Shown: piece after piece, positions 1 to 64,000 of the stretch
How positions within the stretch are numbered: the stretch's first letter is position 1
Layout of the letters: each line of letters begins with the position of its first letter
NCBI GenBank assembly: GCA_051294375.1
Contig: CM119264.1
Coordinates: 20,858,438 to 20,922,437 of the forward strand
Length of the DNA stretch: 64,000 nucleotides
Reading direction: 5' to 3'
Source: Paraspadella gotoi
Taxonomy: Eukaryota > Animalia > Chaetognatha
Program-made: the position numbers and the translations under genes
The notes under the pieces: generated by a model
Seen by the model: the letters and a program-made list of their open reading frames with translations, nothing else
The model's database searches: none
What the model was told of the DNA's origin: nothing

Positions 1-323
1 CTTGTGTGAACGTTTTTGAAAATCTGAATCCATCTTGATATACTACTACTAAATCGATTTTCAATGTAACTTTTTGAATTAGTTCATTGGGTTGTTGCAC
101 TGAAGCTTTTAAATATTTATTAATATATAATAATTATATAAAGTTTTGACGGAATTGTACCAGTGGAAATGAGTTTAGATGGAAAAAACATAAGTCACAT
201 TTACTTGAATCTTTAATATTAATGATTGCTAATAAATGTTTTAATTAATTAAATAATTAATTAATTAATTAAATGATACAAGTTAAAGAAATCTTAAAAG
301 CATAAAGATCGTCGCAATTGCAT

Positions 324-387
<64 letters not shown>

Positions 388-601
388 GAGGAGACATAAA
401 ATAAAATAGAGGATATTTGTTTGTTTTGATAAAATGTAAACAAAACATATTTAATAACTGTCCTAACCCAATTTTAAGGACATCGATGATGATAAGTTGA
501 ATATAAATTTAAAATTAATTATTACATATTAAAATTAATTAATTAATAGATTAATTCATTAATTATCGTAGGCAGATCCGACATTGTTTGCTCGAACTTG
601 T
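1..601 (+). mobile_element. 3' part of a DINE-1/Helentron-like (HINE) repeat, family H1, cut by the window edge
   Basis: Ends in the family terminus TTATCGTAGGCAGATCCGACATTGTTTGCTCGAACTTGTT, also seen at about 2252-2291, 45175-45212, 53322-53357 and reverse 63170-63213; shares GTGGAAATGAGTTT..GGAAAAAAACATAAGTCAC core repeats. Confidence 0.55.
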
Positions 602-659
602 TTTTCTTTAAATCCCTTCATTCATCGTTCAAATCCTTTTTTTCTTTTTCTTTTTTCTT

Positions 660-785
660 TGCTCTGGCCCTTTTAACTGAGATTCTCTCTTTTTTGTTGG
701 CTCTGGCCCTTTTAACTGAGATCCTCTCTTTTTTGTTGGCTCTGGCCCTTTTAACTGAGATCCTCTCTTTTTTCTTTGCTCTTCT
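660..785. repeat. 39-bp tandem repeat, about 3 copies
   Basis: GCTCTGGCCCTTTTAACTGAGATYCTCTCTTTTTTGTTG repeated. Confidence 0.9.
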
Positions 786-910
786 CTCTTCCTTGAGAAT
801 AATTCCGGAAAAATAGTCCTAATTCGACGAATGCTTCAAGGTTTTTTCTCAAGGTCACGACAAATTAATATCAAGTAGTTTGTAGCATTTAAGACGATTT
901 ATTTTAAATT

Positions 911-2136
911 TTTAGTGGGATCTGCTTATCAGCAGATTCCGACTCCATAATTCGCTTTTACTCGTGATTGGATGGTTGGATTGAAATGAAATTTTGTGCG
1001 GGAGTTGGAAAGTGAGTGATTTAGCTTGATATAAAGTTTCGATGGAATCGTGCAAGTGGAAATTAGTTTAAATGGAAAAAAACATAAGTCACATAAACTT
1101 AAATCTTTTTACATAATTGGATAGATAGATTGAGATTAAATTTTGTGTGTGGGTAGGAAAGTGCGTGATGAAGCTGGATATAAAGTTTATATGGAATCGT
1201 GGAAGTGGAAATGAGTTTAAATGGAAAAAACATAAGTCACTTTTATTTGAATCTTTTTAATAATCTTAATCCATAATTAATCTATTTATTCATAATTGGA
1301 TGGATAGAATGGGATGAAATTTTGTGTGTGGATAAGAAAGTGTGTGATTGAGCAGGATATAAAGTTTCGTTGGACTCGAGGAGTGGAAATGAGTTTGCAT
1401 GGAAAAAACCAAAGTCAAGTCGACTTGAATTTTTATTGTTTATGCTTACTCATGAATGTTTTAATTAATTAATTAATTAATTAAATAATTAATGAGTTAA
1501 GTGAAAAAATGATGCAATTTGAAAAAATGATGCAAGTTAAAAAAATAATGCATATTAAATAAATGGTGCAAATTGAAAGATTGTTGCAAGTTGAAAAAAT
1601 GATGCAAGTTGAAAGAATGATGCAAGTTTAAAAAATGATGCAAGTTCAAAAAATGATGCAAGTTGAAAAAATGATATAAATTGAAAGAATGAAGCAAGTT
1701 GAAAGAATGATGCAAGTTGAAAAAATGATGCAAGTTGAAAAAAGTATGCAAGTTAAAAAAATGATGCAAGTTGAAAAAATGATGCAAGTTGAAAAAATGA
1801 TACAAGTTTAAAAAAAGGTGAAAGTTGAAAAAATGATTCAAGTTGAAAAAAGATGCAAATTTAAAAAATAATGCGAGTGAAAAAAATGATGCGAGTTAAA
1901 AAAATTATGCGAGTTAAAAAAATGATGCAAGTTGAAAAAATGATGCAAGTTGAAAAAATTATGCAAGTTGAAAAAATTATGCAAGTTGAAAAAATGATGC
2001 AAGTTGAAAAAAAAGATGCAAATTGAAAAAATGATGCAAGTAAAAAAAATGATGCAAGTGGAAAAAATAATAATGGTTAAAAAAATTATTTTTACTTTAT
2101 TTGTAATTATTTCTACTATTTTATTTATTTATTTTT

Positions 2137-2235
<99 letters not shown>

Positions 2236-2291
2236 TCTGATTACCGCTTAATTATCGTGGGCAGATCCGACATTGTTTGCTCAAACATGTT
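911..2291 (+). mobile_element. DINE-1/Helentron-like non-autonomous repeat, family H1
   Basis: 5' hairpin GGATCTGCTTATCAGCAGATTCC, subterminal inverted partner GCAGATCCG near the 3' end, internal tandem cores and 18-bp minisatellite, T-rich junctions, no TSD; homologous to 43302-45212. Confidence 0.6.
1497..2075. repeat. 18-bp minisatellite (TGATGCAAGTTGAAAAAA)n
   Basis: About 30 degenerate tandem units; the same unit recurs at 44690-45120. Confidence 0.95.
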
Positions 2292-2661
2292 TTCTAATTA
2301 TTAAGTATTAAAGACTTTTCGGTATAAAAAAAAATTGTTTTAACTCTATAAACTTTCCCATTACTATATTCTAGTTTTTTAATAGAGTCTGTTTGCATTT
2401 CCCACCAGTTCGAACTGTGGGGTTTTCAATTTTCCTGAACACTCGATATATTTTTTACGGGACCCCAGACAAAAAGAAAGAAAAACGAAATTGAAATGAA
2501 ACAAGAATGCTGAAGAAAATACTGGTTTTCTTGAAAGGCCATGATTAGAAGAAACGTTGCAAAACCAGTCACCATGCTACTCGTTGCAATTCACAAACTT
2601 TTTCTCGCTTCTTTTTACCCTCAATCTCCTTATTTCTTTGTCGCGCTTCCTTTTTAATCTC

Positions 2662-2785
<124 letters not shown>

Positions 2786-3351
2786 GGTCTTTTCAGCGTT
2801 TTCTTTATCCTATTCTTTTTACTCCATTTTCTACCCTCCACCCGTTTCGACTTTCCTCCTTTCTTTCTCCCTTTCCTCCACATCTTTCCCCTCTTTTTTT
2901 CATTATCTTTCTTCTTCCACTTCACACGAGGGAAATAATGGCCGTACCATAAAAAGCAGCTGTGCCTCTCCGATTTTTTTCCTCACCTTTTTTCTTTTCC
3001 GGTGCTTTTATTTTCGTTTCCAGGTGCCGTCTACGACTTTGACGGAAGATGTTCTCTTATTGCGGCTTTTTCGTCTTGGATTGTTCCCCTGGAAACGAGC
3101 GACGAGAAAAGAAAAACGTCCGGGTCGAAAGGGAAAAAGAAGACATTGGGATTGGGAGAGAAACGAAAGATATTGGGATCGGGAAAAACAAAAACAAAAA
3201 AACAATATTGGGTAAAAAAGTGACATTAAAAATACTTAAAAAAAAACTAGACGAAAAAACGAGAATTAAAAGACAGAAAAACATTGTGTAAATCCTTTCT
3301 TTCTTTGTGTTTGTGATTTAGAAAAAGTTTGATTTTAGTATTAACCAACAC

Positions 3352-3395
3352 CAATGATGATGAAGACTTGCACCAAAGTCGAAACATGTCCATTG
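3352..3395 (+). ncRNA. Minimal type I hammerhead ribozyme motif with C3A substitution
   Basis: CAATG-(A)TGATGA-A-GACT/AGTC-GAAACATG-TC-CATTG; 5-bp stem I, palindromic ACATGT stem III. Confidence 0.7.
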
Positions 3396-4190
3396 AAAAT
3401 AATAAAATCGTTGTTCAAAACTAAAATCAAACTTTCTCTAGAAAAAAAACATTGTGACATTCTGCATCAAGACCGGACACGCGGACACCGCGGGACCCAG
3501 AGAAAAGCTAATCGAAGATCAAAGAAAAGTGACGACGAGTCCCTTTTAGTCTTGACCACCTAGTCTGCCGATCGAACCCCCCGCCCAAAACACCGTCAGC
3601 CGCGGTCGCCAACGGCCACGCCCTTCGACCCCACCTCCCGGGCGAACCCTCCTCTTCCCTCACCCACTTCCGTGTCGGCAACATAGTCGCGGCTCTGAAT
3701 CACCACTCAAGTCTTAAAACGCAACTGCAGGTGGCTCCCGTTTCAACCTTTTTTTTCAGTTGTTTTTCTTTCTTTCTTCGGGAAGGAAAGTTTTTTCTCG
3801 TTAACCGACGAGAAAACTTGGGCTAAGTTTTCGTTTGGTTTGTTGTGGTCGGGCGTTGTTGTTGTTGTTGTTCTTGTTCTCGCGGTTTTGTCGTTTCGCT
3901 CGTCGTTGGGACGGACGAGAATGTCCGCTCCACCTGAGTTAAAAAGGAATTGTTGCTCAGTGCTTACTTCTTATTCAACCTATGGCAAATAGTAATCAAC
4001 AAATATTACTCTATTGAATGACGAAAATGTCTCTCGTAGACTTCACAATCTTAACTAAATATAAAAATCGGTAGTAAAATCATATGATATCATATGATTT
4101 TACCATACCATACCATACCATACCATACCATTTTACCATACCATACCTAGTGCAAGGTATGGTGGACAAAAATCCACCAACCGTTCATCA

Positions 4191-4263
4191 GCGGCCATTG
4201 GTACTGGGGGCAAGTCATTTGCCTCCAAACCCAAAAGTCCGTGGTTCTAGCCCGGTGGTCGCC
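4191..4263 (+). other. tRNA-derived module in LTR (Gly-like anticodon loop), not a functional tRNA
   Basis: 73 nt; acceptor-like stem GCGGCCA/TGGTCGC; T-arm-like CCGGG-GTTCTAG-CCCGG (perfect in the 3' LTR); loop CTCCCAA in other copies. Confidence 0.6.
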
Positions 4264-4264
4264 T

Positions 4265-4340
4265 AGCAGTTAAAAGGGACGGGGCGCTTAACCCGCCTGA
4301 AACATGGTGTTACAGCCTGATCCGAAGCTCAGGGACTGCT
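4265..4340 (+). ncRNA. Twister ribozyme, P5-type permutation, predicted cleavage U4289/A4290
   Basis: P5 AGCAGTT/GACTGCT; GA+CGG pairing with L4 CCG (T1); TAA-CCC-GCC; P3 TGWAAC/GTTACA; P4 CCTGA/TCAGG closing loop TCCGAAGC (T2 GC/GC). Confidence 0.85.
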
Positions 4341-5159
4341 TATATTGAGCGGTTCTGTCACTAACACATAATAATAATCACTGTCTCTTCATTGGTGAGC
4401 CCGACTTCCGAACACAACAGCAACAACAACACCTTCAGGCGACATGCCTCAATCTGGTGATGCACTTTCCGCCAACAACACATCAGGCAACATGCCTCAA
4501 CTTGGTGACGAACTTTTCACCAACAACAACAATACACTGAAGAGACGCAACAGACTTCTCCCTACGGGAGGGGGATGTATGGGGGACTAAAATCCACCAA
4601 CCGTCATCAGCCGCCATTGTGCCGGAGGCAAGTCATATGCCTCCCAACCAAAGGTCCGGGGTTCTAGCCCGGTGGTCGCCTAGCAGTTAAGAGGGATGGG
4701 GCACTTAACCCGCCTGTAAGAGCTCAGTGACTGCTTATATTGAACGGTTCTGTCACTAACACATAATAATAATCACTGTGTCTTCAAAGGCAAGGAAAAT
4801 AAAATGTATCGATGCGCCGTGGCGATCGATTTTCCTTATCTCGTTCCTAATCTTCCCTCCACTCCGAAAATTCTTAACCCTGTACTTCTTTTTCCATTAT
4901 AAGTTATATTTCTTCTTTTCCAGGAACCCTTCCTCAGCTGATTTTCTAAGTTTCTAAATACTAACCTGTAAACCTATATACTCTTTTTAACTCACCCCCT
5001 CATTCTACCTCGCGTGTCCCATTCCCGGCTCCGCAACTCCACACTCCTCCTCCCAACATTTTTATTGATGATCGTTGCCTTTTTGTTTTCCCTTCGGTTT
5101 TCATTTCCGTTGCTTCACCGACGAAAGTGATGTCAGCCACCTCCGCCGGCTGCGCTGTA

Positions 5160-5236
5160 GGCAGCGGCGGCGGCGCGGCGGCGGCGGCGCGGCGGCGGCG
5201 GCGCGGCGGCGGCGGCGCGGCGGCGGCGCGGCGGCA
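5160..5236. repeat. GC-rich (GGC)n/GGCGC low-complexity repeat in a CpG-island-like patch
   Basis: Pure GGCGGCGGCGC run in otherwise AT-rich DNA. Confidence 0.85.
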
Positions 5237-5683
5237 GACGTCGGTTCCAATGTGGCGCCGTTTATGCGACCAATCGCACCGGAAACGACGTCGACAAGGA
5301 CGACGGCTCCTGCGCGCGCGGCCCATTGACGGCGTACGTCAATGGGTTCCGTGATGGGGCAAGCGATCAGGCCGTCAGGCGGTCAGGCGCCAGGGTGACG
5401 TTATAGTGAGTTGACATAGTTTTGACGCACTACTGTCAGACATTAATTAAACAATAATATTAACGAATTATTCTTTATCGTTTGGCGACATACGAAACCT
5501 TATGCTTATGCAATGAAATATGATATTCGTGTGGCCGACGTACGTCTTTAACAACGCCCACGCGGATGATATCAATCTCGTCGAAATACTGCACACGAAG
5601 AAAATGAATTTAACTAAATTGATAGATAATAGAGAACAGAGAGAGAGAGAGAGAACATTATTTTTCGTACGTACTACGTATAT

Positions 5684-7280
5684 TAGGGCGTTGAAAAATA
5701 ACGAAATATTACAAATCAAGTGAGGTAAATAGCTATTTTAGTGTAATAAAGTCTGTAGAATTCGATGATGATAACCATTTTTTTTGTATAGTCTCATCTT
5801 CTTTGTCGGGAATGGCGATTTTTGTAGCACATAAGGTGCTATTAAAATGGAGCAAACATTGTAGAGTATAAAAAACTCAAATATTAAGATTTTATAAAAG
5901 CCATATTTATAAGGCGTAGTAAAATTTCTAAATTTAACTTTACTTAAAATTCTAAATTTGAGGAACGAACAACATTATATTAATGAACATTTATGTAATC
6001 AAAAAATTATAATAAATTTTACAATTTACGCAGTAGGCCATATTTATACTAGTACTAAACCAATAAATGTTAAAATTTCAAAACAGTTTTTTAAAGATTT
6101 TTTTGCAGATTTGGATTCGTCATAAAAAGTTGATAAAAAGAAATATAACTCTTTTGAAAAATTCCTTCATTAAGTGGGTCAAAAATTAGAAAAAGCTATA
6201 TTTTAAGCTGAAAATTAACTTTTTATATATTAAATATAGTTTTTTTAATTTTTAACCCACTAATGAAATAATTTTTTAAAATGATTTATATTTTCTTTTA
6301 TCAACTTTTGACGAAGAATTCAAATCTGCAATCAAAATTAAGAAAAGCCTACTTTGAAAATTTTTGATTTTATAAGGATAGTACTATATATAAATATAGC
6401 CTACTGCGAAAATTAAAAAACATAAAATTAATTTTTTTTACAAATTAATGTTCACTGATGGTATGTTGTTCATAATTGACTTTTAGAATTTTCGTAGGTA
6501 ACTTTCACTACGCCTTAATATTTAACATACATAATATAAAAAAAAGACCCATATAAATATTTTGATAAGTTTATTTACAAATTTTATATTTTAATAATAG
6601 TTTGTTAGCTATATTTATTAATAAATAATAATAAAAAATAAGCTAAAGTGAAAAAATAAAAAATTTTAAATTTTAAAACCGGATTTAAATTCCTTACAAA
6701 AGTTTATATAAGAAACGTATAATCCATTTTAAAAAAATCTTTCATTAAGTAAATTAAAAATAATAAAAACTATTATTTTTGTTTATTTTTCAATTTTTGG
6801 CTTAAAATTATAGTTTTTCTGAATTTTGACCAACTTAACGACATAATTTTGATATAAAAATTATATTTTCTTATATTAACTTTTTGCAAAGAATGCAAAT
6901 CCATGAAAAAATTTTTAAATTATTATTTTTTAACTTTAACCTAATTTTTACTCATAATTATAAAGAAATATAGTTAACTAACTTTTTATAAAACATAAAA
7001 TTTAGAAATAAACTTACCAAAATATTTTTATATATATATATTTTTATATTTCAAAAGCTCATATAAATTTTATAAAATTTTAATAATTTGATTTATCATA
7101 ACTTATAATGGTTTTGCTATTTTATAACAATTTTATATAAATTAAAAACCGTCATTTCCGACAAGAAAGATAAAATTATACAAAAAAATGGTCATCACCA
7201 TCGAATTCTAGACTACATTACACTAAAATACCTATGTACCTTACTTGATTTGTTATATTTTGTTATTTTTCAACGCTCTA
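5684..7280. mobile_element. hAT-like non-autonomous DNA transposon (family M1) with a nested M2 element
   Basis: Long imperfect TIRs TAGGGCGTTGAAAAATAAC.../...GTTATTTTTCAACGCTCTA, 8-bp TSD ACGTATAT; uninterrupted copy at 48833-49842. Confidence 0.9.
5910..6517. mobile_element. MITE family M2 (TIR TAAGGCGTAGT), nested in M1
   Basis: TIRs TAAGGCGTAGT/ACTACGCCTTA, flanking duplication ATATTTA; empty site visible in the 48833-49842 copy. Confidence 0.9.
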
Positions 7281-10200
7281 ACGTATATAGTCATCGAGGA
7301 AAATTATATATATATAATATATTCAGCATTTTTTCGATCAATTATGTAAAGAGCATTTTCAAAACAGACCACTTTACAGATAATGTTTATTCTGAGTATT
7401 AATATTATTATAAAAAAAAACACAAATGAATTCTTTCGAAATTTCATTGCTCGCTTAGAAATTATTTTAAATTATTTTTCGTTTACAAATGTTAACCAAA
7501 GTTTCACTCTCACTCTCTGTAAAAATGAATGCAACATAATATAATTCGCCTGTTCGATTCCATTCGCTTTTCTGATTTCAATAAATCAATTCATCTCATT
7601 TTGTTCGCAATTTTTATCTCGAGTGGAGATCATGATTTCTAAAATGTTTCAAAAGTAGAAATGTGTCCAAATAAGCACAAAGTAAAAAAAGAGAGCACAA
7701 AATCAACTTAGTTGAAACTAAAAAATCGAAATTTTTAACGTCATTAAACTCAATTTAACAATATTGTACATTCGGTAGATTAATTTTGAGAGAAAGCGAA
7801 GATTTTCAAATTTCCGACGAAGCATGTTCCACTGTTCCACCAAATGGTTTTACTGCGAACGTCTTCGGTAGATGGGAAAATTGTGACGGATTGTGAAGGT
7901 TACGAGTAATTGCGAAAGTGGAGTGATTACGAAGGTTGCGTGAATGATTGTGAAAGCTGTGAGTGATTGCAAGAGGTGAGGAACCGCGTCGAGTAGAGAA
8001 GAACTTGAACGACTTGTGTTGCCCATGAACGCCGCTGAGCCAAACGGTTTTTGCCGTCGTCGTCGTCATCGTCGTCGTCTTCGTCGACGTCATTGTTTCA
8101 AATGAACTTACTTTCTTTTGTTTACAATCTGTGTTAGAAAAACATTGAACCTGACGAATTAACATCCTAGAAACCTTAGAGGACTGCCAATCCAAAAATT
8201 GTTGTATTTGTTTTAATTTCTGTTATAATTATATATGTTCTCCATCGATATTACTATCGTTCATTTTTCTCCAACGCGATCGTCATCGCCGTCGTCATCG
8301 TCGTTGACGGCGTCCTCCTTTCACGCTCGGGTTCATGACGTCACCACTGTCGTTTGTTTCCGACAAAATGAGTCGAACGTTGACGACGACCACAATGACG
8401 ACGACGACGACAAAGACGACGGTCGTGAGAACAAAGAGGAAAATGTTTACTCATAATTTTTCGAGGTGAAGTCGCGTCCACGACGCTGAAACGGCGTCGA
8501 AACAGCGCCGGTTAAAAGCGGCGGCGGAACCGAGTGCTTTGTTTTCAAGTGTAGCAGGGAATCAGCTTTCGCAGATGCGAATATTTCATTTCGTCCTTAA
8601 CTAATTTATTTTTTAAATATTACGTAATACATAATTAGCAAAATTATTGAAGCTGAAGCTCGTTTTATCTTTTAAAAGCGACTATTTTTTTCACGCTTTG
8701 CCTATCATTGTTGGAAATTTAACCGTGGGTCCGATAGCCAGAGTCCACCTCTCTTTATCGCCCTCTGCAAGTCGACTTTCAAATCGATGTTTTCCCGACG
8801 TGAATAATGATTTTTCGATAATTTCTTTCCTGCAGGAAAATCATGTGACTTCAAAGTTACTGATCGTGGGAACACGTGAACGCGAAAAAAAACGAGACGG
8901 GAAATCCATGCGTGGACCACGTGATCGAAGTAGTCGTAGAAAACCGCCAACGCCTCGACGAGCAACAACGACAACTTAAGTTCTCAAAATTGAGTGTTTC
9001 TAAAGGTATTTGATAGACGAGAATCTCGCTTAAAAAAAAATTCAACATTTTTCTAATAGAGAATTCCGTTCAAATCTGACTACCCAAATTCCAAACACGT
9101 TTGCCAGAAATTCGGTTAAAAAACACTTGTAAAAACGCTCGATTCCGAGAGCGTTACATCTGAAGAGCTTGTCCTATTCGTTTTATGGCATTTGATAAAG
9201 GATTTAATATCAAACAAGCCAGGGGAAATGTACTATTCATCTCTGGAGAATTTTCAAACCTCATTTTTACTATAGAAATGAAAGGGAAAGTTTACAAACT
9301 TAAAATTGCAAACGGGATTGCTATATGTTCCTGTTACATGAGCGACTTCGAATTTCGCGATTCTGATAGCTTTGTGTCTGAAGAGCTTGTCCTATTTTTC
9401 TTTTTTCATTTTATAATGATTTTGACATAAAATGATCAGGTTTAAATGAAATAGTCCGGTTTGAATCGCGAAATTTTTTTTTTAAAAGAAATTAAAAGGA
9501 AGGTTGAGAAAAAATCTGATTTTTCCTAATATATTTTAAAGGAATAAAGATAAAGGGATGGCAATAGTACCAAAATGAAGCCATAATCATAGGGCACATA
9601 CAAGATACAATTTTAGAATTACTTATGCTGAAACCTCCTTACAGGGTGAGTGTCAAACTAAGTCAAAATTATAATGAATTTTAAAACTAATGACACCCCA
9701 TAAGAATAAATGAAAATTTAATTCTTTTTAATAATTCTGAAAGAAAAAAGGCTAAATTGTACTCTAGTAAAACTTTAAAGTTTTTTGGATAAAAAAATGT
9801 GAATTTTTTGTCACTTAAATATTTGCTTGTCTGATTTTACAAGCATGCTTACAAAATTCTACAAAATATTATTTACCCCATCACAGCCTAAGTATTTATC
9901 CTTCTTTTCCACCAGCAAAAAGTAAACATTATCTTGTTGAAGAGAACAGGGATGTTTACTGAAAGGAGCCGAAAGTCATTCAACTTCTTCACTTTGATGT
10001 TATTTTTTAATAATAAAATAAGCAAAATTTTTAATTATTTAACTCTCATAGGCTTCATAAGATATTACACTTTCATAATATCCCAATGTTAATGTAATTT
10101 ATTATATTTTTTACCCAGAAATCATAAAATAACAGAAAGTTGTGGATTCCCTTCGCTCGTTTAAGAAAAAAAAATTAACTAGCGGAATAATAAGTTTGTA

Positions 10201-10768
10201 AGAGGAAGTCAGAATCGGCAAAAATCTTAAAAGGCGAGAATGTTGAAAAAAATGGGTGGAATTTTGATGGGTTTCCTAAGATTTCTCCACAATGTGAGGT
10301 CCGATTAAAGCGAAACTTGAGATTTACAATATTCCCGTCATTCCACATCTATCGATATAAAAATATAAGAAAAAAGTCACTGGCTTCTTTTTCTATAGCG
10401 GCTTCCTATATTTGATATTAGTTGATGGAAAATAATTGAAATCATTATCGAAGGAGCATTTATTAAAAAGATTTTCCTTTATTTATTTATTTTTTTTTTT
10501 TTGTAATTACAAAACTAAGCATCGGAAACAAAATCCAGGCGACTGAATCTGCGATGACGTTTTGCACATGACGACGGGCGACCACGTTTGATAAAAAAAG
10601 AATCTCTCTCACTCCGTGCTCGATGTTTTTCTCTAGACTATTTTTTGACTCTTCCAACATCTCCCCCTTTTATCCTCCTCCTAATCTTTTCTTTTATTAT
10701 TTAATTCTCCTCGTCTACAATTTCTCTCTCACTTTACTCTTCTTCTCCTTCCTCTCTCCATCCCCCCT

Positions 10769-12053
10769 TCACAAAAGATCCAACTCATCGAAGAGCTTCT
10801 TGGTGGATTCGACCCTTCGATCCTTTTCGCTCTCCACCCTCGTCCTCCACTCCTCCCTCTTCCTCTGCCTCTCCATCCTCCTCCTCCTCACCTCCTCCGC
10901 CCTCTCTCGATTCTTCCTCGACGCCGCCGCCCGCCGTTCCAGGTTCTCCTCACGTCGGGTTTCGGCGGCGGAAAGTCGAGCGTCGGAGGCGGCGGCTGTC
11001 GCCGCAGCAGACGCGGAGGCGGCGGTTCCCAAGACGACGCCGCGTCGAGTCGGCGGCGCGCCTTTCAGCGGCGGAAGGCGAGAGAGCGGCGAGGATTTGG
11101 CGCTGGGAGATTTACCGGCGTCGCGTGCGTCGGACGTGGTGAGGATGTAACTCTGCCCACCGGAAGTGAAGGAGATATCGTGAGCGACGGTGAGCTTCGT
11201 CTCCGGCGTTGGATCTGTCATCTGTTGGGCTGACGACGACGACGATGATTCGGACGTCGTCTTTGCTGACAGACCAGTCGTCGTCTTTTCTTGCTCTTCC
11301 TTTGTCAGCTCCTTTTGTCGGTTCGTGCTCTTCGTCTTGTCACCGTCGCCGCCGTCGTCATCGTCGTTCTCATCTTCGTTGTAGACTTCGAGGTCTTCGA
11401 ACTCGAGATCTCCATTGATGATTTTCTCGTTGGCAGCAGCGGCGACAGGAGCTGGAGAGGCCGCAGGGGCTGTAGATGGCGCAGCATTTACAGACACAAC
11501 CGCCGATGGCGGAGCAGCCAGCCGATTCTCCATTTGAACGGCCTCGACACATGGCGCCACTCGGATGACGCCCGTAGAAGCGGCGCCACCGCTGACCACG
11601 ATGCGTCCGACGCCGCCGCGTTCTTTTTTGACAGCGTCACGGCGCGATCTGTGGACGGAATCCTGGAAATTGGCGTCCGCGAGTTTTTGGGAAATCTCCT
11701 CGCTGAGAACGCTTTCCTAAAATGGAGGAACATGGGCAAAGACAGAAATATTAACAATAACTAAGTTTACGAATAATTAACAATAATTAACTTACCACAG
11801 GAGTTTGAGCGTCGCTTCTTTTTAAACCGATGGTGGAAGTTAAATTTCCTGTCTGCAGCAAAAACCAAATACAGAAAAGGACAGATAGATATAAAGATTT
11901 GATAAATAAAATAGATCGATAGAAACTGACCCACGAGTCCGCGCTTTCCATCTCGTCACCGATTACTATCCCCGATTCCCTTTTGTTCCTTTTCTTCCCA
12001 TTCACCGCAACGACCTCTGTCCTGGACACTTTCTTTGATCGAGCCGCTCCCAT
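10769..12053 (-). CDS. Stathmin-domain protein (STMND1-like), about 375 aa, 3 exons: 12053-11931, 11852-11796, 11716-10769
   Basis: Phase-0 GT-AG introns join three open frames; MGAARSK start (possible N-myristoylation); SGGQSYIL resembles stathmin SGQAFEL; C-terminal coil LSAAETRREENLERR...RAEEVRRRR matches the stathmin helix motifs. Confidence 0.75.
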
Positions 12054-12947
12054 TTCGTCGCCGGAATAAAAAACGTCTTTACGAACGCATGACTATTGTC
12101 TGAGCTAAATTAATCTACGGTCAACCGAAGGCGAGCGTAAAATTTTTTTTCTTCTTTTTTTTAATCTTTTGTGCGAAATCGTTTTAATACTATACGAGGA
12201 GCTAGTTCGGCTAGACAGTAAACGCGATGTTTGAAAGAAAAACTTCTCTTTAATAAGGTTGCTGTTTTGGGGTCTTTCTATTTATTATTTTATAAGGAAT
12301 TGAGAACATGTAAAACATTTATCAGAAAGAATAAAGCATTAGAAACATTCTTGAAATATTTATTTGAAACCTGTCGCTATAAAAAATTGACCATACGAAA
12401 AAAGGTACATAAAGAAAAGACACATACATTTTTTCTATATAAATTTTATGATAATTGATTTTGCTTTGAGTTCGTAATGCGCGAAACAGGATAAGGAGCA
12501 AATTCGAGCATTTTAATCAGAAATAAAAGGAAATTCGTCACTAGAAATTCATGGCTATATTAATATGGGTATCAAAATAAAGTCCGTTATACTTATAAAT
12601 TTATTCAGGAATATTGAATCTTAAAACTAAGGTAGTTATATTTCTGAACCTCATAACTTTGAATGGTCCCCAAGAAGATATTTGTTATGCTACAGAATCG
12701 GAAAACATATTATGAAATTGGTACAACCAATATAAAAATTATCCATTATATTATACAGTTTTTTAAGAGCTTTCAGGTTATATCAATATTATTGCTATTT
12801 TTTTTTAAATCGTCTTGAAAGAGAGGTGTAGTCGGGCATTGCCTAGGTTCTCCGCGCCTAGAAGTTGTGACCCGTTGGCTCATTGAGTAAAGCCATCAGC
12901 TCATGACCTCTAGGTACCGGATTCAATCCCAACCCGGTACCTACCCT

Positions 12948-13027
12948 GCGGGAAGCGTGAGGACGGCCGTAAGCCGCCTTTGGGGCATGGAAAACCCTCA
13001 AGCCTGGTTCCAAGCCCAGGGACCTGT
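12948..13027 (+). ncRNA. Twister ribozyme, P5-type, predicted cleavage U12970/A12971
   Basis: P5 GCGGG/CCTGT; GA+GGA pairing with L4 TCC (T1); CGGCCG; TAA-GCC-GCC; P3 TTGGGG/CCTCAA; P4 CCTGG/CCAGG closing loop TTCCAAGC. Confidence 0.8.
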
Positions 13028-13275
13028 TCCATGGCTGCAAGAGGGGGTTATAGAAGTTACGGACAGTCATCTTCAGCCCACATAGCGCCTTATCCACACT
13101 GGTGAGCCCATCCTGTTGAGCGTATTCCAACCTTCTGATTCCAGGCCCTTGGTCTAGCTGAAGATTGCTCCCCTCCCTCCACTGGAAGCAGTGCAGGGTG
13201 GGTTACAATTTGGAGGGCATGTAGTCGGGCATTGCCCAGGTTCACCCCGCCTAGAAGCATGGCGCCTTTAGTTGT

Positions 13276-13348
13276 GACCCGGTGGCTCATTGAGTGAAGC
13301 CATCAGCTCATGACCACTAGGTACCGGATTCAATCCCAACCCGGTTCC
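13276..13348 (+). other. tRNA-derived module in LTR (Met-like CAT loop); second copy at 12869-12941
   Basis: 73 nt; A-box-like TGGCTCATTGAG, loop CTCATGA, B-box-like GGATTCAATCCC, partly pairing ends GACCCGG/CCGGTTC. Confidence 0.6.
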
Positions 13349-13354
13349 TACCCT

Positions 13355-13434
13355 GCGGGAAGCGTGAGGACGGCCGTAAGCCGCCTTGGGGGCATGGCAA
13401 ACCCTCAAGCCTGGTTCCAAGTCCAGGGACCCGT
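13355..13434 (+). ncRNA. Twister ribozyme, P5-type, 3' LTR copy, predicted cleavage U13377/A13378
   Basis: Same fold as 12948-13027; P5 GCGGG/CCCGT; L4 TTCCAAGT turns one T2 pair into G-U. Confidence 0.7.
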
Positions 13435-14130
13435 TCCATGGCTGCTAGAGGGGGTTATAGAAGTTACGGACAGTCCACGTAGCGCCTTATCCACAGAGGC
13501 AAAATTTTTTTCATTCAAAAATATTAAGTTATCGAGCTTAAAAACCTCTCACCGTTTAAGTAAAAGTAAACTAAAGGACATGATATCTATACATAAAAAT
13601 TTGTATGTTTTGTCTTTAACGATCTGTTTTTAAAATGTTAAAATCTCTTTGTTTTCGTTTGCGAAATATTTTTTAGCGGCGAGTTTCAAATGGTCACATA
13701 GTAACTTTTAAAAAAATTATCGTTTTTCTATTTATTAACGTTTAAACAATAACATATCTGTAACATATCCATTTGAGCCCTTTAACGAAAAATAGTTTCG
13801 GTGACATTCTCCAAGACTGCCAATACAATTGCGGGACCACCTACCCTCTCCTCTTTCATCGTCGAGGAAAAAAGGAAAACCTCGGTGACCTTATATATCC
13901 AGGGGCCTCATCTACGGTCCTCATAAAACGTGGCCATAATTTGAGGAAATGGCTCCTTTTTCGCCTTCGATCTCCCGCAGGCGGCACCATAAACAAACCC
14001 AAACGCGACTTTTTTCCACCTCGTCGAGATTCGCCGTCTGGGCACAACCACTTTTTCTTCATCATTCCCCGTCTTTCTCTCTTCCTTTCTTTTATTCTTT
14101 TTTTCTTTGTTTTATTCTTTTTTATTTTTT

Positions 14131-14198
<68 letters not shown>

Positions 14199-14998
14199 TC
14201 AGTTTTTCTTTCTGTCTTTCCTTCTTACTTACTTTCTTTCTTTCTTTCAGTTTTTCTTTTTTTTTCTTTCAAACTTTCTTGGATTTTTATCGAGCCATGA
14301 CCGGCGAAGCCGGGTCAGGCTCTATAATGTTTTAGTATTGCTTCTTTGTGACGTAGTCGTCGTCGTCGTCGTTCGTCGTCGTCACGCTTTTTTGTATAAA
14401 AACTACTGCGCTTTTATAGTTTTGGCTGGGACTTACCGTTTTTTTTAAATAAAAATTATTATGAATTACAATGAAGTTTTATAAAAGTGTGCTATCATAG
14501 TAAGTTAAAAATTTAGATATGGCTTCTCATCTTGAAATAGCTTTGATATTTTCATATTACATTTGGATTTAAGTATTTTTTGTTTAAATTTCCACTTCAT
14601 TATGATTTACTGCAATATGCAAATGAGATTAAAGTACTCATTATAATATCCAAATTAGTATATAGAAATGCTTTAATCTAATTTACATATTGCAGTATTA
14701 TAATATTGAAAATGAAATTCAAAATTTTTTTTTAAATCTATAATAAAAATGGGAACTCAAAATAACTTTTTAATAAGAAGCTATATCTTAATTTTAATAC
14801 AAATAAAAATAAAATCTTTTACAAGCTGCGATTGGAAAAAATTGGAAAAATTTCCAATTGTAAACAATTGTAACATATTTTTGCCTTTCTTTTATTTCTT
14901 TAAATTATATATATATTTTTTCTTTTTTAGAAAAGACGAGTTCAGGCTCTGCAGTGATTGTACAGCGGCCTGTCCAGCAGCTGTCCAGCTTTGTCTCT

Positions 14999-15039
<41 letters not shown>

Positions 15040-15242
15040 CGATCTCATGCCTGATCGTTCGTTTTTTGAAAAATTCTGATTATTTTTTTCCTTTTAAAAA
15101 CTTTTATTATCGCCATTTATTCGCGCTTTTTTCTCAATACAAAATCCCAAATTTACATCCGAGATTTTCCTGGATACATTTTAGAAAAAGTGAAGAATAA
15201 CTTATAACGAGTTCCGCCTCTGCAGGCGTCTGTTCAGCTCTT

Positions 15243-15304
<62 letters not shown>

Positions 15305-15475
15305 ATCTTTCTCTCTCTCTTTCTCTCTTCTCTCTCTCTCTCTCTCCTCTCCCTCTCCCTTTCTCTCTTCTCTCTCTCTCCTATTTTTTTTTAGTCACTT
15401 TTTTTTTCACCACCGTCACTTGGCGACGAGTAAACGAGTAAACGAGTTCCGCCTCTGCAGCGTCTCGTTCACTTC

Positions 15476-15531
<56 letters not shown>

Positions 15532-15979
15532 CTTCTTCTTACGATCTCTTGCGTGATCGTTCGTTTTTTGAAAAATTCTGATTATTTTTTTCCTGCTAAA
15601 AACTTTTATTATCTCTCTCACTTATAATGATATGCATTGTCACATATAAATCAGCTAATGTGACCTATTATATATGTAGCACTTTCGCCGAATAATATAT
15701 TGCATGCATCACATTATAAAAAAAAATTTGTTGTTTTTATTTATTATTGCAACTTGACCGGTTGGCCCACTATTGGCAAATTATATCTAAAATAGGAGTG
15801 ATAAGAGAGATATAGTCAAATTAAACATTACTTTTTTTGTTATTCTGATAATTTGTACTATTATTAATTTATAAATATTTTAGTATATATATTTGTGGTA
15901 TAATCCTTTCTTTTCGTTGTGTAATAATTATTAGAAAAGTTTGAAATGAATTTTCAACAACGATTTTATTTTAATAAAA

Positions 15980-16021
15980 AACGGACATGTTTCGGCTTAA
16001 CTACAAGCCTTCATCAGCATT
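15980..16021 (-). ncRNA. Minimal type I hammerhead ribozyme (Penelope-type)
   Basis: Exact reverse complement of 16051-16092. Confidence 0.85.
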
Positions 16022-16050
16022 AAAAAAGTTAGTGAATCACTAACTTTTTT

Positions 16051-16092
16051 AATGCTGATGAAGGCTTGTAGTTAAGCCGAAACATGTCCGTT
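16051..16092 (+). ncRNA. Minimal type I hammerhead ribozyme (Penelope-type), predicted cleavage after C16088
   Basis: AATG-CTGATGA-A-GGCTT/AAGCC-GAAACATG-TC-CGTT; intact core, palindromic ACATGT stem III. Confidence 0.88.
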
Positions 16093-16514
16093 TTTTATTA
16101 AAATAAAAATCGTTGTTGAAAATTCATTTCAAACTTTCTAATAAGTATATATATTTAATCATTTTTATCTTTTTTTTAAAATAATAATTATTTGAGTTGT
16201 GATAACTATTTATAAATTAATTAAATATGCAAATATTAAATTTGACCTCGGTCTGGTTTCTTCCTAAAAAAGAACAATCTTTTCTCTGTCTTTCTCTTTC
16301 TCTCTCTCTCTCTCTCTTTCTCTCTTTCTGTCTCTTTTTTTTTTCTTCTAAAAAACTTTTATATCGCCATTTATTCCGCGCTTTTTTCTCAATACAAAAT
16401 CCCAAATTTACATCGAGATTTTTGTGGATTTTTTTCCTAAAAAATTCTGATTATTCTTTATATAAACGAGAGAGACATAATAATGCGTTTCGTGGCGGGA
16501 AAACTGTCCAGCCT

Positions 16515-16561
<47 letters not shown>

Positions 16562-17244
16562 TTCTCTCTCTCTTTCACTCATACACGCATTTGTTTGTTT
16601 TATTTACGATAAATGAATGAACGCATCAATGAATGACTATCATCGTATCAATGAATGATTATCATCATATCAATGAATGTCTATCATCGCATCAATCATT
16701 TGATTATCATCACATCAGTCATTTTGTTATCATCGCAACAATTATTGGTTATCATCGCGTCAATATTTGGTTATCATCGCATCAATATTTGGTTATCATC
16801 GCATCAATATTTGTTACCATCGAAAGCTGGCTCGATCCCTATTGCTTTTAAGATTTTTTCTTTCTTTTTTGATCTTCTGATTTCTTTATTTATCCTTTTA
16901 TTCATCTGACCTGTACTACAATTATATAGGGTATTATCTTATCCCATCAGGTAACAAAAGCTATTCTCCAATTCTAAGCGAAAACCCGGAGAATCTTTTG
17001 TTTTCGTCTTCTTAATAATAATTTGTTCCACCGACGCGTCGCGACGCGCGGAACGACACAAAATTTGGAATTTTCGTTTTGTCTTTCCATTTGAACGCAA
17101 AAAAAGAAGCAAAACGCTGCGCAATGAGCGACCGGTCGAATGCGGAGATAAGAAGCGAAAACGATTAGACGGGTTGTTTGGGACATGTGGACAAGCTGAG
17201 ATAGAGTGCCATTAAAATTTTAATCTCTCACTTTCTCTGTCTCT

Positions 17245-17371
<127 letters not shown>

Positions 17372-18689
17372 AATCACCGCAGAAATAAAGAAAATGACAG
17401 TATGTTTCACCAGTCTTGGGGAACTACAACAACAACAACTACAACAACAAGTCACCAAGGTAGAATGAGGTTCAGTATTGTCTGTTTAAGTCGTGAGCCT
17501 CTGAGACATCCGTGAACCGGTGAACAGGCGGAGCGTGAAACTCCAGTGGCATCTTGAAACGTCAATTGTTATCTGTGACTTATCACTTATGAATTATGGA
17601 ATCTAGGATAGAAACAAGACAAAAAAAGGAAAAAGAGATAAAAAAGGGAGATAAAAAGAGAGAGAGAAAAAGAGTGAGAGAGAGATTAAGGGATTTCAAA
17701 TGGGAGTGAAATGAAAGGATCAAATACTGTGGCTAAACTATTTGTTATAGCAACCCTGGTAAAGAAATCGCTGAAGTTTTTTATTTTCCAACTCCCAGTA
17801 GTCCAACTTGCTTACTTTCTTAGCATGGTCTAATTTCAAAAAAGCAATTTTTTTGCATTTGAATAGGACCTTCCTGTTATAAAATATATTTTTATGAACA
17901 AAAATGAATTGTTTGAAAATTTCGGTACATCTTAAAAATATAAACTTTAAAGTATGTGTCTGAGCAATCAGAATGTTAAAAACTTTTTCATAGCCATAAT
18001 GACAGCCCTTTCAATTTTATATTTTTTTCTAGTTAAAACTTATAGAAATGAAAAATGTCAGCTTTGAAAAAAAATTGGAAAAGAACATTGATCAGGCAAG
18101 CGCTTGTTACCTCACTAAACCTTGAAATATATTAATGATAAATTTTTTTAATACTCCCAAGACATTATACTAACTATTGAATATGAATATGAATATATTT
18201 GTCTCAATTTTTTTCACAATAAGTTTAAAATTGAATTATCAAATAAGAGAGGAAAAATTCTGAAAAAAAAAGCAGCTGGAAAGCAAGCGCACCAGTTGTT
18301 ATGATGTAAAGTATTCTTAATTTGTTATATAGGTACATAAACGTCAGGGAATTTTCTAACTAATGAAATGATCAAATAGCAATCATATTGAGTCAGTTAA
18401 GAGTAATAACAAATCTTTTCATTTCACTCCGATTTGAAATCCGACGTTAAAACGTATATGACTAAATGACTATATGACTATTGAAATAAAATCATAATCT
18501 TGACATCCTGTCAAAATATACATGGTGACCATTCGAAACCCGCCGTTTTTTTTTCTATCCTAATATCTCTCTTATTCTTTCTTCCCATTTATTTATCTCC
18601 TCTTTTTTTTTCTTTCTCACTTTCCTCTTTTTCTTTCCCCCTTTCTTTTCTCTCCTTTTTTCTCCCTTTTATTTAACCTTTTTCCTTTT

Positions 18690-19510
18690 TTTCGCCCTTC
18701 CATGCAATAGTATATATTCAATTTAGCTAAAAATAAATAATCCTTCTCATTTTACTTTTTCTCTCTTTTTTCCCTCTTTAAAATGAACAAAGAAGCAAAT
18801 GAAATAAAACCGAATGAATGAAAAAAATTAATAAAAAACCAAATAAAAAAAATTATTATAAAAAATTTAAAAATTGATAATAGAAGGAAAGAATCTTAAA
18901 AAAGACATTAAGGCTAACTAAAACTATCCTTAAATAATGATGATATACTTTTTAAATAACTGAAAAATATATTTATTAATCAATAAATCTTTTGATAAAT
19001 CGATAAATCAACCAGTCTATCAATAAATTAAAATTCATATTTATATTTATGGTCAATGACCATTGGTCATGGTTTATGAAAGACTAACAACAGAAAACAA
19101 GTGTTCAAGAAACTAACAACTACAAAAATAATGAGGAAGAGAAGTAGAGAAAGAAAAATAGAAAACAAAAAAGAGAAGAGAAAACAAAATATACTAGAAT
19201 TAGAATTCGATGGTATCCTTTTGTTTCGTTGTATTATGAGATTAGCAAAAATATTTGTCTTGTTACAACAACAATTTTATTTTATATAATAAACAGACAT
19301 GTTTCGAGTCTGTTTTGAGTCTTCTTCAGTGCATTCAGGAGCCAGAGTTAAAGAGAAAATACCATTAAATACTTTAGTTTGTTTAAAATATTAATATTTT
19401 AAATTTAAAGTTAAATTATAAAATTAACCGATCTTAACGGTTAACCGTTAAAAATATTAGTTTTAACGGTTAAGCGAATTTCCTAAAAAATTAACCGTTA
19501 TCGGAACTCT
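18690..19510. repeat. About 820-bp dispersed repeat (DNA-transposon end carrying a hammerhead-bearing insert); second copy at 61320-62111
   Basis: Colinear similarity to 61320-62111; both end in TTAACSGTTATCGGAACTCTA with subterminal TTAACCG/CGGTTAA motifs. Confidence 0.8.
19292..19333 (-). ncRNA. Minimal type I hammerhead motif
   Basis: Reverse complement GCA-CTGAAGA-A-GACTC..GACTC-GAAACATG-TC-TGT; one stem II mismatch. Confidence 0.7.
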
Positions 19511-20000
19511 ACCTATAATATAGGCTATATTAGCACAAATTAGAGAGATTAACTTAACAAAGCCATGAATTCCGGGTGAAAATCTCTAATTTGCTCCTTA
19601 TATTTTTTTGCTCATTACGTACTCAAAACTAAATCAATTATACAGAAATTGTATGTTTCTTATCTTTATCTTGTATGTTTCTTATCTTTATCTTTTTTCA
19701 AAATGTTAAAATTTCTACGCGTTTTTGTATGGTGAATTTTTTATAGCGGCGGGTTTCAAATGGTCATGGCGCAGAAAAAAAAAATCCGGAATTTATGCTG
19801 CAAAATACCAAAACTGTTAAACGAAAATGACGAATCGCGTACGATTAAAAGTATCCGTTGGGTTGGAATGAGTTATCGACCAGACATCGGCAAGGAAATA
19901 TAGAGAGAAGTAGTCACTAGAGAGGAGAAAATGGGAAAAAGAGAAGGATAGGAGAGAGTAACTTAGGAGCTGGTGAAACTGACGTCGTGGGAATAAAGAG

Positions 20001-20100
<100 letters not shown>

Positions 20101-20495
20101 AATATAAATCTCAACTCGAATCATCATCCGCCACAATCCCCACATCAAATTTTATTCTGCAATCGAATATTATTTTTTAAAATTTAATTTACGGCGGATT
20201 TTTCGAATTTTCGCTCCATTTAGTAAATTTGAGGTTAAATCATTTTTGAAATCTCGTCTCGATCAGAGTTCCGCTCACCTTCGCCGGCGTCGAGGCTAAT
20301 TAACCATCGTCGGAGCGAATTGGCGCGGTGGCGGGGGATGAAGTCGATCAGTCACGAAGGGACCGAGATTGAAAGGTTTGCCCTAAACGTGTGTCCGATA
20401 AAGAGTGAATGAATGAAATCGGGATTAATTAACCGCAACTTCACATCCGGAGCGAGTTATCTCGAAAAAGCGATCTTCCCATTCTCGCGACTCGA

Positions 20496-20535
<40 letters not shown>

Positions 20536-20829
20536 ATTAAAAATCCGTAATCCCGTTTTAATCGCGACGAATCCCCGTCATGTTTTGACGTCGGGAATCG
20601 TAAATTCTTCGCAAACGGGCGTGACCGAGATGTCGAGGGAGAGCGAAGCGGACGAGCTGCCGCACGCGCTCGATCGGATGGGATGGTCCCTCCACTTGAG
20701 CGAAGGCTGATCCACAATAGATCCTCGGGCTTGAACAAAAAAATGCTTAGAACACACCAGTCACATTAGCTGCGGCACTAAATGGGGTGAGTCAAAAATT
20801 TAGAGTGAGTTCAAGCTCAAACGAAAATT

Positions 20830-21868
20830 TATACGACGACGACGACGACGACGAAAAAAATTATTATAAATTTCAATGAAGTTTTATAAAAGTGTGCGAT
20901 CATAGTAAGTTAAAAATTTAGATACTATCTTCTCATCTTGAAATAGCTTTGAAATTATCATATTACATTTGGATTCAAGTACTTTTTGTTTGAATTTCCA
21001 CTTCATTATTATTATATAGAAATGCTTTATTGAAGATGAAATTCATAAACAAATCTTTGAATCAATATAAAACATGTGAAATCAAAAGACCTTTTTAATG
21101 AGAAGCTATATCTTAATTTTAATACAAATAAAAATAAAATCTTTTAGAAGCTATGATTGGAAAAAATTGTAAAAATCTCCAATTGTAAACAATGTAACAT
21201 TTTTTTTCTTTCTTTTATTTCTTTAAATTATATTTAAATTTTTCTTCTTATTTTTGTCAGTTGCTGCCTTTTCTGAATCCTTTAAAAACGAGTTCAGGCT
21301 CTGCAGTGACTGTTCAGCTGCCTTCCAACGGCTGTCCAGCTTTCTCTCTTTCTCTCTCTGTCTCTGTCTGTCTTTCTCTTTCTGTCTCTCTCTATGATTA
21401 TTTTTTCTTTTTAAAAACTTTTATTATTGCCCTTTATTCCGCGCTTTTTTCTCAATGCAAAATCCCAAATTTACATCCGAGATTTTCGTGGATTTATTCT
21501 CTTTCTTTCTCTCTCTCTCTTTCTTTCTCTCTCTCTTTCTCTCTCTCTTTCTCGCTCTCATTCACTCATACACGCATTTGTTTGTTTTATTTATGATGAA
21601 TGATTCATTGCGTCAATGAATGACTATCATCGCATCAATGAATGACTATCATCGTATCAATGAATGATTATCATCATATCAATGAATGACTATCATCGCA
21701 TCAATCATTTGGTTATTATCACATCAATCATTTGGTTATCATCACATCGATCATTTGGTTATCATCGCATCAATCCTTTGGTTATCATCGCATCAATCCT
21801 TTGGTTATAATCACAAAAATATTTGGTTATTATGAAGTAGGCTCAATCCTATTCTTTTAAGATTTTTC
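20830..21868 (+). mobile_element. Family H2 repeat, 5'-truncated copy
   Basis: Colinear with 14460-16860, same 3' terminus. Confidence 0.65.
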
Positions 21869-22329
21869 AGTATACTTTCAATGGACCAAAAATTTCTTAA
21901 ATAGCTCCATACCCTAGTAATTAATTTTTTAATATTTATTTATAGATAGGAAGGGCAAACAATTTTTTTGAGAAATGTTAAATTTTAAAACCAGTTTCAG
22001 ATAGCTCATAAAAGTTATCTACACAAAGTATAATTCTTTTTTAAAAATTTTCATCATAAGCAGGTCAAAAAAAGAAAAACTGCAAAAAAATATCATCATC
22101 ATCATCTTTAGATGATTTTATCATTTTTTTTAGATTTATACTTAGAAAATGTAAGAAGTTTAAAAGCTGTAATTATATTTCTTGTTTAACTTTTTATGCT
22201 CGATCAGAATCCATCAAAAAATTTTAAGATTTCAAAAAAAATTTTTGTCTTTTTATAATAATATAATAATTTTAATTAGGCTAGTACCCTCAGAAAAAAA
22301 ATTTTTTGACAAAAAATATCTATGCTCAT

Positions 22330-23050
22330 TAAGGCGTAGTAAAATTTCTAAATTTAACTTTAATTAAAATTCTAAAAGTGAAGAACGAACAATATTATAT
22401 TAATGAACATTTATATAATAAAAATATTTATAATAAATTTTACAATTTACACAGTAGGCCATATTTATACTAGTATTAAACCAATAAATGTTAAAATTTC
22501 AAAACAGTATTTTCTAAGATTTTTTTGCAGATTTGGTTTTGTCATAAAAAGTTGACAGAAAGAAATATAACTCTTTTTGAAAAATTCCTTCATTAAGTAG
22601 GTCAAAAATTAAAAAAAGCTATATTTTAAGCTGAAAATTAATTTTTTATATATTAAATATAGTTAATAGTTTGATTTGGTCTTTTCATGCCAATAATATA
22701 AAAGGAAAACAAATTATTTCTGGAAGTAACATAATATTTATTTTTAAATAACAAATAAATATTAAATATAGTTTTTTTAATTTTTAACCCACTTAATGAA
22801 AGAATTTTTAAAAATGATTTATATTTTCTTCTATCAACTTTTGACGAGGAATTCAAATCTGCAATCAAAATTAAGAAAAGCCTATTTTGAAATTTTTCGA
22901 TTTTATAAGGATAGTACTATATATAAATATAGCTTACTGCGAAAATTAAAAAACATAGAATTAATTTTTTTTACAAATTAATATTCACTGATAGTATATT
23001 GTTCATAATTGACTTTTAGAATTTTCGTATGTAACTTTCACTACGCCTTA
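22330..23050. mobile_element. MITE family M2
   Basis: TIRs TAAGGCGTAGT/ACTACGCCTTA, 8-bp TSD ATGCTCAT. Confidence 0.92.
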
Positions 23051-23424
23051 ATGCTCATGATAGATTATCTTAACGTTGTATACATTAGCATTTAAATTTC
23101 ATCGGCTCTGGCTACTTAGAGTGAAGAGGTCGCCCAAGGTCATCGATGACATCAAAGTTCATGGCTGAGGCTCTGACTCGGTTTACGTTGTCGATCCGAG
23201 TTTTTTCGCTAAAAAAATTGAAACTACCACAGACGCGAGTTCAGCGGCCAAAGGCTTTCACCACTCCTCTCGCTCCCCTGTAATGAACCAGAAGGAGCGG
23301 ACTGCTCCTCCTCATCCTAACCACTCCTTCGAAATGGCACCCAACGCTCGGCCTCGTGGCGTCGATGGACCGAAACGGAAAAAGTCGAGGAATTTTTCAA
23401 TCATTAACGAATTCGAGTGAAGCG

Positions 23425-23461
<37 letters not shown>

Positions 23462-23669
23462 GAGGGAGAAAGAGAGAGAGAGAGAGATAGAAAGAAAGAA
23501 AGTAAGAAAGAAGAAAGAAAGAAAGAAAAGAAAGAAAGAAAGAAGAAAGAAGAAGAAGAAGGAAGAAAAAAAGGAAAAAAAGAAGAGAAAGAAAGAAAGA
23601 AAGAAAGAAGAAAGAAAGAGAAGAAGAAACAAAAAAATAAGGAAAAAATAACGAAAGAAAGAAAGAAAA

Positions 23670-23733
<64 letters not shown>

Positions 23734-23799
23734 AATAATGAAAAAAAACAACAACAATTACAACAACGCACTCACCATGTACCGATTGTATAAGTCATC

Positions 23800-23925
<126 letters not shown>

Positions 23926-24495
23926 CCTTTGTCGTTTCGCTCGTTTCGGCGGCAAGATGTGGAAAATGAAAGAGATTAAAACTAATTTGACTATTGAGAG
24001 AAGGTTGTTTTATTTTTAAGGCTCTTCTTCGTTAACGATTCTTTTGTTTTTTTTTTTTGTTTTTTTTTGTTTTTTGTGAAACTTGATACGGTATTTAACT
24101 CTCAGAACAATTCTTAATTAAACAATTGTTCAGACCAAAAACTGAAAACCAATCTATAAGTTGACACATCTTAACGATCAAAGCTGATTTTTATTCTACT
24201 TTTTATTTTTAGACCTAGAATAACTAACTTAACTTATTTTTGTAAACACCCCACGGTTTTTTTTCCGTCTCTCATTTTTGTTCCCTCATCATTGCTCTCG
24301 CCATCCATTTTGTTTTTTGACTTCTGGTGTCTCTCCTTCCAATCATGTTTAACCTAATTTGTTTCGTTCCTTTACTTCGTTTTTTTATCACCATTCTTTC
24401 CCCCTTTTTCCATTTTCCCCCCCAACCTTCCGTACGTTTTCCCACCGGATTTTTTTCGCCCCATTTCGCTCGAAACTTCATCCTAGTTGTCGTCG

Positions 24496-24544
<49 letters not shown>

Positions 24545-25376
24545 CGTTGTCGTCGTCGTCGGCGTTGTCGCCGTCGTCGTTCTCGTCGTCGTAAAAAATG
24601 AAAAACACGGAAAAAATCGATTTGAAAAACTATTCCGTTTCGATATTAATATTATTTTTCTTCTGACGAGAAAACGTCAAGAGAGTATCCACAAATCCGT
24701 TGTTATGGTAACGTCTTGCTCAGTTCGTAATCAATGAAGTCAGTAAGAAAAAAGTGTAAAAGCTTGTAGCTTTCTGCTTCCTTATTATCTGTGATTGGGG
24801 CATAAACGCACCATAGCCTGTCCAAAAATGTTCTTTTTTCCGTTATTCAAAGTTTTCATTCTAGACTGAATCAAATTGCAGAAATCTAAGGAGTAAACGT
24901 TGGAAGAGAAACTTTTAATTCTTTCACGTGAGGATTCAACACGATCCCCTTTCATTTTTTATTCCACTTCCATTTTTTCTCACATTTTTTCCGATTTAAA
25001 ATATTTTTTTTTCTCTCCTCATTTGATTTTCATTTGAGCTTCAGTTATGTCCTGGGACGACGGGGTTTATGAAACCCAGGCAACGCCATGTTTTCTCTCT
25101 AATATTCTTTTTTTCTCTCTCTCTATGTCTTTCCTCTTTTTATGTCCATTTTTTCTCCCTTTTTATGTCCATTTTTTTCCGTCGCTAATTCATCCTCCTT
25201 CCACTGGGTCGCGCGTCGGAAAAAAAACAAAAGATCTCTAGAGTCGGTCCCCGCCATCCGGTGGGGGGCTTGGGTGGATAATATCCACTGGATATGCGGG
25301 GGCTGATCGAGTCGACAGAGGGAGCTCGTGTTAGAATGTGTGAATTTGCGATGGCTGGAAAGAGATAGAAAGAGAT

Positions 25377-25490
<114 letters not shown>

Positions 25491-26333
25491 TAATGGAAGT
25501 CGTGAGGGGGAGCAAAAGATTTCAAACGACGCTCTTTCATGTTAAAGTTGACGCGTAGGAACCATTTACTTTTTAAACGTTATGTTAATGACTAAAATCT
25601 TCCTTTTTTTAATAATTTTTTTCTTTTATTATATTACATTGCTTCTTCAAAAAAATTCATATAGCCCCGCCTTTTTAATCCACAATTTGTAGAATATGCG
25701 ATTTGACTTAAAACTGTTGAGGGTAATTTATATAAATATGCAAGGTCATATAATTAATAAATAATACTTCCTCATTACAGTATAATTTAACAATATTATT
25801 TTTCTATACGGGTAATAATTTTTTTTATTCGTTAAAGTTTTTAAGTTTAAATTTTTATTGCTAGTTGTACTCGACTTTCGAAAAATCATTTTACTCTTAT
25901 GGTATTTATCTGCTAGATTTTTCTCAGAAAAAATTTGATCTCTCAACGTCTCTCTGTCATTGTCAGACTATTCTTGTCATTGTTTTCCGCGGGTCGGCAT
26001 CAGCTGGCGAAATAGTTAAAGAAGAAAAGAAACGATCGGAGGAAAGAAAAAAAATTGGGAAGAACCGAGAGTAATTAGCACCATGGATCCACTCGGCTGC
26101 TACGGTCGACCCTTTTCAACGCCGAGGCGCGTTATTTTGATCCAACGCGTCTCAGCCCTTCGCGCCTCCAGACGAAGACCATGACGACAACAACAACCTT
26201 CGAAATTCTTCTAGTAGAGGAGTATAAAGTTTATCGACTTCAAAGGGCATTGTTCACTGAGACGATCCGTTTTTTGAGAGTGCATGGGTAAAATTTAACA
26301 TTCATATTTAGTAAATAACGCTTGAAAGAAGAA

Positions 26334-26565
26334 AAAAAATCTTAAAAGAATAGGATCGAGCCAACCTTCAATGATAACCAAATGATCGATGTGATGATAA
26401 CCAAATGATTGATGTGATAATAACCAAATGATTGATGCGATGATAGTCATTCATTGATTTGATGATAATCATTCATTGATACGATGATAGTCATTCATTG
26501 ATGCGATGATAGTCATGCATTGACGCAATGAAAAATTCATAAAACAAACAAATGCGTGTATGAGT

Positions 26566-26599
<34 letters not shown>

Positions 26600-27560
26600 A
26601 AAAGAAAGAGAGAGAGAAAGAAAGAGAATAAATCCACGAAAATCTCGGATGTAAATTTGGGATTTTGCATTGAGAAAAAAGCGCGGAATAAATGGTGATA
26701 ATTAAAGTTTTTTAAAGGAAAACAATAATCAATTTTTTTCAAAAAACGATCACGTAAAAGATCGTACAGAGAGAGAGAGAGTCAGAGACAGAGAGAGACA
26801 GAAAGAGAAAGAGAGACAGAGAGAGAAAGAGAGAGAGAGAAAGCTGGACAGCCGCTGGAAGGCAGATGTACAGTCACTGAAGAGCCTAAACTCGTTTTTA
26901 AAGGGTTCAGAAAAGGCAGCAACTGACAAAAATAGGAAGAAAAATATATACATAATTTAAAGAAATAAAAGAAAGGAAAAAAATGTAAAATTTTTTTACA
27001 ATTGGAAATTGTTACTATTTTTTTCAATCATAGCTTGTAAAAGATTTCATTTTTATTCGTATTAAAATTAGGATAAAGCTTCTCATTAAAAGGGTCTTCT
27101 GATTTTACATTTTTTTTGTATTGATTCAAAGATTTTTTTATGACTTTCATCTCCAATATTTTTTACTGCAATATGTAAATTAGATTAAAGCATTCCTATA
27201 TAATAATTTGGATATTATATGGAGTACTATAATCTCATTTGCAAATTTCAGTAAATCATAATGAAGTGGAAATTCAAACAAAAAATACTTGAATCCAAAT
27301 GTAATATAAAAATTTCAAAGCTATTTCAAGATGAGAATTCATATCTAAATTTTTAACTTACTATAATCGCACACTTTTATAAAACTTCATCGTAATTCAT
27401 AATAGTTTTATTTAAAAAAAAGCGGTAAGTCCCAGCCAAAACTATAAAAGCGTATACGAAAAAGCGTGACGAAGACGACGACGACGACGACGACGACACG
27501 AAGAGGCTCACACGAAACAATATCGAGCCTGAACCGGCTTCGCCAGTTGGCTCGATAAAA
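26334..27560 (-). mobile_element. Family H2 repeat, full-length reverse copy
   Basis: Reverse complement of both H2 termini and of the internal 21-bp repeats. Confidence 0.7.
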
Positions 27561-27666
27561 ATATCATTCATCTGCTCATGAGATACGGAGTTAGCTCTTA
27601 AGATTATTACATATAATCTTAAGAAAGGTTTATTAATGTGCCAATACAACGATTTTTTTATTATTA

Positions 27667-27711
27667 AGAGTACATGTTTCGACTCTGTTGGTTTGAGTCT
27701 TCATCAGCTTT
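27667..27711 (-). ncRNA. Minimal type I hammerhead ribozyme (GUA site)
   Basis: Reverse complement AAAG-CTGATGA-A-GACTC/GAGTC-GAAACATG-TA-CTCT. Confidence 0.8.
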
Positions 27712-28143
27712 GAAAAAACATTAACAAAATGCTCTACACATTAAGTTAGAGAGAGAGAGAGAGAATTGAATTGAATTGAATTGTATTAAAGAAACGGGCT
27801 TTGGGCTACATTGTGCCCCTAAAAGCTACATCAATTTACAAAACGATATTCACAAGTTGAAAAGTATTTAAAGATATAAACGAAAATCGGGTAGAGTTTT
27901 TATCCTAAACATGTTTCATGAAATCTTTCCAAGAGGCAGTTCAAACAATCTTTCTTTTTCGAAATGTTGTCCGAAATTTTTCGAAATGAGAGAGAGAGAG
28001 AGAGAGAGAGTGAGTAAGTGAGACAGATTGAGGGAGAGTTTCCAACAAAGGGCTGAGTAAAGGACAGGCCAGATGAGAGGATAGGTGAAGGTAAGAACAG
28101 AGATAAGAAGATAATAAGAAGATAATTTTGAAATGGTGAAAAT

Positions 28144-28174
<31 letters not shown>

Positions 28175-31100
28175 CAGAGAGAGAGAGAGAGAGAGATAGA
28201 TATTAATTACATTTGACAATGTACAACAAAGATAAAATTTGAAAAAACTTAGAAAAAAGCTGAGATTTTGAATTAATAACAAAAGTTAAATAAGTAGTAA
28301 TGAAAATAGCAATAGAGAAATAGGTGGTGAGGGATAGATAAGGTAAGAGTTTAGTAAAATATATAAAAGGCAGTGATTTTGATTTGGGTATTTTCAACAA
28401 TGAAATTGAAACTTAAATAACTATTAATTCTTTTTTTCCCACTGATAAATATGAAACACTCTTTATTTAAAAAAACGGTTGGCTATAGTTATCTTCTCTT
28501 TATAACATAGAACTCACTGGGTGAATTTCCATGCTTTCAAAATTCCGTAAGACATGATTTCTTTTACGACAATCATTCTAATTACGGTATCTGCCATAAT
28601 GAAGATGAAACTAAAACGATTTTTCATGTTAAGGGCAACTTTTAAAGAATAAATTGCTCGTCAGATCTATCGCGTTTTTTAGATATACTACTGCTTAGGG
28701 CCTAAGCAGTAGTATATCTAAGCCTTAGGCAAATCAACGGCACGCTATATTTTAAATTTTTTTTTCTTTTTTATCAACTATTTTTTTTCTCTCTTTAACA
28801 TTTTTTCTCTCTCTCTCTCTTTTTTTCTCTTTCTCTCTGTCTTTCTCTCCCTTTCTCCTACTTTTCTGTCCTCATATTTATCTGTGTCATCCCTTCTTTT
28901 CTTCCTTAACCTTTATTTCCCTTCCTCTCAATCTCTGTTTTTCTCTCCCTCTCTGATTCTCTTTCTTCCCTGTTTCTTATCTTTTCTTTTCTCTCAATTG
29001 TTTTTGTTTTCCCCCCCTCTCCCCATATATTAATTTCTTTCCACTCTTTCTCCCTCTCCCTTCAATTTTTTTCACCCATTCTCTCTCTTCTCTCATCTTA
29101 TTCTCATTCTCACTCATTTTTTGCATTCATAAAAATCTTTAAAATGTAATGTAAGAAAAAAAATCTAGGGTAGTGAATGATTTTAGCGAAAGTTTGGTTG
29201 CCAAGCTGATTTAAAAAATCGACAGATTTTTGCGAAAATTTTTCCGCAAAAACCTATCGATTGAGAGAAATTAATTTTCAATAAAAGAAGGCGGTTTTTT
29301 TCAATTCGTCAACTTTAGTGTGTTTCTCATCTATTAAAACTATATAATAACTCAAAAATCGAGCTTTAGTTCAAATAAAATGCACCTCATAAATCCTCAC
29401 AAATTAAAAGTAGGCTTAAAATTTTTTTTGCAGCTAAAGTATTAAATATTTTGCCCTAATTTTTTAGGTACCAGAAACACCAACAATAGGGAATATTTGA
29501 TTAGAATTGTGGACATTTTGAAGTATTTTCGTTTAACAAATTGTAATAAAATGTAAAAATGTAAGTTTTTGACTAGTCAATTTAAAAATTAATTCATAGG
29601 CAAACAATAGATGATTAACCTCAAATGAACCAACTCAGAGGTAAAGAAGCTAAGAAGGACCCGAAAGCCGGAGTAAAAAATTTTTCTTCAATGATCTTAG
29701 CATTCAAAACTGAAGACAAAAGTCAAAATGGACAAAAGTGGACATAATTTTTTTTATTAAAAGTAGCACATCTCAAACAAAACGTCGTACGTTTTTAAAA
29801 GATCGTTTCTTTATCCCCGAATCGAAAAGATTCTTACGCGTCCGAAATCGTTTTTTTCGTGTTTTTTTTTCTTCTTTTTGGTCCTGAATCAACGAATCCG
29901 TCAAAAGAACAGATTTCCAAACATTGAAAAAAATAACTACTGGAGTTTCAACTTCAACAAATTCATTATTTTTTTAAAATATCTTTTAAGGTTTGTATTT
30001 AAATATGTTAAATAAACGTTGATTGACAAAAATTTACCTTTAGATAAAAATTATCATTTTTTAAGATATAAAGGTATTGCAGTTGGTAAAAATATTGGTA
30101 AAATATTAGGAATTGTAGTAGAACCGACAAGACTTCATATATAAAAGTAGTTTGGCGCTTTCCATTTCCTGCGGTTTTTTGATTAAATTATGATTAGTGA
30201 GGAAAAATAATCAAGAGAAAAAATACTAACAAAAAAAAATTTAAAAGTTATTCAAAGAAAAAATAATAATTGGGTCGTAGAATTTAAAATTTATCCTGAA
30301 TAAATGATTTTGATAATATTAATCAATTTTCTAGGAAAAAACACTTTGTTATATAACATAATATTATTTTTCTTTTACTCAAATAGTTTCATTTATTTGA
30401 GTTATATCCCTAATTTTGTCGGAATTGAGGATTTGATGGAAACATTTTGAAAAAGAGAAGGCATAATCAGTCAGCGATGAGGAAGAATCAGAACAAGAAA
30501 GTAAGACAATGAATATTCTTTGATTTTATAGATTATAAACTTATTTAAACAAACTGCCAATTAGCGGTTTTGGTAAGGCACTTATTCTTCTGAAAGTGCC
30601 CATTTCGTCCCTTAAAATTTAATTTTAAACCTTCTAAATTTATAAGACAATCTCCAAACTGGATCAACCCAAAAATGAATGCTTAAATTTGTATTTAGAT
30701 GGTAATTTGTGCCTTGTGAATATGAACAAAATTCATGCAATAGCTCCTTCGAAAACTTTATCGGTTACTTCACAAGACTCTGACAGCAATAATGATTCTT
30801 TTTGAAACATTATCCATTGTATCGGACGCGCCAACGATCCCATATGTAATATGAACACAACTATCAAGATGAAATTATTGATAAAGCAGAGGATGACAGA
30901 AGTGTACAACTCATAACTTCAACCTCCTTCAATCATGGATATCCAAGTAAAAAAAAAATTGTTTTAAATTTAAGTTTAAATTTCTTATTGTAAATGATAA
31001 TAACTTACGAAAATTTTACGAATTAAAATTGTGTGATTGAGCTGGAATAAAATTAATAAAAAAAAGGAGTTTTAATGGAAAAAAAACATAAGTCACGTTT

Positions 31101-33934
31101 ACTTGAATATTGTTTACTTATATTACCTTCATAATTAACTCTAATTGACCAAAATTTCTTTAAAAAATATGTTCGAATGTTTTTTCAGGAAAATAGATAA
31201 TTGGCTAGAACATTTTTGGCGTCTTCCCTCACATATTCCTCAATATTTAAAAATTTATTTAGGGGATTTAATAACAGGGTTTTAACCTAATTAATTCTGA
31301 ATTCATAGGCACTGTGATAGGGTCCATATGCAGAAAGGGCAGCAGTTATGACAAATCAAATGGATGTCTGACTTCTTAAAATCTACAATTCACTTGGTCT
31401 GAAGGATTTTCTACAAAGGATATTACCCCTTATATCCATGTCCATGTTCCATACACCATACTGTTATTGTGTGTTTAAATCTAAATTAAGTGGAGAGTTG
31501 TTTGAAGCGCCAAAATGATAGCATTAAAAAAACACACCTCCGTCGAACAACATCATAAAGATCAAAGCAAACACTAAAAATGGGAAAAGACGTGGATCAA
31601 AAAATGAGGCCCCAGACAATTCAAGAGAGTAAAAAAAAAATTGTTAAAAAAGAGGAAAAAAAGCCTAGCATACTTTATCAGAAAGGGAAAAAAAAAACTG
31701 AAAATGGCAATAATGAGGAAGAAGTTTATCACATAAAATCTTGTTTATGAAAGTCCTTAGTACATCTTGACTCACAAAATTTAATATTTGAAAAGACTGG
31801 CACCCCGACCTCAAATTAAGCAATAGAATCAAAACTTGAAAATCAGCTTATGGTGCTCGTTGGGAAAGGAAAATTTCGATTATCACTACGGTTAGTTAAA
31901 AATATCTGCCAATTTTTTAACTATCAATAAAAATTGAGGGTCATTGTTTAAAAAATAGAGCAGGTACTATAATACAAATCTGTCAACATGCCTGTCAATT
32001 GCTTGACAATGTTACAAAATTTTGACTACTTTACCAAAGCGTGCCTTTGCTATAAGCTTTTAATATTTTTGCGTTGATATAATTCTTTTTAAAACATTAT
32101 GTTGTTGCCCTGTAAAAAAAAAATGGTTTTACTATTTCTTCGATGAAATGTCATTATTACGAAAATGTCAATTTGACAAGGAAAAACAAATGGATTTAAA
32201 AAAAAGGTAAAGATTTAAAGCCCCTTTAAATTAGTATAAATTTCAATTTTAAATTAGCGACTTAATGTCATGATTTCTGAGATTCTTTGAAAAAAAAATA
32301 AAATTACAAAAAGCCAATAAAAAACTTAGTTTATGCTTTTCTTATTAAAAATTTGAACTATGTTTGATGAAACGTTGATTTACCAAAAAAATTACCATTA
32401 CTGATTACTGATTTTACAGTAAAAATTATCATTTTTTTTAAAGATATAAAAGCTCCTCTTTGAAGTGTTGCAGTTTGGTTAAAACATTGGGCAATTTTGG
32501 GCTGCAACCACTTGGTATTTTCATTACACGCAAACCGAAAGACTTTATAATAAATTTTGCGCTTCTCATTGTTTAATCAGGTTGGATTTGGTGCCCGCCG
32601 CCCACGGTTTTCTCTTCGGCCGCTCTAATGATGCAGCGTTTTGCCAGATCTTCTGGCGGCAGTAATCTCCTGCCGGCTTCGGTTTACTTTTGTTATTTGA
32701 CATTTAAATAGTTTAAAATATATTTTTTTCCTTTACAATTTGATTTCTTTTTCCACTTAAGTGAATCATATTACTTATTCCGAGTTGTGGCTAAAGAATT
32801 ATGATAAAAATGCTAATAATTCTATAATTATTTTTTTTGCCAATTACCATAGGAAAATAAAGTTAACTATCAGGCATAGCCTACCTTACAAAGACGTCCA
32901 TTTATAATCATTTGTATGCTCGTTTTAGGAGAAAGGCCCAATTTAAGCAGGCTAAAGCCAAAAGCGATGAACCATTTATATCTATGTGCATTGTAAATAA
33001 TCTTTGAAACATTATGCGACTCCCTTGAGGGAAGCCAGGTACTCTGGAGTGTATAAACGAGACTGTGCAGAAGAAGTCTTCCATTAAAGCTTGGAGAACT
33101 GCTATTTATCTTGTAAGGCCTTAAAACACCAAAGCCTATCAAGAGTCATGGGCAAAAGATAGCTTAATATTAAATTAATGGGATAATTTATTATTGGCTG
33201 TACCCAAGTTTCATATTCACATTTAAAAAAAAAAGTATTTTCTTCATCCTAAAATTATAATGAAATAATAAGATCGAAAACTTTAACAAAAAAGGAAATA
33301 GATTTTTAAAAAAATTCTTTAATTTTTTTTTTTATTCGATCGGAATCTCGGTAACGAATTAAACTTCGTAAGCAAAATATCATTTGTTTATTAGCCAATT
33401 TTAAAAACGTACGATGTTTTGTTCGAGATGAAAAAATATTGATTATTAATTAGAAAATGATGCAGAGGATTTCAATTAATCCGTAGTTTAGCCAACTTTG
33501 TCTTAGAGTTAAAATTTAATCATTTTGTTGGTAATATTCTAACAATATTGAAAAAAGTGTTTTTTTTTGCTAAATACCTCGATAAAAAATCACTGCCAAG
33601 AGAAGAAAGAGCTCAAAAATGAGCTGCCCCCCCCCCGGGCGGACAAAGGTGGGACGCTGACGATGTGATCGGGTCATTGGCTTGTCATAGACTGAGATGA
33701 TATTCGTGTAGAGTGGGATATCATGGGTCAGGTAAAGACCCGCCTGGAAAATACCAAGTGCCACTCTAATATCTCTTTGGCCTGATAAGCCTGATGAAGC
33801 CCTCCTCTCACCTGACGGTGAGGTGGTCGGTTGCCTGTTCTTGCCTGTTTCGGTGCAGGAGATTCTCTCTCTCTTTCACTTTTCACCATTTCAAAATTAT
33901 CTTCTCCTTCATCTGGCCACTGTCCTTTACTCAG

Positions 33935-34015
<81 letters not shown>

Positions 34016-34049
34016 ACTTAATGTGTAGAGCATTTTGTTAATGTTTTTC

Positions 34050-34094
34050 ATAGCTGATGAAGACTCTAACCAACAGATTCGAAATATGTACTCT
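34050..34094 (+). ncRNA. Minimal type I hammerhead motif, slightly degenerate; duplicated at 39009-39053
   Basis: CTGATGA-A-GACTC..GATTC-GAAATATG-TA. Confidence 0.65.
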
Positions 34095-37000
34095 TAATAA
34101 TAAAAAAATCGTTGTATTGGCACATTAATAAACCTTTCTTAATATTCACTTAGCAACGAAAATAGAGAAAATATACAATGTCTACATATAATCTATAACT
34201 TTTTTGCAAATGAAAAAATCTGAAAATTAAAATTGTTACTTTTTATCATCCAATGTTTAAAGAAAGATATAACGTCAGCAAAAGGTAGCGCTTCAAAAAA
34301 AAGCTGTAACATTTAACGAAATATTTTTTGCCGAAATTGTTTTCAAACGCGAAAGGTTGACCACAAATGTGGCCGCTCTCTCCCTCTAATCTGCCGGGCA
34401 TAAATGAAACGTAAAAGCATTTACGCGCCAATCGGCCAATCAGTCGCCACCATCGCCAACTCTGACGCACAAACTTAAGCGCCAGCGCCACTACCAACAC
34501 CGACGCCGCGACCGCAATGGAAGGCGACTGCAGACAGAAGGAGATAAACAAGAAAATCACGAGCAACGCGGAGAAGATAAGGTCAAATGAGTTGAGGAAG
34601 AAGGGAAAGTGGGGGGATGGGAGGAGGAGGAATGAGAGGGAGGAGAGGGTATTGCGCGCCAGTTTTAAAACGGCAGGAGAGGCGTGCCTCGGGACCCTTG
34701 AAAGCCAAGCTCCTCCAATCCCTCACAATTCCATTAAAACTTGACAAGACTACATTTGTATAATTTTTGTGGTTTTTTTTTAAAATATAAGTGTTATTTT
34801 ATGTATCTCCTATTCTGTATTTTTTTATCTGTTTTACTTAGGTAGGTAGGTAGGTAGGTAGGTAGGTCGGTTGATATTTGCGCCGTTTTTTTACACAACC
34901 TCGCCAAAACGATACATGAAAAATATTTAACTTTCCTCAGAAATTTTTAAACATCATTAAGAAACATATGAATCGTGATGAGAAGATTTTCTGAAAAAAA
35001 TTGGTCCGTACGAGAAATAAAGGTCACTGATTATTTACGGGATTGTTCTTTTTTTTTTTTTTGCTCTTTTGAGAGAAACTCGAGATGTCAGGAGATTATA
35101 GAAAAAAAAAAGAAAAGATTTAGGATCAAATGGTAAATTTTTTTAAAACCATTCTGACTTCCATCGTTAAGGAATGAGTTACGCTTATTGATATTGATGA
35201 TTAATGATCTACAAGCCGGCAGTCCACCCTATTGAAAATTCAATAATTTCCAAAGTGAATTGTTGAATAAAACTAAAGTTTTAAATTAAAAAATGTTACA
35301 TTTGAGTATACCAAAATATTATCTTAAACAACAATTACCACAATTTTTAAAGAATGAAGATAAAAATCCATTTTAATTATAATATAAAATTATTCTATCA
35401 TATACTTTGCAAAAACTATTGTCAGCGACGCTAAACTAAAAAAGTCAATAAAATTATTTCCACATTTTCATTGAACTTCAAGAAAACAATTTTCGTGTTT
35501 ATGCCTTGTCACTTGATACAGAACATCCTGATAAACTAAACCACTCTTCATCAAGTCGTCTTAGGTTTTCCGACCTTTTTATTTCCATTCGAAATTTAAT
35601 TTAAGATCTGCACGATATCCCATCCTAAGGTTTTATAATTTCTCTCTCTCCATCAAATTCCAACACGTTGCGTAGATCGACCGGCTCATATTTGCTTGTA
35701 AGCGAAATATGTTCCTGAAAATAAGTAAAAAAAAGAACGGAAGAAAACAAGTTCAACTCGTAAATCAAAAAGAGAAGTCCCTAATTCGGAACAAATTCCG
35801 AGAACTAATCGCAGAGGTAATAAAAAAGGTACAAAAGGAAGTGGAATGATTATATCCTGATTTATATTATTATTTTGATTATTTGTCGGATCGTTACCAA
35901 GATCGATCGAGGTGGGATAAACTTACCCGAACTGAGATCGCCTGGAATAATTATTCTCGAAATCTCGAGGATTAAAGTGACAGTCTTCGACAAAATTTGA
36001 GCATGCGCAAAAAAAAGAATTACAACTACAACGACAAGGTCTACTACAAAACGACAACTGAGAAAAAGAAAAACAACTTACGGATTCTACAAAGTAAGTT
36101 TGGACGAATAATTTTCCAGGTCAAATCTGCGTCACAACGTAACCTGACGAAAATTTAAACCCGACCTTAAAAAAAAACTTGAATGACTGGTGCCCCGCCT
36201 TACGAAATCGCCTAAACTCAAGCGAAAAAAACTTTTTCAATTTCTTTTTTTATTTTTAAGATTTATTTTCTAAAAATTGTGCCATAATTACGTTATGTTC
36301 TGATTTGTACAAACAAATTTTTATTTTATATATAACTTCATGAACTCATTTTCTTTTCGATACTTTTATTTTTGAAAAACTGGATTCGAAGTGTTTTTTT
36401 CCTTTCCTTTTCGGTATTGTTGTCGTTGCTCGTCTTCGTCCTCGGGGTCTTTGTCCTCTTGGTTGTTTTCATTCGCCTTATGGTGTCGTGATTATTATGT
36501 TATAATTATAAACTATGATTTATATATTAGATATCAGTGTTTTCTAAATTAATATGAAATTAATGTTTTCTAGTTGAAAATTAATTTTTACAACCGTTTG
36601 TGTGAACGGACGAACGGTACGACGAGCATTATTTAAAAAAAAACATATTCTAAGTCAATTCTTTCGACTATTTTTTTTTATTTTTAAATAAAATACCTTC
36701 AATAAAGTGTAGATAATTATCAGTAAACTGTAAATCAATTACTTTATTCTTTTCCAGACCAAACGTTAATTATTGTAAATAAAAAATGCTATACTAACAA
36801 ACTTTGGTAATCTTACCAATAAAAATGATGTAAATAACTGTCTTTGTTCTTGCACTTTGTCGTTTCTTTATTATTTACCGTCTGGTCGCGGCCAACGAAA
36901 TTCTTGCATCACAGTGACTTCAAAGTGCAAACCCTCGTTGAGTCTCTGTAAGTATTGGGTTTATCTGCCCTGGAGTCTCTGTTAACAATTTTTTTTCTTT

Positions 37001-38924
37001 TTTTTTCAGAGTTTGCGACAGCAAAACCAATGTTATTTAGACCAACGGGACGAATTCTTCTGCCCTGCAAATGGTATGAAATAAATTTGTTTCCAAAATT
37101 AAAATTTGAAACTCGAATAAACACTGTTTTAACTTTATAAATTAAGACATAATTTGTATATATATCGAATTTTATAATTGTTCCGGCATTTTACGTATCT
37201 TTCACGATAAATTTCCTACTTAATACAACATATTGAATCACAAGAAATGCGTCGTAAAAGAAACGGTGTGTGAAATACCGGGATGGAACCATATATCCGA
37301 AGAAAAAAAATCATTACTATAAAACTGTTAATAATTTCTTGAAATGTGAATAAATATTCAAGTTGTTCTCTTTCTTAACTTTTAGCCAATATATCGTTTG
37401 TTTTCAAATACTTTGATGCTCTGTTTTCTCCACGCGGTTTGGAAGAAAAAATGTTTGTCTAGTCTCATTCTAAAACATACCAGATAAAATTATTTATGAA
37501 AGGTTGAAAAAATTAGACGGTAATAAGTCAGGTTCGGGTAAATTTTCTAAAAATTTTGTTTTACTTACCTTAAATAAATTAAAATATGTTTATTTGGATG
37601 CTTATAAAAATTTGAAGATTAAACGCACATTATAATTATCATAAGTAGGCTTAACTCCTATGTAATACAAAGCGACTAAATATTTTTTAGTTGGTTTAAA
37701 TTTTTTTCTTTTAAAACACTGGCAATGAAAGTAAAAGGCCAGAAACATCTTTTACACGATTTTATAGTGTATGTTAAACAATCCATAACACTACTATTAA
37801 GTTGCCGGTATAAGGTCCTGCTTTTTTCCCAAAAAAAAATTTTAAAAAATTTCGTTTTTTACGTGTTCCCCAGCGGACGTAATCAAGAAAAGACCGACGT
37901 GTCCGTCAAGCCTTGAAGAAATGCTTCGACGCAACCACACTGCCCTGCTGGTGGATGACGCGGACAGGCTGCTCAACTTCACTTCGACAGGTGGACGCGT
38001 CAGGAGAGTTGTCCCAACGGGCTACGACGACAAAATAGGGCTCCCAGTATGACGTGGGCGAGAAAGAGAATAATTTTTTATTAGTTCTGTTGCTCCAGCA
38101 TTATTCAATATCTTCCATATATTACAAATATTCATTATCGTTTATTCATTCATTATTCATCATTCATCATTCACATTCATCATTCATTCATTCATTCATA
38201 CATATCCCATAATCGCAGTGAAGAAATCATGGAGAATCTTTATACATTATATTACTGTTTGTCACTGTAGCGTATGCAGGACAGAAGAAAATCCTTTGCC
38301 TCTATGCTAGTCTGACTCTGCTTACAGCTAGACCCGACTCTATAATTCACTTTTGTCGGTCCGGTCGTCCTGCCTCCCTCATATATGTACACAACTTATA
38401 TCATGCTCAGAACATCGATAATTATTCGAAAATTATGATAAAAAAAAAAGATATGTTCTCTATATATACACATATGTATAAACAGATAAAGGAGTCCGTC
38501 CGTCCGTCCGTCCGTCCGTCCGTCCGTATCCGTCCGTCTCGCGCTCGCCCCTGTCGTCCGTCCGTCCGTCGCGATCGCCGTTCGCCCACGACTTAGCCAA
38601 AACCACATAACTCGTAGTGTTTTAATTATGAATTGGGAATGGATATTGAAATGTGTGGGTAGAAAGGTGGTATTGAGCTGGTATATGATTTTGATGAATC
38701 TCGTGAGTGGAAAATGAAAAATGACAAAAATTAAAAAATAATTCACTATGCAACGACCAATTACTCAAGGAGGGATGGGTTGATGACTGAAAATCTCTCT
38801 CTCCCNNNNNNNNNNNNNNNNNNNNNNNNNTCTCTCTCTTTCACTTTTCACCATTTCAAAATTATCTTCTCCTTCATCTGGCCACTGTCCTTTACTCAGC
38901 CCTCTCTCTCTCTCTCTCTCTCTC

Positions 38925-38973
<49 letters not shown>

Positions 38974-41793
38974 ACTTAATGTGTAGAGCATTTTGTTAAT
39001 GTTTTTTCATAGCTGATGAAGACTCTAACCAACAGATTCGAAATATGTACTCTTAATAATAAAAAAATCGTTGTATTGGCACATTAATAAACCTTTCTTA
39101 ATATTCACTTAGCAACGAAAATAGAGAAAATAATACAATGTCTACATATAATCTATAACTTTTTTGCAAATGAAAAAATCTGAAAATTAAAATTGTTACT
39201 TTTTATCATCCAATGTTTAAAGAAAGATATAACGTCAGCAAAAGGTAGCGCTTCAAAAAAAAGCTGTAACATTTAACGAAATATTTTTTGCCGAAATTGT
39301 TTTCAAACCGCGAAAGGTTGACCACAAATGTGGCCGCTCTCTCCCTCTAATCTGCCGGGCATAAATGAAACGTAGAAAGCATTTACGCCGCCAATCGGCC
39401 AAATCAGTCGCCACCATCGCCAACTCTGACGCACAAACTAAGCGCCAGCGCCACTACCAACACCGACGCCGCGACCGCAATGGAAGGCGACTGCAGACAG
39501 AAGGAGATAAACAAGAAAATCACGAGCAACGCGGAGAAGATAAGGTCAAATGAGTTGAGGAAGAGAGGGAAAGTGGGGGGATGGGGAGGAGGAGGAAATG
39601 AGAGGGAGGAGAGGGTATTGCGCGCCAGTTTAAAACGGCAGGAGAGGCGTGCCTCGGGACCCCTTGAAAGCCAAGCTCCTCCAATCCCTCACAATTCCCA
39701 TTAAAACTTGACAAGACTACATTTGTATAATTTTTGTGGTTTTTTTTTAAATATAAGTGTTATTTTATGTATCTCCTATTCTGTATTTTTTTATCTGTTT
39801 TACTTAGGTAGGTAGGTAGGTAGGTAGGTAGGTCGGTTGATATTTGCGCCGTTTTTTTACACAACCTCGCCAAAACGATACATGAAAAATATTTAACTTT
39901 CCTCAGAAATTTTTAAACATCATTAAGAAACATATGAATCGTGATGAAGAAGATTTTCCTGAAAAAAATTGGTCCGTACGAGAAATAAAGGTCACTGATT
40001 ATTTACGGGATTGTTCTTTTTTTTTTTTTTGCTCTTTTGAGAGAAACTCGAGATGTCAGGAGATTATAGAAAAAAAAAAGAAAAGATTTAGGATCAAATG
40101 GTAAATTTTTTTAAAACCTTTCTGACTTCCATCGTTAAGGAATGAGTTACGCTTATTGATATTGATGATTAATGATCTACAAGCCGGCAGTCCCATTGAA
40201 AATTCAATAATTTCCAAAGTGAATTGTTGAATAAAACTAAAGTTTTAAATTAAAAAAATGTTACATTTGAGTATACCAAAATATTATCTTAAACAACAAT
40301 TACCACAATTTTTTAAAGAATGAAGATAAAAATCCATTTTAATTATAATATAAAATTATTCTATCATATACTTTGCAAAAACTATTGTCAGCGACGCTAA
40401 ACTAAAATAGTCAATAAAATTATTTCCACATTTCATTGAACTTCAAGAAAACAATTTTCGTGTTTATGCCTTGTCACTTGATACAGAACATCCTGATAAA
40501 CTAAACCACTCTTCATCAAGTCGTCTTAGGTTTTCCGACCTTTTTATTTCCATTCGAAAATTTAATTTAAGATCTGCACGATATCCCCATCCTAAGGTTT
40601 TATAAATTTCTCTCTCTCCATCAAATTCCAACACGTTGCGTAGATCGACCGGCTCATGTTTGCTTGTAAGCGAAATATGTTCCTGAAAATAAGAATTAAA
40701 AAAAAAGAACGGAAGAAAACAAGTTCAACTCGTAAATCAAAAAAGAGAAGTCCCTAATTCGGAACAAATTCCGAGAACTAATCGCAGAGGTAATAAAAAA
40801 GGTACAAAAGGAAGTGGAATGATTATATCCTGATTTATATTATTATTTTGATTATTTGTCGGATCGTTACCAAGATCGATCGAGGTGGGATAAACTTACC
40901 CGAACTGAGATCGCCTGGAATAATTATTCTCGAAATCTCGAGGATTAAAGTGACAGTCTTCGACAAAATTTAATGCGCAAAAAAAAAGAATTACAACTAC
41001 AACGACAAGGTCTACTACAAAACGACAACTGAGAAAAAGAACAACAACTTACGGATTCTACAAAGTAAGTTTGACGAATAATTTTCCAGTCAAAATCTGC
41101 GTCACAACGTAACCTGACGAAAATTTAAAACCCGACCTTAAAAAAAACTTGAATGACTGGTGCCGCCTTACGAAATCGCCTAAACTCAAGCGAAAAAACT
41201 TTTTCAATTCTTTTTTTATTTTTAAGATTTATTTTGCTAAAAATTGTGCCATAATTACGTTTATGTTCTGATTTGTACAAACAAATTTTTATTTTATATA
41301 TAACTTCATGAACTCATTTTCTTTTCGATACTTTTATTTTTGAAAAACTGGATTCGAAGTGTTTTTTTCCTTTCCTTTTCGGTTATTGTTGTCGTTGTGC
41401 TCGTCTTCGTCCTCGGGGTCTTTGTCCTCTTGGTTGTTTTCATCGCCTTATGTGTCGTGATTATTATGGTTATAATTATAACTATGATTTATATTATTAG
41501 ATATCAGTGTTTTCTAAATTAATATGAAATTAAGTTTTCTAGTTGAAAATTAATTTTTACAACCGTTTGTGTGAACGAGGCAACGAGTACGACGAGCATT
41601 ATTTAAAAAAAAACTATTCCTAAGTCAATTTCTTTCGACTATTTTTTTTTATTTTTAAATAAAATACCTTCAATAAAGTGTAGATAATTATCAGTAAACT
41701 GTAAATCAATTACTTTATTCTTTTCCAGACAAACGTTAATTATTGTAAATAAAAAATGCTAACTAACAAACTTTGGTAATCTTACCAATAAAA

Positions 41794-59370
<17,577 letters not shown>

Positions 59371-61894
59371 GTCAGACAACTTTTTCTTTTTTTTTTCTCA
59401 TTCTGTTTTGTCGGTTTTTAGAGTCGAATGAAGTCTTTCTTTCTTTTTCCTAGGTTTTTATCTCGCCAGACAGACCAAACCCGTCTTAGCGAGATAAAGC
59501 GAAAGCAAGGCTTCTTTGTGTCGTCGCTATTGTGTTATCATGGCTATTTAAAGTGTGATATCATAGGGAGTTAAAAATTTTGATATGGCTTCTAATCATT
59601 AAGATCTTTGAAATTGTCATTTTTCATATCAATAATCGTATTTGTTTATGTTTTATTTACAAAACAAAAACGTTTTAGATTATTGATATGAAAAATGACA
59701 ATTTCAAAGATCTTAATGATTAAAAGCCATATCAAAAATTTTAACTCCCTATGATATCACACTTTAAATAGCCATGATAACACAATAGCGACGACACAAA
59801 GAAGCCTTGCTTTCGCTTTATCTCGCTAAGACGGGTTTGGTCTGTCTGGCGAGATAAAAACCTAGGAAAAGAAAGAAAGACTTCATTCGACTCTAAAAAC
59901 CGACAAAACAGAATGAGAAAAAAAAAGAAAAAGTTGTCTGACCGCGTGACATTGCAATCTCTTTTTATCGAAACACTTGGCGGGACGATCTTGACATTCA
60001 GAGAATTTGACGCCTTCTTTCAACTGATACGCGAAGTCACAGTTGAAGTCGTCGACTTCGATTTTGACATCGAGATCCGGGGGAAGGCAATATCTGAACA
60101 TCGTGATATTGACCAACTTGGCCCCTGAGGAAATAAAAATAAGTTGGAGTATAAGAGATACCACAGTTACTTTTTTCCAGACTCTTTTTCGCTTTATTAG
60201 TATTGGCACAACTAAAAAAAGAGCCTTAATATGTTTTTTTGGTTCAGCTCACCGGTCTGGGAGTGTTAAGCTTGCAACTGAAAGCGGCGTTTAGTCGAAG
60301 ATTCTCAAAGTTGTACTGTATAGACTGCATGCTCTCGGTCTCGTTGGTTTCTGGGAGCCCTGGACTCTCCGTGTCGTCTTGAAAGTCCGCGTTCAATCCT
60401 AAGTGATACAGTACCGGTCTTGGCTTTCCTTCATAAGTCCAGGGAAGCTATATCTTCTATAATAATGAATGGAATGACTTGATATGCATGTGTGGGATGG
60501 AACTCCGTATGGTCTATTCCCCATTCTATATTTCAAAAAAAATTTTTGAAGTTTTGTTTTGAGCATCATTTTTAAACAAAATTTAATTTGCATACTGTGC
60601 TCAAAATACTTGAACGATATAATTTTTTTTCTCAGTAAAAATTAATCTAACATTACTTGGTCTAATGGTAAAGTGTTAGGCTGAAAAACAATAATTATTT
60701 ATTAATTTATGCATAGTTGCTAATTATAATAATTAGCTTATTATTTATTTTTATTTATTACTTCAACTTTTTATTATAGAAATTAATAGTTGATTGATAG
60801 GCAATTTTATTCCTGTAATCAAATTATAATTTGTTTTATTATTAACTAAATAGTGTTTTTATTATATTACTACACAAATATGATTTTTTGTTAAATAATA
60901 TTTTTTTAAAAAAATTATGCCAAACTATTGGTGAAATGTCACTGATTACAAATATATAAATTTTTTTAAATTTGGATAATCCCTTAACGAAATACAGTCC
61001 CAAAAAGCCCTAAAAATGGTTAAAAACACCTATTTTTTAAACCTTTCTAAAAACTGCAATAATGCGAATTTTCAACTCAAACTTTGTAAGGTATATAAAA
61101 TTGGTAGTATTTTATTGCCTGAAAAAATTAGAGATGTAGTAATAATTTTATCTAACTATACAGATTAAATAGGGAGACGTACTAAGAAATTCAGGTAATT
61201 TTAAATTTTGCTGAGGTCGTCTAATTTTTCTCGATATTTTATCGTCACTTTCCCTTTTTCTTTCCCCCTTTCTTTTTTCTCCTTTTTTTGCCCTTTGCTT
61301 TTGCCTTTTCCTTTTTTTTGCCCTTTCATGCAATAATATATATTACATTTAGCTAAAAATAAATAATCCCTCTTATTTTACTTTTTCTCTCTTTTTCTTT
61401 CCCTCTTTAAAATTAACAAAGAAGCAAATGAAATAAAACGATGAATGAAAAAATGAATAAAAAACCAAATAAAAAATTATTTTAAAAAATTTAAAAATTA
61501 ATAATAGAAGGAACGAATCTTAAAAAAGACATATAAAAAGAATAATGATGATATACTTTTTTAATTAAACTGAAAAATATATTTATTAATCAATAAATAT
61601 TTTGATCAATCGATAAATCAACCAGTCTATCAATAAATTAAAATTCATATTTATATTATGGTCAATGACAATTGGTCATAGTTTATGAAAGACTAACACA
61701 GAAAACAAGCTTTAAGAACTAACAACTACAAAATAATGGGGAATAGAAGAAGTAGAGAAAGAAAAAGAGAAAGCAAAAGAGAGAAAAAGAAAACAAAATA
61801 TAGAATTAGAATTTGATGGTATCCTTTCGTTTCGTTGTGTTATGAGATTAGCAAAAATATTTGTTTTGTTACAACAATTTTATTTGACATAAAG

Positions 61895-61935
61895 AATAGA
61901 CATGTTTCGACTCTGTTTCAAGTCTTTATCAGCGC
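61895..61935 (-). ncRNA. Degenerate hammerhead motif (G8A)
   Basis: Reverse complement CTGATAA-A-GACTT/GAGTC-GAAACATG-TC; paralog of 19292-19333. Confidence 0.55.
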
Positions 61936-63495
61936 ATTCAAGAGCCAGAGTTAAAAAGAAATACCATTAAATACTTTATTTTGTTTTAAATCTTGATATT
62001 TTAAATTTAAAGTTAAATTATAAAATTAACCGATCTTAACGGTTAACCGTTAAAATGTTAGTTTTAACGGTAAGCGAATTTCCTAAAAAATTAACGGTTA
62101 TCGGAACTCTAGTGGAGACAGTTATTAAATATGTTTTGTTTACGTTTTATCAAACAAAAATTTTCTCTCTTTTATTTTTATGTCTCCTTCTCAGTCTCTT
62201 TTCTCTTTTAATTATATGTAGCTCTCTCTGTCTTTTCCCAGTCACTGATTCATCGGGAAAAAAACGAGTCTGGCAGCTGGCTCAGCAGGGGGTTTTTCTT
62301 TTTCTCTCTTTTCTTCTGCTGCTGCCTTTTGATTTCTTTCTTTTTATTTTTATGTCTCCTTCTCTCTCTCTTTCTCTCTTTTCCCAGGCTGATTCATCGG
62401 AAAAACAAACGAGTCTGCAGCTGGCTCTGCAGGGGCTTTTTCTTTTTCTCTCTTTTCTCCTGCTGCTTCTTGCTTCTCTGCTTCTCTCTCTCTCTCTCTC
62501 TCTGCGTTTTTATTAAACATCGCAACATCGGGTTTTATTTCGTTCTTTCTTCTCGTCACTCTCTCTTTATTTTTATTTTTCTTTCTTTCTTCTATTCTTT
62601 CTTTTCTCTATTCTTTCTTCTTCTATTCTTTCTTTCCTTTCTATTCTTTCTTTCCTTTCTATTTTTTCTTTCCTTTCTATTTTTCTTTCCTTTCTATTCT
62701 TTCTTTCCTTTCTATTCTTTCTTTCCTTTCTATTCTTTCTTTATATTTATTCTTTTCTTCTTTTTCTTTCTGTTTATAAATTAATTTCTTTTCTCAATTT
62801 TGATTTTTTTAGTATCAAAATTTGTCGTCAATCCATATTTTTCTTTTATATCTCTTTGTTTCTTTTTTCCTTCATTCTCTTTCTCTCTCTCTCTCATTCT
62901 CTCTGTGTGTGTCTCTCTATCTCCTTATCTTCTTTCTCTCTCTCTCTCCCATTCCTACTCTCTCTCTCCCATTCCTACTCTCTCTCTTTCGCTCTGACAT
63001 TTTTTTTGTCAGTTGAACTTTGACTCGTGAGACACTGTTCTTTCATTAGGCTAAATTTTTTAATTTTCATTATTTTTGATAGCGTTGGGATCCCAAAAAT
63101 ATTAGGACACCATTTACCCGTATTTTAAAGAGGTTTTTTAGAAAAGTAGAAACAGGCAACTAAAGAATAAAACAAGTTTGAAGCAAACAACATCGGATCT
63201 GCCTACGATAATTTGGTCAACCTGCATAATTTGGTCAACTTGCACAATTTGGTCAACTAAAATGTCATATTACATTTGGATTCAAGTATTTTTTTGTTTG
63301 AATTTCCCTTCATTATGATTTAACTACAATATGCAAATTAGATTATAGTACTGTTCTGGTCTGGCTTTGGTGCAGGAGATACAGACTCGAAACATTCCTA
63401 ATGTAAACAAAAATCGTTGTTATCAAACAAACAAACTTTTTTTTTTTAACTTAGTTCGAAGTTTTTAAAATACATAAGTACTTTTTCATTTTTTT

Positions 63496-63560
<65 letters not shown>

Positions 63561-63917
63561 TTTTTTTTTTNNNNNNNNNNNNNNNNNNNNNNNNNTTTGT
63601 TTATGTTTTATTTACAAAACAAAAACGTTTTAATATATGTCGCTCTCTCTTTCTCTTTCAATTATAAGTCGCTCTCTCTCTTTTTCTCCGTCACTGCTTC
63701 TTTTGATTTGTCTAAAAACGAGTTCCTGCTCTGCAGCATCTGTCCAGCTTCTTTCTCTCTCTCTCTCTTTCTCTTTTTCTCTCTCTCTCTTTTTACAAAA
63801 AAAAATTTGTATATTTTATGGACTCACCAATGTAGAAGACGATGCCGCGAGCAGTTCACCGTCTGTTGCACACAAGGACTTCTCCCTTTTTTTTACTTTT
63901 TTTTTGCTTTTCTTTTG

Positions 63918-63990
63918 TGAAGCAGGGCGCAAACCCGAGTTCTTTGGGTTGGGAAGAGCACGCGCTACCTCCGGCGCCATAGGTACTGCT
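63918..63990 (-). mobile_element. tRNA-derived (SINE-head-like) fragment related to the family A LTR module
   Basis: Reverse complement GGCGCCGGAGGTAGCGCGTGCTCTTCCCAACCCAAAGAACTCGGGTT shares GCCGGAGG..TCCCAACCCAAAG..GGGTT with family A. Confidence 0.5.
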
Positions 63991-64000
63991 GTTTCTTGGA

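Follow-up and report, generated by a model that had tools for sequence, protein, structure and literature searches.

A candidate twister ribozyme in the LTRs of miniature retroelements of Paraspadella gotoi, and a possible double-twister route to circular RNA

A 64,000-nt stretch of the genome of the chaetognath Paraspadella gotoi (hereafter the window) raises the question of whether a self-cleaving ribozyme can reside in the LTRs of an animal miniature retroelement and, if so, what part it plays there. An earlier note on this DNA had described a 629-bp non-coding LTR element with a permuted twister in its 5′ LTR (copy 1 of what we call family A). The element is as described, with its LTRs, PBS, polypurine tract (PPT) and TSD AAGG in place, and all the twister landmarks that had been named were found at their positions; the LTRs are real as well, with the qualification that they start with TA and not TG (Table 1). 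Family A LTRs begin at a TA (4158 and 4576-4578) that lies two bases further in than a TG next to the PPT; family B, introduced below, starts with TG.

The two LTRs of copy 1 differ by 19 substitutions in 209 aligned columns and by a 22-nt deletion in the 3′ LTR that takes away parts of P3, P4 and L4, as had been noticed before. LTRs within one family A copy differ at 9-11% of columns, and both copies in the window are therefore old. To see how far the ends hold, we used assembled contigs from public runs of one organism (three studies; nine of 11 runs contain part of the window): X1 contigs exit family A at 4158 (n = 94), 4391 (n = 98) and 4787 (n = 43) into unlike flanks, and because they exit at the same three points, the ends hold across the family. 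Summed contig depth over the element is about a thousand times that of the flank in X1 and X5, a figure not usable as a copy number. Family A is a high-copy family with fixed ends, and as a dispersed repeat shorter than 1 kb with two LTRs and no coding region it has the features by which a TRIM is recognized. PBS, PPT and TSD are all present, and each of the three full copies (family A copies 1 and 2, family B) has a TSD of its own; reproducibility of TSD and PBS, on which the earlier note had made its reading depend, is thus seen in copy 2 (AAGT) and in family B (GAGG, same PBS).

Table 1. Features of the miniature LTR elements in the window (positions count from the first nucleotide of the window).
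Feature	Position	Strand	Basis or context
Family A copy 1, non-coding miniature LTR element	4158-4786	+	two LTRs, PBS, PPT, TSD
TSD AAGG, family A copy 1	4154-4157 and 4787-4790	+	sequence
5′ LTR, copy 1 (234 bp, TA...CA)	4158-4391	+	contig ends at 4158, 4391
Degenerate tRNA-like head	4191-4263	+	family A; not called by Rfam or ARAGORN
7-bp acceptor-like stem	4191-4197/4256-4262	+	family A head
B-box-like motif (9/10; A box weak, 6/9)	4243-4253	+	family A head
Candidate P5-permuted twister core, 5′ LTR	4265-4340	+	family A; descriptor, natural-twister consensus, covariation
P5	4265-4270/4335-4340	+	family A core
P2′	4274-4277	+	family A core
GA	4278-4279	+	family A core
T1′	4280-4282	+	family A core
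Self-complementary hexamer GGCGCU, replacing helix P1	4283-4288	+	family A
Predicted cleavage site U/A	4289/4290	+	twister consensus; PMC8501958
P2	4292-4294	+	family A core
T2	4295-4296	+	family A core
P3	4297-4315	+	family A core
P4	4316-4320/4329-4333	+	family A core
L4	4321-4328	+	family A core
PBS, family A copy 1	4393-4405	+	12/13 against the tRNA-Trp PBS in the PMC10886601 supplement
Internal duplication, two 46-nt copies 48 nt apart	4435-4528	+	
Polypurine tract, family A copy 1	4566-4575	+	sequence
3′ LTR, copy 1 (209 bp); twister 5′ half and U/A site (4706/4707) kept	4578-4786	+	
Family A copy 2, TSD AAGT	46919-47560	-	both twister cores decayed, T2 broken in each
Family B element, TSD GAGG	12827-13495	+	found via twister covariance model
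Family B LTRs, TG...CA	12827-13098, 13220-13495	+	13 substitutions/262 columns
Family B A-box-like (7/9) and B-box-like (9/10) motifs	12876-12930, again 13283-13337	+	
Family B PBS, same as family A	13100-13109	+	
Family B short PPT	13212-13217	+	
Family B 5′ candidate twister core, hexamer CGGCCG, predicted cut 12970/12971	12948-13028	+	all helices paired
Family B 3′ candidate twister core, predicted cut 13377/13378	13355-13435	+	all helices paired, one G-U in T2
Decayed solo LTR, family B-related, 25% diverged	56519-56784	+	

The window is repeat-rich, with 33% G+C. Notch-like EGF and WSC-like coding stretches lie at 45252-45440 and 47643-47861 (+ strand), and copy 2 is antisense between the EGF-like and the WSC-like stretch. 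A tandem duplication of ~5 kb (33866-38794 and 38831-43842; 92% identity), a near-perfect inverted repeat of 1.5 kb (58905-60408; 98%) and MITE-like inverted-repeat families (5683-7281, 48837-49838, 22327-23052, 53917-54540 and 55639-56203), one nested in another at 5910-6517, were also seen. All four LTR-element insertions in the window have the target form RAGK (4154-4157, 47561-47564, 12823-12826 and 56515-56518), a form not evident among the contig flanks listed for the public runs.

We screened the window with a relaxed permuted-twister descriptor, drawn up after the sequence had been inspected, and obtained one match (G4278), with 0 matches in 60 shuffled windows and 0 in 20000 LTR shuffles. 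Against the natural Twister-P5 consensus, family A keeps GA, U-A-A, GC and L4; one T1 pair is swapped on both sides, L4 is closed by A-U, a P3 is added, the P2 strand is 3 nt long and there is no P1 hairpin. P4 has 5 bp, and P2 has 3 bp with a bulge but only 2 bp in the 5′ LTR of copy 1; the pairing of a 3-nt with a 4-nt P2 strand, with one bulge, recurs in every lineage. The 5′ LTR of copy 1 has private letters at 4274 and 4300, where 98-99% of contig depth differs, and in the middle of the family A core the common variants listed in reads are confined to the P3 loop, apart from one copy-private letter.

Rfam gave 0 matches at gathering score over the whole window. The search with its twister models that the earlier note had proposed did not find family A, even at E ≤ 10, and no Rfam hammerhead matched the element, the motif being of twister form. 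Of 4227 families, Twister-P5 (RF02684) ranked highest in each family B LTR, with scores (17.1 and 16.8 bits) below its threshold of 37.6 bits, and its alignment to family B draws P1 as a stem whose loop has zero length. For comparison with natural sequences, 70 loci of P5-type twisters were collected by motif from viral contigs (20 were run against Rfam, and 3 matched Twister-P5), and a covariance model was built from 10 natural viral-contig twisters. The top-ranked site of this model in the window was 4297-4337 (E = 0.038), the next 12954-13024, and it was through the latter that family B was found. The T1 form GACGG/UCCGAAGC occurs in complete natural twisters, found at 8 of 15 loci (6 distinct), the search pattern having required it, and a 3-nt P2 strand is seen in one natural twister (L139:17-70). 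Among viral loci, 0 of 10 with an A-U-closed L4 and none of 36 with a 3-nt P2 and GACGG were structured. A search of viral contigs for relatives gave 0 matches; the seven returned from metagenomes all lacked the structure, and blastn found no similarity in any of them; and a 6-nt-linker pattern returned one viral and eight prokaryotic matches, none with P4 (best 9.2 bits). One viral contig (L001:58-119) has two P5-type twisters ~200 nt apart. Published work on twisters reports that P1 is dispensable and P2 bulges are tolerated, and that pseudoknot mismatches are not (PMC11662667).

Families A and B share no similarity by blastn. In local alignment of A with B, the core scored better than all shuffles (0 of 500 reached it), against 280 of 500 for the head, 90 of 500 for the tail and 23 of 500 for the internal region. 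We examined covariation in six cores, leaving out the deleted 3′ core of copy 1: pairing holds in 88% of cells, and 11 of the 23 pairs, located in P5, P2, T1, P4 and the hexamer, differ at both positions. All three pairs of the T1 pseudoknot are altered on both sides, and T2 is invariant except for decay and one G-U. In the solo LTR, P2, T1 and the hexamer core (GAUC) show additional changes that affect both members of a pair. Cells changed on both sides number 24, compared with 10.5 after shuffling (reached in 0 of 500 shuffles; slid controls, 0-4 cells), counts that overstate the case and are not probabilities, the six cores being three related lineages. Counts of further pair types did not stand out from the shuffles (65 of 500). 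The covariance that had been expected across copies is present across the cores of A, B and the solo LTR and not within family A alone, where it is not significant; the compensatory P4 change reported for copy 2 is likewise real, and by itself not significant (reached by 163 of 500 shuffles). The two LTR families cannot otherwise be aligned, and the twister is the sole part they keep in common; this ties it to the life cycle of the element, and it has very probably been kept by selection. As read from sequence, both the assignment to twisters and the retrozyme-like layout have good support, chiefly through the second family.

The motif departs from an ordinary twister at helix P1, which cannot form within a single motif, where only a palindromic hexamer occupies its place. 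Exactly six bases lie between T1′ and U-A-A, and they are self-complementary in each lineage: GGCGCU in A, CGGCCG in B and a GAUC core in the solo LTR, this third palindromic core having been read after the palindrome idea had been recorded. A descriptor without the palindrome requirement found three sites in the window, with the palindrome in 3/3, and a 4-nt palindromic core is present in 6.7% of window hexamers. Between them, the two LTR hexamers of one transcript could build a P1 of the usual kind, 6 bp long (duplex energies, -8.3 and -10.7 kcal/mol). The presence of a self-complementary hexamer at the place of P1 in all lineages points to a double twister made by both LTRs. Such a swapped fold would be nested, with the inner and the outer core on one P1 and the inner core amounting to a type-P1 twister in which P5 closes off the body of the element. 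In family B the energy of this fold is 5.7 kcal/mol below that of two separate cores; with pseudoknots not counted, both constrained folds of the precursor are 27-33 kcal/mol less stable than the free minimum and the hexamer pairing probability is 0.085. In family A, the palindrome is broken in two of the four LTRs in the window (both 3′ LTRs), and the change that breaks it is absent from the variants listed at 1% in four runs. For animal hammerheads with a palindromic helix III, cleavage as dimers has been reported (PMC6765202, PMC7229834). The earlier picture of one independently cutting twister per LTR is thus probably incomplete, and we lean clearly, if not strongly, toward cleavage that depends on a dimer. 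If the double twister is right, a single-LTR RNA (4255-4345) could look falsely inactive by itself.

The nearest competitor, which we regard as possible but unlikely, is that each LTR motif is a P5-type twister that cuts alone, its P1 being a single pair with a tetraloop, and that the route to a circle is otherwise the same. The reported dispensability of P1 in type-P1 twisters (PMC11662667) speaks for it, and so does the pairing of all the remaining helices within one LTR. It leaves unexplained, however, why a self-complementary hexamer stands in three lineages with three different cores; the swapped fold is the better of the two; and a circle that retained an active core would reopen.

With the double twister as the working model, transcription would run through both LTRs, perhaps from the Pol III-like head, and the transcript would fold so that both LTR motifs share one 6-bp P1. 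Cleavage at both U/A sites would free a monomer of 407-417 nt, which RtcB may ligate into a circle, and a Gypsy-type helper may then reverse-transcribe the circle from the PBS. The predicted monomers are 417, 415 and 407 nt (the last for family B), though LTR and internal lengths vary, and the unit of ~417 nt proposed earlier is correct as the computed length for copy 1. RtcB is reported to circularize animal hammerhead retrozyme RNA in vitro, and for plant retrozymes it has been proposed that the circle is reverse-transcribed starting at the PBS. Pairing in the predicted circles exceeds that of shuffles only mildly (z = -1.9, -2.2 and 0.04). In copy 1, the inner core is fully paired and the outer core, in the 3′ LTR, is deleted, so that at most one cut is predicted; copy 2 is decayed; in family B the motif is intact and paired in both LTRs. 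The hairpin 4276-4298 competes with the nested twister fold and is better by 9.6 kcal/mol; it puts U/A in an 8-nt loop and could be an off state or a ligation substrate. No reverse transcriptase or helper domain was found among the 94 ORFs scanned (of 179 of at least 70 aa, plus some longer). On this model, the predicted cleavage is probably part of the element cycle, and a circular RNA stage is somewhat favored. The full combination of a non-coding animal miniature LTR retrotransposon with double-twister excision, a circle and copying by a helper seems to us rather more probable than not. The still broader proposal, a radiation of animal LTR retrozymes on a dimeric twister with half-competent cores, strand swap, a cut after full transcription and a self-protected circle, stands in our view in even balance.

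The LTR heads bear on both the start of transcription and a second alternative. A B-box-like motif lies 22-28 nt upstream of the core in both families. Scores refer to the Pol III A/B box consensus, and the thresholds, chosen after looking, were reached by 26 and 10 of 5000 shuffles. Rfam tRNA models matched neither family's head. ARAGORN called a tRNA-Tyr at 13341-13438, which we rejected, as it overlies the family B twister core; a sigma-70 promoter scan was set aside as irrelevant to the host. Family B has no run of four T on the sense strand; both family A copies have a T4-T5 run inside, where at 4517 most contig depth reads otherwise. From these motifs, a Pol III promoter in the LTR head may be present or absent with about equal probability. 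Under the alternative, the element would be a Helenus-like TRIM derived from a SINE that carried a twister, with slow cutting or a role in shaping RNA ends, and with a linear RNA that has an R repeat and no circle. The B-box-like heads of families A and B, the weak folding of the predicted circles and the strong competing folds suit this view, as does the proposal that Helenus arose by SINE insertion into an LTR (PMC10886601). It is nevertheless improbable, more so than lone cutting: between A and B only the core is kept, with its pseudoknots compensated; an efficient cut would remove the R repeat; and the monomer lengths converge.

Palindromic dimer signals occur in retroelements, and the motif might be a dead twister relic serving as an RNA dimerization or packaging signal, its palindrome acting as a kissing loop for the Gag of the helper. 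The palindromic hexamer does lie in an exposed loop and gives the duplex energies above, but A and B both keep the catalytic G, U-A-A, the adenines of L4 and the two pseudoknots, none of which a kissing loop would require, and we consider this reading very unlikely. That the resemblance to a twister is due to chance could draw on the missing Rfam match of family A and on the readiness of motif-only patterns to match randomly in large collections, but it is already largely refuted by the descriptor shuffle controls and by a second family with covariation, and its probability is negligible.

Engineered twister/RtcB systems circularize RNA, and the element, if the double-twister model is true, would be their natural counterpart. 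It would also be the first animal LTR retrozyme, the first with a twister, and the first natural double twister. Should the predicted cleavage take place, retrozymes as a strategy are limited neither to plants nor to hammerheads, two different ribozyme classes have each evolved the dimer trick, and animal repeat libraries conceal a class of twisters that score below Rfam thresholds; twisters are widespread in animals and almost without an assigned role. No twister-bearing LTR element, TRIM or SINE and no dimeric twister was found in the full-text literature, whose coverage excludes most subscription papers, Repbase and the PMC11662667 supplement; within that coverage, nothing contradicts the earlier note, to which no described twister-LTR retrozyme was known.

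Among ribozyme-bearing animal elements, the Perere-3 twister of Schistosoma (PMC8501958) is likewise a ribozyme in a retroelement and has a similar P3 arm, but Perere-3 is a non-LTR element with a type-P1 twister at its 5′ end. Sm-alpha SINEs (PMC6765202) show the same order of Pol III promoter and then ribozyme, there a hammerhead in a non-LTR element. The element resembles Helenus/TRIMp3 (PMC10886601) as a small animal TRIM with a 4-bp TSD, a Gypsy-type tRNA PBS and Pol III box-like LTR motifs, and differs in having a degenerate head followed by a twister instead of a T-run. In the searchable text of that paper a twister is not mentioned, and four family A motifs had no match in its sequence supplement as extracted, where line breaks could mask one.

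The core is like the type-P5 twister (RF02684) in strand order, GA, U-A-A, GC, L4, both pseudoknots and P4; it differs in the palindromic hexamer in place of the P1 hairpin, in a P2 that pairs a 3-nt strand with a bulged 4-nt strand, in the presence of P3, and in its sub-gathering score. With the dimeric hammerheads of newts, axolotl and Penelope-like elements (PMC7229834, PMC6765202) it shares a cut-site helix reduced to one pair and a palindromic tetraloop. There, tandem copies supply the partner; here the ribozyme is of another class and lies inside LTRs with a PBS and a PPT, and according to two papers animal retrozymes have neither LTRs nor a PBS or PPT.

The closest parallel is with the plant LTR retrozymes (PMC4918200), which are also non-coding, with a ribozyme in each LTR, a PBS, a PPT, a 4-bp TSD and Gypsy-type signals, and in which, as in the unit predicted here, the stretch between the two cuts lacks the R repeat. 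The host here is an animal, the ribozyme is a twister instead of a type III hammerhead, the PBS is tRNA-Trp-like and not of tRNA-Met, and the unit is ~410 nt compared with 600-1000 nt; unlike the plant elements, ours is likely dimer-dependent, and its predicted circle is weakly self-paired. As a model, then, the element would be a TRIM, similar to Helenus but matching none of its listed families, that works like a plant LTR retrozyme but without the hammerhead, its ribozyme being of twister type though below the Rfam score.

Follow-up and report, generated by a model that had tools for sequence, protein, structure and literature searches.

LTRs bearing a tRNA-derived sequence have already been published for the Helenus (TRIMp3) elements (Kojima 2024, PMC10886601), a precedent that the preliminary description of the DNA studied here did not name. 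According to that article, the promoter boxes of Helenus are retained while the tRNA cloverleaf is lost, and the motifs TRGCY and YGG for box A and GGTTC for box B are given for "most" Helenus families; its accessible text contains no experimental demonstration of Pol III function. Among the animal Helenus LTRs inspected by eye in its supplement, most carry the tRNA part near their 3' end, followed by a T-run. Cassandra, as characterized in the same article, is also a TRIM with a Pol III promoter in its LTR, but this promoter is 5S-derived, the host is a plant, and no ribozyme is reported there; Pol III transcription has been demonstrated for Cassandra, whereas the promoter described below is putative.

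Plant LTR retrozymes (Cervera et al. 2016, PMC4918200) are non-autonomous elements with a primer-binding site (PBS), a polypurine tract (PPT), a 4-bp target-site duplication (TSD) and a type III hammerhead in each LTR, from which a highly structured unit RNA lacking an R repeat arises. In the retrozyme model, such a unit must circularise before tRNA-primed reverse transcription (PMC4918200). Plant retrozymes use a Met primer, and the accessible text of PMC4918200 and PMC7761336 describes no tRNA-derived head for them. Metazoan retrozymes lack LTRs, PBS and PPT according to a review (PMC7761336), which also describes how weak hammerheads of animal non-LTR retrozymes activate each other. The SINE-like Sm-alpha elements of Schistosoma (PMC6765202, PMC2770079) carry a tRNA-derived Pol III promoter directly before a hammerhead; they are non-LTR elements that need tandem copies, and cleavage leaves the promoter at the 3' end of their unit. 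Twister ribozymes have few assigned functions. In a large-scale assay of naturally occurring twisters, P1 proved dispensable, bulges in P2 were tolerated, and upstream hairpins reduced cleavage (PMC11662667). The T-variant twisters of the non-LTR element Perere-3 are of the P1 type and lie at its 5' end (PMC8501958).

Here, we analysed a stretch of 64,000 nucleotides (the window) from the chaetognath Paraspadella gotoi (GenBank assembly GCA_051294375.1, contig CM119264.1, positions 20,858,438 to 20,922,437, forward strand). The window contains two families, A and B, of short LTR elements, which are TRIMs of about 600–670 bp with no ORF. We regard them as a candidate animal LTR retrozyme: TRIMs of the Helenus type whose LTRs each contain a predicted twister that covaries between the families and has a palindromic linker. 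The tRNA head taken alone is an ordinary further record of Helenus, and the ribozyme is the new part. We did not find the pairing of such a head with a palindrome-linked twister in print; the combination of head and ribozyme joins three lines that are separate in print, namely Pol III TRIMs, plant hammerhead retrozymes and twister ribozymes. Our literature search, which covered sources outside subscription papers and Repbase, returned no LTR element carrying a twister and no Helenus element carrying a ribozyme; the supplement of PMC11662667, with about 2,600 twister candidates, may list the ribozymes of A and B without context. The accessible text of PMC10886601 does not mention twisters and has ribozymes only in a reference title, and the exact L4 motifs of families A and B are absent from its supplement, where line breaks can hide matches. 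If our reading is correct, families A and B would be a counter-example to the account of metazoan retrozymes given in the review (PMC7761336), and they would answer how a Pol III transcript with neither a terminator nor an R repeat gains defined ends.

Two families of short LTR elements

Copy A1 of family A (4158..4786, + strand, 629 bp) consists of a 5' LTR (4158–4391), an internal part (4392–4577) and a 3' LTR (4578–4786), the latter with a 22-nt deletion across P3/P4 of the ribozyme fold described below. The LTRs are identical at 191/209 positions, the termini are TA...CA, and the TSD is AAGG (4154–4157 and 4787–4790). Its PBS (4393..4405, +) differs by one mismatch from Kojima's tRNA-Trp PBS (Figure S2, PMC10886601), the closest match by eye, and its PPT is located at 4566..4575 (+). 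Copy A2 (46919..47560, − strand, 642 bp; LTRs 47560–47325 and 47150–46919) has the TSD AAGT and damage in both twister copies. In family B, copy B1 (12827..13495, + strand, 669 bp) comprises a 5' LTR (12827–13098), a PBS (13100–13109), a short PPT (13212–13217) and a 3' LTR (13220–13495), with an LTR-LTR identity of 249/262, termini TG...CA and the TSD GAGG (12823–12826 and 13496–13499). A decayed solo LTR related to family B (56519..56784, +), flanked by GAGT/TAGT, has lost the box B region by deletion and has a degenerate twister core. All three two-LTR copies have 4-bp TSDs (AAGG, AAGT and GAGG), an identical 10-nt PBS located one base past the 5' LTR, and a PPT preceding the 3' LTR; PBS and PPT share the strand of the head and the ribozyme. 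Their LTR pairs are 89–95% identical, so A1, A2 and B1 are old copies. The two families are too diverged to be aligned except for a 23-nt stretch in L4.

For both families, contigs from four public runs stacked up on the element, each run contributing between 551 and 11,800 records to each stretch, while the flanks were nearly bare of contigs. The contigs leave for unrelated flanks exactly at the LTR ends, with loose ends at 4158 and 4391 in all four runs for A1 and at 13098 and 13220 for B1. This pile-up and break-off confirms the LTR boundaries and the high repetition of the elements, the depth figure being no copy number. None of 89 ORFs scanned in the window matched a retroelement protein family, no helper element was seen there, and the window holds no tandem array of the kind expected from circular templates.

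Anatomically, families A and B fall within Helenus as defined from sequence: they are shorter than 1 kb (A1, 629 bp; A2, 642 bp; B1, 669 bp), have two LTRs, a PBS and a PPT but no coding capacity, and carry a tRNA-derived sequence inside each LTR, weaker in B than in A. The 4-bp TSD is also that of animal Helenus, and the PBS near the tRNA-Trp type is a further shared feature. Unlike in Helenus, the head lies near the 5' end of the LTR and is followed by a twister fold, not by a T-run. The non-autonomous build, PBS, PPT and 4-bp TSD are shared with plant LTR retrozymes as well, which are larger.

Some smaller features of these elements were also observed. Family A has the termini TA...CA rather than TG...CA (4158–4162; 47560–47556), in agreement with the loose contig ends, and two extra bases between the PPT and the 3' LTR. 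Its internal region contains, at 4435–4528, a 46-nt direct repeat of small hairpins with CAA-rich spacers between them, a possible packaging signal. Four target sites have a common AG core (4154–4157, 47564–47561, 12823–12826 and 56515–56518; AAGG, AAGT, GAGG and GAGT/TAGT). We claim no target preference for this core, as the loose-end consensus of the contigs is plainly AT-rich with an agreement of about 0.4.

A degenerate tRNA-derived head in each LTR

The head of the A1 5' LTR spans 73 nt (4191..4263, +), with a box A-like motif at 4199–4210 and a box B-like motif at 4243–4253, and its counterpart in the 3' LTR is at 4610..4680 (+). In B1, the heads are at 12869..12941 (+) in the 5' LTR and at 13276–13348 in the second copy. 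The preliminary description placed the head directly before the twister in both families, which we confirmed: P5 begins at 4266 in A (2-nt gap) and at 12948 in B (6-nt gap).

Relaxed ARAGORN (85% threshold) calls exactly 4191–4263, a call that is not significant by itself because 2–11 calls were obtained per shuffled window (20 shuffles). The default settings called neither the A nor the B heads, and the B heads gave no call even at 80%. We scored a textbook list of 22 invariant tRNA positions in ungapped canonical tRNA numbering against a background of 10 shuffled windows. The A1 5' head has 20/22 invariants, a score that no other of the 127,856 positions on the two strands reaches, and no site in the 10 shuffled windows scored 20 or more. 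The B1 5' head has 17/22, a level reached by 4.6 sites per shuffled window, and is convincing only because of its fixed place, ending 6 nt before the ribozyme with the exact spacing kept. These are the ungapped scores; in a gap-tolerant version, the A heads came out top and B was not above background. The A head is almost certainly derived from a tRNA by its sequence register, and a tRNA origin of the B head is very likely.

Of the promoter-like boxes reported previously, box A is imperfect. As for box B, the A head contains GGTTC. The B head has a mismatch at position 53 in both window copies, and the canonical base is found there in 126,007 of 126,901 depth in run X1, so that box B in Kojima's sense is present in A and in most B contigs. 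Most contigs also have the pairing base at position 7 of the B head. For box A, TRGCY occurs in B only, and YGG occurs in neither family.

The description of the heads as tRNA-shaped could not be maintained. The Rfam tRNA model gave no match for the heads at E<=10, and none of four folded heads gave a cloverleaf, hairpins being formed instead. In the A head, the acceptor stem (7/7 pairs) and the T arm are kept, with two common acceptor polymorphisms (4259 and 4262) that preserve pairing, and one hairpin replaces the D and anticodon arms (1/4 and 3/5 pairs). In the B head, 3/4 pairs of the D stem, 2/5 of the anticodon stem and 1/5 of the T stem remain, and its predicted fold has a competing hairpin. 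The anticodon is CCA (Trp) in the A1 5' copy and CCC in two other A copies. The earlier labels of Gly-like for A and Met-like for B are unsupported, as they depend on anticodons that sit in broken arms and that differ among A copies. The same observations, together with the isotype disagreement common in Helenus (PMC10886601), leave unsupported the proposal that the families captured their heads independently from different tRNA donors. One old origin of the layout would fit at least as well with the common 10-nt PBS, the ungapped head register, the P5 permutation, the bulged P2 and the 6-nt palindromic substitute for P1. The A and B heads are identical at 28/55 positions (15/33 outside the invariants), a value that does not decide between divergence and exchange. 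In sum of their sequence features, the heads are tRNA-derived in register, degenerate and not cloverleaf, and they are of the kind published for Helenus.

A default ARAGORN call of tRNA-Tyr at 13341–13438 overlies the B twister rather than the head and is a false call on P3/P4. Because ARAGORN reads this twister as a tRNA, such elements could inflate the tRNA annotation of this genome.

The predicted twister and its palindromic linker

The type-P5 twister fold of family A (4266..4339, +) consists of P5 (4266–4271/4334–4339), the catalytic GA (4278–4279), T1 (4280–4282/4322–4324), a linker replacing P1 (4283–4288), the predicted cut (4289/4290), T2 (4295–4296/4327–4328), P3 (4297–4315) and P4 (4316–4333). 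The corresponding fold of family B (12948..13027, +) has the catalytic GA at 12959–12960, T1 at 12961–12963/13009–13011, the linker at 12964–12969 and L4 at 13008–13015, with the predicted cut at 12970/12971 in the 5' LTR and at 13377/13378 in the 3' LTR. In both families, the UAA cut site, the catalytic G and A and the L4 sequence U-NNN-AAGC are all present, P2 has 3 bp with a bulge, and P4 is formed. Every pair of T1 (3 bp) and T2 (2 bp) is Watson-Crick in A and B, and two of the three T1 pairs are doubly changed. The folds thus resemble the type-P5 twister RF02684 in the UAA cut site, the GA catalytic pair, T1, T2, P4, the L4 consensus and the P5-open permutation, but differ from it in their sub-threshold scores, the 6-nt palindrome for P1, the bulged 3-bp P2 and an extra P3. 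Compared with the Perere-3 twisters, they are of the P5 type and located in LTRs.

RF02684 (Twister-P5) scored B at only 17.1 and 16.8 bits against a gathering score of 37.6 and did not match the A twister. Nothing matched Rfam at gathering level; scans of short stretches gave only unrelated weak matches, and the Rfam scans found no hammerhead in families A and B. We also used a descriptor based on the published twister consensus (PMC8501958 and the Rfam line), which was written after the sequences had been seen. It finds two sites in the window, in the A1 and B1 5' LTRs, each right behind the head. Neither 300 shuffled windows nor 20,000 shuffles of each LTR gave a P5-type site. Two of the seven LTR copies of the window pass the descriptor, the other five having core damage. 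Of 25 homologous pairs, 23 form in A as well as in B, 8 of them doubly changed; slid controls gave 3–9. The P3 register used here was chosen after seeing the sequence. Three unpaired cells (4274, 4300 and 12981) have the pairing letter in 93–99.9% of X1 depth and are private to the window copies. The catalytic, T2 and cut-site bases of A show no variation of at least 5% in the four runs. In B, the change at 12973, common among the variants listed, turns a wobble into a Watson-Crick pair, the two LTRs competing for contigs there. The twister core is intact in most contigs of the public runs. For the B monomer, the predicted fold is not better than that of shuffles (z −0.2), and for the A monomer it is modestly better (z −2.2); unlike plant retrozyme RNA, A and B monomers are not strongly structured. 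We consider it very likely that the twister fold is real and probable that the ribozyme is active in intact copies. Trimming of the transcript by the ribozyme, as proposed in the preliminary description, is supported at the level of predicted structure.

A pattern combining box B and the twister had no match in viral contigs and one in a metagenome contig, which is GC-rich, of bacterial type and without stems, and which we put down to chance. A 9-nt motif from the region around the predicted cut in the A twister recurs in both Ajax LTRs of the supplement of PMC10886601, which otherwise lack the core; the resemblance is probably fortuitous.

A ribozyme also seems to be present in published Helenus consensus sequences. 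In Helenus-2_SyJa-LTR and Helenus-2_SyUm-LTR from Synergus gall wasps (DataS1, PMC10886601), an apparently complete, unannotated type III hammerhead can be seen by eye shortly behind the tRNA part. By the same inspection, these elements have a Trp PBS, no T-run and a long complementarity between loops I and II. A hammerhead at the same place of the LTR argues that head plus ribozyme may be a recurring design. As the twister motifs of A and B lie below Rfam thresholds, other TRIMs may hide ribozymes, as the wasp Helenus consensus appears to do.

In both families, only 6 nt separate T1 from the cut site, so there is no P1 hairpin. The A linker can pair fully with itself, its terminal pairs being wobbles; the linker of B differs in sequence and is perfectly palindromic. 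Such self-complementarity is found in 14 of 624 6-mers of the A element and in 11 of 664 of the B element, the test being post hoc. A modelled strand-swapped dimer lies 12 (A) or 16 (B) kcal/mol below two monomers, pseudoknots excluded. In two of the four A copies of the window, the palindrome is lost through one transition, a change that is found at less than 5% in the public-run contigs. These features suggest that a swapped dimer between the two LTRs may supply P1, and a palindromic P1 predicts a dimer-dependent twister. A transcript of the complete element carries exactly two ribozyme copies, and the LTRs could thus activate each other, in the manner of the weak hammerheads of animal non-LTR retrozymes (PMC7761336). 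We give this modelled dimer step an even chance. In the decayed B-related solo LTR, the P1 linker (56652–56657) keeps a 4-nt palindromic core of a different sequence.

Proposed transcription and processing, and alternative readings

No LTR copy contains a sense T4 or longer T-run, no AATAAA was found near the LTR 3' ends, and TATA[AT]A is absent from every copy. B1 has no sense T4 across its 669 nt. The internal part of family A contains a T4 in A1 and a T5 and a T4 in A2, which could stop Pol III. With neither a sense T4 nor a terminal poly(A) signal in the LTRs, the transcript would have no built-in end; the ribozyme sits at the place of the T-run of most Helenus LTRs and would thereby replace the terminator. 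An LTR-internal, tRNA-derived Pol III promoter is plausible by analogy with Helenus/TRIMp3 (PMC10886601), and we consider transcription driven by Pol III rather likely.

In the cycle that we propose, Pol III would start at the head of the 5' LTR and read through the 3' LTR. The two ribozyme copies would pair through their 6-nt palindromes, with the swapped dimer taking the role of P1, and each LTR would be cleaved at the same position. The predicted products are a piece of about 100 nt carrying the head and an RNA of unit length, 417 nt (A1) or 407 nt (B1), with no terminal repeat, as in plant LTR retrozymes; as in Sm-alpha, the promoter would come to lie at the 3' end of this unit, with the two LTRs supplying the tandem. 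The ends of the unit RNA, held by P5/P2, would be ligated into a circle. A tRNA (probably Trp) would prime it at the PBS, and a helper would copy and integrate it. The 4-bp TSD and the type of PBS point to a Gypsy-type helper. By analogy with retrozymes, formation of the unit-length circle is slightly favoured. The whole reading, in which A and B are gene-less Helenus-type TRIMs with a tRNA head that is likely a Pol III promoter, a predicted twister and a retrozyme-like cycle, could be right or wrong with equal probability. It builds on the observed TRIM anatomy, tRNA register, twister core with covariation, palindromic linker, lack of a T-run in the LTRs and lack of a protein; against it count the imperfect box A, the internal T4/T5 of A, the low Rfam score, the damaged copies, the weak monomer folds and the lack of a tandem array or helper in the window.

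Other readings of the same features differ mainly in what they assign to the ribozyme and to the head. Pol III may start at the head while the chief role of the twister is to create the 3' end within the 3' LTR, giving a linear RNA and no circle; the 5' copy would then often stay uncut, and the stretch of about 100 nt between the head start and the cut site would remain as a repeat on which ordinary strand transfer could act. LTRs without a T-run do need a 3' end, the head is an upstream hairpin of a type that lowers twister cleavage (PMC11662667), and the short repeat of Cassandra comes from its Pol III unit (PMC10886601). However, the context of the ribozyme is identical in both LTRs, and a palindrome-swapped dimer would build both active sites together, which makes this reading rather unlikely. 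The twister could also be an inactive fossil in ordinary Helenus elements. The low Rfam score, the missing P1 hairpin and the damage in 5/7 window copies would agree with this, but the compensatory changes in both families, the intact core in most contigs and the retained palindrome render it highly improbable.

The head, too, has been given roles other than that of a promoter in our considerations. It might be a dead promoter relic, with the unit excised by two twisters from a read-through or Pol II transcript. Cuts in both LTRs would make the start site irrelevant, read-through by any polymerase is what the retrozyme model assumes (PMC7761336), and the imperfect box A and the internal T4/T5 of family A point the same way. 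On the other hand, both boxes and their exact spacing survive in families that are otherwise unalignable outside the 23-nt L4 stretch, and B lacks a sense T4 in 669 nt; we hold a dead relic to be unlikely. It is improbable that the head works as RNA instead of as a DNA promoter, mimicking the top half of a tRNA for RNase P/Z, a ligase or the reverse transcriptase: A keeps the 7-bp acceptor stem and the T arm, and its acceptor polymorphisms at 4259 and 4262 still pair, yet in B the box motifs persist although the T stem has 1/5 pairs and a competing hairpin.

Extending the preferred reading of a Pol III promoter and two mutually activating twisters, we tentatively suggest, as somewhat less likely than not, that animals have LTR retrozymes. 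These would be a Pol III-driven class of TRIMs with a tRNA head and an exchangeable ribozyme (a twister here, a hammerhead in gall-wasp Helenus), replicating through small circular RNAs. The twister would be an obligate dimer that cuts only with both LTRs in one transcript, a check for full length.

Apart from the TRIMs, the window contains a duplication (34765–35998 and 39731–40971; 98–100% identical, about 4.97 kb apart), with an N gap (38806–38830) between its copies, which may be an assembly artefact. An EGF-like exon is located at 45183–45542 (+); it resembles JAG1-like EGF2 in Pfam (E 5.7e-5, below the cut-off), and its matches among the Atlas clusters (0.93) are EGF clusters of metazoans in general. 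Several copies of an AT-rich repeat are dispersed over the window, at 6052–7075, 22474–23072, 48575–50543 and 54052–56041.

Follow-up and report, generated by a model that had tools for sequence, protein, structure and literature searches.

Twister ribozymes are common in eukaryote genomes, and we know of almost no function that has been assigned to them. Self-cleaving motifs placed in both LTRs of a retroelement are described for the plant LTR retrozymes (Cervera, Urbina, de la Pena 2016; PMC4918200; here and below, PMC numbers refer to excerpts of the papers concerned), non-coding elements with a unit between the two cuts, a 4-bp target duplication, a primer-binding site (PBS), a purine tract and a GC content above 55%. 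The family B element analysed here is like them in all of these features, self-cleavage being predicted in its case. The plant elements carry a type III hammerhead and a tRNA-Met PBS and measure 600-1000 nt, whereas the family B element carries a twister fold and a PBS that is not of the tRNA-Met type, with a length of 669 bp and a predicted 407-nt unit. A circular-RNA cycle has been proposed for the plant retrozymes (PMC4918200, PMC7761336), and RtcB-type ligation is described in PMC7229834. Retrozyme circles are highly paired, whereas the family B unit is no more stable than its shuffles and its circle is only predicted. The family B element likely works like a retrozyme; having no hammerhead, it is not one in the strict sense. 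Reviews describe the animal retrozymes without LTR, PBS or purine tract, and the excerpts of PMC7761336 allude to insect elements with a type III hammerhead that have not been published.

The Helenus TRIMs/TRIMp3 (Kojima 2024; PMC10886601) share with family B a length below 1 kb, the 4-bp duplication (in animal Helenus), a tRNA-like LTR head and a PBS matching a tRNA 3' end, whereas the boxes of family B are far more decayed and its LTRs hold a twister. A motif search of the supplement excerpts of that paper gave no sequence match to family B. Two wasp entries in its DataS1, Helenus-2_SyJa-LTR and Helenus-2_SyUm-LTR, combine a Trp PBS with an apparent type III hammerhead, recognised by eye, right after the tRNA head, and the excerpted text of PMC10886601 makes no mention of a ribozyme in Helenus. 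Both entries would be animal LTR retrozymes already present in Repbase. In metazoan repeats and Penelope-like elements, hammerheads with a helix III of only 1-2 bp and a palindromic loop act as dimers (PMC4209133, PMC7229834). Family B is like these in having the corresponding helix cut to 1-2 pairs, a palindromic loop and a possible shared helix; the double-hammerhead repeats belong to another ribozyme class and have no LTR, PBS or purine tract, and dimer action in family B is only predicted. The twister variants of Schistosoma Perere-3 (PMC8501958), with a non-standard P1, likewise lie in an animal retrotransposon, but Perere-3 is an autonomous non-LTR element with one P1-type motif at its 5' end and a P1 completed by the target site, in contrast to the two P5-type motifs inside the LTRs of family B.

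One link between twisters and retroelements was found in the literature, and it concerns a non-LTR element. No report of a twister in LTRs or of a natural twister dimer was found in the open full-text literature, including the excerpts of PMC6765202, PMC13725137, PMC10085705 and PMC8501958, a body of text in which subscription journals are largely not represented.

Anatomy of the family B element and its relatives

In the window (the whole stretch of DNA analysed, 64,000 nucleotides), positions 12827-13495 comprise a 669-base non-coding LTR element flanked on both sides by the target duplication GAGG. The initial annotation had placed an LTR element with a 4-bp duplication here, and its boundaries, the GAGG pair, the PBS and the purine tract were all located (Table 1). 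The two LTRs are 95% identical (249/262 aligned bases match, K2P 0.051) and differ by two indels, one of 14 and one of 10 nt. Two LTRs, a PBS, a purine tract, a short duplication, a length below 1 kb and the absence of coding sequence place the element among the TRIMs. No Pfam family was found in its scanned frames, and no RT, integrase or gag was detected in the window among the frames scanned (149/369 of those with at least 45 aa and 100/259 of the shorter ones). Family B is represented within the 64-kb window by one full element and one diverged solo LTR.

Table 1. Features of the family B element and of related elements in the window.
Feature	Positions	Strand	Details
Left target-site duplication	12823..12826	+	GAGG
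5' LTR (LTR1)	12827..13098	+	TG...CA, 272 nt
Decayed tRNA-like head, LTR1	12869..12940	+	A-box-like 12876, B-box-like 12920, 44 nt apart; possible Pol III promoter, weak
P5-type twister fold 1	12948..13027	+	predicted cut 12970/12971
Fold 1, stems	P5 12948-52/13023-27; P2 12955-58/12973-75; P3 12978-13002; P4 13003-07/13016-20		
Fold 1, core	GA 12959-60; T1 12961-63/13009-11; T2 12976-77/13014-15		
Self-complementary 6-nt linker replacing stem P1	12964..12969	+	CGGCCG
Predicted unit RNA	12971..13377	+	407 nt, between the two predicted cuts; inferred
Internal part	13099..13219	+	121 nt, non-coding, short purine tract at its end (13219)
Primer-binding site	13100..13109	+	TGGTGAGCCC; likely tRNA-Trp type; one spacer base after LTR1; 9/10 to Trp PBS (PMC10886601 Fig. 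S2)
3' LTR (LTR2)	13220..13495	+	TG...CA, 276 nt
Second tRNA-like head, LTR2	13276..13347	+	6/7 acceptor pairs, other stems poor
P5-type twister fold 2	13355..13434	+	linker 13371-13376; G.U wobble in T2; predicted cut 13377/13378
Right target-site duplication	13496..13499	+	GAGG
Family A element 1 (A1)	4158..4786	+	order tRNA-like head, twister, PBS; duplication AAGG; predicted unit 417 nt
Family A element 2	46919..47560	-	duplication AAGT; predicted unit 415 nt
Solo LTR, B type, diverged	56519..56784	+	78% identical to LTR2; twister damaged; linker CGAUCU

Two elements of a second family, A, lie in the same window. As had been claimed, the families share little sequence, the best match between them being 23 nt over P4/L4 with a score of 26 (9/300 shuffles score as high), and the length of the target duplication is 4 bp in both (AAGG and AAGT in A, GAGG in B). 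The LTRs of family A start with TAT and those of family B with TGT. Although inserted at different target sites, the two A elements share differences between their 5' and 3' LTRs at two or three positions of the twister, in the P2 strand, the linker centre and a P4 base (4275-4335, 4690-4735, 47385-47455, 46970-47040), which could reflect parallel change, conversion or template mixing. When the solo LTR serves as outgroup and gap events are recounted by hand, 9/11 differences between the two B LTRs lie outside the 407-nt unit, among them both deletions; a bias of this kind is absent in family A.

The window as a whole is AT-rich and microsatellite-rich. At 45252-45434 and 47670-47840 the + strand carries exon-like segments of EGF (E 5.7e-5) and WSC (E 1.7e-4) type, which fall under the cut-off of Pfam and suggest an invertebrate animal as the host; a protein search gave no relatives. 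Family A element 2 lies between the two segments in the opposite orientation, probably within an intron. A tandem duplication of ~5 kb with 92% identity occupies 33866-38794 and 38831-43842, and a 1.5-kb nest of near-perfect inverted repeats (arms of 287, 163 and 210 nt), foldback- or MITE-like, occupies 58905-60408. Copies of an AT-rich dispersed repeat family, some of which have inverted ends, lie in either orientation at 6050-6540, 22350-23070, 49200-49640, 53900-54540 and 55640-56200. At 10769-11716 (-) there is a GC-rich, low-complexity open frame of 315 codons with coding-like composition and no Pfam match.

The twister fold and its conservation

The catalytic G and A are present in both B folds (12959-60 and 13366-67), as is the U/A cut site followed by A (12970-72 and 13377-79); the roles of the general base G, the A and the cut site are taken from PMC6154101. 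The T2 GC and L4 are in place, T1 consists of 3 bp and T2 of 2 bp, P2 has 3 bp with one bulged base, and P3 is long, with 8 bp. The initial annotation had called both twisters nearly intact, which holds for the core, the pseudoknots and P2-P5 in both LTRs, with a U.C mismatch in P3 at 12981 as the flaw of LTR1 and a G.U wobble in T2 at 13422 as that of LTR2; it does not hold for P1, which is essentially absent. According to PMC11662667, twisters tolerate P2 bulges, loss or defects of P1 and a G.U in the 2-bp pseudoknot, and the supplement of that paper, with ~2600 tested twisters, may include related motifs. The pairings named earlier, T1 UCC/GGA versus CCG/CGG and P4 CCUGG/CCAGG versus CCUGA/UCAGG as well as P3 and P5, are all present in the sequence, and the predicted cuts at 12970/12971 and 13377/13378 are indeed 407 nt apart. 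The single-base bulge in P2 was recovered in family B, whereas the GAGG strand given for family A occurs there only in the two 3' LTRs. The twister fold in both B LTRs is thus confirmed as a sequence observation, and ribozyme activity is predicted from it. Compared with the type-P5 twister (RF02684), the strand order, GA, UAA, conserved GC, L4, T1, T2, P2 and P4 are the same, and family B differs in its 6-nt palindrome in place of P1, its bulged 3-bp P2, its long P3 and a U-A pair replacing the consensus C-G in T1.

Twister-P5 is the top Rfam family for both B LTRs (17.1 and 16.8 bits, E 0.6-0.75) and accounts for the two best of three matches in a search of 721 bases with E allowed up to 10; the alignments cover GA, UAA, GC and L4. 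These scores are below half of the gathering cut-off of 37.6 bits because P1 is missing and P3 is long. No hammerhead match was obtained in the element at E up to 10. Over the whole window, Rfam gave no match at gathering thresholds, and the 15 matches of an E-value scan include no ribozyme; Twister-P5 did not match family A. An HDV-like topology drawn by eye from downstream helices was discarded, having no Rfam support. A structure descriptor consisting of P2 (one bulge allowed), T1, T2 and P4, composed after the motif had been seen, matches exactly two sites in the 64 kb, namely the two B LTRs, against a background of 6 matches in 40 shuffled windows (0.15 per window) and 2 single matches in 3000 shuffled elements. 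None of the four family A LTRs, each of which is damaged, passes the descriptor. Sequence-pattern matches elsewhere (2 viral, 103 metagenome, 85 prokaryote) include none that pairs fully (0/190), and around 4 exact 17-base matches in viral contigs the remainder of the motif is absent. The predicted folds of the isolated B motifs differ from the twister except for P5 or P4, and their z-scores are not significant.

The comparisons draw on the seven LTR copies of the window. Covariation was assessed over 24 pairs in six of them from three lineages, the seventh copy, which has no P3/P4, being left out. In these six copies 83.9% of 137 cells are paired, compared with 71.8% in shuffles, and two-sided changes occur in 10/24 pairs, a number equalled in 2/500 shuffles; these figures are not probabilities, given that the structure was read from one row, the alignment of P3 between families is arbitrary and the lineages are few. 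The two-sided changes comprise all 3 pairs of T1, 2 pairs of P4, 1 of P2, 2 of P3 and 2 of the linker. A covariance model built from the six copies found one more, the deleted 3' LTR of A1, and nothing further below E 0.7. The earlier claim of a fold conserved across divergent families is supported by the two-sided changes in T1, P2 and P4 together with the different P3 and P5, within the scope of six copies and three lineages. Such changes are what selection on the twister fold would leave.

tRNA-like heads, primer and the proposed cycle

The tRNA-like heads upstream of the twisters were scored as matches to 23 tRNA loop invariants and compared with shuffles. The LTR1 head of family B matches 19/23 invariants (1/200 shuffles as high; 2/200 for the box pair) and that of LTR2 18/23 (15/200), and with stems counted family B is weaker, with 16/150 and 4/150 shuffles as high for LTR1 and LTR2, respectively. 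In family A, 3/4 LTRs score 20-21/23 (0/200 shuffles each), and the heads of the remaining A LTR and of the solo LTR, at 16/23, are at background; 75 positions of the window reach 18/23. Rfam called no tRNA on any head and ARAGORN none on the LTR1 head of family B; the A1 heads are found by ARAGORN only at a relaxed threshold that yields 31 calls in the window. Its tRNA-Tyr call at 13341-13438 overlies twister stems and is an artefact. A tRNA-like head directly upstream of the twister is therefore a good assignment in family A and a weak one in family B, where it leans partly on position. A T4 run is absent from family B, as it is from 34% of shuffles, and family A contains internal T4-T5 runs. 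A sigma-70 scan was near chance and is irrelevant to this host. Neither these heads nor the palindromic P1 remnant and the solo LTR were mentioned in the initial annotation.

The PBS had been described as common to both families, and an identical 10-nt PBS is found in all three elements. It matches the tRNA-Trp PBS of PMC10886601 at 9/10 positions, and at 12/13 in A1. The further proposal of shared partners divides accordingly: a primer tRNA common to families A and B is likely from the identical, Trp-like PBS, and a common autonomous partner is no more than plausible, for the scanned frames of the window yielded no RT or integrase remnant and the 5' ends of the LTRs differ between the families. 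Self-priming was rejected, no complement of the PBS being seen by eye at the tRNA-like end or the cut end of the element.

The LTRs, duplication, PBS, purine tract, twister core and covariation form the established part of the description. On these grounds we consider the locus to be a short non-coding LTR retroelement with a twister fold in each LTR, and probably a twister version of the LTR retrozyme, with a 407-nt unit, circularisation and a Gypsy-type helper. Transcription, possibly by Pol III from the tRNA-like head, would begin upstream of the twister, and a transcript running across both LTRs would be cut at the two predicted sites to release the unit. RtcB or another host ligase could then join the 5'-OH and the cyclic phosphate that cleavage at U/A would leave. 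Lacking terminal redundancy, the 407-nt unit would have to become a circle before it could be copied into two LTRs; a tRNA, likely tRNA-Trp, would prime reverse transcription round this circle, so that both LTRs are rebuilt without such redundancy, and a helper element of Gypsy type would copy the circle back into DNA. The unit is 65% paired in prediction, with a stability close to that of shuffles (z -0.20 as a linear molecule, +0.15 as a circle). In the fold predicted for the circle, P2/P3 are paired over by the downstream strand, GAGGGGGUU included, which may represent an off-state.

Linker pairing and alternative readings

The only six bases between T1 and the cut site are CGGCCG in family B, GGCGCU in both A 5' LTRs and CGAUCU in the solo LTR. 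As a P1 hairpin the linker would form one pair and is not stable (+4.1 to +5.8 kcal/mol), whereas duplexes between two copies reach -10.7 (B), -8.3 (A 5') and -4.6 kcal/mol (solo). The outer pair is C-G or G.U, the second is G-C in 6/6 copies, and the centre is G-C, C-G or A-U depending on the lineage. Because the two central bases are adjacent in one strand, the centre can pair only between copies; it is complementary in 5/7 copies and broken in both family A 3' LTRs. Fully self-complementary 6-mers have a background of 30/664 in the element and 7/190 among the pattern matches. Canonical type-P5 twisters above the Rfam cut-off were seen in a metagenome contig (L071, 394-451 and 697-801 (-)) and in L077 (635-739); the two in L071, ~300 nt apart with a short ORF between them, have long ordinary P1 hairpins and score 57.6 and 50.3 bits.

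A palindromic linker that can pair only between copies suggests a domain-swapped double twister, as in the double hammerhead. In the modelled swapped form, which is nested and has a shared P1 of 6 bp, the energy lies 5.7 and 8.1 kcal/mol (two ranges) below that of two monomers; with pseudoknots unscored, folding without constraints reaches energies 24-27 kcal/mol lower than the swapped form. If the motif is active, we lean slightly towards both motifs acting as one domain-swapped double twister whose linkers pair into the shared P1. Cutting would then be favoured in transcripts with two LTRs and damped in a one-copy circle.

Each LTR might instead be a P1-less 'mini' P5 twister that cuts alone, the palindrome being just a stump, left when an ancestral P1 lost its apical part. 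Twisters can do without P1 in vitro (PMC5408937; see also PMC11662667), the B linker resembles the basal P1 pairs of canonical P5 twisters, and the centre is broken in 2/7 copies. A stump, however, does not explain why the centre pair remains complementary in three identities, its adjacent bases are unable to pair within one strand, and the swapped form is of lower energy, so that we regard a monomer acting alone as possible but doubtful. It is also conceivable, though in our judgement unlikely, that the element is an ordinary TRIM, perhaps of Helenus type, with normal strand transfer, and that the captured twister is now inactive or irrelevant to its cycle. The damage seen in every family A copy and in the solo LTR, the low Rfam score, the folds with the downstream strand that bury the cut site and the unremarkable stability of the unit all fit such an element. 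They are set against two families with almost no common sequence that have the same fold at the corresponding position and show two-sided changes in T1, P2 and P4; moreover, damage to single genomic copies is expected after insertion.

The initial annotation had named a P1-type twister using the downstream GAGGGGGTT of the same LTR as an alternative, in which GA followed by GGG could form T1 with one G.U. This pairing fails on both P2 and P1: the P2 strand finds no partner in the bases 5' of that GA, and there is no P1 stem. The stretch is conserved neither in the solo LTR nor in family A, and it pairs better with P2/P3 as an off-state, which leaves the P1-type reading barely credible. That the likeness to a twister arose by chance in GC-rich LTR sequence would agree with the Rfam E-values, the fold z-scores and a descriptor composed with the motif in view, but just 2/3000 element shuffles gave a hit, one in each, and the independent family A repeats the fold in different sequence, making coincidence very improbable.

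Beyond the preferred reading of a twister version of the LTR retrozyme, we tentatively propose, as a speculation that may well not hold, a lineage of animal LTR retrozymes that are driven by Pol III and have an obligate domain-swapped double twister, which would cut only when both LTRs are present and whose circle would resist re-cutting; together with the hammerhead-bearing wasp Helenus it would form a wider class of LTR elements combining a tRNA head with an interchangeable ribozyme. The case accounts for the way in which scans at Rfam thresholds miss such motifs. The LTR retrozymes would come to include a further ribozyme class and probably animal hosts, and a twister that is dimeric in nature, convergent with double-hammerhead control, is predicted by the palindromic P1. 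A twister fixed at the same place of the LTR in two divergent families would have a testable function, the release and circularisation of a transposition intermediate.
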